NCBI GenBank assembly: GCA_021613535.1
Contig: CP075495.1
Location: forward strand, 13,020,001 to 13,084,000
Source of the DNA: Adineta vaga
Lineage: Eukaryota > Animalia > Rotifera
Direction: 5' to 3'
DNA length: 64,000 bases
Shown here: piece after piece, positions 1-64,000 of the stretch
Numbering within the stretch: the stretch's first letter is position 1
Layout of the letters: the number at the start of each line of letters is the position of its first letter
Translations under genes and position numbers: made by a program
The notes under the pieces: generated by a model
What the model was told of the DNA's origin: nothing
What the model saw: only the letters and a program-made list of their open reading frames with translations
Database searches by the model: none

Positions 1-342
1 TATATCAATATGTTAGTAACCAGAATATAAGAAAATGAATTGAAATAATCGAAGCACTCTTCAATCAATTAACTGGAAGATCTTCAAAATAATACATCGA
101 AGTTTCATAGTAATTGAAAACAACGTTTCAAACATGTATACAAAACGTTTTTGTATTCCATTGACATTTTTTGTTCATATTATAATTCGATTTATTGTCT
201 AATACATTAAATACTTAAAATTTGAACAGAAAAAAGAAAGAAATGAAGAATGAATGAACAAATAATTAGATAGAATAGGGACAATGTATGTATGTATATA
301 TATATATATATATGTATACACGAAGAAAGTTCAGAAACATCT

Positions 343-3300
343 TTAGATTTTCGATTGACCAATTAGGAGCATCAATGCTAATGCTAATCCAAAAGCGATT
401 ATTACATGTAGTAAAAGAAAGATTGCTTTAATTCGATCTTTGATAGTATTTTCTTCTGGTTCAATCTTTGTCGTATCAGTTCCATTTCGATCATGCATTG
501 CAATTGTATTTGTTTTTGTCATTTTTAATGCTGTTTTTTCGAAATAAACTTCAATCATTTCAAAAATTACAAATATGACTGGTAACCAACATGACCAGGC
601 TGCAACAATTGCCCATTCTTTGTTTGTTCGAAAATCAAAATATCCAAAAAACATTGCTAAGAATATGGCAGCAATGGAAAGTATAAAAGCACTGAAACCA
701 ACAGTTGCATGAGCATAATTAAATATAAAACGATAACGATCATCAGGATTACATCGAAATAATGCCATAAATGGTTGAATAATTGCAAAACATATAACTA
801 AAATTCCGATGATAGAATGAGCAAATTCACGTCGATTATCTCGTGAAACCCATTGACCTTTTTTATAGACAAGAATGAGAACGAAAGCAATTAAGGTTAA
901 TATGGCAACACTTGTCATGATAGTACGATGAATAGCAAACCATACTGCTTTACCACATATTTTTCGATCACTCCATGCCTTTTTGAAGTAACGTGCAATA
1001 AGAATACCAGTTGAAACAAGAACTATCCAAGTAAAAATCATAATAATACCATGAGCTTTCATAAGACCGACAGAGTTCGATGTGTTCGGTTGAGCATTTA
1101 CAGTAATTGTTTCTGCACGATTTAATACAACCGTTTGCGAAAGTGCTTCACGAAATGAATGTCTAATCAATAAATCTATTGAACAGAATAATAAGGAAGT
1201 ACATATATATATATATCGAAAGTTCAAAGACTTACTGGAGCCATCCAGATTTCCAATTGCTATCAATGGATAGTAGTTAGTCGTTTGAGAAAGAGCAGGA
1301 AATGTAATCTGACGAGACTGACGTGTTGTATTCGCAAAGTTAGATAGAGTAAAATCACAATGAATAACGCCATCATCTAGTCTTTCTCGAGTTGCGCTGA
1401 AAATACCACCCAAATCTGAAGTTGAATCAGGCAATTCTGGTCGGTTGTATTCACCTGGATTAATGAAACGTTGAAGAGATATTGTTTCATCAGCCAGACG
1501 TCGACATATGAAAACATGATCCTCTCCCTATACAAAAAAGCATTATGCATAAACGTTGTTTTGTGCGAAAAACTTAGTTGATACCATTTTACGATCACCT
1601 GAAAGTCCAATTGCTAGCCATTGTGATGCTTTTAGATTATTTATTCTCATATTTACAGTTGTAATACCTGCTATATATGTCCAAGTAATATTCACTGCTA
1701 CATCACTCGATTGTGGTGTACTAGTGGTGGAACCAGTACTTGGTGTAGTTATCTATCAAGAATAAAATACATATACTTTTATTGTTTCTTTCCTCATGGA
1801 AATAACTATGGTCGATCAATGTTAGAGAAGTAGAAACATTTCTGAAAGAAGATGTAACAGCTCATACAAATCATTTTAATAGTTAAAATACGGTGTGCTA
1901 TCTAGACATATCTTTCATGTAAAACTTACCATCGATGGATCAATCTGGATTGCTTCTGCTTGATTTAACATAACAGTTTGAGGAAGTGCCTGGCGAAATG
2001 AATGCCTAAGTAACCAATCTATTGGACAGAAGTAGAAAAAATATCGATATAAAAAGTAAAATAACTTACTTGAACTATTCATATTACCAATTGCTATCAA
2101 TGGATAATAATTGGTTGTTGGAGAAAGTACAGAAAACGTAATCTGACGAGACTGACGTGTTGTATTCGCAAAGTTAGATAGAGTAAAGTCACAATGAATA
2201 ATGCCATCATCTATTCTTTCTCGAGTAACATTGAAAATACCACCTAAATCTGAACTTGGCCCAGGCAATTGCGGTCGACCATGACCACCTGGATTAACAG
2301 TGCGTTGAAGAGATATTGTATTATCAGCCAGACGTTGACATATGAAAACATGATCCTCTCCCTATACAAAGAAACAGAACAAGTTGATGTTATTTTTATG
2401 GAAAATCGAGTTGATACCATATTACGATCGATTGAAAGACCAAGTGAAAACCATTGTGAAACTTTTAAATTATTTATTCTCATATTTACAGTTGTAATGC
2501 CAGCAGTATATGTCCAACTAATATTTGCTTTGACATCATTTACTGGCACTGCACTTGTAGTAGTAGTAATAACACTTGGTGTGGTTGTCTTTCAAGTACA
2601 GAATATATTCTATTCTCTGGAAGTATCGTCTATATATGACTTACCGTTTCTTGATCAAGATTTATTGTTTCTGAATTCTGCAATTGATATGTTCTCGATG
2701 AAACAAATGTGAAATTATGTTTCGCTACTGTGCCTATTTTAATAATACATATAAATGACTTCTTGTTATTTACATCCAAATCTTCTTTTTCGGAAGAGTT
2801 TACCTTCTAATCGAAGAATTCCAGCAGCAAAATTAAGATAATAATCTTTTCCTGCAACAATCGGTGCGGTTTCATTCTCGATTTGTCCAGATGTAGTGTC
2901 AAATGAAAATTCACAAGTTGCTTGACCATTTTCATATACAGCATTGATTACAATTACTTCTGCACTGGAGCAGTTGGTCTATATTAAAAAACGGAAGTTT
3001 CAATCGAATGAAAAGATGACGAAGAAAGAAAATTAATACGGTCGTTTGCCAGATTTTGTATGCATTCGTCGAAGTAAGGGAGTACCTGTTGAAGAAACTT
3101 GGCAAATGAATACATATTCATTACCCTGATAAAAAATTACACAAGATAGATTTTCAATAAAAGGAAATTTTCTTATCTAACCATTGCTCGATCATCAGAA
3201 AAACCAATCGCTCTCCATTCGCCAAGATTAACTTGTCCAGAAACCATTGTTACTGTTACTGTGTTATTAGTATATGTCCACGAAATATTTGTATTTGGTT

Positions 3301-4010
3301 TTGTTAATAAATCTCGTTGAGAATTGATATCCATCGGTTGAACAACTGGTAAATTATTCTAAAAGAGACATTTTAATTAAAAAGAATTTGATTTAATCTA
3401 TTATAAATATAATTACTTGTTTTGGTATCAATGTAATATTAAAACAATCAACATAGATTTCCTCATATGATTTAACAATTGTTGCTCTAGAATGTTTTAA
3501 AACTATAGATTTATATGTGTAGAAATAGAATTCTATTACTTAATGATAGTATCTCCTTGTGATAAAATTGCTGGTGAATGCCATAATGCTTCGATTTGTA
3601 ATTTATCAGCAGGTGTTATATGAGTTACGGCAGTATTCTCTATTCCATCACACGCAATTGTTTGAAAAGCTGAATTAGTTATTGACCATGTTCCAAGAAT
3701 TTCTTGAGTATGCTGATTTTTGGCTATGAGAAGAATTCCTTTAAAATAATCATCGTTTGTTGCACCATGAACAGTAACTATAGAATAAAAAGAACAACAT
3801 TTTACTAATCTTCGATGTTTCTTTATTACGTCGAATAATATCGTTAGGATAATATACAGATTTGTCTGATTGAATAATATATTTTGTTTCACATTGTTTT
3901 GGAGCAACATTATGATGTGGCATCATTGTATCACAGACACTATCCGGTGCACCATCAGGATGACTGTACCCATATTTGATACAGATTAATAATAGAATAA
4001 ATTTAATCAT
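343..4010 (-). CDS. FRRS1: Ferric-chelate reductase 1-like (signal peptide, reeler, three DOMON domains, cytochrome b561); multi-exon
   Basis: ATG at 4010 gives MIKFILLLICIKYGYSHPDGAPDSVCDTMMPHH (signal peptide + reeler), then FKGILLIA and AVTH motifs. Three DOMON units follow (W.xIG/LG.S.DxxM|GxD, CxF, xxH). The C-terminal b561 has KAHGIIM, WFAIHR, HSIIG, RFIFNYAH. Confidence 0.9.
1234..2587. repeat. Internal tandem duplication (~835 bp period) of a DOMON exon block
   Basis: Near-identical segments, e.g. gacgagactgacgtgttgtattcgcaaagttagatagagtaaa at ~1311 and ~2146, and atatgaaaacatgatcctctccctatacaaa at ~1506 and ~2340. Confidence 0.9.
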
Positions 4011-5013
4011 CTGAAAAAATAAGATCAATTCTAATTTATATGAATAAAGAATGACTTTTTTTCTATGTCAGTTAGATTTTTTTTTCTTCTAGTCATTGAA
4101 TGACAAAGCAAATCTTTCGTTGTACTTCTGTCAACACTTCGTATTCGTGATATCGAAGTCATCATTAGTATGCATTTCGTTTTTTTTCTCTTATTTTCTT
4201 TTGATAAATCATTCATCAAATATAACAACGACCCGTTGTATTCGTGTAGATTTAATGAAAGAATACTACATACATACATATAGTAAATACTTGGTCGTCG
4301 AACTGTATAATCGATGTCATCTGCGTTGTCTTTGTAATCTCTTTTCATTCTCGAATCTTTCTTTCTTTCTTTCTTTTTTTCTTTTGTTCTCGTTTCAAAT
4401 GATAACTCGTCGCTTTGATACACATATCGAAAATGATAAGTCATGACCCTCGGATACGTACATACTTAGTCACCAGTAAGAATTTATTGTCGATATTGAA
4501 TAACATGTACGTCATTGACTGATTGAAACGTATTTATTCATGATCAACTACTTACTTATCATCTTTTTTTTCAAGGTCTTTTTTCTCGTTTCTCACATAC
4601 GGATAAAACGATATGCGATATGATAAAAAACAAAAAGATTTGGCTCATATATTTAAAACAACATAGAGAAGCAGAAATCATATTCCTAAATATTGACATG
4701 ATAACACGCAAAACAGACAATTGCTAGCGATTAAATCAATGTTTCTATTCGTTCTTTTTTGCCAATAAAATTCAAGATTAAGTTAAGATTAAATAGCAAA
4801 CAAGTTGAGACTGATATTGAACTTTACTTGAAAATACAAATCATTTCAAACGTTTTTTCATAGGTTTCTATACTGATTTTCATCTGTATGGCTTGTCAAA
4901 TTGTTTGCATAAACATTAACAAACTTAAAAAATACACATTAAAAAACAGAAAGTCTATGCTTTTTCTTTCAACAGTCAAAAAAAGCTTGCAAGAGCTGTT
5001 TGAAACAAACGAA

Positions 5014-5014
5014 T

Positions 5015-5045
<31 letters not shown>
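5014..5045. repeat. (GA)n microsatellite
   Basis: agagagagag run seen directly. Confidence 0.9.
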
Positions 5046-5313
5046 AAGCAGGAAGAGTTGAACTAAAATTCTATTTACTTATTTACAGTTAAGTATGCAT
5101 GGAAAAATAGTCACACATTTCTTTGAAAGATCTATTAAATTAACATTTTCTCTAAATTGATAATGAAAGTGCATACCAATAACAAAGAAAAACGTTTGTT
5201 TCTTTTCTACATTGCAAAATAACAACTAAGGTATGTATCAGTTGTTTTTCATTTTTAACAAACTTTTTCTCAAGATTTTAGTTTCTAGATCTAATAAACT
5301 CGAATTCTGTACG

Positions 5314-6845
5314 ATGAATACATATAATCGTCGAATAAAAGATGATATTGTTCATACATTAGATGAATCGAACGATAAATATGTTATATCTAAACCAAGT
5401 CCAATACGAAAATCAAAAGTACAGAATGGACGATCACATTCACCAACATTGGAATCACTAACGGCTGTACGAACTAAATTAAATGAATATCTTAAATCAA
5501 GTGTACATTGCATTCCAACGAGTCAAACATCAAAAGCTATCACATATGAAGAATCATGCTCTTCAGAATCTGAGATAAAAATACCACCTTCATTATTACT
5601 AAAGTCAGTAAATTCTCACAAAAAACCTACTGTACAACCATCGGATAAAATAACATACGAAGCAAAACAAACACGTAATGGTGATATAAAACAAAAATGT
5701 TCGGTAGAAATTTGGTTGCCAAATCTTTATTCTACAGTCACTGCTCCGGATGACGACAATGATCGGAGTACAAATGGAACGTTGTCACCAGCTTCGATTA
5801 GAACTAATCAAGAACTACCAGTGATAGTAATTGAAAGTCAGCAATCAAATATAAATAAAGTATCATTAATTACTGCGTATGGAAATACACAATCGGTTAA
5901 CGAATTGTCTTCAAATAATTTTCAAACGAACTTAACACCTCACATTCAGCACGATGAAGATATTCGATTCGATCGATCTGAAGAACGAGTACGTTCAAGT
6001 AAAACAACCAGTAGCAACAAATCAAATCGTTATAAATACACACAAAATCGTCGAGGGTCAAAAGATACACTTCAATCAATAACAACAGGAATATCTATGG
6101 CATCAAAAATTGTACATCCCGACGCAACTCAAGCGTTTTATTTACAAAAAATGAAAGAAAATTTCGGATCCAGTGCGAGTACAACAGTTAGTGATCCTTT
6201 AGGAAAACCTTCACGAGCAAAAGCAAGTCATCGACTAATACGAACAAACAAACAATTTGCACATATACGTCATTCTTCAGAAAATAATACACATATCATG
6301 AAAGGTATTCACTGAATGAAATCATATCATGGATTAATTCTTTGATTTTAGATATCAAATCTCATCAAACAGTTGCCTTTCGAATAATTCTTGGAAATGC
6401 ATTACCATTTCGATCTGCAGATGATTATCATATCATCGATCCGAAACTACTCAATTGTTGTTCATCAAATCAAAAATCCTTAAATTCAAAAGTTCTCCCT
6501 GCGACACATAGTGTTTGTAAATCAAATAATCATCGAAATTCAACCGCTAAACTCGATTTGCTTCTACCTTCTGTACAAACAAAGAAAACTGACGATTCAT
6601 CACGAAATGTACAAAATAAAATCGCTTCACGTCTAATTATTCATCCTTATCCTGTCGAAAATAAGACAAGCTCAATGAATTTATCTGAATATCAACCAAA
6701 ACGATCTTTACCATTACCGTTACTACTTCTTCGCCCTCAACAACGAAGACATTCCATTCTTCATCTCGAACACATGACTCAACAGATAAAGAACCTGTTC
6801 ATTTCAGATATAGCAGAGGTCAAAATACTACTTGTAATTATCTGA
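5314..6845 (+). CDS. Uncharacterised Ser/Thr-rich, probably disordered protein (2 or more exons)
   Basis: ORFs 5233-6315 and 6342-6845 join via a short GT-AG intron near 6305-6351; likely ATG 5314; no recognisable domain; the true 3' end may include a small further exon near 6960-6974. Confidence 0.6.
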
Positions 6846-7089
6846 TACCGAAATAAAATTCTTCTTTTCATTTTCGTAATATACGAAAATTTTCCTAATT
6901 TATTACTATTTTCTCTTTCATTTCAATCATTTGAAATGTCTACATGTGAATATTAACAGGACTCTAACAAATAACATGTTTTGTTTATGTTTCTATAACA
7001 AGAAATAATTATGTACATGTTTACATATACGAAAAAAATGTAACAATGAACGAAAGACTAGTAGGGAAAAACAAAACAGTTGAAAGATT

Positions 7090-9457
7090 TTAATACATTG
7101 TTTTACGTTGACGTTTAGGTGTTAATGGTTGAGTTATATTTGTTTGACGTAGAAGAGTTGAGAATGGTGAATCATGATTTTTCTCATGTTTCCATGGAGC
7201 AAGCATATCTTTAATTGACTAAAAAGATTCGAAAATAAAAGTAATAGATTGAATTGATTTATCTGAATGATCTTACTGTAAACAATTTGATGGAATACTC
7301 AATCATATATTGAGCATGTTTATGAATATCTAAATCTCGATGATAGGTAGATAATGCATTTGTAAACATTAATAAAATATCACGTTCAAATAGAAGAATA
7401 TCATCATCATAATCACCATTATTCATACGTTCACGTATTTCAGGGATATCCAATGGTTTTTTAATCTGATTGTAATAGTCATTGGGTAAGTCAAAAGAAT
7501 CAAGTGATTCAGCAAAATCATAACCATATCTAAACGAGAAGATTCAGTAATACAGTTGTTTAACTTTAAAAAATTCTTATGATAAATTTATATTCTTACT
7601 TTGCAGATTTTAAACTATTCAAAATTGTATTGATCGATTTACGATTATTGTTTGCTGATGAACTGGCTGTTGATCTAGATTAACGAATAAATTGAGTTTA
7701 ATTTTACAAATAAAACATGTTACCGAGGTTGTCGACGTAAACTTAGTGGTGTTGCTGAATCAACAGTGTCTTGTACTTCAGAATATGATGTTACACTGTG
7801 TTCTTCGACATCATTTAACGAATTTTTAAGAGTATTGCCGTTCGAAATTGGTTGCATAGTAGCAAAACTAGTGTGACCATTGGATACTGGAACATTAGCA
7901 GTACTGCTTGAAATTTCATCTTCATCCATTTGAACAACTTCTTCATCATCATCATCATCAACAACGTCAACAACAAGCGTAGATGTTGCAGTTGTTACCA
8001 ATGATTCATTTCGAGTAGAATGATCGTTATGATCTTGTGTTGATTCCATTGGATCGTCATCCACTGATGTATAATAACTTGCTACACTATGACTACTATC
8101 GAGTTGAAGATTGATCGACGTTGGTTTATCACTAATTTTAAAAAAAGCAATTTTACTCTTATGAAATAAGACATTGAGATGAAATCAAATTACTTCGTTG
8201 GAACTTGTTCCTGTGCTGATAAACGGGTATCAACAGTTGATTGATTACTATGATCACTACTGCTTATATGTTCATATATATCTCTATCATTGGAAATGGA
8301 TATTTCTGATGGCATTGTTCGTACATTCAATGGTAGATTCATTTCTATTAATTCATTCGAGATAGATGTTGATTCATCTCGATCTCGACCTACATTGGAA
8401 TTCATAACTAGTGTTCGTTCACGACTATCATCGTCAGAACTAAGTTCTATTTCATCAATATGAACTTCAATTGTTTGGCGATTCGTTATCAATTGTTTTT
8501 CATTTTCAATCAATAAATTATTCGATTGAATTATGATTGGAAATGATGGTAAATCAGATGGATTGTTTTTTTGATGAGTATCAATCGAAGGTACTTGACG
8601 ATCATTTAGATTTGGTGGTGAAACTGTTTGTTTTTGTGGAATAGAATTTGTATTGAATGCTTGTTGTATGGGAAAGAATGGTGGTGGAGGTAATAATTCA
8701 ACTGGAAACGATGAACACTAGACAAAAAAGAATATTGGTTAGTAAACGTCATCCATTGAAATTACTTGTATATCAGTTGGTAAAGGATTTTGTTTCATCA
8801 TATGTAATTTGAGACGTCCAAGCATTTTGATTTTTTGTTCTCGTTCATTATCATGAATGTTATTTCCAGTAGAAGCACTAAAGTAAGAAGGAAAATGGAA
8901 GATCTTGCTAAAGAGAGAATGATATGAACTATTCTTTCGTACGTATTTTTAACATCTTGTAAAATTTCATTAATATCATATAGAGTAATTCGACCAGCAT
9001 TGAATAAACGTATAAAATCATATGTAACCAAAAGTAAATCACGTGATTCAGTCATTCGTTCACAAAGATCACCATAATAAAGACGTTTGATTACAGTAAA
9101 GATATAACTATACAACGATTCAGATGAATCATTTTGCCTAAAATGAAGAATTTTCGCATAATATCATATGAAAGATCTTTATACAGTATTAAACTTATGA
9201 CTCATTATATATTTACCAGCCATGACTATATTGTTGACATAAACGATCGAATTGTGTTTGACAATTCTATACATTCGAAAACAGATTTTCCAATAAAAGC
9301 GATTATTTTAAATCTAATTCTTTACTTGTGGTGTTGTATTAATATAATCCGCCAGATTTTTTGCTACTAAACTCCATGGTTCTGCATAAGATCCATATTT
9401 ACAAACTGTAAAAGCAAGCATATAATTGGATTTCAAATCCCATTGATAATCAGCCAT
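7090..9457 (-). CDS. BRD8: BRD8-like bromodomain protein; multi-exon
   Basis: N-terminus MADYQWDLKSNYMLAFTVCKYGSYAEPWSLVAKNL resembles the BRD8 N-terminal domain; acidic low-complexity middle; C-terminal bromodomain DYYNQIKKPLDIPEIRERM...FERDILLMFTNA. Confidence 0.75.
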
Positions 9458-9547
9458 CTGCAAATAAAAAAGGCACATTTTCCTTTTCCTTCGTTGAAGA
9501 AAAATGGTTTTTTTTTCATGCACAATAGAATCAATCCTTAGCTATGT

Positions 9548-9949
9548 TTATTTATATTTAATTCTATCAGTAGCAACATAAAATTCTTTTTCTAATTGTC
9601 TCGTCGATGGATTGATTGGAGAAAATCCAATAGGACCACGTTCACAATTAGCACAAACAAGATATTTTGTTTGATTATTAACGGTATTCGAAAAGCCAAC
9701 ATTTTCAAAAGTAAACATATCCGATACGAGCCAAAAAGATTCTAAAGAATCACATGGATGATCATTTCCATTAATAGACAAACGATTTGTTTCTGTATCT
9801 GTCGATGAATTCTTATCGACACTCATTTGCGGTAATAAAGTTGGTTTGTTTGTTAAAATAGCTGTTTGTGGACGAAGAATAATATCATCACAAAATGAAC
9901 AGACAATTGTTTGAATATTTCGATCACCAATTGCTGGTAAATTTTCCAT
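9548..9949 (-). CDS. RABIF: MSS4/RABIF Rab guanine-nucleotide exchange factor/chaperone, single exon
   Basis: CSFC...FWLVSDMFTFENVGFS...KYLVCANCERGPIG...FYVATDRI, the Mss4 signature with two CxxC Zn pairs. Confidence 0.95.
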   Translation of the reverse strand: MENLPAIGDRNIQTIVCSFCDDIILRPQTAILTNKPTLLPQMSVDKNSSTDTETNRLSINGNDHPCDSLESFWLVSDMFTFENVGFSNTVNNQTKYLVCANCERGPIGFSPINPSTRQLEKEFYVATDRIKYK

Positions 9950-10196
9950 GGAAAGAAAGAAAACAAATCGTTCACAGTTCGCTTTTTAATTTGTTCTACA
10001 ATCTATAAAAAGAAGATTTTAATCTTTAATTTATTCTTTTGTTCATTAGAAGAAAGAAAGAAAGAAAAAATTCATCTGACTTTGAAGATTCTACAAGTTA
10101 TTAAGCACAAACAGAAATACACAGATAGACACATAGAACAGAGAAAAGACACATGAAAAAACTTAGATTTTACATTCGAAACTGAAGAACTGAAAT

Positions 10197-10878
10197 TTAA
10201 TTAAACATATCAAGTAAAGTAGATATATTAATACGAGAACATTGAGGTGATTGATATCGAATTGTATTTTCGATTCCGCCATGAAAAGTAAAGATATTTA
10301 TACCATTGGATTGATGATGAATCATTTGTTCAATACGTTCATTCTTTGGAATGAGATCAGCAAATGTATCTTCATTATGGTGAGTCGATTGATGTGGAAG
10401 ATCATCTTCTGAATAAGAATATGACATTGCAGGTGACGGGGCTTGAAGAATAACTAATTCATCATGTTTATGATTGGATTCTTTCAAATTAGATGAAGAT
10501 GTGGATGAAAGATCATCACTTGAAAATATCTGACATATTTGTTTACTATTTGAATTCATAAGACCCAATGCACAGCGACGTTGAAGAGATCCAGGCGTAG
10601 AGAATTTTCTTTTATTTAAACGTATAGGCGTCATCATTGTATTATTATTGTTATACATTGAAAAATCATTCGTACTAGTTATACCAGTCAATGTTAGACG
10701 TTTAAGATTATTGGAATGGAATACACGATCATTCATTGTTGTCGATGACAAAAGATTAGTATGTTCTAGAAAATAGATTGAAATCAGCAAGGAATATGAG
10801 AGATGATTTAAAATTACTTGGAGTTTTATATAGGACAAAATCACTGTCATTCTCTTTACTTCGTAATACTGATGTCAT
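10197..10878 (-). CDS. KEN-box/D-box protein, securin-like candidate (2 exons)
   Basis: Exon 1 (10878-10818) reads MTSVLRSKENDSDFVLYKTP; a 52-nt GT-AG intron (10817-10766) joins it in frame to the 10197 ORF, which contains RCALGLMN. Confidence 0.6.
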
Positions 10879-11171
10879 TCTTCTTATGGAATCGAAAAAT
10901 CTGAAATTAAAACAAATATTCTTTTGCTTTTCTCGATTAACTCTTTATATAAATGATAAAGGAAGATATATATATATATATATATGTATATCTGATGTAG
11001 TAAAACATTGTAAATGATCACATACATGCAGTATAATAAGTTGAATAAAAGATATCAGTCGATGACAATTTTCAAGATACACAAAAAAGAAAATAAACAA
11101 ATATGATTTGTTAATCAAATTTGTATTACAAAAAGAATTGACAGTATATTTTAAATCACAGTCGAAAGAGA

Positions 11172-12089
11172 CTAATTAACGGAAGTTTGATTTGATGAAC
11201 CTTCAATCGCATTCGGTGCATTCAAACCCTCACCAGGTGGATCATGTGAGATATTGAACATTTCACGTACTTCTGTTGACGCTTTTCCACGAACCATATT
11301 TGCAATAGTTTTACAACCAACAGCAATTAAAGATTTAATGCCTAAAAAATTTGCAGCCTAAAATTAAATAAAACCGAAAAGAAATTTTCATGTTGTTCCA
11401 ATTTCTCCATATGAACAAAGAAAACTACCATAATAATATCAAAAAGTGTTCCATCTGCTACAGTAAAATTTTTGATAAAGTTCAAATCCCATTCACTAAT
11501 ATCATCCGATCTAAATGAACAAAAATGCACATCCATATTCGAATTATTTTCTTGGAAATAAACAGAAAAGAATATTTATACCTTTTTGGTTCGTATATAT
11601 CTTTATTTGGATCATCATCATCATCATCGTCATTAACTATATCGGATTTTGAATCATTTTTATGATAATTACAGTAGTCAACAATCTAAAAATAAATATT
11701 TCATATGATATTAAAAACAAATCAATCGATTAAATCTTTTACTTACTGGACCCAACAATGCTGCCTGAACTTTTGGCAATGGAATAATTGCATCACTTAC
11801 ATTCAATGCTAAAGAACATAATCAAATAAAAAAATATATTCTTAAATCAATCAGCTTACATTCACACAGTTCTTTTACTGCTGATAGTTGATTAATAACG
11901 TTTTCATCTACTTCATATATTTGTCCATCGTTTGATTGAAGTTTGAACATCTGTAGTGGTACATTCTCTGCATCATTAGTAGTGATATATTTGTCCATCG
12001 TTTGATTGAAGTTTGAACATCTGTAGTGGTACATTCTCTGCATCATTAGTAGTGATAGTTGAAGGTACTTCGGTAGTGGTAGCGGCCAT
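11172..12089 (-). CDS. SKP1: Skp1-family protein, divergent C-terminus; exon 1 frame broken by a 70-bp duplication
   Basis: [63 protein letters not shown]; stop TAG at 11172-11174. Confidence 0.85.
11915..12057. repeat. Perfect 70-bp tandem duplication
   Basis: 11915-11987 is identical to 11985-12057, with ATA microhomology at the junction. Confidence 0.95.
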
Positions 12090-13589
12090 TTCTGATTGAT
12101 CTATAAGAGGGCAAAAACAAAACTCAAATGTTTTTTGAAAATAGTTGTTTTTTTTTTATATATCGAAATGTTATGCAAAGAAAACGTTATCATAAGGGTA
12201 GATACACAATGATGATGATGACTGACGTGTAGTACAAGAAGAATGATAAAAAACGCCTATTCAAACGCTTAAATATATATGATTGGTAATTTCACACTGA
12301 TAATATACTCTGTTGAAATTTTCCTCTTCCTTTTCTCTTGATTGAGATTTAAGTTGGTTTTATTCTATGAAAAAAAGAATGAGTCAGTCAATTGAATATT
12401 TTTCGTAATGATGACGACTATCATAACTAATCGTACAAATTTTTATCAATTGATTCATATCCTATATATGATTTGCAGACGACTATAGTTTCGTGAATAA
12501 TCGGATTTTTAATAGATATAAGTATTTTTCATCGACATAGATGTCCTCAGAATATGAAAAACCGTTGTTTCTATCGCATATGTCATCATATAGAAAGGAA
12601 TCAAACTGAAATTTTCTTATTCAATTATCTAACGAGGAAACCTTCCCTCGTAAGACATAAATACATCGACTTTTTTTGTTGTGATTCCGGAAATGTTGTG
12701 CTTGTCGTTGCATCTAAGACAGTTCATAAGTCATGATTTTGTTTACGCGACGTGTTCATCGACATGCAGCTACTAAATCATTACTAACTTGACTGACTTC
12801 ATAGAATTGATTGGAATGCATCAATTCAAAATTCATCGCTATGCAAAAACCACCTTATTATTAAATATATCTAGACTGAATGTATAGCATAGTACAAATA
12901 TTTGTTCTTTTCCATCATTCCATGCAATTGTTGTGAAATGACCATAAACAAGAACCATTACTGAATAAAGTTTGTGGAATCGATGGTGTCAATTGTCTAC
13001 AATATGGACGGAATTTATTTTTAAGGAAGAAAGTCTATTTACATTGTATCATATTTTCTTACTCGGAAGACAAAATTTCGTAAGATGGTAAACAAATAAC
13101 ATATTCGATGTTGATTTAACTGGAATGTTGGAAGTTTCGAGAGAAAAAAGTACAGGGAACTCGTATTTGATTTGTGTAATGGTAATGCGCAAAAGAATAA
13201 AAAAGTTTTTTTTCTTTCTCAGAAGTTGATTCACAGGTAATAAAAGTACTTACTTTCGTATTTTGAATACGACGGCAATGATTAGAACGTATTATTCTTG
13301 TTTAACAACTAGTGAGAATCAAGTTTAGTAATTTATCTCAACGAAATGTATTCTCTTGGTTCATAGGTAATACAATGACGTATAAGAAAGTATACTTTTT
13401 CTTTTCTTTCAAACAATCTATCAGATCGAATTGAATTAAATGTATAAAATACGAAAGATTTCGTTAAGATACATACCGATTTTGAAGAATATGCATCATT
13501 TTATTGAATTAATATAAAAAACAGTGTTGGAGGAAAAATTTAATTTTTGTTTACTTTATAAAGGATGTAAAATGAAGGTATGTATCCGT

Positions 13590-14090
13590 TCATGAAATTA
13601 TACAGTCTGCTTCTTGTATAGCTCGCATAACAAGTCGATTACGATTGAATCGATCTTGTAAACGTCTCATTGGATAGAAATAGTTTGTTCGCATCCATGA
13701 CATTTTATATGTCATGATACTGGTTACTCGACGTGTTCGACCAGCAATAAGAACTGAACCCACTACACCCAAACGATTTTGTACTTGACTTAATTCAAAG
13801 AAATTATTTCCCGATGAACCACACATAGCATCACTTTCGAAAAAGACTTTATCAGCAAACTCATCTGGACTTAATAACAAACAAAGTTTATAAACGATTT
13901 CATCTTCCGCATCAGACAAAGCCCAATAATTTTGATATTTCGTATAACGAAGAATATTGGCATCATTACAATCAATCACTGAGCATACACATTTCAGATA
14001 ATACATACATCTTGCTACGTCATTATCTGGAACACTTGCTGTGGTACCTGTTTCACGAATTCCATAATTACTTTGTTGATAAACTGCCAT
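13590..14090 (-). CDS. Intronless 166-aa protein with a C-terminal CaaX box (CIIS)
   Basis: Clean ATG-to-stop ORF with globular composition; TATA-like tatataaat about 70 bp upstream. Confidence 0.8.
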   Translation of the reverse strand: MAVYQQSNYGIRETGTTASVPDNDVARCMYYLKCVCSVIDCNDANILRYTKYQNYWALSDAEDEIVYKLCLLLSPDEFADKVFFESDAMCGSSGNNFFELSQVQNRLGVVGSVLIAGRTRRVTSIMTYKMSWMRTNYFYPMRRLQDRFNRNRLVMRAIQEADCIIS

Positions 14091-14830
14091 TTGTTTGAAC
14101 TAATATTTGTTTTTCGAAGGAATAAATTAGAACAAAAAGAGTTGAAAAATGATGTTATTTATATAAGATCATTTCCACTTGAACTCACGTAAATTAGGAA
14201 ACAACCAAGTCGCATCAACGCATGAGATTCTTGATCAATGAGTAATGTTCCTTTTCAAATATATTTTCGTAGAATTTTTATCTTTCACAATATGACATTT
14301 TTTTTCCAAGATACTTTAGGATAATTATAACTTTTTATGACCTATTTGCTTTATTTACATTCGATAAGAATTTCACGTGCCATCAAACAATGAAACACTT
14401 CAGTTTATTTTCAATGTCGGTAGATTCCAACTTCGATAGAAATCAGTAGGTAATGGTCTACTAGCGAATTGTATCACATATGAAAGTATTTTGATCGACA
14501 GCATATTTTATTCCTCAAAGAATCGAATCAACGTCATCAAAATGATAATGATTGACTTATGGAAATGTTTTATTTAGCATGCAATTGATTTTATAGTTAT
14601 CAATATTCTAATTTTAATCAATATACCATATAACGTAAAACATATCTACAATCTCATTCTCAAACAATCCTTTACTTACATGAGCTATTTTGATACAACT
14701 ACAGTGTAGTAACCCATCTATGATTGTTTCTTTACTATTCGTTGTTTCTTCAGTCAATAGAAAGAATCTATTCTTATTAGACTAAACATCTCTTATCATT
14801 TTTTGAAAACGAAGTGATTTTCATCACAAA

Positions 14831-15720
14831 ATGAGATGGAAATTCAATCGATGCATCATCATTATTCTCATTTCCATCATATGCATACATTCAGATGAAC
14901 TGAGTACTCTCAATGAACAATTTATAACTACATATGTTCGAGCTCGTGATCATCTTGTTTCACTCATAAGTCCATTAATTATTTGCAATGGTGATAATAT
15001 CATTTTAAACTATCGTGGTCAACGATTCGAAGAACAAGTTATACCAAAATTATATCATGATTTGAAAACAATCTCACATATACCATTTAAAATCTATCTA
15101 ACACTTATGTTTAATACTGGAAATATATCAGAAAATAATTCAATTGAACTACAACGTTATTTAGAAAGTATTCATCGTATTAGAAAATCTCTTCATTTTT
15201 CAAATGATAGTCTACAAAATCAATATGATATTATTGATCTTTCGATAAAATATTTAGAAGGAATTTTATCTACAAAATTTGTGCATGAAAATCAATTGAG
15301 AAAATTTTGTCAACAAGCACAACATTTATTTTTATCGAATATTGAATTAGCTGCACAGTTACATCTTGATTTACTTGATGAAAAAGTTCGAGTATGGTAT
15401 TATGATCGATTTAATCAAACAGAACGTGATGAATTGAAAGTTGTTATTATGGGACCAAAAACAGCACGACATGGTTTTCTCGAGAAAACATATTTTTATC
15501 ATTTAATTGGAGAAAAAAAGGAAGGAAAACGTATTATTTATGTTGAAAATGCTGATACAGAAGAGAAAGCTTTGGAAGTGTTAGGTGTATGGTTATTAGA
15601 TGCAGAAGCTGGTGCAACATTTTTTGATGGTGATACTGAACGTTTACATCAGACTTACTTGGTGATGCAACCCAAAGATACATCAAGCGATTGTTTAAAA
15701 AATCAAAAGAAGATTTATAA
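14831..15720 (+). CDS. Intronless secreted protein of bacterial-like appearance; apparent 1-bp frameshift at ~15651
   Basis: Signal peptide; motifs YHDLKTISHIP, VVIMGPKTAR, EGKRIIYVE, FFDGDTERLH. A shifted frame continues DLLGDATQRYIKRLFKKSKEDL* to 15720. Confidence 0.7.
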
Positions 15721-16230
15721 ACGAAATATTTTGATGAAAGAGAACCTGGTTTTTCTTTGTTTGAAAATTGTAATCTATTTTTGTTTTCGATATAATTCAA
15801 CAAATATTTTATTTATACGATCAAAATACATTTGTAGATCAGTACATATCTATTTATCTTATAGCAATCATCAATCTATTATTAACAATCAGTAATCAGA
15901 GAGATATTAAATCTTATGAATAATCTAACGAATGTAATAATAGTACATTTTTTTAATGAAGTTTCTCATTTGTACTCGTCGAAACGATATCTGATTACTA
16001 ATAATGTAACGGTTGTGCATGAGTAATTTATATGACGCATGTTGTCATTATTCAAGATGCTCTCCGAGGACAGTTTTTCAACTATAAAAGAGGATTTTTC
16101 AACATCAAAATTTTCATATACAAATCCAACGCTATTTTATACACTATCATTTAGTAGAAGGTATGTAAGATTCTATATATATATGAAAAAGTAACTGTTA
16201 CTCTGTTTTCTCTTAGCTCAAATATAAAAA

Positions 16231-16455
16231 ATGGGTCGCAGTAGTGGCAACTTTTTCGGTGGTGGTCGACGACGAGGTGGTGGTGGCTGGGGCGGAAATT
16301 TCGGTAGCCCATACGGTTATTATGGTGGAATGGGTCCACGAGGGTATGGTCCATACGGAGGAATGGGACCAGGCCGTTTTGGTGGTTATGGACCAGGCTA
16401 TCCAATGGGTGGTGGATATGGCTATCCATACGGAGGATATGGTCGACGTTGGTAA
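16231..16455 (+). CDS. 74-aa Gly/Tyr/Pro-rich peptide
   Basis: GC-rich ORF with GGMGP/GYGP repeats; TATAAAAG at ~16084 and a 5'-UTR intron (AG|gtatgt ~16161 to ttag ~16216). Confidence 0.85.
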   Translation: MGRSSGNFFGGGRRRGGGGWGGNFGSPYGYYGGMGPRGYGPYGGMGPGRFGGYGPGYPMGGGYGYPYGGYGRRW

Positions 16456-16612
16456 AACAATTTTCTATTGATTTTTGTAAAATATGTCAATTATATTCCT
16501 CTAAATAATCTAATAAAATAAATTTCGATCAAATTGTTAGTTTTGTTTTTTCCAAATGAGTGAACAAAAGAATTTCTTATTCAAAGAAAACACAGAAAAA
16601 AACCGTTTTTAT

Positions 16613-17850
16613 TTATTTATTTTTCTTTCTACGCATTCGAATAGCTTTCTCGTGTTGCAAACGTTCGTAGTCTTCACTATTTGGATCATTCAAAACACCA
16701 TCTTCAATAAAGTCTTGTTCATTCCAAACAGTTTGATGAGCACGTAATTTCGATCGTCGAGCTAATCGTTTTGGTATATGATATTGTTCAAAATCATGTC
16801 GTTTTTTATAGTCCTCCATAACACGTTCTTCTTCATTACGTAAATGTGGAAATTTTTGTATAACATTAGCAACTATTTTTCGAATACGATTCGTTTCTTG
16901 ATGTTCTTGATGTTCTTGATATTCATTATAACGTCGTTTGAAAATATTCGTCCAAGGCTACAACAAACATCATAATTAGATAATGATTTGAGAAAGTAAA
17001 TCTTTGAAATACATACTGCTGCTTTACGTTTACCCCATAGTAGTTGATAATAACGATTTTTATAGAAAGGTAATATACGTTCCTTTGGTTGATAATATCG
17101 TAGAAGACCAAAACTTGTTTCACTGGAAGAGACAAAGAAATGAGCAAATAATTAGTAGAATTCATAATTGGAATTATTCAAACCGTATTTCAGGAGTTTG
17201 TTCATCGGTTGTACCAGTTTCTAACAGATTATAGGCAACGTCACGTTCTCGAACAACCGTCATTATATTACGCATACTTTCTTCAACCTAAATTCAGTTT
17301 TATGATACCATGCAAAGATTCAAAAATGGATTTTTTACTTTATCAATACGTTCTGGACTAGGGAATAGTTCGTATTGATAACGATATTCTTCTTCCATAG
17401 TTAATAAACGATTTCGTTCTTTCAGAAGTACATACCTAATCGACAGAAAAGCATTAGATCTTCTTCTTCTCCTTTTTTCATTAACTTCTTACCATAATTT
17501 ATGTAAATCTTCATTACTTTTTAAACGTAGTTCATCCACATGCCACCAACGACCTATTCAAAGTAAATTTCAGTTAGTTTTCCTTGATGACTAAGATCAA
17601 AATTATCAACAACATTACCATGAATAATCTTTGTTTCATATAAATTGTCCGTTGTATCAAAAAATTCCATGAGATTACTTTTTTTCGTTGGTGTTACTTT
17701 CGTACTAACATCAGCTGATGGTTCGTCTTTCGGTGGAACATCCGTTGTTTGACAACGAATCTGTCTTAGATTTCCTACCCATCCTCTCACAGGAATAAAT
17801 GCATATTTCTGTGAATGAATTGTCCAGTTGATTAATTTCAATAGATTCAT
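16613..17850 (-). CDS. MRPL47: Mitochondrial ribosomal protein L47 (uL29m); multi-exon
   Basis: LMEFFD...[35 protein letters not shown]...[17 protein letters not shown]. Confidence 0.93.
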
Positions 17851-18074
17851 TTCATCTAAAAACATATTATTCTTTATTTAAAAAAAGAATTGATAATGTA
17901 ACAATAACAACAACAACTGTACATGATACAAAGATTGAATGAACAGCAAAAAGACTTATTCTAACAATGTAACATGGAAAACAACAAACAGAATTGAATC
18001 GTAATTTGAAATTTATATTGTTGAAAGAAAACAAAAACAGGTGAAATATTTAAAATTGAAATTTCTTTTTTATC

Positions 18075-22458
<4,384 letters not shown>

Positions 22459-24805
22459 AACGACCGTTGATTACACGCAACGAAGTGAAAGACGTCGTTG
22501 GTTATCAGTATGTTGTTGAACTGCAATGAATAAAGAATATTTTTATAGTAAACATGACAGATACTTTCAATTGATTTCCTAATCATCCTCTGAAACATCA
22601 AAAATCATCTCTCCATTCAAACTTCAAACATACTGTATTAATTAGACACGTGTCTATCATTGACTCATAACAATTGTTAACTAGTTTGGATTTTCATTAC
22701 ATTTAATTTCAAATTAATCATATAAAATTTATTCTCCTCTCATTGCAGGATTAATACAAAGTAAAAACAAGTGCGAAGTTTGATACTGTATGAAGCATAA
22801 TTTACACGAACACAGAGGGGAGAAAACAAACTAAATCTTACTATGTTCTCAATTCGACTGTAATGTGACGGTATCAGACAGAATTGAACAAGATAATAGA
22901 CAAGCAAAAATATGTATTTTGATAAGAGTTAACACAAGGTCGAATCGTATATCTAATGTAGAAAGACGATCAAAACAAGCGAAACAATGTACGTTGAAAA
23001 GCGAAGAGAACAAAAGAGAAGGAGATTGCAAAAAAAACGTGCGCGTATGTTGTAGCTGAAAAGAGATGAGTAAAAATCATTTGTCACTCGTTCATATGCA
23101 TAGATATAGACACCCGTATATGTGTATTTGTATCGCACGAATGACCTCGTCTAAACCATCTATTGTATATGTTAGTATCAAATTAGAAGAGAAAAGGATT
23201 TACATTATCATGATTATATATATACGAGCATATTGTTTGTCGTCTTACTTTTTATTTTAAAAATATATACTAAATTGATACAAAACTGAAAAATTACGAA
23301 TATGGAATCGATCGAAAGATTATAATTGTTAACTATTCAAATAACTACGTACTTTTCCATGAATTGATTTCACCTGAACATATATGATGGTATTGAATAC
23401 TATTCATAATTCAAAAGACTTCTAGTGGTATCAACACATCACATAATCTTGCTTAAATATATATGTATATGCATGCATACATACATACATACATACATAT
23501 ATGATGATGGTATCTAATGGCTGCTATTCAGTAACCAATAAGAAGTTTTCTTGTTCGGCACACCAATAAAAATCAACATGGATACCTCTGTAAATGTAAG
23601 ATATATACATACTGAATAGGTCAAGGTTAGTTAATCGAGATATATTCTTCAAACTCAAGCTTTTTCTCTTTGATATAACATATCGTTTGAAATTGTTTCA
23701 TTTTATATCATCAATATATCAACAATTGAGTTCCTAACTAGGCCACTATTTCTTTCTTAGTTAATAAAGAATTTAATCAACGAAATGATGAATAGATTGA
23801 TAGAATTTAGCTTTTTTAATCTATAAAGATTTCACCAAAAGATAAATAAATTTGACAAATCTATATAGTCAGTATATATGAGTTATCATCCTGTTATTTA
23901 TATTTGATGAACTTTGACAAAATTCTTCTGTTCGAACTATAGGTTTTAGAATGAATTTAGGTGTTGTAACACTCGCAGTTAGTACCTGAATGTTGTTTAA
24001 TCGATGTCTATTATTAGTTAATAGTACATTTAAATATAACCATGAATTTACTATACGATCCCTTCGAATACAGATCGTATATTACCAAAAATAGTTTTCA
24101 TTTCAGTGAGATTATTAATTTTCTATAAATAATAACTTGCTCGAAGGTCTACAGTATATCACGGATGAATAGATAGTTAATTCATCTACGATAAACAGAA
24201 GTCTAATAACAAAAAGAATGTTTGAACTTTAAACCGCACAAGAACAAGATTATTGGAACATTAAACGAAGCTTTTTTCAAATGTCTATCTCAATACTACT
24301 ATCTGACCAATAGGATTGCTATAATATTCATAAATATGTGTATCTCATCGATATCTGCTAATCCGTTCGTAAATGAAAGATGCTTTTCAGCATGTTGATG
24401 ATTATAACCATAGATATCTTTCCACTTAGGATACATCCAAGTAGATCAACGATCTACTATTATGCGATAACTTTCAAAACAAACAATAGTTTTCCTTTTA
24501 TTGGTTTCCAGTTTACTTTATTTTTCATATTTCCACAAATAAAATGTACATAGTATTGAAGCGACGAACAAAAACCAACGAAAATACAAAAACAAAACAG
24601 AAAAAAAAAGATTTCCATAGAAGACTTCTTCACTGTCTCATAAATAGCATACGGAACGAAAAGAAAATTCATTTAAATTTGTTAAAAGGGATAGAAAGAC
24701 ATTAAAGATAAGTTCAAATCAACAGGAATGCATGTATGAATTTTGCACCGAGTTTATGTCAATAAAGAATATAAGTATATCAAATAGAAAAGCAAATGAA
24801 TTATG

Positions 24806-27800
24806 TCATGATACTTCAGCATTAAAACGTCGATGAATAGATACGGGAGTTTTTGGTACACCGAAATGTATCGATAAACCAAGTAAATCATCTTGATGTG
24901 TCCGAATTAAACATGGTTCAGATTGTGAACGTTGTAAACGTGGAAATACGCATTCAAATTTGGAAAGCGTATCATCAATCTAAATTGACAAAGAATTTAT
25001 AGAGATCAACAAAAAAAGAAAAACGAATCATACATCTGGAGCGAAATTCGGTCGTTTTTCTGGATCAAATTCTGTACATAGTCGTATAAGATTAGTTATT
25101 GCTGTTGGTGTATCATCACGACATTGTTCAACTTTTAGTTTCAATCGACCTTTCCCTACTAGCCACATAATCTGATTCAAATGGAGTAGAAATATATATT
25201 TTATAATAAAAACTCTTAAGATCCCCTAACCTGTTCTTTATTGCTTAATGGTGTATGTGGTAATTTTCCACTAAACATTTCAAATAGTACACATCCATAT
25301 GCGTATACATCAGCACTAGTTGAATAACAATTCGGATCTTTTTGTTGAATAACTTCAGGTGCCTAAAATGAGAGAGATAGACAAGAAGAAATACACACAC
25401 ACACAATATGATTTTACCATCCAAAGAACTGAACCAGTCGGTTGAAATTGTTGATTAACACCTTCAGCTAGAACAGTTTTAACCGCTGCTAAACCGAAAT
25501 CACCAATTTTTACGCGCCAAGATACTCCAACTTCTTCCGTTTCTGCACACATATCCAAAAAGACATTACTTGATTTAAGATCACGATGAATTATTCCACG
25601 ATCATGTAAATATCTATGAAAATCATTGATATTTTAATATTCAAGTATTTGAGCATATTTTCTTCAAAACTTACGACATTCCTTGACATAATTGCCGTGC
25701 TATATCAATTAATTGATTAATTTTCCAATGTCGATCAATTATATGAATATGTTTATAAAGTGTTGATCCCTAAGTGAATATGTTTCATGAATTTGAATTT
25801 AATCTACAATCAATTTAATATTTACCTCACACCATTGTGTAACAATGGCAAAACGAGGTGAAAGCATATATCCTAAGAAATTCAAGGTATTTTGATGAGT
25901 GATTTTTCTAAAAATAAACAAACAAAAGAAATATGTTTCTCTTTTCGTCAATATTTAATGAAATCTACTTGAGAGCTATCACTTCATTTCGAAATGCTTG
26001 ATATTGACTCGGTGTTGGTGATATGAAATTTAATTCTTTAAGTGCTACTAAACCTAAACAATAAACAAAAATTTGCTTATTAATTCAACGGAAAACAACA
26101 GAAAAATCTTTTTTAGTTATTCTTACCATGTAATCGGAATTCCGCTTTGTATACACTACCATAAGTACCACGACCCACCATACGACCACGATTGAACAAA
26201 TCTTCAGGTCGAATTTCCCATTCGCTTAGTTTCTATTATAGGAAAAAAAGATTATTATTTACTTTTTCTTTCTGAACAAAAAATCAAAGGAAATTTACAT
26301 GTGAAGATTTTTTAGTATCAGTAGTTCCATCACTCGATGGTCTCGTCATACTGGGTCGAAGTGTTTCTGGACTAGTAATAATTGATCCATTGACAGCTAG
26401 AAATAAATTGATTAGTTTAAGAAGAGATTTTCAAAGAAAACCCTATGTAAGGAAAAAAAGAAGCGAAACTATAAACGAATGTGAAGCGTATGATAATGTG
26501 TAAAGATGATTCAGAAATATCTTACTCAATATTAATGGAGACATGCGATGAATACGCAATGGTAATGATGATGATTGTTGAAAGTGTGAATTTGATGATA
26601 CAGATGAAATACTTTGTAAATCCTGACTAATGTCTTTTTGTGGATCTGTCAAGTAAATATTTAAAATAATCTGATTCATATATTTGTGACATATATGTTT
26701 TTTTATATTTATATGCGAGGCAGGAAAAAACGAATAAATAAATAAATAAATAAATAAATAAAGAATCTATAATATCCCTCAATTGATACCCGAAAAAAAC
26801 CCAGATCGAAGCTAACGAAATATTATCTGATCTACCTACGCCACATACACAAGAACAACCAATGAGACGATTAAAAATAGAATATAGACACACAAAGAGA
26901 AGAGAACATTCAATAGAAGATGAAATTTTCTAGCTTACCAACTGCATGATTTGAATTTAGATCTGGTCTCTATAAAGATAAATCGAAGAATTTCATAAAA
27001 TTTCAATGAAATAATTTCGACATACTGGTAATGGAATCCGTGGTAAACTACGTGATTGTTCCTTATTTCTTGTTTGTGTTATTGTTCGTTCGACATCCAA
27101 TCGATTTGGAATACGATGTTGAATATGACTAGATAGATGAAAACACAAACTTTTGTTTTTTTTTCTTTCTTTCTTTTCAAAAAATCTTCTCTTTTTCTTT
27201 TCTACATAGAATAGTAGACAACACATACTCAATGATCGGTTGAGAACACACCGGTGCTTTGCTACGACAATGATTATGATAATTATTTTTACATAGAATA
27301 CACTGTATATGAGTTTCACGAATACGATGATGACAAACAGCACAACGAACACGAAACATAGTAAAACGAGATGTTGATATCGTTTCCTAGATAGATACAA
27401 CATAGACAAACATTGAAAGCATACGATACGAAAAGCAACATAGTTTGATAACAAAAAAGAATAAGTACCTAAAAAAGATATCTCTCGGTTCAAAACGACA
27501 TATACGAGATTTACGAATGCATCGAGCATGTATACGATGACCGCATACAAGACATCGAAGTCCTTGAAATAACAGTTTATGACATGCGTCACAATAAGTT
27601 AATACAAAAAATGTTTTTCGAATCTAGGAAAAATAAGAGGTATGTTGCCGGTATATTGTTCTTTGTTTTTTTTCTCAGTTGAATCAAATTGATTACATAA
27701 TCAATTATTTACTTACAAATGAATGGTCAAGTTTCGTTTTTTCCTCAAGTTCAATTTCAGTTTCACGTACACGATCAAGTGTTATATCCCATGGACATGG

Positions 27801-28818
27801 TTGTCTGTTAAATCAAAGAGAAACAAAACAGATCAATTGATTATATTCATTTCAATATTACCTTGATATCATATATACAGGTGTATATGCTCTTAAATTT
27901 GTTACAGAATGTCGTAGAGCACGTGATTCAAGTGCAACTTCAAGTGTTTCATCATTACGTGGTGCAAACTAGAAAGATAGAAAGACTTTTAGACAATACG
28001 ATAAAGTTCATTGATATTTAACTTACAGCGGTTGTATGTTTATTCGGAAAATGAACACGTATGAAATTACTTGGTGTCATACTTGGACTACGTGATCGTT
28101 GACTTAGAGAAGTTGTTATTGGTGGTGTTAAAGGAGAATAATGATAAGTTGTTTGTTGTTCATTATTCGATGTTGAATAATCATGAATGAAAATATCTTT
28201 TGCATTAAGTTGATTCGGTGATAAGGATGATTTCGATTGTTGAAAAGGTTTTTCTAATGGTGAATATTGAGATTGATGAGAATATTGACTATTTTCTAAG
28301 GAAACATCATTGATGGATGATGAAGATGGAAATACAGGTGAATGATTTTGATATTCAACTTCATGTAGATATTCAGTTAGACTATCACGTGCTTTCGTTA
28401 AAATATCAATTCGATCAGTTAAACGTTGAAATTCCTTAATTGAAAATAAAAACATTGAAGCTAAGGGTATTATGTTCGTTTCTTTTTTTAAACTTACTTG
28501 CATATAAAATGGTGGTCGAGTTTCACGAAAAGCTAAATTATAATTATTAACATCAGCTGTTAGATGTTTTAACATTTTCATAAGATCATCTAATATTTGT
28601 CGACATTTTTGTGGATCCATATCACGTTTACCTTCTTCAACTTTATCAAATATCATTCGACGGAAACTATCTTCTTGAGTATTTACTGGCGAAGCAGAAC
28701 GTGGTGGGGTTGATGAGGTTGAGGAACAAGATTTATGATGCAGCGGCTTATATGCATCCATTGGAACTGTACTGTTATTGCCGCTTGTCATACGATTTGC
28801 TTGTAGAACCATAGCCAT
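24806..28818 (-). CDS. raf: Raf-family Ser/Thr kinase (BRS-like coiled coil, RBD, C1, kinase); multi-exon
   Basis: PPFYMQEFQRL (BRS-like), FIRVHFPNK (RBD), HSFIRKTFF..CDAC..LFQGLRC (Raf C1), [42 protein letters not shown]-terminal RSQSEP 14-3-3 site. Confidence 0.93.
27229..27386 (-). other. Alternative (mutually exclusive) Raf exon encoding a second C1 zinc finger
   Basis: 158-nt AG/GT-bounded exon, phase 0 to 2 like the neighbouring 155-nt C1 exon (27623-27469); encodes CAVC..CILC..HNHC..C. Confidence 0.8.
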
Positions 28819-31800
28819 GTAAAAATGAATGTCTCAATCAAATTTCACGAAGTCTAGAGAACGTAATAGATACACAAGGGATTTCAATGACATCAGTTTT
28901 ACCTTTATATAGAAACTATTATTCATGATGTCATATGAGAATGATATATATATATTTACATCGTCTATCTATAAAAAAATTTGAAAAAGAAAATAGGAAG
29001 TTAGTACGAATAAGATTAACTTACACATATCTAGGTATGTTATGATAATGTTTAAAACCTTTGTTAATATATTTTTTTTCTTTTTCTCATTTTCTCTTAC
29101 TTTCTTTTTTTTTCTTTCTCTGGTCGCTCTTTTTCTTTTCTTCGTACTTTTTTTTAGTGTTCTCTTTTGTCTCGTTTTATTTTTGAGTGATAGAATGTAT
29201 ACGTGTGAAAGAAAATAAAAAGCAAAAAAAAGACCTCGAATATATGCAGATGTTTAAAATAAATTCCGTGCATATCTCTCAAGTGTTAAGAGAACAAGAA
29301 GAGAATATAAGAAAAAGAAAGAAAGAAAGGAACTTGGAAAAAATAGAAAATAGTCATTCTGATGATGATCGATGAAGCGAACTTCCTAACGAACTACTGT
29401 CGCCGTTATTTCCTTCCGTTTGCCTTTCTTAAATATCGACAAAGGTATGTGCGATGGATAGTAGAAGTACTAGTTAATAACACGATAGCAGCTTTTGATT
29501 TCAATTTCATTTACTACGGATCTGTTTCTTTTTCTTTTCATCTGACAGAAATAAAAATATCGACATTATAATCACACTTTAATCACTCGAAATCTGACGG
29601 AAGAAAAAAATAGTGACATATACAATATGACCGTGATGCTATAGTGCAAAAAAGCCGTCTGTGTTGATACTTTTTGAAAAAAAAAGATGAATATATACAG
29701 TAGTCATTAATATATTTTCAATAACAAACGTACTTTTTTTGGTATATTTATTCAACCTTGTTTTTCGTTCTTTTCTCAAGATCTACTTTCAATTAATTGA
29801 ATAACATGTGAACTAGATGAAAGAGAGAAAGAGATAAATACACATTCACATACGTCTGATCAGTCGGATTGTTGCAATTGCATTTTCTAATAAATAACCA
29901 AATACAATGTCTTTTTCATCGACTGTCGCACAGCCGTTTCTTTTCTCTCGTTTTCCTGAAACAATTAGTAGTAACTTAGTATGTTTCGTTCTTCGCAACA
30001 CGCACGACAACGACAATTTTTCTGTGTCTTTTTCTTCTTCTTCTTCTTCTTCTTCTTTTTTTTGTTGCTTCACGCTCTGTCATTTCTCTTCCTCGCTTTT
30101 TTTCTTCTTTTTTTTCTTCTTCTCCTTAATTGCATAACTCCCTCGCCATCCGGATGACGACAGCTACATGTAGTAGAACCTTGAACAGCTCGAGGGTCGA
30201 GCAACAGCAACCATCCAGGGTTCGGTATTGCTGCTGTTGCATACAAAAAAACACACACAGAACAGAACAAAAAAGAAAATATGTAGTACGTGGACACTGT
30301 TGTTGTTGTTGTTGTTATTATTATTTTGCTACTTGATCAAGCTAATAATGCGCGTATGAGATAGAGAATCCTACAGGGAATACCTGGATGTACAGAACAG
30401 TCAATTTTCTTGACATATAGAACGAAAAAAAGAAATCAAGGGAAATAAGACCGTTGTTATACCAGTTAAACAAGATACAACTATCTCGATTTTAATATTC
30501 ATATTATGTTAACATATTTCTTTTCTTTTTTTCTACTCTACTTTTGACTTTGTTTCCGCTAGTTGAATGTCATAGAATGAGATGAGCAAAGACAATGATG
30601 ACGAACGATAAACAAAGAAAAAGTCATCATGAATTCTTATAAAAGGAAATAACAACTCATGGCATAAGAGGAAACAAAAGAAGAAAATGATTTGGAAAAT
30701 GAGAAAAAAAACAATTTTGATTCATCTCAATAACAATAATTAGAATAATGAAAAGATATACCATCTCATCATGACATCACTATTTATATATATATATATA
30801 TGGGAATATTAACGATTAGATTAGATCAAATCACAGCTGATATAATGGAATGGGAGAATACTTCGTCGATGGGATGAAGATGAAATGAAATATCTGATTA
30901 TCCATTTTTCTAAGTGAAAAGACCAATCTCGGAAAAGAATGAATTAGATGACGCTACGAGTATGCTAGAAATAGTTTTGTTTCTCTAGTCTTCATTTCAT
31001 TTCTCGAATTATTTTACAATGACTAATAGTACTAGAGTCACTTATCTGATTATTGCTCGAGTAATAACTCTGAATATATATCAATACTTCAATGAAGAAC
31101 AAATACGTCTAATCAGGTTTTTTACCTCGAGGATAATAAACTTTACCGTCAAGAATTTTTTAACATGACTCAATGACGATGCAAATATTTTAAATATTTT
31201 CGCCGAAATACAATAAACATGTACAAAACTTAAAATTTGACTTTGATGTGATTCAGCAATTATAGACCTGTAGAACTCAAGTGTTATTATGATTGCAAAC
31301 ATCATTTACATACATTTTGTTTTTGGAATATAATCTCTTAATATTTCATGAAATAGAAAATCGTTACGCTCAAAATAATTTCTTCAAGTTATTCTGCAAT
31401 TTCAAACTATATAGAAAAATCTTTTTTTAACAATTACTTATTATAAAATCATTTCCTACGCATAGTTATTATCTATTCGACAATGAATAAATCTTTCTAC
31501 GTACAAAATATTTCAATTATACTTCTAGTAATAAAGATTCCTACTGACTACTAAGAATGATATAAATCTTTATGCAATAAGAAAATCTCTTTGACAGAAG
31601 AAGAGATCAAGAAATGTACTGCCTTTAATGTCGTCTAGAAATTTCTGTAGAAAAACTATCTGACGTCAGCAAGACTCAAGAACTTCATTACGTTTTGTCT
31701 GATCAAAGTAAATTATATTTAATATTCTTTTCCCATCAACGAAGATAATGGACCAGAAAACTTATGAACAAAAACAATTTCTTATAAACTAATTTTTCCA

Positions 31801-32809
31801 AACTGTCATAATGTCCTAACTATATGTTAAAGTCTTGATGTCAATCTAGTTATTAATATTTAATGAAAATGCGTTGTAAATAATTCAGCAAGGTAAAAGT
31901 ACAAATGATTCATGAATATTTACTGAGGTAGATATGAATGATGACTGAGTTATACACATGCACCGTTAGAATGCACTAAAATATCCAATCATCACGGTCC
32001 ATCATATTCGACATGACTTATTTGAATCATTATTTTGAAAGAAAATTTGTTTTAAACGTATGGATAATAAATTTCAATGTACTATTTTCGTACCTAGGAC
32101 GAAAATCAATATTGATTAATTCGAAAAGATAACGAATGATGTCTAAATTCCAAACTTTTCAAACTAATCATATGGTATTGATTTGAAAGAAGTTTTCGCT
32201 TAATTTCGCATGCAGTATATACTTTTTTTATTGACGTTCGTTTGAACGTAATTCGTTTGATAATGGAAGAATAGACAAATGAAAAGAGAAAAAAAGGAGA
32301 AGGAAAAAAGAAGATAAACAAAAAAGGCAAGAAAGAAAAATGTTGGTCATCTGTTGAAATTTCTCTGTTTTGTTCGAATAATCGCGTTTTGAATGTTAGT
32401 TTATATATGTATGTAATATAAAATCAGTACAGAATGTGTGCATATATGCATGTATATTATAAAGACAAGAAATCGTACTACATGTTATATAATGAGATAG
32501 AAAAAAAGAAAAGAAACGAGAAGGAAAAAAAAGATAAATCCAATCGATGATAGATTTTGAATATAAGCACACTATGTGATAAATAAAGAAGAATAGAAAG
32601 AAGCCACAGACCTGAGCAACTTGATTTTGCTGTTGGGCTTGATGTATATATATATACACACACACACTCACACAAACATATACAGAAACTCAGTCATTAG
32701 GGTTTAGTTTAGTTTCGTGCATGTACAGAAAGAGAAGAGAGTTAGAGAGGAAGGAAAGATTGATGTGTATAAAAAGAAGAAACAGGAATCGAATCGAATT
32801 GTTTTATTT

Positions 32810-35800
32810 TCAAAGAATTTCTTCACTTGAATCCATAGGTTGTATATCTTGAAGTGAACTTTGTGATTGCATTTGACTATTATCATCATCTGTCACTGAT
32901 GATGCCATATCTTCCATGCCGAGAAGTAGATCTTCATCTTTTGAATAAAATTTATCGGCATTCTCTTTCAATTGATTATTGGCACCTGAAATAGATGAAT
33001 AAAATACTTTCAAATGAAAGAATAATATTTACCTTTCGGATCAAGATCCATACTCCAGGACATGTACATATATGAATAATGAAAATTTTTCAAATGTCGA
33101 TGAACCTGCATGAATTCGAAATTTGTCAAGATGGAAGATTTCGAATCAAATAAAACTTACTTTACTAAGTAAATAATAAACAAGTGATTCTTTCGGTGCA
33201 ATTTGTCGTAATTCTTCAAGTTCCGATAATGCTTCTTGATAGCGTTCAAGATGTAACAATAGACCAGCTCTGAAGATGAATAAATTAGAAATTGTCATCT
33301 TTTATTCATTAACTTACTTGTGAAATTTACAAAGAGCATTTTTCGAATCAATCTTTAATGCATCATTTAATAATGTTAATGCACTTTCCGATCGACCACA
33401 TTTATGTTGAGCCTAATAGAATAAATAAAGTGATAACAAAAATCAAATGATTTTTTTCAGTTTCATACCACTGCTAAATGACAAATAAGATCAGGATTTG
33501 TTCGAAAGATACTTGTTGCTTTTGTAAAATGAAATTCAGCTGACTGAAATTTTTCTTGTTTTAAATAAACCATTGCTACACCATTCCTATTATGAAAGAA
33601 ACACAAACAATGATGTTTTTTTGTTCGATAAGAAATCAATCGATTAACTTACCAAGCTTTATAACTTCGTGGATTTAATTGAATCGCTTTTCGAAAGCAT
33701 GCCATAGCACGTTCAAGTTCATCAATAAGTGAATATTCATTACCCAATAATGTATATGCATAATCGGATTCTGGTGCTAATTGGATGGCACGTTTAAATG
33801 CTTGAATTGCTTTATCATATTCATGATTCAAACTAAGACAATTACCAGATGCACACCAACTCTATATATCATGAAGAAAAGAAACATACATTTAGTAATT
33901 ATTTGATTTTCAAGGTACAAAAAAGTAATTTGATCTATGAAAGATCTTTTTTGTCTATATAAACAAGAGAACAGCTGATTAGATAATATCTCACCATGTT
34001 TCTCTTTCGATTTTAAAGTAATGAAATTTGATCGTTACTTGTCGATGAAGCGTAGGTTAAAAAGGGAAGAAATCATTGATTCATTCTTAACTTTCATTTA
34101 TTTCATATTATACATCTCAAACAAACAAACAATGTCGACGACGCCAAGTTATGATGAAACTTTATCAACAGATCCTCCAATCTCCAATGAAACGATGCAA
34201 GCTGAAACTGATTTAACTAATTATCTATTAGCTATTTTTCCTTTCTATGCTTGTGCACTCTTCTTTAATTTTCTTTCAATCTATTCTATACTTGTCGGAA
34301 AAATTTATCGTCAATATTTATCCAATGTACTTTTGGCTGTGATTTGTATTGGCGCATTATTAAATGTTCATGGTCATATGTTTTTAATTCTTTTACGATG
34401 GACAAATAATTCCGTATCTGATCAACTTTGTTCATCATCGATTTATCTACGTGATAGTGGAGCTATTCTTATTCATACACATATTTTTATCTTAGCTATC
34501 GAACGTATTATTGCTAATTTAAAAAAACATCCACAAAATTTACACAATTCACTTTTACAGAAAGCTCATCTGTTTCTTATTATTGTATCTTTTATATGCA
34601 TTCTTCTTTCGTTTACTGTCCCAATATACACATTTACACATTCAAATTTCTCAGATTTTGATGGGTTATGTGTTCCTTTGGATGGTTATGCGTATAAACT
34701 CTACTTTAATTGGATTTATTTCGGTTTTGGTCATCCATTGATTTGGACATCTATTATTCTACTTGGAATATTTCTTTGGAGAAAAACAACAATAAGTTAT
34801 TCAACATTAAGTTCAATGAATAAGATTATTCTGATTATAAATCTATCAAGTTGTTCCAATCTAATCATGAGAACATTACTTGATGATTTTATTGGTATTA
34901 GAAGTGAAAATCCTTTAGATATAACGAATATTCCTTCAAAAAAGTTACTTTATCTCATGAATTTACGAGATACTATTTCGATTTTAGTTAATTTATTAAT
35001 TGGTTTGGCATTTTTTCTTTTTCGACCAGAAATTCGCTCGTGGTTATATGCATCAATCAAACGATTTCAAGGGAATACAAATGTAGCCGTAACACCACAA
35101 ATGTTAGATATTCGGAATGAAATAGATGATCAGTTTCCTGAAACCGACGATGAAAATCTTCATTTCCGATCAGATACATAAACATAGATGAAAACAAATC
35201 GTTCGTTCGTTCATTTTATCATTCGTTTGTTTTTCTTTCTTTTCTTCTTATAAAAATAAATCAATTCTACTTACAGCTGGATGTTTACGATCTGTTTCAG
35301 TTAATTCATGTGCTAATGTTGCCAATGCAATATCATCTTTCAAATGCCATAAAACTGTACTAAAATATTCTAATCCATCGATATGATATGGATATTTCGT
35401 ACGTAATTCTCGATAGATTAATGATGCTTTTTGATAATCATGTAAATGATAATAACAATTAGCTAAGTGAGATAAAACCCATGGCGTATCAAGATGTTTT
35501 AATGATATAGATTCAAATAATTCAATTGCTTGTCGACATTCAAATTGAGATAAATGCTGCAGACCTTGACCAAGTAATTTGAAGACATTAATAATATTTT
35601 CAACAATTTCTAAATAATAAAAATAAACGTGGAAAAAAATTTTCTTTTTCTAAACGTATTTACCTGGTGTACGTTGATTTTGATTTGATTGACTTTTTCG
35701 TTGTCGATCACGTTTACCAATGGATTCATTATCGGTAGCACAATTTAAACTCGTATTATTTGATCGTACTTGAGATCTAGTTGTCATTTTATTTGGTGAT

Positions 35801-37350
35801 TCAGCTGGAGTTGTTGGAGTTGTTATACTCATATCTGCACATAGCGGACGACTTGTAGTTTTTGTTAAACGTGTTGTACGTTTGGTTGGTGCACGATTCG
35901 ATTTGTTTTCCTAAGAAAATGAAACATTTCTTTATAGTTTAATATCATTGAATCGATGCTTTTTCTGGAAGACTTACTTTTCGTGTACCAATCGTTTTTC
36001 GTGTATCACTTAGTGAAGTTGAGGCAAGTTCATGTCTATGTAAAAGTGTTGCTGTTGATCCTGATGCTGCTGTATCATCAAAACCATATTGTTGTCTAGA
36101 AAGGAGACAAATTAATATGAAATTTTGTTTCAAATTCATTCTCTATCATACACATTGCGAGTATTTTGTCTTTTAGGTGCTAAAGGTGGATTACGTAGTG
36201 AGGGAATATAATCTGGTGGTTTAATAGTTGGTGGAGTATATTTATCATTATCTAGTAATTGATCAGCAATTAAACCGATCGGTGTTGATGTGATAATAGC
36301 TGAAATATTTGTTGAGCCAACATTAAGTATCGAATCAGTTAATTTCATGACAGTTGCGGGTACTTGTAATACGCGTTGATGTTGTTGTTGTTGTTCTTTG
36401 ATTGTTTGATTTGTACTTGTATTCATTGACTAGAAGAAGAAGAAACAAATAGAAAATAAGTTTCTTTTTCTTTGACATACGTTATCAATAGCTTGATTTT
36501 CACTTTGAATGTCTTTTATTTGTTCTGTATATGGTGTAACACATATATGTGGTTGAGTTATTTCTGAGATTGATCGATTGGATTTTATCGCTGATGAACA
36601 AAATATACTTGTATCGACACGTTCACCTATTCCAAAAAGAAAAACACAAACAAAATGTAGATATGTCATTGAATGCATATTCAATTCTTACCAAGACGAC
36701 AGAGAGCTTCAAATGATGACCATAGAAATGGATTGATTTTTAAAGATTTACGGTAACATTCACTTGCTTTTTGATGACGATCCGATTTTCTAAAAGAGAA
36801 ATAACAAGATAAAACATGTTGAACTGATCTGTTTTGAAGAGAAAACTTACTCGCAAACTTTAGCAAGTAATTGTAAAGCAAACGCTGCTTGATCATTATG
36901 ATCATTTACAAAATCATCAAGTGCTAATGTATTTATTGATGAGCAATTTCCAACTAGCACTGATTCAGCTTCATGTAATCTAAAATGCAATGATAACATA
37001 AAGAAATACTCAGATTCTTTTACATACTTATCTGTATCGAAGCAACATTTTGCTAAAAGAAGTTTTGCGGCTGGTACATGTTCTATAGAAGAATTCCGCA
37101 GTAGCCAATAAGATTTATTCACATCACCACTCAAATAATAAGTACGTGCTAATAAATAAGTCGATTCATCATTTTTTACTAAGAAAAACGAAAATTGCAT
37201 AGAAAAAAAACAAAAACAATATTCAATTTCGAAAGAAAACTATTTACCTTCAGCATAAAGACGTTCAGCAAGAAAGACAGCATCGACATAGTCGAAATTA
37301 TGAATAAATTGGTTTATATAAACCTTAATGGAATCAGTTGCAACGGACAT
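32810..37350 (-). CDS. CDC27: Cell division cycle 27 (APC3), TPR subunit of APC/C; multi-exon
   Basis: DAVFLAERLYAE, YLLARTYY, NPFLWSSFEALC, GLEYFSTVLWHL, SWCASGNCLSL, YAYTLLGNEY, APKESLVY, MDLDPKGANNQLKE. Confidence 0.96.
34132..35181 (+). CDS. Intronless rhodopsin-like 7TM receptor nested antisense in a CDC27 intron
   Basis: About seven hydrophobic segments, Cys at the top of TM3 (QLC), DRY-like LAIERI, FRPEIR helix-8-like end; lies inside intron 33862-35274. Confidence 0.8.
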   Translation: MSTTPSYDETLSTDPPISNETMQAETDLTNYLLAIFPFYACALFFNFLSIYSILVGKIYRQYLSNVLLAVICIGALLNVHGHMFLILLRWTNNSVSDQLCSSSIYLRDSGAILIHTHIFILAIERIIANLKKHPQNLHNSLLQKAHLFLIIVSFICILLSFTVPIYTFTHSNFSDFDGLCVPLDGYAYKLYFNWIYFGFGHPLIWTSIILLGIFLWRKTTISYSTLSSMNKIILIINLSSCSNLIMRTLLDDFIGIRSENPLDITNIPSKKLLYLMNLRDTISILVNLLIGLAFFLFRPEIRSWLYASIKRFQGNTNVAVTPQMLDIRNEIDDQFPETDDENLHFRSDT

Positions 37351-37698
37351 TAAATTGTTCGGAATAGGAAAGAAAAAAAAAGACTGTATATATATGTATA
37401 AAGTTTGTTTGGATCGTATAATCAGATAATAATTAATTGAAACATTGATAATAAAGATCAATCTATTTCTAAAATGTAAAATCACAGTTATATTAAAAGA
37501 AGAACTGTTCACAAACAAATACAAACATAATCATCGGTATTTAATCATCTTATAAAAAGAAATAAAGAATATTGAGAAAAAGATACTGAGAAAAATCAAT
37601 CTGATTTTGATTAAACTGACAAAGCAAAACAAGAAAAAAGAAAAACAATAATCTGCACATAAGCGAATGAATGACTAAATATTTGCACATCATATCAT

Positions 37699-39208
37699 TT
37701 ATGGATTTTCACGTTTTTGTGTATTGAGTAATTGACGACGTTTACGTTCGTTTGATAAACGATCACATGCTTGTTGAATATTCATAAATATATTTTCAGC
37801 CTTTTGTTTTTCTTTAACATCCTATAAATAAACATCATTCACATATATTATTCATTTCATCTGAAAGAGAATACAAATTTTTACTCGATGTCTATCTGGA
37901 TGCCATTGACGTGATAAAGTTCGACATTGATATTCGATTTGTTTTTGAGAAGCATCATAATGTAAATTTAATGTCTAGAATTACAAATTGATTTGAATAT
38001 GTTTCATTCGACCTATTTAACGTCTATTTATTTAGCACCAAAGAGATAGTCGAGAGAGAGAGAGTGTGTGTGTGTTCAGTATTACATTTTACCTCATATG
38101 CTTGTTTTTCATTTTCAGAATCAAATGCCATCCATATCTGTGTCCATATACCTTTTACACCATATCTTAAATAAAATATCCATAATTGTCGTAAAATATT
38201 GAATAATTGTTGATATAATAGAATAAATTCTTGTGATTTAAAGAAATCATTCAAAACATCTTTAACTTTGACACGTTGACCTTTGATATCGACTTGTAAA
38301 TTTTGATAAAGAGCTGATGTAAATAAGGCACTGAAGAGCATAATACAAAATCCATAACTAAGACAACGTCGAATAAAATGCCGACGCTTTCGTTTTGTTG
38401 ATTTTAAACATTGAGATTCTTTCGATTTTGTTATTGTTAATTCTGAGAAATATGTCGGATTCCATTCAACTTTCCATTCGAAAAATAATGAGCAAAGAAA
38501 GGCGGATAAATTAAATGATGGTGAGGATGCATTAATGAAAGGTAATCCAAGTAATGCACCTAAGAATGGCCATAGAAATGAACATTGACGTGGTCCAACT
38601 GTTCCCACCATTTGCGTTCCTAAAATAATCAGAAGTTCATCAAAACATTTCAACGATATTCTCTTACCAATAGCAATAGCTAATATACTACAACTTCCAC
38701 TAAATAATGATAAAAGTGGCTGGACATGCCATGTATCAGGAAAAGCATAAAAAGTAATAAAACCATAAAATATCGATATAATGAATTGACCTTTGAAAAA
38801 TAAAAGAAATTATATTCAGTTCTTTTGAAACTTATGTATATATATATATCCTCGACTGCATTAAAACAATGGTAATAGAAACCTATTTCAATGCTGTCAC
38901 TGATATATTAAGAAATAAACTTGTTAAATTTACTTACCACAAAATCGAAAGATTTCAAATGAAGGTGATTTTCTTTGTATCATTTTTAATTTATATTTAT
39001 CGATAATATATTGATCTTCATTTGCTTCATGAACATAATGATTTATTAAAAAGAAAAATTCATAGAAAAAACCAAGACCAAATCCACCGAAAGTAGTACA
39101 CCATAGAATAGCATGTTGAGTACGACCCAAATAAAGATGATGTAAACCAAAGAGACCACCGATTAAAGAAAATAAATATGTTAATATCACACTCTTTTTA
39201 TCAGTCAT
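37699..39208 (-). CDS. DNAJC22: DnaJ subfamily C member 22 (wurst): TM2 domain + C-terminal J domain
   Basis: GGLFGLHHLYLGR (TM2); LSRQWHPD...FMNIQQACDRLS J-domain with HPD. Confidence 0.93.
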
Positions 39209-42200
39209 GAACTATCACAAAATTGAATTCTAGAAAAATCAAGTTTAATTATTTAAATAAGTAAAAAAACCATTAGAAAAATCCAAGGTGAGAATTCTAA
39301 CTCGACTTTTTTCTCTCTCGAGACAAGGAAAGAGTATATTTGGACTAAAAGATTTGAATGCCGCTAGAATCTTCTATTTCACTCACGTTGATACTAGCGA
39401 CTTTTTTTATAATATGATGCATTTTTTGATTACCTACGACATCTGACAATGTCTTCAAGTTTTAACGCAATGAAACGAGATTTTCGTAGATGTCATACAC
39501 GGAGAGAGACAGAGAGAGAGAGAAAGAACTCATTTCATATTCAATGAACAGCTGCACAATAAGTATTCGAAAGAGAACGGCATAATAGTTTGTCGTTAGT
39601 TAAGTTGATTGTAAAAACTATTCAAAGTCAAGCATTATTATTAGTATGAAAGAGAAAAGAAATATAGTTAACAAGTTTTATGATTTCCGGTTAGATATTG
39701 AAAAAAAAGTATTACATCTAAATGTCTTTCTTCTTCTTTTTCATTATCGTTTGTGATTTGGAGAAAATGAAATGTTCAAGTACAATTTGAAAATTTCTTT
39801 GAAATAACCGTTTTTTTTTGGTAGTAAAACGCACTCAGCTTGAAATTGATCGTCAAGGATTCCATCTTTCTTATAAAAATAATCGCACGCTTTTCTTTTT
39901 ATATAATTCATATATTGTCCAACTGTTACATATCATAGAGCATAATATTACAAGTACTTCAACTAAATTCTTTCTATTAATATAAGAAATTAAAAACAAA
40001 CATGTTCATTTTTTGCTCTTCCTTTGCGTTTCATTTATTCAAAGATTTTACTTTTGATCATCATTTGCTGTTCAATCGATCGTACACACAGTTACCTTCT
40101 TACGAGAAAAGAAAAAGCTACAACATTATGATAATTAGTTGTTTTACGGTAGTTTTTTTTTCTTTAATGATCATGATTAGTTGACACAGATGGTTCACAT
40201 GGCCATCATTGCATTAATATCAATAGAGTCATCAGATTCACTAGATAAAATGTTTGTTTAAATGAGATTGTCAAGGTTATAGTTGATTGCTGAATATAAG
40301 TTTGTTAGAATTTATAAACTCAATTGAATCGTTCATTTCTATTAGAACTACGTTTTTTTCTTCTTTCGATCAAACGAATTACTTGGATATACTACTGTGA
40401 AAGATAAATATATTCTTTTCTTGTTAACTATGATATAACTCTATATATAAGTTATTCTTCAATGTCAAAATTGTTAAGTGCCTTTGTTAGAAATTCGTTG
40501 TAGCATGTCTAGATTTCCATTTAGTTGATTAATTCTTATGAATTTTTACTTCAACTTATCCTTGAAATGAACTGTGGTAGTACAGCAATTAAAATGATTT
40601 AATTTAGATCGATATTACGTAAGTTAAAGTTGTTAGTCATCATCGAATGACTTTGAAAAATGAAATAATTAATCGTGGAGAAAAAAAGAAATGCTAAAAA
40701 ATGCGTTTAGTAATTTAGGCTAAAATGAAATCTATTCATGTATAATTAAATGTACTGAAAAAAAGGTTTTTCTTCTTAGAATTAAATTTAATAAGTCATT
40801 TATCATAATCTAGACTTGATAACGTTCTTATTAAAGAATAATTGATTCTATTTAGTGAATTATTCATTTTCTTTTTCGACCATTGTTTAACAATAACTAT
40901 TGTTATTCGTCGTTTCTTTCTTCTGTGTATATATATATATATATGGAATAGATGATCAATTATCACGGGATAATAATATTTAATTTGTGTTAAGATATTA
41001 AATTTTAGTCGATTCTTTTTATCTTTCAATTTACATCAAGATAATACATGTAGGTCGTGGATTAAAATCATTAATGGAATTTCACAAGTGATCAAAAAAA
41101 AAAAGATTGACTCTTGCCGTTTACTTATACTGATGACAAGTGTAAATGAGTTTTTCTTTTCATTCTTCTCTTCATCAGGATCATAATCATCATCTACCCA
41201 TTTCATCAATCTCTTTCTCTCTATGTGTGTATGTGTCATATAGTATTAACATATCACGACGCGCGAACGCACGCGTAAAAGTATCTGTATCTGCGTGTAT
41301 ATATATATATACATATATATATACAGTTGAAGGCGTTTGTTCACGTTTAATTGTAGATTATCATCGCGGCACATGTGAGTCGATAGTAGGTCTTGTGCTT
41401 CTTTGTGTCGTTGTCATTAAAGAAGAGAAGAGAGAAGAGGGAAAAGAGAGAGAGAGAAAGAATGGAAAGAAAGAGAAAGGGAGAAAAAAAGCTCATTTGT
41501 AAAAGGATTACGTGTACATAGCAAGCACATTTTGAAATATAAATCAATGCACGAATGACGACCAGTCGGCCTGAAGCTCTGCTACGCATACGAGTTCAAG
41601 GTAAACATAAACACCGGAATACCGCAGGGTCTACTGTATCCTTTTTCATTTTGTCCATACATTTATTCAAAGCGATAGGTATGATGATGGAAAAAGCCTA
41701 AGCAAAAAAAAGAGGAGAAGAAAAAAGTGCACATTACCCCTCATCATGAAGTATTGTTAAACAAAAAAAATTTTAAGAATATTTTGAATCTTATTTATTG
41801 CGAGTATACATAGTCGAGTCGTCACCACCACTATCCCACCACCACTATTTTCATGTAACATAGACATACGCGTAACAATTGATTGCATACGTACGTTTGT
41901 ATGTTCAAAATTAACAAAATGAGAACAACGAACTGTATTTGATGATTGTCAGTAGTAGACATAGTTAGTTCGTCTGTCTCAAAAATTAAATATTCTCCTT
42001 GAAAAAAAAACGCTTGCGTCTATCGAAGCCATAGCCACACAAACATTAAGAATATTTAGTCGGAATTATAAATATCTTTTATACAATTATAGTCGTTAGG
42101 CTCTTTCCCTCCTTCACTTTCTTTTATACTTCTTCAATTTTGACATAGCAGGACTTCATATGTATATGTATACATGAATATATATAGGCACTGTGCTTTA

Positions 42201-42849
42201 TTAACACTTGACAATTAAAAATGAATGTTCTAGGCTTCAAACCAGTCAAGTGTTAGTTCGACTTTCAAGATAGAACGGCATCACTGTTCAATTTTATAGA
42301 CAAAAAAAAGCCTAGACTGTCTACTCAGCATGTTGTTTTCTTTTTATCAACATTTGCAACCATAGAGAGATGGTTTTAATACGAAATGAAACAAAGATGA
42401 AGAAGTAAGAGAAAGAGAGAGAGAAAGAGACAGAGAAGAAGAAAAAACTGATTCTTTTACTTCGGTAGGTGTCCTGATCACACAATATATATATATACAT
42501 TTTTTCTTTGTTAGTATACCTAGCGAAGTGAGGCGATTTGAAACGTATAACCCCATTTTAAAGAAAATAAGAGAATAAGAAGATGATCCAAAACTGTAAA
42601 TTTTCACTGCCGGTCAAATAGAGCACTTGAATTTTTTTTGCTATTTCTTTACTTACCGTATGTATATTCAAGGTACCATTATTCATCACCTGCTGTTGAT
42701 GTACATATAATATATAAAACACGTCAAAATTACATAATCGTTTCAATTTGATTTTGCGATTTGAACTCGTCATCTTCTTTTTCGCTCTTCCTCTCTCTCT
42801 CTGCTTCATTTTTTACCAGCATATAAAGCATTTATTCAACTACATTCAA

Positions 42850-43898
42850 ATGACAACACATGCAACAATGTCGTTTGATAGTCATCCTCGTCATACATTA
42901 TACAGTAATCGAACTTATGCTTGTACGACAACAACAACATCCCCATCACATCCATCTACTATTAATCAACCATTTCAATCCTATTTAAAAACATTACCAA
43001 CAATCAATATATGCGAAAATCGTTTATATGATGTAACTGTAGCAGGTGATGTTGGATCAGCAACATCATCATCATATATTAATAGTAGTGAACATTATGA
43101 TAATACATACATAAATACGTATGATAATCCAATACAATATTTTGAAAATGTAAGTTAATCATTATGAACGAATAAGATGACGAGAAGTTTTCATTTCTTT
43201 CTTTCTTTTTGGGAAATATTTAGTATCCATCAAAAACAATTGATATTGTTAATAGTAGTTTAAATGATCTTCCACATTCAAATGAGAATTTTTATGATCA
43301 TGCTGGCGGAGATGATAATGTTAATGGTTCATCAAATAGTTCTCGTAGTACATCACCTGTTCTATTTTATTTGGAAAATAAAAATTTAGCAATATGTGCA
43401 TGTATTATATCATTTCTTTTGTTATTACTTATTGGTTTAGGAATTTTTCTATTAAATAAATTAATCCGTCCTGTTATTATTAATACGACTGTGAACAATC
43501 ATTATGGTATCTTGAATATGACAAATACAACTACCACATCAACAACAACGATATTATCAACAAGACCGACGCCATTTGTTATGCCATTAAGAAGATCCTC
43601 GACAGATATATTAACAACGAGTAGCAATACATTATTAATAGATGATTATCCATTATCATGTCCGCCGAATCGTTGGGGAAAAACATGTGAACATATTTGT
43701 AAGCCATGTGGTCTCGGTATGTGTCAAATGACAACCGGCAAATGTATTTGTCCAGCAGAAGTTTATGGGGAATTTTGTGATCTATGGACAAGTAAATAAA
43801 AAAATTTAATTGTTGTTTTTACCAATTGAATGTTTTATTCATTTTTCTCGTTTATTTTAGTTAATGACAAACCAAAACGTGGCGATATGAGGAGATGA
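42850..43898 (+). CDS. Type II single-pass membrane protein: Tyr-rich cytoplasmic N-terminus, TM, Thr-rich stalk, EGF-like module, probable C-terminal RGD
   Basis: Introns 43150-43223 and 43792-43860; TM LAICACIISFLLLLLIGLGIFLL; CPPNRWGKTC..C..C..C..GKCICP..YGEFC; last exon reads INDKPKRGDMRR*. Confidence 0.75.
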
Positions 43899-44752
43899 CA
43901 ACTAGTTTTGTTTTTTGTTAATGTATATATATTTTTCAAAGAGCTTATTTGTTTGTGTGTATGTGAAAGAATGAATAATTTTATTCGATAAGAAAAGAAA
44001 AACCATACCGGATGTGAACGGAAGGTATCGCACAATTACAATAATAACTTTTCAAAGCTTTAATAGAAATCATTATACATACATTTGATTTAATTATTTC
44101 TTTATTGTTCTCTTCACCTATATGGGACGTATTCGAAAGAAAGTAAAGCCATGAACATTGATCAAGTATTCATGAATACATATCTCGGATTTGTTCATTC
44201 AATATAAATATGAACTTGTATATCAAATCGTTTAAATCTTCAATGATTTTGATTAGTCATAGATAACCTATGAAAAAAGAAAAGCTATTGTTTCGAAAAG
44301 AAGTTTTTCTGTTTTGTCATTTATAATTATTCGCACGATAACTTATGAGATTCAATTGAGTGATTTGTTTTAGATCGAGGAGAAAAAACAACGTCAGGAA
44401 TGACCTTCTCCTCTTTGTAAATTGATTCGCTTGAATGACGAAGAAGTAGAGAAAAAAAAATGACAGAACATGTACGAAGCTAGTCAATATTTTGAATATT
44501 TATCGATATGATGATGTATAAAGAATTGCATATTTTGTTATCAACTGTCTCATTTCATATACTTTCACAATAATTAATAGAACAATAACCTTGTAACCGG
44601 AAGGTTTTTATACGTAATTTTTATTCTATGTTTACGTGTTAACATCTATAAACGTTCTTTTTATAATAGTTCTGTTTTGTATCATAACCAGACAAATAGT
44701 TAAATATTCTATAAAGAAGAAAAACAAAAGTAAATTCTTCTTTGCTTTCTCA

Positions 44753-45743
44753 ATGACTGGCCGTCATATTTCTATTAGTGGAATTCCCTATAAAGTTGAA
44801 GAAGAGATAGGTCATGGTCTTCATAGTGTTGTCTATGGTGCACGTGATCTTCGTGATGGACAATCAGTTGCGATTAAAATAGTAAATTTTGTTCCTGGTT
44901 TTGTTGGAGCAAAAGTTGATACAGAATCTCGACGACATTCCTATTGGAAAGAAGTCGAATTACTTTCGTATCTACAAACTTTAAATCCATATACGATACG
45001 TTTATTTAATTATGATTATAATGATTATTATGGAATGATTGTTATGGAACGTGGCGGAACATTTCGTGATACGTTAATTGATTATCTTATGAGTGGAAGA
45101 ACTATGTCAGTGCCAACAATTCAAAAATTTTGGTCACAAATGGTAGATGCTATTCATCATCTACATCGAATTGGTATCGTTCATGGTGATTGTAAACCTG
45201 AAAATTTTATTCAAGTTGGGAAAGATGGAACATCATTAAGGCTTATTGATATGGGAATAAGTTTTGAACTACCACCTTTCACTACAAGTCGTTTGCATAC
45301 TGCTGCTGGTACACCAGGTAATTATTATTTTGAAAAAATATCTTGCGTCCGATGTGAATTGTTTGTACTTCGGTTTTTTTTTTGAAAGAAAGAATAAGCT
45401 GATATTTTTCTTATCTTCTTTTCAAATAGATTATGTTTCTCCGGAAATGGTCTACTCATGCGGTGTTCTGGGCGATCAAGCTAAATTTGGTTATAAAGCC
45501 GATATTTGGGCACTGGGTGTTATTTTATTTGAAATGGCATTCGGTTATCGACCTTTACAAGTTTTAGGTAGTAGTGAAAGGAAAATAAATTTTTTAGGAC
45601 AATTACATCGTGATATCGAAATACCTGAGCATCCTGACAAAGATTTACGTGATATACTTAGACGTTGTTTACGTTCAAATCATCGTCGACGTCCGAATAG
45701 CGAACAACTCTTAAACCATCCATTTTTAACACGATCTCGTTAA
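44753..45743 (+). CDS. Kinase-domain-only Mps1/TTK-like protein kinase (copy 1), one intron 45318-45429
   Basis: GHGLHSVVY, VAIK, IVHGDCKPENF, LRLIDMGIS, GTP|DYVSPE, YKADIWALG, LLNHPF. Confidence 0.85.
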
Positions 45744-45753
45744 TATTCCAATC

Positions 45754-45754
<1 letters not shown>

Positions 45755-45784
<30 letters not shown>
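45755..45784. repeat. (TAT)n microsatellite
   Basis: Seen directly just after the kinase stop codon. Confidence 0.85.
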
Positions 45785-45786
<2 letters not shown>

Positions 45787-46324
45787 AAGGAAAAAAAGAA
45801 TGCATTTCTTTTTTTTCTCATTTCATTTTCTCATCTATTTTATTTTCTCATCGTTTGTTTTTTTTTCTTAATTTATATTGTCATTATTTCGAGTATTCGA
45901 TCTGCATACTCTAACTAACTGACTCATCATAGATTGATATATATGCACCATATACATCGATGTACTCGAGAGGATGATGTAATAAATGTGAAGCAAATAT
46001 AGCACACCTATATAAAAAAAAACGAAGAAGCAGAAAGAGAAAGCTTCAATTGAATATTGCTTTGCTTCTCGATTTATTTCTTCCTTTGTTCAGCATTGCT
46101 CTATTACCAATTGTCTATTCTCTTTTTCTTTTTTACATACGTATAAAAATACAATTGAACCGCATCCGTATATATATATCTCACTTTTTCGTCTATTACA
46201 TAGCGTATGTATTTTGTATGAATGGTTGACGAAGTTGTTCTCTTCTTTTTTCAGTACATATATGTTTGAATGACAAAGTGGCTATCGTAATATTTTTGAC
46301 AAAAAAAAAACGTAGAATTTAATC

Positions 46325-47262
46325 ATGGGTGATATCATATTACCAGGACGTCGTTTACATTTGAAACATGGATTATATACCGTTGATGGTATGCTCGGTT
46401 TTGGTCTTCATTCAAAAGTCTATTCAGCACATGATACAAGTTGTAATCGATCAATTGCTTTAAAAATAATTGATTTAGAACATCAAAATGTTACTGTTCG
46501 CGCATCCACAATATCACGACGACAAAGTTTTCAAAAAGAATTACAATATTTATTACGTTTACAACGTGTTAATCCATATATTGTTCGTATTTATGATTAT
46601 GATATACAAAATTCCGGTGTTATTGCTATGGAACAAGGTACACCACTTCGATATTTTTTACCGAAATATCCTAATCCACCTGGTCCACACTTATCACCAC
46701 AATCTGTACATCTTTTTTGGCGTCAACTTGTTGATGGTGTCAGATTTTTACATCGAGCACGTATTGTACATTCCGATCTGAAACCAGAAAACCTTATTGT
46801 TTTACCAAATGGACAAGTACGAATTATTGATTTAGGTATGATAAATAGAAATAAGTTTCTTTTTCTATTCACAATTTCTATACAATTCTAGGTATTTCTT
46901 TTACATTACCGCGTATGGTTACTTCAAAAAGACGTATCTGGGCTGGTACACCTGATTATAGTGCACCAGAAATGCATAAATCATCGCCAGGACTTCCACC
47001 AAAATATGGTTATAAAAGTGATATTTGGTCTTTAGGTATACTTCTCCATGAAATGGCTACTGGTTTTCGACCATTATACGCATTGAATAGCAATTATGAA
47101 AAAATTCATTATTTAAAACATTTACATGATGATCTTCCTCTTGATGAAACTGCCTCGCCAAGTGTTCAAAATATGATGAGACAATGTTTACGGCTGCTTC
47201 CCAAACATCGACCAACAGCAGAACAACTTTCTTTACATCACTATGTTGTACATGGATATTGA
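46325..47262 (+). CDS. Kinase-domain-only Mps1/TTK-like protein kinase (copy 2), one intron 46836-46891
   Basis: GFGLHSKVY, IALK, IVHSDLKPEN, IIDL|GIS, GTPDYSAPE, YKSDIWSLG. Confidence 0.85.
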
Positions 47263-48222
47263 AAGAAGAAGAAGAAGAAGAAAAAAAACACTTGTATGCG
47301 TTTATTTAACAGTATTAGAAAAGACTGTTGATAGCTGATGATAAAATCTATGAGTAAATAATGTCAATAGACAATGAAATTTCACTATTGATGACAGATG
47401 ATAGAAAAATTTTCGTCTCAATACAAAATGAACATATTTCAAGATGATAAATGTCGATAATTATAGTACATATAATTGTAAAGGACAAAAGAAAACAATC
47501 GAAAATCCGTGGATATTTCCTATCATTACTTAATAATAGAACAGTATTTGCATACATTTTCATTTAGACACATATTCTTCGTCATATAAGTAACTCAATG
47601 GGAAAAAAACCGTTTTTCATATCAGAGTCGAATCAATTCTTCCGATAAATTCATTAGTATTATCCAAACATTCCTTTTTTTAATAAACAGAACAAGAAAA
47701 AAATTCGTGCAGCTAACCAATACACACACGCACACACAAAAATATACATAGAATTGCGAGCAATAGTACAAAGAACAAAAGAAAATATATGAGCATTCAT
47801 AGCACAAAAAGAAAACCAGATAAGATATTTATCCTTTTCTTTCATAAACAAGATAAACACATAAGAAGAAGAAGAAGAGAAAAAAATATATATGAAATTT
47901 TGATTTTTCTATATAGAATATCATTCGATAATAAAACGCACACACATCAAAGTTTGAGTAAGAAATTCAATTGTACAGAAAAATAAAATAAAGTACAATT
48001 GACTTTCATTCAGTTATGAAATGAAAAGAAGAAAAATAAACAATTTTCATTACAATATAATCAATTTTGTTTTTTTTGTAAAGAAGAAAAATAACTGCTA
48101 GCCGGTGATTAGAATCGACTAGAGACAGTATGACAAGATAAACAGAAGAATATAGGATAAATTCGCATTGATATACTTGCTATCACAAACGACAAACAAA
48201 AAATTTGAGTGAACATAATATA

Positions 48223-51200
48223 TTATACACCACTATGAAAATTGATGTAATTCTCAGGTATTAAACCAGTTTTTCCATTGATTGTACCCATAACCTAAAC
48301 ATACAGAGAGAATTTATGCTTTAAATTTACAAGAAATATTTACCCATCCTGGTTCTTTTGATGGTCGAACTAAATAAGAATAGAGAATTTGATGAGCAAA
48401 ATCTTTTTAACAAAGAAAAATGTTACCTTGAGTTACAATTTCATTTGCATTGAATGATAATTCCGAATCATTATCAGCTAAACATTGATATAACGTCACA
48501 CCACGATTTTGTCTAAATTGAAATGAAATCAATTTTTTTCATACGAACAGCAATAATTAGTTTATAAACTAACATTTTTGATGGTACATTCGTAGTTTGT
48601 GGTATTGGTGTTGTTCTTAATGATGAAGATGCACTATTAATCGGTTCAAATTTCGCTGATGATAGACTATTAGTCATCGATAAACGATTTGCATTTTCAG
48701 TTGACGTTTGTCTTGGATATGATGATGATGTTGAGCGTGCTTGACTACTGAATAAATTGGAACTTTGCACTGAATGAACACCGGCAGATGATGTATTACT
48801 TAATGATTCTAAACTACTACTGGAACTAGCTAGAAAGAGAAATACAACAAATTATCGTTCATATTCACTAATTTGTTATATCGATAGATATTTATCATTA
48901 GATCAAAGAGTATTACATTAAGTCATCTTTGGATGACTAATAATAACAAACGATTAGTATGTTATATAATCAAGGAGATATCTATCAATTATCTCATAGT
49001 AACGAACGAATAAATAAATCAATCTTCTTAATTCATTTCAATTTTCAAAGATAACTTACAATCTTTTCTCGTAATATCTTCGACTGCTGGTGTATATAGA
49101 TTTTTATTTGTTAAATTTACATTATAATCAGCATTACATAAACCACGTCGACGAGTATCAGTTGTTGTTTCAAGATTTTCATCTGTTGCTGTTGGTGCTC
49201 TTCTAGTAATTGACTGAGAAAGAAAGAAAAAACACAGTAAATTCATTTCCTAATAGATCATTTTCTTCTTACTGCTAATGATGATAATGAATTACTCAGA
49301 TTAACCACAGCATGTTCTCCATTTTCATTTGTTCCAACCATTTCATCAATATCTTGTTGTTCAAGTTTAGATTTAAACATTTTTTCACAATGGATGATAA
49401 TTAATTCAACAATTGCATTACGAAATTTAATATCATATATTGATGAAACAGTTTCAACTTCAGGTCGAAGTAAAGATGGACCAAAACAAACACCCAAATT
49501 AACAGGTGTCATCAGATTTTTATCATTATGTTTCGATACACTACAAACAATTTTCAAATCTTCTTTTATTCGTGTAAAGAGACAACTTACTTATTTAAAT
49601 GTATCATAAGAATGTGTAGAAGATCATAATTTGCTTTTGGTAATTCTTTTAATAAACTATGAAGTGTTCGAATTCGTTCAGCCTTATCATCAATCACTAC
49701 GAAAACAAATCCAATGATAGAAAAAATAGATCGACAGATCGTTCATTCTTACTTGCTGCTTCAATGAATCGATTATGTAATTTAAATGTGAATATAGGTT
49801 CTTTTAATGTTCGTAAATAAAGTTTAAGTGCCGAACAAACTGTTTTTAATTCTAGATCTTCATCAATTTGTGTGGAAAGTTTTTGTGCAACTGTTTTATG
49901 TGGATCTAAAATAATCTCAATGAAAATCAACGATTTTTCTCTGTATAAACTTTTTGCTTACCAAAATGAATTGCCACAACAGAATTTACTTTCGATTGCA
50001 TACCAACAATACGATAAAGACCTTGTTCATGTAAACCACGACGTTCAACAATATGAATACATTTTTTAATAAAATCAATTCCAGATTCATCCAACTCATC
50101 TAATTTAAATGATATATAATGATTATTCTTTTTTTTTTTGAAAATAAATACTTTGCATTTCAGTTTTTGATGATATTTGTGGCCGAGAAATACTAATTTG
50201 TCCTTCCATAACTGATACCCATCCTTCCCAATCTTCTTCATTCGTTGATTGAAATGTAAAAACAATCATTTTATCGGATGATGCACCTTTTTCAATAGCA
50301 TGTATGTCAAACATAAATCGTTTATCAAGTTTTTCATCAGCTGGATGAATTACACAATGACGTACAAATACATCGTATGGACTTAACTAAAACAAACCAA
50401 GAAGTAAAATCATCGTGGTTTTCTTTTGGAAATTTTAATCTGTCAAATAAATGTTTCCTAATTGGCATTCGTGATATAAAATGTATCATGATTCTCTCTT
50501 TATGGAATAGTTATTACGTAAGAACAATGGAATTATATAGAATATATATCAATGATGATATTTTCATGTGATATCATTGAGATATGGATAAGAAAAACAA
50601 AGATATTCTGTAAGATTCAAATAACAGACAGACGAGTAGCAGATGGAAAAGTTATCAGTGGTTATTTTAGTTCGGATAATGACGAACAAAGACATAAATC
50701 AATTTCGGTATATATATATATATATATATATATATGACTTCAAGAAATAGATGCAAAGCAAAAACTAGTTTTTTTCATTCCCATTAAATTAAAAGAGAAA
50801 ATGTTATTTATTCGATTGATTTTATCTTTTTCTACTTTGACATTTTCAATGAAGATCATCGTTGTTTTTTCCATCTCGACATATTCTACCTGTTTTGTAC
50901 TTGTTTGCGTATAGTTGATCATTCTCAATAGACGGATATCTTTTCGGTATTGACAATAATATTTCGTTATTGCTGTTGTACCAATCAATTTATCTAAATT
51001 GAAAAAGAAATATTTCAATTCTTGATATTTTTCTATGAACTATTGCTTTACTTCTTTCAATAAGAAATAAATAACCTTCACGATTATATTCTTGATTTCG
51101 AAGTAGATGATCTTCGGGTCTCTAGAAGAAGAAATAGACAAATTTTTACAATATGAAAGTTTCTATTTGGATAATCTTACCATTAACATTTTCCATTTTA

Positions 51201-52413
51201 ATTCTTCACCTTCACGTTGAAAACAATCAAAATTTTCTCGACACTATCAATAGAATTGAATTGATTTCAATTCAAATTTCTTGCTTTTTTTCTTACTTTT
51301 AATACACGATGATGTAAAAATCGGATGAAATAATCAAATTCTTTATAAATTTCTTGTCCTAAATAAAGAATACGATAGTTTTTCACAAAAACAAAATAAA
51401 ACTTTCTATCTCATTTACCAGCATGATAAAATGACAGAAAATTGAGCATCAATGCCAAAAGCTACATGAAAAACAAATGATAAAATATTTTCCGAAACAT
51501 TTCTACAAATTCTGTCTGTACCGTTTCAACAAAATCAAATTTCTTTCTTTCTTGTACTTGTTGTAATAAAAACACATAATCTAATGTTTCTTCACGAAAT
51601 TTTTTCGTTTGAATTTGTAGATTTGCATCCGCCTAGAAGATCTTTTCATGACTATATCCATTCGAATTCGATGGAAATCTTACTTCTTGAAATAGATCTG
51701 CTCGTTTTGTTGGGATTTTCATATTATTTTCAATCATTGCACAATAACGTTGAGTTGTTTTATCGAATTCTTTTTTTTTATTCTAGAAAAAAGAAAAGCT
51801 CAATGTGAAAATTTCTTTCGAAGTATAAAATCATTTCAAACTTTGGCTTTTCCAATTGTTGTTTTACGAAATTCATCCAACTTTTTCAAATAGGTCTCTG
51901 ATGAAGCACTCTGTTGAAATTCAAAAAATAAAAATTCATCGATGACTTTTCATTCCAAAGAACTTACTAATGCATCTCTTGCTTCTTCGATTCGATGTAA
52001 TACTTCACCCATATATGAAAGTGATGATTCTATTGAAATAAGAAATACAGAAGATAATTCGAGGAAAATAAAGATTATCTAACGAACCGATATCTCGTTC
52101 TTCATCTGTTTGTTTACTTCCAACAACAAAAAATTTGAAACTTTTCAATGTTTCTGCAACACTTCGTGATGCTTTTGATAAGGCTAAAAAGCAATAAAGT
52201 TGTTAGTCTAAGTAGAAAATCTATTTAAATGAGAACTACATACTTTTATTTGCAACCATAACTTCATTTAATTTTTTAATTAAAGTTTTTATTGCATTGG
52301 ATGTATTTTCAAGTTCATTTTCATGTTGCCGTAATTTTTCACGAAATTCAGGTGAATCGGTAAGTGCTTCAGTAAATTCAAGTGGTGGTAATTTTAGCAC
52401 CATAGTAATATGT
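48223..52413 (-). CDS. GRAF/oligophrenin-family RhoGAP (BAR-PH-RhoGAP-SH3); multi-exon
   Basis: MVLKLPPLEFTEALTDSPEFRE (GRAF BAR start), KKFDFVE, PH (DKRLCFDI), GLYRIVG Arg finger, NLMTPVNLGVCFGPSLLR, SH3 (DNDSELSF, EPGW, GLIPENY). Confidence 0.93.
50708..50734. repeat. (TA)n microsatellite in a RhoGAP intron
   Basis: Seen directly. Confidence 0.85.
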
Positions 52414-54402
52414 AAATAGATATCGAAATAATTGTTTCAAACAGAAAAAAACAATCTTAGAAAATAAATAGAAACAAGATGCGAAATAATAATAAAAATA
52501 ATAATAATAATATATAAAAAAAAAAGAAAATAGGAAAAGAGTTACAAATATGATTGTTATGTTCTTTTTCTCACGTTTCTCTATGCATACTGACATCCCG
52601 CAAGAAAAAGAATCTTTGTGTAGGTTGCGTACATTCAATGTCTATACAATAGAGGATAGGGTTAGCAAAAGTCGAAAGGAAAGAAGAGAAGGAATTGCTG
52701 TCTTTCTCTCTCTCCATTCCTCTCTCTCTCTCTTCGCTTTTATACAACGCTGTAACTCGTCTTTGTCTAGTAACAACTATTACTTATATTTACGTTATCA
52801 TAGGCCCCGTTTAACTCTCGTCTGCCCGATTGCAAAATGAAGAAAAGAACAAATGGCACAGTAGTCGTTGTGTGTGCATGTAGTAATTATGGACAACAAG
52901 TCGCTTGTTGCTATCCTATGACGATCACCTCTTTCTCTCTAGCTGTTTCTTAACACACAAAATATACACACACTAGCATCATTGCATACCGAACTGTGCG
53001 TTTCAGATGGCATCGTATCTTAGTTATGCTTGTCTTAGGCTTACTTTAATCGACATATCATGTTGATTCCAAGCACACACATATATACACACACACACAT
53101 CCAAAATGATTATTAGACGATGGGTAATACTAGCGAAAGAAAGAGAGCAAGAGAGAAAGAAACTTCTACTTCTATTGCGATTTGTGCTGACGTCAAAGAT
53201 GGCCTCGGTGTGCGGGTTGGACGCGCACGATCTGTCTGCTGTTTATATCTTAAGATGGCAAGGCCACCCGGACTATTAGACAAATTCTCACGACTATCAT
53301 CAATTGGGATCGACATAAATAGATAGTTTCTTCTCGATAAATTTGTTTTTTTGCAATAAGATACAGAATACTGTCATATGTAGCTAATCGAATTGTTTAC
53401 TTATCTTGACCATATATATTAAAGTACAATTTACACATATCAATCGTTAATCTGAACTTTTTGTTCTTCTCTATCTCTATCTAAACATTCTCGTCAGTCG
53501 AGAATTAAGTGATGATGACAATGTATTTAACTTGCTAAACTGTATCAATTCATCTAAAATAATGTTATGTCAGAAAAAGACAAAGCACGAAAAGTGATGA
53601 TAAAAATACGCATCAGACAATCTCTTTCTTTTCTCTATCTACATCAATACATACACACATATATATGCATATATATATTTATTTGTGTGTGTATGTTATC
53701 ATAACGAATGAAACTATTGGCAGCAATACCGTTACTCATCTGCTTGTCATAGATACATAATGAAGAAAAAGACTACGAAGAAAGAAAAAACAAGAAAAAA
53801 GAGAAAACATCATATAAATCAAATCAATACAATTAAATCTAATTTTGATTAGTTTATCATTGTGATAAATCTCTCTCTAGAATATAATCATGACATAATT
53901 ATCTTTTTCCCCAGTAAAATTTCATTGATAAGAACAATGAAATAAAACTGTTAATCATTTTATTTGTTGAAACAATTAAAATAATCATGGCGAGTCAAGT
54001 ATGTTGTCGCGTACGAAAGAACAAAAAACCAAAAGTTGATTAAAATAGTGATGATTCATCTTTTATAGTTCCTGTAAAGAATTCCATCAACCAATCAGAT
54101 GAATTGTTATATAATTGAAAAAATTTCGAAAAATAATTTATATATTTAGTTAGAAAATTTCATAGAAAGCTTTCGAAAAATTCAATGAAGATAATTATTC
54201 CATGTAAATACTTGAAATCTTGATAAAACATTTCGTTTTGATTGGAGGATCAATCAACATCATTTTACCGTTGCCTATTCTTCATTTATAAACATATCCT
54301 ATACAAGATTATCATATTCATGTTATTTAAATTTTCTTTTCATATTCAATACTTATTTCATATTGGAACTTTTCTTTTCTAGAGAAAACAAAAACTTCGG
54401 TC

Positions 54403-55599
54403 ATGTCAACTCCTTCGGCTAAGACTGCATCAGCAGGTGCCAAAGCAAAAACAACGACTACGACCACTACTGTCGTTAAAACAATAACTGCTACAACAAA
54501 AGCAGCACAACCACAACAAAAATTGGCTAGTACACTTGGTGCAGGTTCTAAAGTTAAAAAACCGAAAATTACCGCTAGTGGTAAAAAGGTTATCAATTCT
54601 CATTCTAATCGTTCATTGAATACCAATGGTTTAATGCGGTTTTCTCGCGGTCGAATGTTTCATCGACGTGCATTATATCGTATTAATAAATGGAAAGGTG
54701 ATCAAGCAAAATTGCAAGGAGATAAAACGAAAAAAACTGCTGGTAGTATTCAAAAGAAAACACAACGTAAACCAGCTTTAACAATGAAAACAGTTGGTGG
54801 CGATCGTAATGGTAAACAACGTCTCGTACGAGCAAAACGATTTGTAAGAACTAAAGAATTTCTTTTCGAATTTGTATAATGTGTGATTTTAATTTAGCCA
54901 CGTTATTATCCAACAGAAGAACGACCTAAAAAATTCAGTGCCAAACGAAAACGATTCGGTGATCATCCACGTCGTTTTCGAGCAACAGTTGCACCTGGTA
55001 CAGTAGTCATTCTTGTTGCTGGTAAACACGCTGGAAAAGTAAGAGAAGATATTTCTTTGCTCGGGTTTTTTCGTTTATCGATTAGTTTTCTAGCGTGCTG
55101 TAGTTGTTAAACATTTATCATCGGGACTTTTATTAGTTACTGGTAATGTTCATTTTGATTTTGAAATTGAATTCATGAAGATTTTGTTTTCATTCAATAT
55201 TTAGGTCCACATAAATTAAATGGTGTACCATTACGTCGTGTAAATCAAATTTATGTTATTGGAACAAGTACAAAACTTGATTTAACATCAGTCAAAGTCG
55301 ATAATTTAGATGATAAATTCTTCAAACGTGTTCGTGTTGCAAAGAAAAATGCTGACAAAGATATTTTTGATTCGAAGAAAGAGGTAAAATTATCACAAAT
55401 CATCTATTTAGATTTAAATACGAATGATTCCATTTAGAAAACTCAACTTAGTGATGAACGTCGTCAAGCACAACGTAGTATCGACACTGCCATTCTTAGT
55501 GCGATTAAAGCTCATACAGATTCACGTCTTCTTCGTCATTATCTTAAGAGTCGTTTTCAACTATGGAATGGTGTTTTACCACATAAGTTGAAATTTTAA
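54403..55599 (+). CDS. RPL6: 60S ribosomal protein L6 (eL6), 5 coding exons
   Basis: RFSRGRMFHRRALY, KTVGGDRNG, PRYYPTE, PGTVVILVAGKHAGKR, GLLLVTGP.KLNGVPLRRVNQ, PHKLKF*. Confidence 0.97.
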
Positions 55600-56042
55600 G
55601 ATTCAAAATTAATCAATATTATTGGTAAAAACAAATCCAACTCTGATTACATACCAACTACGTTTTTCATTTCGTTGTTTTTTGTTTCGATTTCATCAAG
55701 AAAACATATTTTCATTGTTTTTTTCTTCTATTACGAGAAAATATGACAAGAAAAAAAAAGAGATAAAATAAAGAAAACAACATCTAGACTACATTATTCA
55801 AATATATATTTTCACGTGATCGATTTCATTTCTTTTTCTTATCATCAATGATTTTGTTCGACAAAAACAACAGTCGACATACTTCACACATCTAATGGAG
55901 CAAACACTTATAATCCACACTCTGTTTTACTTTCGAACAGAGTTTGATGTCATTTCTCTTTCGATTGAAACGAATGCTAGCATAAAATCCAAGGTGAGAA
56001 GAATAAGTGGATTTGAAATACATTTAAACATAGTCTTCAATC

Positions 56043-57326
56043 ATGAATACTGTCCATCCCTTAGGATTTCTACCGAAAATATTTACCATTCGACAACGTT
56101 CTTCATTTAATGAACTTCGACCAGTTAGTTTAGTTAAATTAGAACGTGGTATTGCTCAACGTTCCTTACTCTATTGTTTAGAAAAAGGCTATTTTTCATT
56201 GATTCATTATTTACTTCAATCTAATGTATGTGATGTTCGTGAACGTGATAGTGAAGGACGTACAGCTTTAATGTATTGTTGTTTCATTGAAAATGATAGT
56301 TGGACACAAAATATGGCGACGATTTTATTAGAATTTGGTGCAAAAATTGGTGATCAAGATCAAAATGGATTGAATGCTTTACATTATGCAATTATAACAC
56401 AACGAATAAATTTAATTCGACGTTATCTTACATCAATAGATTTTAATCTTAATCAAGCAATAGATATTCATGGTAATACATGTTTGCATTATGCTGCATC
56501 TACAGGTGATTTGAATATCATTCATCTTGTATTGAAAGCTATGAAACGCTATTCAGTTGATTTATCGATGAAAAATCATTTTGGTTTAACAGCATATGAT
56601 ATTGCTTGTCAGAATACGAATGAAGTTTGTCAAAATTTCTTACGTAATGAAACGACAAATTCTGAACTAAATGAACTATCAACAACAAATGAATCACCAT
56701 TGATTTTTGAATCGACACTTGATCGACGTTTCTCGTCAGCATCACAAACACATTCAACAATATCGAATCGATTTCGTTCAACAACACCAGGAATACAAAG
56801 AAATATGTCAATGAAACCTCCATCTTTATTAATGTCGGCTAATTCAAAAAATCTTCGTAAATCATCTGCAAGTATGTCAACAGTTCAAACGGAAAAAATC
56901 GGTTCTCGTTCATCAATTTTAATTGATCCAACTGAATCGCGACATATTCGACTTCGACGTAACAGAATTCTTGATCTATCACTTTTAAATCAAGCTAAAA
57001 CTATATCAAATTCAAAAACATCATCAATCAACGGTCAAAATGGCCTCTTTAGTGCATCACCATCATCATCAACCTGGCGTGATGATTTTACAAAAATATT
57101 TGATCGTTTACAAACTGTAAAAACACCTTCCTATAGAGAAACAATTCATCCACCATTAAATACAGAAATACCCGCTGATTTATATCCAAGTCTTTTGGCA
57201 ACCAATGATACATTTCGAAGTGACAATGTTGGTATGCAATCAGCTGCATTAGATTCATCACAAAAAATCAATCGACGACGAAGTAGTGTTATGGTTTCGA
57301 AATTTATTTCCAAATTAAGAAAATGA
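56043..57326 (+). CDS. Ankyrin-repeat protein with a Ser-rich tail, single exon
   Basis: GRTALMYCC, GLNALHYA, GNTCLHYAA, GLTAYDIA ankyrin repeats. Confidence 0.9.
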   Translation: MNTVHPLGFLPKIFTIRQRSSFNELRPVSLVKLERGIAQRSLLYCLEKGYFSLIHYLLQSNVCDVRERDSEGRTALMYCCFIENDSWTQNMATILLEFGAKIGDQDQNGLNALHYAIITQRINLIRRYLTSIDFNLNQAIDIHGNTCLHYAASTGDLNIIHLVLKAMKRYSVDLSMKNHFGLTAYDIACQNTNEVCQNFLRNETTNSELNELSTTNESPLIFESTLDRRFSSASQTHSTISNRFRSTTPGIQRNMSMKPPSLLMSANSKNLRKSSASMSTVQTEKIGSRSSILIDPTESRHIRLRRNRILDLSLLNQAKTISNSKTSSINGQNGLFSASPSSSTWRDDFTKIFDRLQTVKTPSYRETIHPPLNTEIPADLYPSLLATNDTFRSDNVGMQSAALDSSQKINRRRSSVMVSKFISKLRK

Positions 57327-57599
57327 ATTTTGCTTTTTTCGAAAATAAGGACGTTTGACTTTTCTATTCTTTTTTTTTCAAAATTTCATTTGTAAGAATA
57401 AATCCATTGAGTTAAGTGCATAAAAAAAAGAAAATCAATATTTAATAAGATTTAGATGAAACTTTTTCGGATGATTTCTTTTCTATTTGATTCAATTAGA
57501 GAAAAACGTTTTCGCCCAAGGTTAATTCAATTCTTTTAAAAATCTATTACAGAACAAAAATAAGTCTGTTTGTCACTCTCTTAGTTTTCTAAATTTTAT

Positions 57600-58745
57600 T
57601 CAGAAATAAACTTCACTAGTTGGCCTTAATAATGTTATTATCGACAATGTACGAAATACGAACATGTATAAAATAGGATCGATAAGAAATATAAACATTT
57701 GTACATAAAAGAGAATTGATTTCATCATTAAGTTATGTTCAAATGGGATATGTATAAATATTACAAGTAAAATATTGATTAATGTCCAGAAAAGAATAAT
57801 TAAGGAACTAAATTGAAATTGTTTTTGTTGTTCAACAATGATTTTGTGTTGATATTGATCAATTTGAAATGTTAGTAAGTATTTTAATAATCGTTGTTCA
57901 ATACATTTCATTTGACGATGATGTATTAAGATTAAAAGAAGAAATGGAATAAAACAAGTGATTGAGAGAACAAAAAATGTGTAAGATAAACGAAATGTAT
58001 AATTAACAATACAAATTCGAAGAATGAAATCAAATTGAATCGATGCCCATTCATCAGTTATTGTTGGCCAAGTAAATAAACACAAACATATGAAAATACT
58101 TAAAAAAATGAATGATAAACGACGATATGTTATGGTTTGCCAATATTGATTGAATTTAAAACATATATACCAAAAAAGACGTATACAGATTGTTAAATTT
58201 AAATGAAATAATGTTAAAACATGAAGAAAAAAACTTTGTAAAAGACAAAAATTTGTTGAATATTGAATAAAATTTGGATAGAAAATAGGAATTAGATAAA
58301 TCATTAAACATAACCAATTGATAAGAAATAATGAGGTAACGAGAAATAGGCCGAATGATCGAATTGTTCGAATTAATATAGTTTCTGATTCCAGAATAAT
58401 ATGTGATAATAAAGATGATGATGATGATGATGAATTTGTAGAAAAGATTTTCTTTGTCGAACGAGATTTCGAAGTTTCTAGTTGAAGGACTTCGGAACAG
58501 GATTGGTCGATATCTAATGATAGTTTTGAGTTTAAATCTTTATGAATGATTTGTGTAGAATAACGATATGAGAAATGTTTGGAAATTTTAAATATTTGCC
58601 AATAATTATGAAAAAATGTTGTTAAAAAGAATATAATATGAATAAAACTATTTAAAATCAAATAGAATAACGTGATTATTATCATTGATCTCTTGGTATT
58701 CATCGATATTTCTAATCCGATTGATTGATTTGTAGGAGAAGACAT
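57600..58745 (-). CDS. Intronless rhodopsin-like 7TM receptor
   Basis: Seven hydrophobic segments, TM3 FCLLQ, ECL2 Cys (RICIV), TM5 FIP, TM7 DPILY (NPxxY-like). Confidence 0.75.
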   Translation of the reverse strand: MSSPTNQSIGLEISMNTKRSMIIITLFYLILNSFIHIIFFLTTFFHNYWQIFKISKHFSYRYSTQIIHKDLNSKLSLDIDQSCSEVLQLETSKSRSTKKIFSTNSSSSSSSLLSHIILESETILIRTIRSFGLFLVTSLFLINWLCLMIYLIPIFYPNFIQYSTNFCLLQSFFLHVLTLFHLNLTICIRLFWYICFKFNQYWQTITYRRLSFIFLSIFICLCLFTWPTITDEWASIQFDFILRICIVNYTFRLSYTFFVLSITCFIPFLLLILIHHRQMKCIEQRLLKYLLTFQIDQYQHKIIVEQQKQFQFSSLIILFWTLINILLVIFIHIPFEHNLMMKSILFYVQMFIFLIDPILYMFVFRTLSIITLLRPTSEVYF

Positions 58746-59899
58746 CGAAATGTTTTCCTAACTTCGATCTTACGATGGAATATCGGTAACAAGTGTTCCC
58801 ATATGAGTGAATATTCTTCGATTGTAGGAGAAAGATAAGGAAGTAAATGAAAGAGAAGAAAAAAGAAAGAAAGAAAGAGTAGCAGATCGTAAAGTGCGTT
58901 TTTCTGTGTTTGGATGTATGGAAGAATGCATGTCGTTTGTATGCCTCGATCATATAGTTAGTCAGTATAGGGAAAGAGAAAAGGAAAGACAGAACACAAA
59001 TAAAAAATTAATTTCTCTCTATGGAATCTAATCTGCATGATGTCTCCTTTTTTTATATTGCTTCAATATAGTTCTGTTGTTTGCTATAATGATTCGAGTT
59101 GTCGTAGCAAAAAACAATCTCGTTTCTGTACAAACGTTTTGTTTCTAGACATCATCACTATTTCTCGCATGCAGGAAATCAATAAATTAACCAAGGCGCA
59201 AAAAACGCCTACAATCAACATCAACGCCTGGTTTGTTAATCAAAGAAAAATTACATTGTTGAAAGAGAATTCAAATTTGTTGGATCAGTAGCAAAATGGC
59301 TTGTTCGTCAATATTATTCAGTAATCTGATATATTGACATTAGTTTGATCGATTTTTTACGTTTATTTATTTCTCACAATAACCTATAAGTCTCTTGGTC
59401 TCCAGTTTTTCTCTCCATATGTTTGGCGTTTTTCTTCCGAATAGGTTTATGTGTTTTATCAAATCATTTATACAAATGACAATGTTTGATGTTTATTCAG
59501 AAAAAGCAACGACTGGTTACCCAATGATCAGTTATAATCTTTTGACATATAAGAAGAACAAAAAAGAAATCATAGAAGTTTTTCTTCATCTTTAGTTTGT
59601 CAGAATAATGAAATACCCTAGAACTATTTTTATCTTCATGAGTAAGTTTACGTATACCTCTTGTCTTTCTAAAAATAAACTGAATGACATCTTGATGGAA
59701 ATCGATCGATTGATCAATGATAGAGATTTCTTTACTTCTTCTAGTTATTATCTATATAACATGATAGAACAAAGAAAAAAAAACATAAGAAATAAAACCA
59801 CACGTGCAAGACATGATTAGTTTTACATGAGAATAGAAAATTTGTCTTTAAGGTTTAGTTTTTCAAGATCGTATTGCAAAAAACATTGTTTGTGGTAGA

Positions 59900-61046
59900 C
59901 TAACTACGACTGCGTGATCGTGATCGTGATCGTGATCGGGAACGAGAACGAGAGCTGGAAAACAAATAAATACGAAATATTAAAATCAAAAAGAAAATAT
60001 TTTCTTACGGTGAACGTCGACGATAATTATCACGATCGTAATTTGAACCTCGTCGACTGTCGTAACGATGATCACCACCACCACCTCCGCGACCGCGACC
60101 GCCACCGCCGCCGCCGCCACCTCTTCGGCTTTCTCGACAATCACGAGACATATGACCAGGACGTAAGCAGTTATAACATTGCATATTGTTCCGATTATTT
60201 CTACTACTCTAAAATATTACACAAAAATAAAAACGATAGATCAAGGATGAGTACTTACTCCGTCTCCGCCGCCGCCGCCTCCTCCTCCTCCTGATTCACG
60301 TCGTTTTGATCGCGCCCATTGAACAATCAATAATTTACCTTTATGATCACGACCATTTTCTCCTTTGATTGCTGCCTAGATATCAAACAAAATTCTATTA
60401 ATTTATCAAAAATATTTCTCTTAATTGAGAAAAAAACAAACTATTCCAGAAGAAGAAAGAAATCGACATAATTACTTTCTCATATAACTCAACATACCTT
60501 CTAATAACATAGTAATAAAAAGAACTCGGAAAATGAAAAAAGTGCACAGCGAATGTATGAAATATCACCATCACTTCCCATCAAACTGTTACTATGAAAT
60601 TTTACACGTTGTTCATCAGATATATAATGAATCGAAGACGTGCATAAGATATATGAAAAGAAAGCTCAGGGATGCATAATATAATTCTACAAGAAAACAA
60701 AAAATGCCGTGATTATAGATATACATATACATTTTTTTAAATATATATATATTATTAGATACATACCTCCGCATCAGAACCTGATTCAAATTCAAGAAAA
60801 CCATAACTTGAAGCATAACCTATACGAAAGTAATTGTGAATGATATTTATCTATTGAATATAATACTTGATGCGCCTTGTTTGAGTTCACATCGGACTAC
60901 ATGTCCATAATGTTCAAATATACTAATAAGAAAGAAAAATTAGAATCGATTGAGTTTTATTTACGAAAAAAATGGAATTACTCTTCAAGGTCATGTTTTG
61001 AAATATCACGGGCAATATTTCCAACGAATATTTCGACTTGTGACAT
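59900..61046 (-). CDS. SRSF7: SR splicing factor SRSF7/9G8-like (RRM, CCHC zinc knuckle, RS tail); multi-exon
   Basis: MSQVEIFVGNI (RNP2), YGFLEF (RNP1), CYNCLRPGHMSRDC knuckle, RGG-rich region, terminal (RS)n. Confidence 0.88.
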
Positions 61047-61626
61047 TGATAGAAAACTTTTGTTTATTCGGCAAATCAAATGTGTGAATATGTATATTAG
61101 TTCTTTCTTATCTTTCTTTTCGTACTCTTGTAATATGTATCAATCAATAGGCTTTGTTGTTATTGAGAAAAAAAAGAAAAAATCAATTGAAAACAAATAT
61201 TCACGAACGTATTAGAAATATTTGCTTTAATCTTTGTTAGAAGAAAAAAACATACTACTTTCCAACAGATGTCGTTCTATATCAATTCGTCATTTTTGGT
61301 ATTTTGATTTATCGACTTATTTAGATTGAGATAATTCTCTGTTCGATAGATTTAAAGCTTGTCTGCAAATTAAAGAAATGTCTTAGTTTTGTGCTCAAGG
61401 TATTTCGTCCTCGGATTTTGGCGCTGATATGAGTCCTATCATCTAATGAAATACTAAATGCGCCTTTCAAGGCTCAGATAGTTTTCTTATTAATAAGACT
61501 AAATCATCACTACTGTTGCCAGTTCACTTGACACCACTAAACAATTCTCGTCAGTGTTCAATACTTTTATTGATTTGATACTGATACATAATAAAAACTT
61601 TGCATCATTGGCGCTAAAATATCAAA

Positions 61627-64000
61627 ATGGTACATAACTGTGCAATTCTAAGTTGTCCACTTCATAATCGACGAAATATACGTAAAGGTATCTATATAAC
61701 TATAAATCATGTTCTTTCTTCACACTAATCTGTCATTTTTTCTTTGAATTTAAGGTCTTCTTTTTCATTCATTTCCTGTTGATCAACATCGTTTTGAACT
61801 ATGGCGTCAAACTGTATTCAATCATTGTTCACAAACACTTTCGATTAATAGACATTCAAAAATTTGCTATCGCCATTTTCAACCCGATGATTACATTGCT
61901 AATCATACTGGTTTAACACGTTATTTAAAAGCAACTGCTATACCATCAATCTTTACTGAAACAAAATTCGATTCAACATTGATCGATAATAATTCTATAT
62001 TAACATCACCAACAGATATGAATATGAATCAAAATATACATTCACAAACAACTGCATCATCATCACTTTTAATATTGCCATCAACTTCATCGTCATCAGA
62101 AGTTACATCAATAGTAACTGATACAAAAGCAAAACGACTTTTGAATACAATTGATAAATTACATCAAATTCAAAATGCAAATAAAGATATGACAACATCA
62201 AACATCAGTCTTGAAACGGAACAAATGAAAATAGATGAAGATGATCATCATTTTTCACTCGATCATTCATTACAAATATCTCAAGTTTTTACAATTGATC
62301 ATCTAGATGATTTAAACAAAGAATATCAATCGTCAACTAATACCAGTAAAGTTTAATGAAGATTCTCCAAAAATCTTATCTCTTGAAACTGTTTGTAGAC
62401 GAAATTTTCCCACAATCTTCTCTTGAATCTGATTCATTTCGATGTCCAAAAAGTCATCTCGAAGATGCTTTATTCAAATTTCTTGAACAAGCAAATCTTT
62501 TACAATATTATTCTGCTTTTATTGAACAAGGTTTGACGCTCGTCTTTAATTCCAAAACATAAACTATATCTTTTCAATTTAATTAGGTGGCGATGATTTA
62601 AAACAACTTGCAGAAGCACAAAATGATGATTTTCAAGAGATCATTACTCTCGTTGGAATGACATCGAAACCTTTACATATAAAACGTTTTAAAAAGGCTT
62701 TAGCTGATTATCGACAATCAATCAATGATATAGATATCAATCAATCGTATACATCGAGTTCACTGCGTTGTTTATCAACAGGATTATCATTATCTGATCG
62801 ACATTCAACATCAACAAATAATTCAATAAAAGTTAACAATCAAATAATATCGAATTGGAATGTAAATATTAGTTTACTTTGATTCTTGACAAAAAATCTG
62901 CATTATACGCGAAGAAAAGATTTGAAATTGTTATTTGTTTTCAGACGATTGATCCTAATAAAAATAATAATGCGCATCAATTATTGGATGATAGTCAACG
63001 AAAGATGATTGCTGATGAAGCAGAACGTTTAGCAAATTTATTACCATTGACAACAATGAAAAGATTCAATGGACAAAATAATATTTCCAAAGAATTATTT
63101 GTATAATTTTATATAGGAAAAATATCCTTGTATATTGATTTCTATAGGCAACAATGAATTTACCAAGAGATTTTGAAGATCGTTGGCAACGTATCCGAAA
63201 ATATTCAGCGATTTGTAAGAATTTTACAAAAGATTTTTTCAAAGACTCGCTTTTACTTCATATAACTTAGATAATCGATTTGATTCAAAGAAATCCAATG
63301 AAATAATGAGTTTACATGAAGTAATTTCAGAAACATATTTTAAACATTATCTTTATTTTATCATATATAAATCAATCTAGATTTTAATCAATGAAGCAGC
63401 AGCTGCTATTTGTTTTTATCGACCAGGTCCTTTCCTTAAGAATTGATCGGTATTTGTTCAACTATTTCGAACTTTAGAATATCTAACCCGTCGTGATGAA
63501 TTATCACATCTTGCTCGACGTATTCTTCAAAATATTGGAATTACTACCAATAGTACTCTCAAACGGTATCATAAATTCATTCTATTTCTTTCGTAAAATC
63601 AATTTTTAAATACTCTATAGACCATTAAATATGTTAACATGTGACATAACACCTGCAAAACAAGTTAAATTGAATATGTCTCTTGGAAAACCTACAACAC
63701 GACAAAGAGATCCAGATACGTTTCGATTAATGTGGCATAATCGTGAAGTATGAAATCTTATTAATACTTGAATTGAGATTGATTCAGTTTTTTATTATTA
63801 TAAAGGCAAAAGTTGAACAAATTCCAATTGAAATCGAAACACTTCGTTGTGAACAAAACAAATTATTACAACAACTTAAACAAAACACAATGGATTCCTC
63901 ATCATCATCATCATCATCTATAGATACTAATAATAGTTTAAAAAAACAAATTGATGAATTAAGTAAAAAAATTGAACAACTTAGTGATGAAGAGAAAAAT
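61627..64000 (+). CDS. NAB: THAP-domain/NAB (NGFI-A-binding corepressor) fusion protein; runs off the window end
   Basis: MVHNCAILSC...FHSFP...W...ICYRHF...LKATAIPSIF (THAP C2CH + AVP box) is in frame with NCD1 (ANLLQYYSAFIEQGGDDLKQL...VGMTSKPLHIKRFKKAL) and NCD2 (IRKYSAI..RFDSK..LHE..INEAAA..LTRRDEL..LARR). Confidence 0.9.

What the first reader, a model, noticed from the sequence alone, without database searches (positions are those of the whole stretch)
27128..27730. Raf has two mutually exclusive exons encoding alternative C1 zinc fingers
Seen: the upstream exon ends ...LDHSF| in phase 0 at 27717 and supplies the first Zn-ligand His. Exon A (27623-27469, 155 nt) encodes the canonical Raf C1: [42 protein letters not shown]. 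Exon B (27386-27229, 158 nt) encodes a very divergent finger with all seven remaining ligands: [47 protein letters not shown]. Both are phase 0 to 2 and each joins the next exon (27128, xHIQHR) in frame; including both or neither shifts the frame. Known: Raf has a single C1/CRD that contacts Ras, anionic membrane and 14-3-3 in the autoinhibited state; I know of no Raf with switchable CRD exons. Inference: a splice-controlled swap of the Ras/membrane/autoinhibition module giving two differently wired Raf isoforms.
Basis: partly seen in the sequence, partly recalled or inferred. Interest (0 to 1): 0.85.

Follow-up and report, generated by a model that had tools for sequence, protein, structure and literature searches.

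The report
Swappable zinc finger in rotifer Raf
Bdelloid rotifers build the growth-signalling kinase Raf with either of two very different versions of its regulatory zinc finger, chosen by splicing; both versions are made into RNA and kept across the bdelloids examined, an arrangement I found described for no other Raf.

Summary
Observation confirmed. The Adineta vaga Raf gene (I4U23_009818) carries two tandem C1-finger exons, A (27623-27469) and B (27386-27229), both phase 0 to 2. Either alone keeps the frame; both or neither break it. The same order and phases occur in 7 genome loci (Adineta, Rotaria, Didymodactylos, both A. vaga paralogs) and 16 held-out environmental loci. Intronless transcript contigs with 97% identical flanks carry A only or B only. 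A. vaga RNA-like runs show the upstream-to-A joint and a contig matching exactly B. B is predicted to fold as a C1 domain, nearest the RAF1 CRD, but loses the hydrophobic loop-2 residues. The splicing mechanism is a known kind (tandem-duplicated mutually exclusive exons); its use on a Raf CRD was not found in the searchable literature. The functional difference is inferred, untested. The scan noted the same arrangement on another piece of this genome (s1-494428).

The parts
28498..28818 (-). First coding exon; starts the N-terminal helical region that resembles the BRAF-specific region (resemblance by eye, not tested)
   Evidence: P0035 mapped on the window
28027..28434 (-). Exon 2: linker and start of the RBD
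   Evidence: joint 27968/28027 in RNA-like runs
27862..27968 (-). Exon 3: middle of the divergent RBD, with His at the BRAF R188 place
   Evidence: joints
27717..27804 (-). Exon U: end of the RBD and the first zinc-ligand His shared by both fingers; ends in phase 0
   Evidence: joint 27804/27862
27469..27623 (-). Exon A: Raf-like C1 finger, 155 nt, phase 0 to 2
   Evidence: Pfam C1_1 34.7 bits; BRAF CRD E 8e-11 from residue 238; U-A joint in run X1
27387..27468 (-). A-B intron, 82 nt, holding the conserved paired GCUU element and a weak in-frame GT at 27452
27433..27436 (-). First GCUU motif (UGCUUU consensus)
27417..27420 (-). Second GCUU motif, 34 nt before the B acceptor
27229..27386 (-). 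Exon B: divergent C1 finger, 158 nt, phase 0 to 2; the exon used in GenBank model I4U23_009818
   Evidence: contig laid exactly on 27229-27386 in run X10
27026..27128 (-). Exon D: common downstream exon with the CR2-like Ser motif
24809..26396 (-). Nine exons for hinge end, kinase domain and C-terminal 14-3-3-type motif
   Evidence: exon map; most joints listed; motifs

Best explanation
A tandem duplication of the Raf C1 exon, older than the split of Adineta, Rotaria and Didymodactylos and older than the two paralogs in A. vaga, left two exons of which one enters each mRNA. SHOWN: both exons are intact, share phases and are each spliced between the same flanking exons; including both or neither shifts the frame. 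SUPPORTED BY PREDICTION: B folds as a C1 domain that takes its first His from the shared exon. INFERRED: exclusivity is enforced at least partly by frameshift and nonsense-mediated decay, and the choice is steered by a protein that binds the paired GCUU motifs in the A-B intron, most likely Muscleblind, which from that position would favour A and repress B. INFERRED: A keeps the ancestral membrane-inserting and 14-3-3/kinase-facing loops and gives a conventionally autoinhibited Raf; B has a longer loop 1 and a polar, basic loop 2, so it should be less autoinhibited and bind membranes more by charge, or bind another partner. Odds: real conserved mutually exclusive pair about 0.93; functionally distinct isoforms about 0.75; this direction of the difference about 0.4; Muscleblind as the regulator about 0.35.
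For: Frame tests. Same order and phases in 7 genome loci and 16 held-out loci. Intronless contigs L004 (A only) and L005 (B only) align at 97.6% and 96.7% in the flanks and break at the exon edges; further spliced B forms in L010 and L030 and A forms in P0042 and P0048. In A. vaga runs: an 11-letter loose end at 27623 equals the end of exon U; a contig lies exactly on B with 30 non-intron letters at its 3' side; loose ends match exon B of the paralog. The model of RBD plus B matches the RAF1 CRD best (rmsd about 1.9 over 52 columns, E 0.003) and the top 18 VIA rows are C1-containing chains. Loop 2 mean hydropathy is -1.98 in B, -0.06 in A, -0.16 in outgroups. GCUU in 7/7 and then 15/15 A-B introns against 0/11 held-out U-A introns; 13 GCUUU against 1.8 in shuffles, 0 of 1000 reaching it. 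Muscleblind motif and position rule: PMC4176163; a mutually exclusive precedent: PMC3643581. CRD loop mutations relieve autoinhibition or raise lipid binding: bioRxiv 10.1101/2021.10.01.462773.
Against: The joint table of the single read-laying run was cut, so U-B, A-D and B-D joints of this very gene were not listed, nor could A-B joints be excluded. The runs are contigs whose RNA nature is a guess. Pairwise dN/dS of B is high (0.20 to 1.19), although its synonymous rate is itself low. No biochemical data. The structure model is shallow (18 rows, mean pLDDT 55.8; 87-88 only in the finger core) and its matches have modest scores. No conserved RNA duplex. The GCUU pair could instead be part of a branch-point region or a weak hairpin.
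Confidence: 0.72

Rival explanations
1. The exons are mutually exclusive and both fold, but the two Raf isoforms are nearly equivalent; B drifts under relaxed selection apart from its zinc ligands.
For: Pairwise dN/dS of B reaches about 1 in some pairs; B is more variable than A (72% against 78% mean identity); the shared RBD is itself degenerate, so CRD contacts may matter less.
Against: Non-ligand residues of B are invariant or nearly so (Ile-Arg in loop 2, Tyr before the His, Lys-x-Pro). Both exons and the intron motif are kept in every locus with enough sequence. Synonymous variation in B is lower than in constitutive exons (8/22 against 165/267 columns, p 0.024), which inflates dN/dS.
Confidence: 0.15
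2. B is not a loosened CRD but a finger for a new partner (another small GTPase, scaffold or lipid), evolved together with an RBD that no longer binds canonical Ras; the switch changes the input of Raf, not its autoinhibition.
For: RBD substitutions at Q165, R166, K183 and R188 equivalents are fixed in 36/36 bdelloid proteins while the domain stays highly conserved among them. B has its own conserved surface and keeps the Lys-x-Pro of the RAS-facing segment, whose Pro A has lost.
Against: No partner identified. Arg residues next to the lost positions could compensate. Bdelloid Ras could not be examined.
Confidence: 0.25
3. A and B are also, or mainly, included in tandem through a downstream donor in the A-B intron, giving one full finger and one His-less finger.
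For: An in-frame GT exists at 27452 and in all six other genome loci at varied places; three public gene models read A and B in tandem (P0022, P0033, P0034).
Against: Those donors score -8.2 to 2.8 bits against a 5th percentile of 3.9 for real donors, and their position is not conserved. Every transcript-type contig found holds one exon only. The second finger would lack its first His.
Confidence: 0.05
4. B is a decaying, unspliced duplicate.
For: Only its divergence from canonical Raf fingers (29% mean identity).
Against: Intact in 23 loci, spliced in transcripts, and chosen by most public gene models (26 B-first against 10 A-first proteins).
Confidence: 0.01

Closest known systems
Tandem exon duplication-derived substitutions (homologous mutually exclusive exons; e.g. 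MAPK8, MAPK14, MEF2D; PMC8373072)
   Same: Adjacent homologous exons of similar length and equal phase, one per mRNA, old and conserved.
   Different: Here the swapped unit is almost a whole regulatory zinc finger of Raf, the two copies are only about 31% identical, and one ligand comes from the shared upstream exon. 'RAF' does not occur in the main text of that human catalogue; its supplementary list was not available.
Raf-family kinases (BRAF, RAF1, invertebrate Raf) with one CRD
   Same: RBD, C1, Ser-rich hinge, kinase and C-terminal 14-3-3-type motif in the usual order; kinase about 50% identical to annotated invertebrate Rafs; exon A aligns from BRAF residue 238.
   Different: Two alternative C1 exons; shortened spacing before the last Cys; RBD lacking three of four Ras-binding basic residues. 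The 92 outgroup proteins show one finger (90) or none (2); their genes were not inspected for hidden exons.
Known Raf splice variants: BRAF exons 8b and 9b, DA-Raf1 (PMC3189609, PMC3008692, PMC2064279)
   Same: Splicing tunes Raf autoinhibition or output.
   Different: Those add hinge inserts or remove the kinase domain; none replaces the CRD with another CRD.
Tpm1 exons 2/3 regulated by MBNL and PTB (PMC3643581)
   Same: Mutually exclusive pair with UGC-type motifs flanking the repressed exon.
   Different: Binding by Muscleblind is shown there; here only the motif pair is seen.
KSR C1 domain
   Same: Six residues before the last Cys and a similar C-terminal stretch (from memory).
   Different: A profile of B finds RAF1 first and no KSR chain up to E 1; KSR ranks 32nd in the fold search. 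No sign that B came from KSR.

Membership tests
Raf kinase | Kinase domain closest to Raf kinases, with catalytic motifs intact | tested here: met
   Nearest named non-bdelloid hits are Raf, 47-54% identity; Gly loop, Lys, HRD and DFG motifs present
Raf kinase | RBD followed by C1 in CR1 | tested here: met
   Profile of RBD plus B matches BRAF and RAF1 over positions 9-135; alignment to arthropod Rafs
Raf kinase | Ras-binding basic residues in the RBD (BRAF R158, R166, K183, R188) | tested here: not met
   Only R158 kept; Thr, Ser/Leu and His at the others in 36/36 bdelloid proteins
Raf kinase | Two 14-3-3 sites (CR2 and C-terminal) | tested here: inconclusive
   C-terminal motif is canonical; the CR2 motif has Gln instead of Arg at -3
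Raf kinase | Binds Ras-GTP and phosphorylates MEK | not testable with these tools
   Needs an assay
C1 domain (exon B form) | His, six Cys and His zinc ligands in C1 order | tested here: met
   Spacing 16/17, 10 and 6 in 26 proteins; ligands invariant
C1 domain (exon B form) | C1 fold | tested here: met
   Predicted model matches C1 domains from residue 84/85 to 135, including the shared His; Z up to 7.1, modest scores
C1 domain (exon B form) | Binds zinc and anionic lipid | not testable with these tools
   Needs an assay
Homologous mutually exclusive exons | Adjacent, homologous, same phases, similar length | tested here: met
Homologous mutually exclusive exons | Each exon spliced alone between the same flanks | tested here: met
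   L004 and L005; A. vaga partial evidence
Homologous mutually exclusive exons | Joint inclusion absent | tested here: inconclusive
   No tandem transcript contig found, but the joint table was cut and contigs drop rare forms
Homologous mutually exclusive exons | Origin by tandem duplication | tested here: inconclusive
   Shared phases and shared 6-residue spacing; A+B as one clade not rejected, p-AU 0.595, but B sits on a very long branch
Docking-site/selector RNA-structure control | Conserved intronic base-pairing between segments | tested here: not met
   No consistent duplex or fold z-score in 7 loci
Muscleblind-regulated exon | Clustered YGCY/GCUU motifs beside the exon | tested here: met
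Muscleblind-regulated exon | Binding and splicing response to Muscleblind | not testable with these tools
   Needs knock-down or binding assay

The most novel reading that the evidence does not exclude
Bdelloids run a rewired Raf: its RBD no longer reads canonical Ras, and a Muscleblind-type splicing switch chooses between a conventional autoinhibitory finger and a new finger that makes Raf less dependent on Ras or responsive to another input, in particular cell types or states such as desiccation recovery.
Probability: 0.2. Interest if true: 0.85.

Novelty: new variant of a known kind. Interest (0 to 1): 0.62.

Why it matters
The CRD is the hub of Raf autoinhibition and membrane engagement and holds about 38% of RASopathy mutations in BRAF. 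A natural pair of Raf proteins identical except for this finger is a ready comparison for separating its lipid, 14-3-3 and RAS roles. Most invertebrates have one Raf gene; bdelloids reach two regulatory types by splicing. Public models usually show only one form, mostly B, which lacks a Pfam C1 or RBD mark in the listings, so the arrangement is hidden in annotations.

Tried and rejected
RNA docking-site control: no conserved duplex among the five segments. Steric hindrance: the A-B intron (71-109 nt, 248 in Didymodactylos) is longer than ordinary introns of these genes (mostly 52-75 nt) and no branch point could be placed, so it is neither shown nor excluded. Minor-spliceosome incompatibility: all sites are GT-AG with ordinary scores. 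KSR origin of B: not supported. The 199-codon open frame at 27592-26993 is not conserved. L030 first looked like B without A; it is a spliced cDNA-type contig. No monogonont, seisonid or acanthocephalan Raf came up in three homologue searches, so the age of the duplication beyond bdelloids is open. Literature searches for Raf or C1 with mutually exclusive exons, and for bdelloid or rotifer Raf, found no description; the library lacks most subscription papers. Depth from contigs was not used to rank isoforms.

Full report
Identity. The window is AT-rich, about 30% GC. The gene on the minus strand from 28818 to about 24809 is the Adineta vaga model I4U23_009818 (P0035), which maps on the window in 16 exons. 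Its kinase domain is nearest to annotated Raf kinases, 47-54% identical, with catalytic motifs intact. A second A. vaga Raf, I4U23_024048 (P0016, locus L003), lies on another chromosome-size contig; I take it for the paralog from the bdelloid genome doubling (inference).

Observation. All coordinates hold. Exon U ends at 27717 in phase 0 after His-Ser-Phe. Exon A (27623-27469, 155 nt) and exon B (27386-27229, 158 nt) both run phase 0 to 2, and exon D starts at 27128. A alone or B alone keeps the frame; both, neither or a retained intron give stops. A passes the Pfam C1_1 cut-off and aligns to the BRAF CRD from residue 238. B scores just under the cut-off without its first His; a profile of B fingers finds RAF1 first (E 0.0006). 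From memory, not tested here, the human BRAF CRD exon also starts at residue 238 in phase 0 and ends in phase 2.

Conservation. A followed by B, with the same phases, is present in all seven genome loci read: the window, the A. vaga paralog, A. ricciae, A. steineri, Rotaria magnacalcarata, R. sordida and Didymodactylos carnosus. As a held-out test I scanned metagenome contigs with an alignment of exon B alone. Fifteen of 18 loci, plus L011, have A before B with lengths 152/155 and 158/161 nt; several are near-copies, so they are fewer than 16 independent cases. Two of the remaining loci start inside B, and the third is a spliced cDNA-type contig. The seven ligands never change. Mean identity is 78% among A, 72% among B and 31% between them. 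Pairwise dN/dS is 0.06-0.81 for A and 0.20-1.19 for B; B also has fewer synonymous changes than constitutive exons (8 of 22 against 165 of 267 columns, p 0.024), so that ratio overstates relaxation.

Splicing. The best evidence comes from two intronless JGI contigs, L004 and L005. They align at 97.6% and 96.7% in the flanks, and the alignment breaks at the exon edges: L004 holds A only, L005 B only. L010 and L030 join U straight to B; P0042 and P0048 come from short contigs with A only. Public R. sordida models give a 777-residue A form and a 778-residue B form from contigs of the same length. For A. vaga itself, RNA-like runs hold 0.57-0.67 of the sampled words, where exons with both A and B predict 0.60 and with one 0.51. 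In three runs of three studies the listed joints match the exon map; run X1 has a loose end at 27623 equal to the end of exon U, and run X10 has a contig laid exactly on 27229-27386 with 30 further letters that are not intron. Loose ends in X8 and X10 match exon B of the paralog. The table of joints was cut to 15 rows and the call cannot be repeated, so the other joints, and the absence of A-B joints, were not seen for this gene. The runs are contigs whose RNA nature is guessed, and depth was not used.

How the choice may be made. Frame is the shown part: double inclusion shifts the frame in every locus and skipping both gives an early stop in all 18 tested; decay of such mRNAs is inferred. 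Downstream in-frame GT sites in the A-B intron score below real donors and are not conserved in place; three public models that read A and B in tandem are best taken as predictor output. No conserved RNA pairing was found. The A-B intron does hold a conserved element: GCUUU occurs 13 times in the seven genome loci against 1.8 in shuffles and ten times more densely than in other introns. In the held-out set GCUU is in 15 of 15 A-B introns and 0 of 11 U-A introns. It is usually a pair 16-21 nt apart, the second copy 25-55 nt before the B acceptor. UGCU and GCUU are Muscleblind motifs, and Muscleblind represses exons from upstream and activates from downstream (PMC4176163), so one site here would favour A and repress B; Tpm1 is a precedent (PMC3643581). 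This is a lead. A weak hairpin or a branch-point element are alternatives.

What B is. A model of RBD plus B (18 rows; mean pLDDT 55.8, 87-88 in the finger core) matches the RAF1 CRD best in Foldseek (E 0.003, rmsd 1.9), and the top 18 rows of the wide search are C1-containing chains, aligned from the shared His onward. Scores are modest. A and B share six residues before the last Cys where all 90 outgroup fingers have seven, which fits a duplication within the lineage. The tree has B on a very long branch and does not reject A+B as one clade, but does not show it. A keeps the ancestral loop 1 and loop 2 residues, including the BRAF Q257 place. B adds 4-5 residues after the His, puts Arg at the F247 place, and has a polar, basic loop 2 (hydropathy -1.98 against -0.06); it keeps the Lys-x-Pro near the end, whose Pro A has lost. 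These loops insert into membranes, and mutations in them relieve autoinhibition or raise phosphatidylserine binding in BRAF (bioRxiv 10.1101/2021.10.01.462773). I infer that B gives a less autoinhibited, more charge-driven Raf. The residue mapping is uncertain because of the insertions.

The RBD. The shared RBD is very conserved among bdelloids but has His, Thr, Ser/Leu and His at the places of BRAF Q165, R166, K183 and R188 in 36 of 36 proteins; 68 of 68 outgroups have Gln, Arg, Lys/Arg and Arg. Mutating these residues disrupts RAS binding, and RAF1 R89L almost abolishes it (PMC7895934). Neighbouring Arg residues or a co-changed Ras could compensate; I could not examine bdelloid Ras.

Known and new. 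The splicing type is well known (PMC8373072), and notes of this scan suggest it is common in this genome (unchecked). Known Raf splice variants alter the hinge or drop the kinase. I found no paper on alternative CRD exons in any Raf, within a library that lacks most subscription papers. One first-reader note reports the same arrangement on another piece of this genome; it is probably the paralog that I checked in L003 and is not independent support.

Handling notes. Window exons were searched one by one by reference; a search with a joined model of my own making was left out, and whole isoforms were used only as stored database proteins.

Verdict. A real, old and expressed mutually exclusive swap of the Raf C1 finger; a new variant of a known kind; function of the swap inferred. 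Interest 0.62.

Noticed in passing
window 27862-28060 (RBD exons): The RBD of all 36 bdelloid Raf proteins lacks three of four canonical Ras-binding basic residues yet is nearly invariant among bdelloids; none is listed with Pfam RBD.
   Followed up: partly
window 27050-27064 (exon D): The CR2 14-3-3-type motif has Gln (Ser or Pro in some Rotaria) at -3 instead of Arg, so the inhibitory site may be weak; the C-terminal motif is canonical.
   Followed up: no
window 26397-26938: The hinge intron holds an open exon-like stretch near 26646-26526 that is skipped in the main joint of three runs, has contigs in run X8, and is included in some orthologous models (P0003 against P0010): a likely cassette exon, like BRAF 8b/9b in position.
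   Followed up: no
window 28102-28383: A joint skipping 280 nt inside exon 2 appears in three runs; probably a contig of the paralog whose middle does not align. Not resolved.
   Followed up: no
window 26993-27592: A 199-codon open frame in another phase crosses A, B and both introns into exon D; it is not conserved in other loci.
   Followed up: yes
window 27313-27410 and 27472-27621: Run X5 (another organism label) has one short contig identical to part of B and its upstream intron, and one with 11 differences in 150 letters over A. Single low-depth records.
   Followed up: no
window 25520-25560: About ten extra acidic residues lie between the HRD and DFG motifs of the kinase domain in bdelloid Rafs.
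   Followed up: no
L002 (Didymodactylos, P0043): The public model fuses Raf to a DnaJ domain, probably a merge of two genes.
   Followed up: no
L030 1154-1250: A cDNA-type contig joins U to B but retains the B-D intron.
   Followed up: partly

What the first reader, a model, noticed from the sequence alone, without database searches (positions are those of the whole stretch)
61627..63560. NAB corepressor fused to a THAP DNA-binding domain
Seen: exon 1 (61627-61687) and exon 2 (61755-62345) encode a complete THAP finger (C-x4-C...P..W...C-x2-H, AIPSIF box) and a Ser/Thr linker without stops. A 53-nt intron (62346-62398) links this in frame to NAB NCD1 and then NCD2. Known: NAB proteins (NAB1/2, Drosophila Nab, MAB-10) have no DNA-binding domain and are recruited by EGR-type zinc-finger factors. 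THAP is the P-element-transposase-type DNA-binding domain, and C. elegans CTBP-1 is a precedent for a THAP-corepressor fusion. Inference: a self-targeting corepressor created by domain capture, which could silence THAP-site or transposon-derived targets independently of EGR.
Basis: partly seen in the sequence, partly recalled or inferred. Interest (0 to 1): 0.8.

Follow-up and report, generated by a model that had tools for sequence, protein, structure and literature searches.

The report
Rotifer NAB corepressor carrying THAP finger
The only NAB corepressor gene of this bdelloid rotifer really does begin with a THAP zinc finger, so a cofactor that in other animals needs a partner to reach DNA probably binds DNA itself; every bdelloid examined has this build, and no paper found describes it.

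Summary
Observation confirmed at the stated coordinates. The gene has 12 exons (window 61627 to about 64646, past the window end). Its 791-aa product, the genome's own annotated protein P0166, carries THAP (aa 5-87, E 5.9e-12), NCD1 (234-306, 5.7e-28) and NCD2 (367-484, 2e-26).

The 53-nt intron 62346-62398 is supported by comparison, not by RNA:
- Three other bdelloid species have an intron at the corresponding place, in the same phase, with GT..AG ends.
- The NAB part has no start codon of its own in those three.
- A related metagenomic bdelloid has THAP, linker and NCD1 in one unbroken 304-codon genomic ORF, and three further ORFs also lack intron 2.

The genome has one NAB locus. THAP is as constrained as NCD1 (dN/dS 0.04-0.11 against 0.03-0.08). 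No RNA evidence could be obtained: the four runs laid were DNA.

The fusion occurs in all annotated Adineta and Rotaria species, and in a monogonont-type sequence whose nearest named relatives are Brachionus NABs. It is therefore probably older than the bdelloids. Other animal NABs found lack THAP. A conserved helical linker motif (K..LL..IDKLH) is shared by all rotifer NABs.

DNA binding, repression and independence from EGR are inferred, not shown. The entries exist in databases under automatic names; four paper searches found no description. I rate it a new variant of a known kind, of moderate interest.

The parts
61627..61687 (+). Exon 1: start codon and the first zinc-binding pair of the THAP finger (C5, C10), ending in phase 1
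   Evidence: The same 61-nt exon occurs in A. ricciae, A. steineri and R. sordida.
61688..61754 (+). Intron 1 (67 nt, gtatct..tttaag), inside the THAP domain
   Evidence: It is exactly absent from the metagenomic bdelloid contig L004.
61755..62345 (+). Exon 2: the rest of THAP (to aa 87, nt 61954) and the Ser/Thr/Asn-rich linker
   Evidence: Pfam THAP 8.5e-10. It is open for 196 codons. dN/dS is 0.04-0.11 for THAP and 0.3-1.1 for the linker.
62126..62164 (+). Conserved linker motif, K145 to H157 (KAKRLLNTIDKLH)
   Evidence: It holds the only invariant residues (L149, I153, K155, L156) across 23 rotifer NAB sequences, Brachionus included. It is predicted as a helix, aa 144-162, with pLDDT 64-81 in an otherwise disordered linker. 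dN/dS is 0.06-0.40.
62346..62398 (+). Intron 2 (53 nt, phase 1), the join between the THAP part and the NAB part. It contains an in-frame TAA (62354-62356) and an overlapping ATG (62356) in the exon-3 frame.
   Evidence: An intron lies at the corresponding place and in the same phase in three other species, with lengths 62, 63 and 56 nt, all with stops on read-through and none with a usable ATG. It is absent from the genomic ORFs P0009, P0200, P0203 and P0204.
62399..62530 (+). Exon 3: end of the linker and first half of NCD1 (NCD1 starts at about nt 62446)
   Evidence: Pfam SAM_NCD1 2.3e-5. There is no in-frame ATG in this exon.
62587..62861 (+). Exon 4: second half of NCD1 (to about nt 62720) and a variable spacer
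   Evidence: Pfam SAM_NCD1 5.3e-16. dN/dS of NCD1 is 0.03-0.08. The model is a five-helix SAM-like bundle with pLDDT 88-96.
62945..63565 (+). Exons 5-9 (62945-63100, 63148-63214, 63271-63320, 63381-63426, 63478-63565), encoding NCD2 (aa 367-484, about nt 62984-63551)
   Evidence: Exon map. Pfam NCD2 2e-26 on P0166. dN/dS is 0.07-0.15.
63621..64000 (+). Exon 10 (63621-63747) and exon 11 (63806-64032, cut by the window end). Exon 11 holds a conserved Lys/Glu/Gln-rich stretch that I take for a coiled coil from its sequence alone. Exon 12 (64091-64646, stop codon included) lies beyond the window, in L001.
   Evidence: dN/dS of aa 531-620 is 0.14-0.26.

Best explanation
This is one gene, the only NAB gene of this bdelloid rotifer genome. 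Its product runs, in order: an N-terminal C2CH THAP zinc finger; a disordered linker of about 145 residues with one conserved basic amphipathic helix (K..LL..IDKLH); the SAM-like NCD1 domain; the NCD2 domain; and a conserved charged C-terminal part.

Shown here:
- The domains are present.
- They are joined in one reading frame through a 53-nt intron.
- The same build occurs in every bdelloid examined and in a monogonont-type rotifer sequence.
- The THAP finger is under purifying selection as strong as that on NCD1.

Inferred from what the families do elsewhere:
- The THAP finger places the protein on specific DNA sites, through its beta-sheet in the major groove as in THAP1.
- NCD1 makes it self-associate and may still dock on EGR/LIN-29-type zinc-finger factors.
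- NCD2 and the C-terminal part silence transcription, in vertebrates through CHD4/NuRD.

On this reading the rotifer NAB is a sequence-specific repressor, not a pure cofactor. It parallels the THAP-CtBP protein of nematodes.
For: Architecture: Pfam on P0166 gives THAP 5.9e-12, SAM_NCD1 5.7e-28 and NCD2 2e-26. Exon-by-exon scans agree.

One coding unit:
- A. ricciae, A. steineri and R. sordida have the same 12 exons, with introns at corresponding places and in the same phases. Their intron 2 has GT..AG ends and lengths 62, 56 and 63 nt.
- Read-through of intron 2 hits stops in all four species. The in-frame intronic ATG exists only in this genome.
- The first in-frame Met of the NAB part lies inside NCD1.
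- Contig L004 has one 304-codon genomic ORF from the THAP start through NCD1, in the same gene order (ankyrin gene upstream, ATP-citrate lyase downstream).
- ORFs P0200, P0203 and P0204 also run from the linker into NCD1 without intron 2.

Single locus.

Selection: dN/dS is 0.04-0.11 for THAP, 0.03-0.08 for NCD1 and 0.07-0.15 for NCD2.

Spread:
- All annotated Adineta and Rotaria proteins carry the three domains.
- The split Rotaria sp. Silwood2 models break at intron 3, not at the THAP/NAB join.
- P0114 has THAP, the motif and NCD1 in one ORF. Its nearest named relatives are Brachionus NABs. Its THAP scores 41.5 bits against this THAP, while every paralogue in this genome scores 16 or less.

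Fold:
- Among solved structures, THAP2 (3.5e-7) and THAP1 (3.4e-6) match best, with the zinc ligands aligned.
- The AlphaFold model gives strand-helix-strand for THAP and a confident SAM-like NCD1.

Family functions: NAB2 lacks DNA binding, NCD1 binds Egr-1, NCD2 regulates transcription and NuRD is recruited (PMC2768752). The THAP1 DNA-binding mode is described in PMC2879526.
Against: - There is no RNA evidence. The only runs holding the stretch are DNA contigs without joints, so splicing in this genome rests on comparison and on gene models.
- In the alignment, the position of THAP1 Lys24, a base-contacting residue that is usually Lys or Arg (PMC2879526), is Ser26 here, and that of Arg65 is Ala. 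The DNA target cannot be guessed, and DNA binding itself is untested.
- The THAP part of the model has only moderate confidence (pLDDT 57-76).
- An ATG at 62356, in frame with exon 3, could give a THAP-less NAB if intron 2 is retained or transcription starts inside the gene.
- The two Brachionus contigs show no THAP within 4.1 and 2.5 kb upstream of their NAB genes.
Confidence: 0.75

Rival explanations
1. There are two adjacent genes or transcripts. A small THAP protein ends at TAA 62354-62356, and a normal THAP-less NAB starts at ATG 62356. The fused model would then be an annotation artefact.
For: The TAA and ATG overlap inside the proposed intron, and the ATG is in frame with exon 3. No RNA evidence was obtained. 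The Rotaria sp. Silwood2 annotation has separate THAP-only and NAB-only models.
Against: The intronic ATG is absent in A. ricciae, A. steineri and R. sordida, where the NAB part has no start codon before the middle of NCD1. Four independent genomic ORFs run from the THAP/linker into NCD1 with no intron and no stop. The Silwood2 split lies at intron 3, and its THAP model already contains the first half of NCD1. There is no room for a terminator and a promoter between the two parts.
Confidence: 0.04
2. It is one fused protein, but the THAP finger does not target it to DNA by itself. The protein would still work as a cofactor brought in by EGR/LIN-29/Rotund-type factors through NCD1. The finger would then add only weak or non-specific DNA affinity, or serve as a protein- or RNA-binding zinc module.
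For: NCD1 is the most constrained domain. The positions of THAP1 Lys24 and Arg65 are Ser and Ala here (alignment read against PMC2879526). The conserved linker helix suggests a further partner.
Against: All structural hallmarks of a DNA-binding THAP finger are kept under strong selection. Loop 1 is rich in Arg and Lys, and Lys56 sits at the base-contacting Ser52 position of THAP1. From my own knowledge, the THAP domains characterised so far bind DNA.
Confidence: 0.18
3. The fused protein is real, but this genome also makes a THAP-less NAB isoform. It would arise from an internal start, or from retention of intron 2 with use of ATG 62356, so that both a cofactor form and a DNA-binding form exist.
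For: The in-frame ATG at 62356 would give a product with about 34 residues before NCD1.
Against: The ATG is not conserved in the three other species. It cannot exist in the lineages that lack intron 2.
Confidence: 0.1

Closest known systems
NAB corepressors (vertebrate NAB1/NAB2, Drosophila Nab, C. elegans MAB-10)
   Same: NCD1 and NCD2 are both over the Pfam cut-offs and in the same order. It is the only such locus in the genome, so it is the rotifer counterpart of these genes.
   Different: It has an N-terminal THAP finger and a linker of about 145 residues with a conserved helix before NCD1. In the NABs of other phyla scanned here, NCD1 lies within the first 130 residues or so, and none of those listed carries THAP. 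NAB2 is described as lacking DNA-binding activity (PMC2768752).
C. elegans CTBP-1, the THAP domain-containing CtBP corepressors (Nicholas et al. 2008, J Mol Biol 375:1, cited in PMC9907507)
   Same: The logic is the same: a corepressor normally brought to DNA by other factors has acquired an N-terminal THAP finger.
   Different: The corepressor moiety is unrelated (CtBP dehydrogenase-like against NAB), and the phylum is different. This is an analogy, not homology of the whole protein.
Cellular THAP proteins (human THAP1, THAP2, THAP11)
   Same: It is an N-terminal C2CH finger with all invariant residues. The best solved-structure matches are THAP2 (2d8r, 3.5e-7) and THAP1 (2ko0, 3.4e-6).
   Different: The finger is followed by NAB domains instead of a coiled coil or other tail. 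The positions of THAP1 Lys24 and Arg65 are not conserved.
Monogonont rotifer NAB homologues (Brachionus plicatilis 'NGFI-A-binding 2' P0214; B. calyciflorus P0217; unnamed P0114 and P0054)
   Same: They share the linker motif (KKGLSDVI.KLH) and NCD1. P0114 and P0054 also have an N-terminal THAP in the same ORF.
   Different: NCD2 is weak in P0217 (22.7 bits, below the cut-off) and not seen in the others. No THAP was found in the Brachionus gene models or their short contigs.

Membership tests
NAB corepressor family | NCD1 (SAM-like) domain | tested here: met
   PF04904 scores 5.7e-28 (97 bits, cut-off 24.3) on P0166 aa 234-306. Exons 3 and 4 match separately.
NAB corepressor family | NCD2 domain C-terminal to NCD1 | tested here: met
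   PF04905 scores 2e-26 (92.9 bits, cut-off 25) on aa 367-484.
NAB corepressor family | No DNA-binding domain of its own | tested here: not met
   A complete THAP finger occupies aa 5-87. This is the point of difference. I file it as a NAB variant, not a typical member.
NAB corepressor family | NCD1 binds the R1 motif of EGR-type factors; repression through CHD4/NuRD | not testable with these tools
   This needs binding and reporter assays. Searches of the genome with the EGR N-terminal Pfam families gave nothing usable. That does not show absence, because those models are vertebrate-centred.
THAP zinc-finger family | C-x2-4-C-x35-53-C-x2-H signature with the invariant P, W, F and a C-terminal AVPTIF-like box, at the N-terminus | tested here: met
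   C5, C10, C58, H61, P28, W37, F62 and AIPSIF 82-87 are read. PF05485 scores 46.6 bits (cut-off 23.9) over the whole profile, positions 1-87.
THAP zinc-finger family | Strand-helix-strand THAP fold | tested here: inconclusive
   The model shows strand 24-26, helix 31-44 and strand 56-58, as expected, but with pLDDT only 57-76. Sequence matches to solved THAP2 and THAP1 cover the whole domain.
THAP zinc-finger family | Zinc-dependent, sequence-specific DNA binding | not testable with these tools
   This needs SELEX, DAP-seq or EMSA. In the alignment, the position of THAP1 Lys24 is Ser here.
P-element/THAP9-type transposase | THAP followed by transposase catalytic and GTP-binding domains | tested here: not met
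   P0166 has no transposase family match. The five weak Tnp_P_element hits in the genome lie elsewhere.

The most novel reading that the evidence does not exclude
THAP-NAB may be the ancestral NAB of rotifers, bdelloids and monogononts alike, and not a bdelloid oddity. It is the only NAB in the genome. A whole phylum would then have turned the EGR-dependent NAB cofactor into a self-targeting, self-associating sequence-specific repressor. The invariant linker helix (K..L...I.KLH) would be a new partner-binding element specific to this lineage.
Probability: 0.35. Interest if true: 0.6.

Novelty: new variant of a known kind. Interest (0 to 1): 0.5.

Why it matters
NAB proteins are the textbook case of a corepressor that has no DNA-binding domain and depends on EGR-type factors to reach its targets. 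A lineage whose only NAB carries a well-conserved DNA-binding finger is a natural experiment in turning a cofactor into a transcription factor. It is a second, independent case beside the THAP-CtBP protein of nematodes.

It is directly testable. The isolated finger can be used for SELEX or DAP-seq, the selected sites can be mapped in a 100-Mb genome, and one can ask whether the targets still overlap EGR sites.

The interest is limited in two ways. THAP is a domain that is often found fused to other protein parts, and the function here is so far only inferred.

Tried and rejected
1. RNA evidence. The one search for sequencing runs found only four holders, from one 2013 sample. Laid on the gene, they are DNA contigs collinear with the genome, introns included, with no joints. 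The runs guessed to be RNA held next to none of the words. So the junction 62345>62399 could not be checked by reads.

2. Six-frame search for NCD2 in the genome failed, because the exons are 46-156 nt long. The single weak hit on chromosome 5 (E 0.39, five stops) is noise: a search with the whole protein finds nothing outside this locus.

3. An ohnologue or THAP-less paralogue was sought and rejected. There is one NCD1 locus only.

4. The Rotaria sp. Silwood2 'NAB without THAP' models (545-552 aa) looked like a THAP-less form. They start in the middle of NCD1, and the matching 'partial' THAP model ends at the first half of NCD1. This is a model split at intron 3.

5. EGR partner. The Pfam EGR N-terminal families gave nothing, which is inconclusive.

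6. A THAP exon upstream of the Brachionus NAB genes was not found by tblastn or by a local THAP profile within 4.1 and 2.5 kb. The contigs are too short to decide.

7. The organisms behind P0114 (SRR13076519), L004 and L028 could not be named. A paper search for the accession numbers found nothing.

8. Paper searches on THAP + NAB/NCD1, THAP domain + bdelloid, THAP-CtBP and MAB-10/NAB found no paper describing a THAP-NAB protein. The survey of transposon-derived transcription factors (PMC10027918) mentions neither NAB nor rotifers.

9. No Rfam family matches in 58000-64000.
Full report
WHAT IS THERE

The window lies on chromosome 2 of a 100.8-Mb genome in six pieces. The DNA has about 30% G+C and introns of 47-83 nt. 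Earlier notes of this scan call the organism a bdelloid rotifer. The nearest named proteins are from Adineta ricciae, A. steineri and Rotaria. On a tree of the N-terminal parts, this protein pairs with the A. ricciae one (support 98/96).

The ATG is at 61627, exon 1 runs to 61687, exon 2 is 61755-62345, a 53-nt intron (gtaaag..ttgtag) follows, and exon 3 starts at 62399.

Scanned exon by exon and by reference, exon 2 matches Pfam THAP (8.5e-10). Exons 3 and 4 match the two halves of SAM_NCD1 (2.3e-5 and 5.3e-16).

A note on method. Pfam and the large representative search were run on single exons. Later the word search returned the genome's own annotated 791-aa product as a stored protein, P0166. 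All further work on the whole protein used that id. In local scripts I joined exons only to check that they translate exactly to the stored proteins and to build codon alignments.

P0166 carries THAP (aa 5-87, 5.9e-12), SAM_NCD1 (234-306, 5.7e-28) and NCD2 (367-484, 2e-26). The gene has 12 exons, from 61627 to about 64646, and so runs 646 nt past the window.

The THAP signature is complete: C5-x4-C10, P28, W37, C58-x2-H61, F62 and AIPSIF. Among solved structures the best sequence matches are human THAP2 (3.5e-7) and THAP1 (3.4e-6), aligned over the whole domain with the zinc ligands in register.

IS IT ONE CODING UNIT?

This was the crux. Reading through intron 2 gives TAA at 62354-62356, overlapped by an ATG at 62356 in frame with exon 3. 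The locus could therefore have been a small THAP gene followed by an ordinary NAB gene.

Reads could not settle it. The only runs that hold the stretch come from one 2013 sample. Their contigs are collinear with the genome, introns included, and show no joints. They are DNA, probably from the strain that was assembled.

Comparative evidence settles it instead, in four ways.

- Gene structure. I mapped the annotated proteins of A. ricciae, A. steineri and R. sordida onto their own genomic loci. All have the same 12 exons, with introns at corresponding places and in the same phases. Intron 2 is phase 1, has GT..AG ends, and is 62, 56 and 63 nt long.
- Reading frames. In all four species, read-through of intron 2 meets stops. 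Only this genome has an in-frame ATG in the intron. Without the THAP exons, the first in-frame Met of the NAB part falls inside NCD1.
- An unbroken ORF. Protein P0009, found with exon 4, is encoded on metagenomic contigs of 60-107 kb as one uninterrupted 304-codon ORF. It runs from the THAP start codon through the linker and NCD1. Introns 1 and 3 are missing to the base in the DNA alignment. The gene order is the same as here, with an ankyrin-repeat gene upstream and ATP-citrate lyase downstream. At about 8% stop codons, by my own estimate, such an ORF has a chance probability near 1e-11.
- More ORFs without intron 2. Three further genomic ORFs (P0200, P0203, P0204) read through intron 1 in frame and run from the linker into NCD1 with no intron 2. 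On a poorly resolved tree, the forms without intron 2 fall in at least three separate groups. That is what repeated loss of an ordinary intron inside one gene would give.

The residues on both sides of the junction are also homologous between species (alignment).

The apparent exception is Rotaria sp. Silwood2, which has NAB-only models. It is a model split at intron 3, which is 1940 nt long in R. sordida. Its 'partial' THAP model already includes the first half of NCD1.

The genome has no second NAB: one NCD1 locus, and no match to P0166 elsewhere.

CONSTRAINT AND ANATOMY

Pairwise dN/dS among the four species:

| Region | dN/dS |
|---|---|
| THAP | 0.04-0.11 |
| NCD1 | 0.03-0.08 |
| NCD2 | 0.07-0.15 |
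| Linker | 0.3-1.1 |
| Linker motif, aa 140-165 | 0.06-0.40 |

I aligned 23 rotifer sequences: bdelloids, two unnamed THAP-bearing proteins and the Brachionus NAB models. The only invariant residues lie in the linker motif: L149, I153, K155 and L156, with K145 and H157 nearly invariant.

An AlphaFold model of aa 1-330 built on that alignment gives the following:
- strand-helix-strand for THAP, with pLDDT 57-76;
- a disordered linker, with pLDDT about 30-35;
- a helix at aa 144-162, with pLDDT 64-81;
- a confident five-helix NCD1, with pLDDT 88-96.

HOW FAR DOES THE ARCHITECTURE REACH?

All annotated bdelloid proteins carry THAP + NCD1 + NCD2. They come from A. ricciae, A. steineri, R. sordida, R. 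socialis, R. magnacalcarata, R. sp. Silwood1 and the window's own genome. UniProt names them automatically 'THAP-type domain-containing protein'.

NABs of nemerteans, molluscs, nematodes, an echinoderm and fishes in the same search have NCD1 + NCD2 only.

Of 60 longer NCD1-bearing representatives, four have THAP: two bdelloid ones, plus P0114 and P0054. P0114 is a 408-aa ORF on a 2.1-kb Logan contig. P0054 is a 578-aa ORF on a 50-kb metagenomic contig. Both have THAP, then the same linker motif (KKGLSDVI.KLH), then NCD1. No NCD2 was detected in either.

The nearest named relatives of P0114 are the NAB homologues of Brachionus plicatilis (77% identity in NCD1) and B. calyciflorus. Its THAP scores 41.5 bits against this gene's THAP, while all five other THAP loci of this genome score 16 or less.

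So a monogonont-type rotifer also has THAP joined to NAB. The fusion is therefore probably older than the bdelloids.

The Brachionus gene models themselves carry the motif and NCD1, and P0217 has a weak NCD2 at 22.7 bits. They show no THAP, and none lies within 4.1 or 2.5 kb upstream on their short contigs. Loss, or a distant 5' exon, cannot be told apart.

MECHANISM

Shown: one protein with a selected THAP finger, a selected linker helix, NCD1 and NCD2.

Established for the families:
- NAB2 has no DNA-binding activity, NCD1 binds Egr-1, NCD2 regulates transcription, and NuRD (CHD4, HDAC1) is recruited (PMC2768752).
- THAP1 inserts its two-stranded sheet into the major groove, with help from the N-terminal tail and loops L3 and L4. 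Specificity lies in poorly conserved residues (PMC2879526).

Inference: the rotifer protein binds its own DNA sites, self-associates through NCD1, and represses through NCD2 and the C-terminal part.

Caveats. In the alignment, the positions of THAP1 Lys24 and Arg65 are Ser26 and Ala here, while Lys56 sits at the Ser52 position. The target sequence is therefore unpredictable and binding is unproven. NCD1 is the most constrained domain, so docking on EGR/LIN-29-type factors may persist. 'Independent of EGR' is not supported by anything here.

The transposon-silencing idea has no support either:
- the THAP is nearest to cellular THAP2 and THAP1;
- the gene has no transposase domain;
- the genome has only six THAP loci;
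- its five weak P-element-transposase hits lie elsewhere.

COMPARISON AND NOVELTY

The gene is the rotifer member of the NAB family, with NCD1 and NCD2 both present. It fails the family's negative hallmark of having no DNA-binding domain.

It works like the THAP-CtBP corepressors of nematodes (Nicholas et al. 2008, cited in PMC9907507). That is an independent case with an unrelated corepressor.

The architecture is visible in public databases, but I found no paper on it. I rate it a new variant of a known kind. The interest is moderate: a clean, conserved and testable case of a cofactor turned DNA binder. It is limited by how often THAP is found fused to other protein parts and by the lack of any functional or RNA data.

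Noticed in passing
L004:5001-5915 (metagenomic bdelloid contig); also the ORFs P0200, P0203 and P0204 (P0204 = L028:5001-5858): Intron loss differs between bdelloid lineages. L004 lacks introns 1, 2 and 3 of this gene but keeps the later ones. The three other ORFs lack only intron 2. On a poorly resolved tree, the forms without intron 2 fall in at least three separate groups.
   Followed up: partly
L031:4564-5715 (Brachionus calyciflorus, protein P0217 aa 216-599): The B. calyciflorus NAB homologue has, in the same exon as its weak NCD2, a stretch (aa about 360-460) with sub-threshold matches to transposase-type helix-turn-helix families: HTH_32 2e-5, HTH_24 3.7e-4 and HTH_Tnp_Tc3_2 0.0018. 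This may be a second, different capture of a DNA-binding module by a rotifer NAB.
   Followed up: no
L025:2512-4451 (Rotaria sordida): Intron 3, which is 51-57 nt long in the three Adineta genes, is 1940 nt in R. sordida. The Rotaria sp. Silwood2 annotation splits the gene into two models at this intron.
   Followed up: partly
G000 C6:3351645-3352464 and C3:11986258-11987070: The rest of the genome's THAP repertoire is very small. There are two tandem pairs of short THAP ORFs (196-243 aa open frames) on chromosomes 6 and 3, which look like duplicate copies of each other, plus one weak hit at C6:13692606.
   Followed up: partly
G000 C1:16134901, C2:16114241, C3:2186916, C3:1003050, C6:904060: There are five weak matches (25-30 bits) to the P-element transposase family PF12017. 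None lies near a THAP match, and two contain a stop.
   Followed up: no
window 56043-57326 (+), 57600-58745 (-); L001:4839 onward (+): The neighbours are conserved with the related contigs. Upstream lie a 427-aa ankyrin-repeat ORF and a 381-aa hydrophobic (membrane-like) ORF on the minus strand. About 290 nt after the NAB stop codon, ATP-citrate lyase begins.
   Followed up: partly
L001:1101-4900 (window 61200-64999): The DNA contigs of runs X1-X4 differ from the assembly at many single bases and a few 1-2-nt indels across the gene. This is consistent with a second allele or a collapsed haplotype in the sequenced clone.
   Followed up: no
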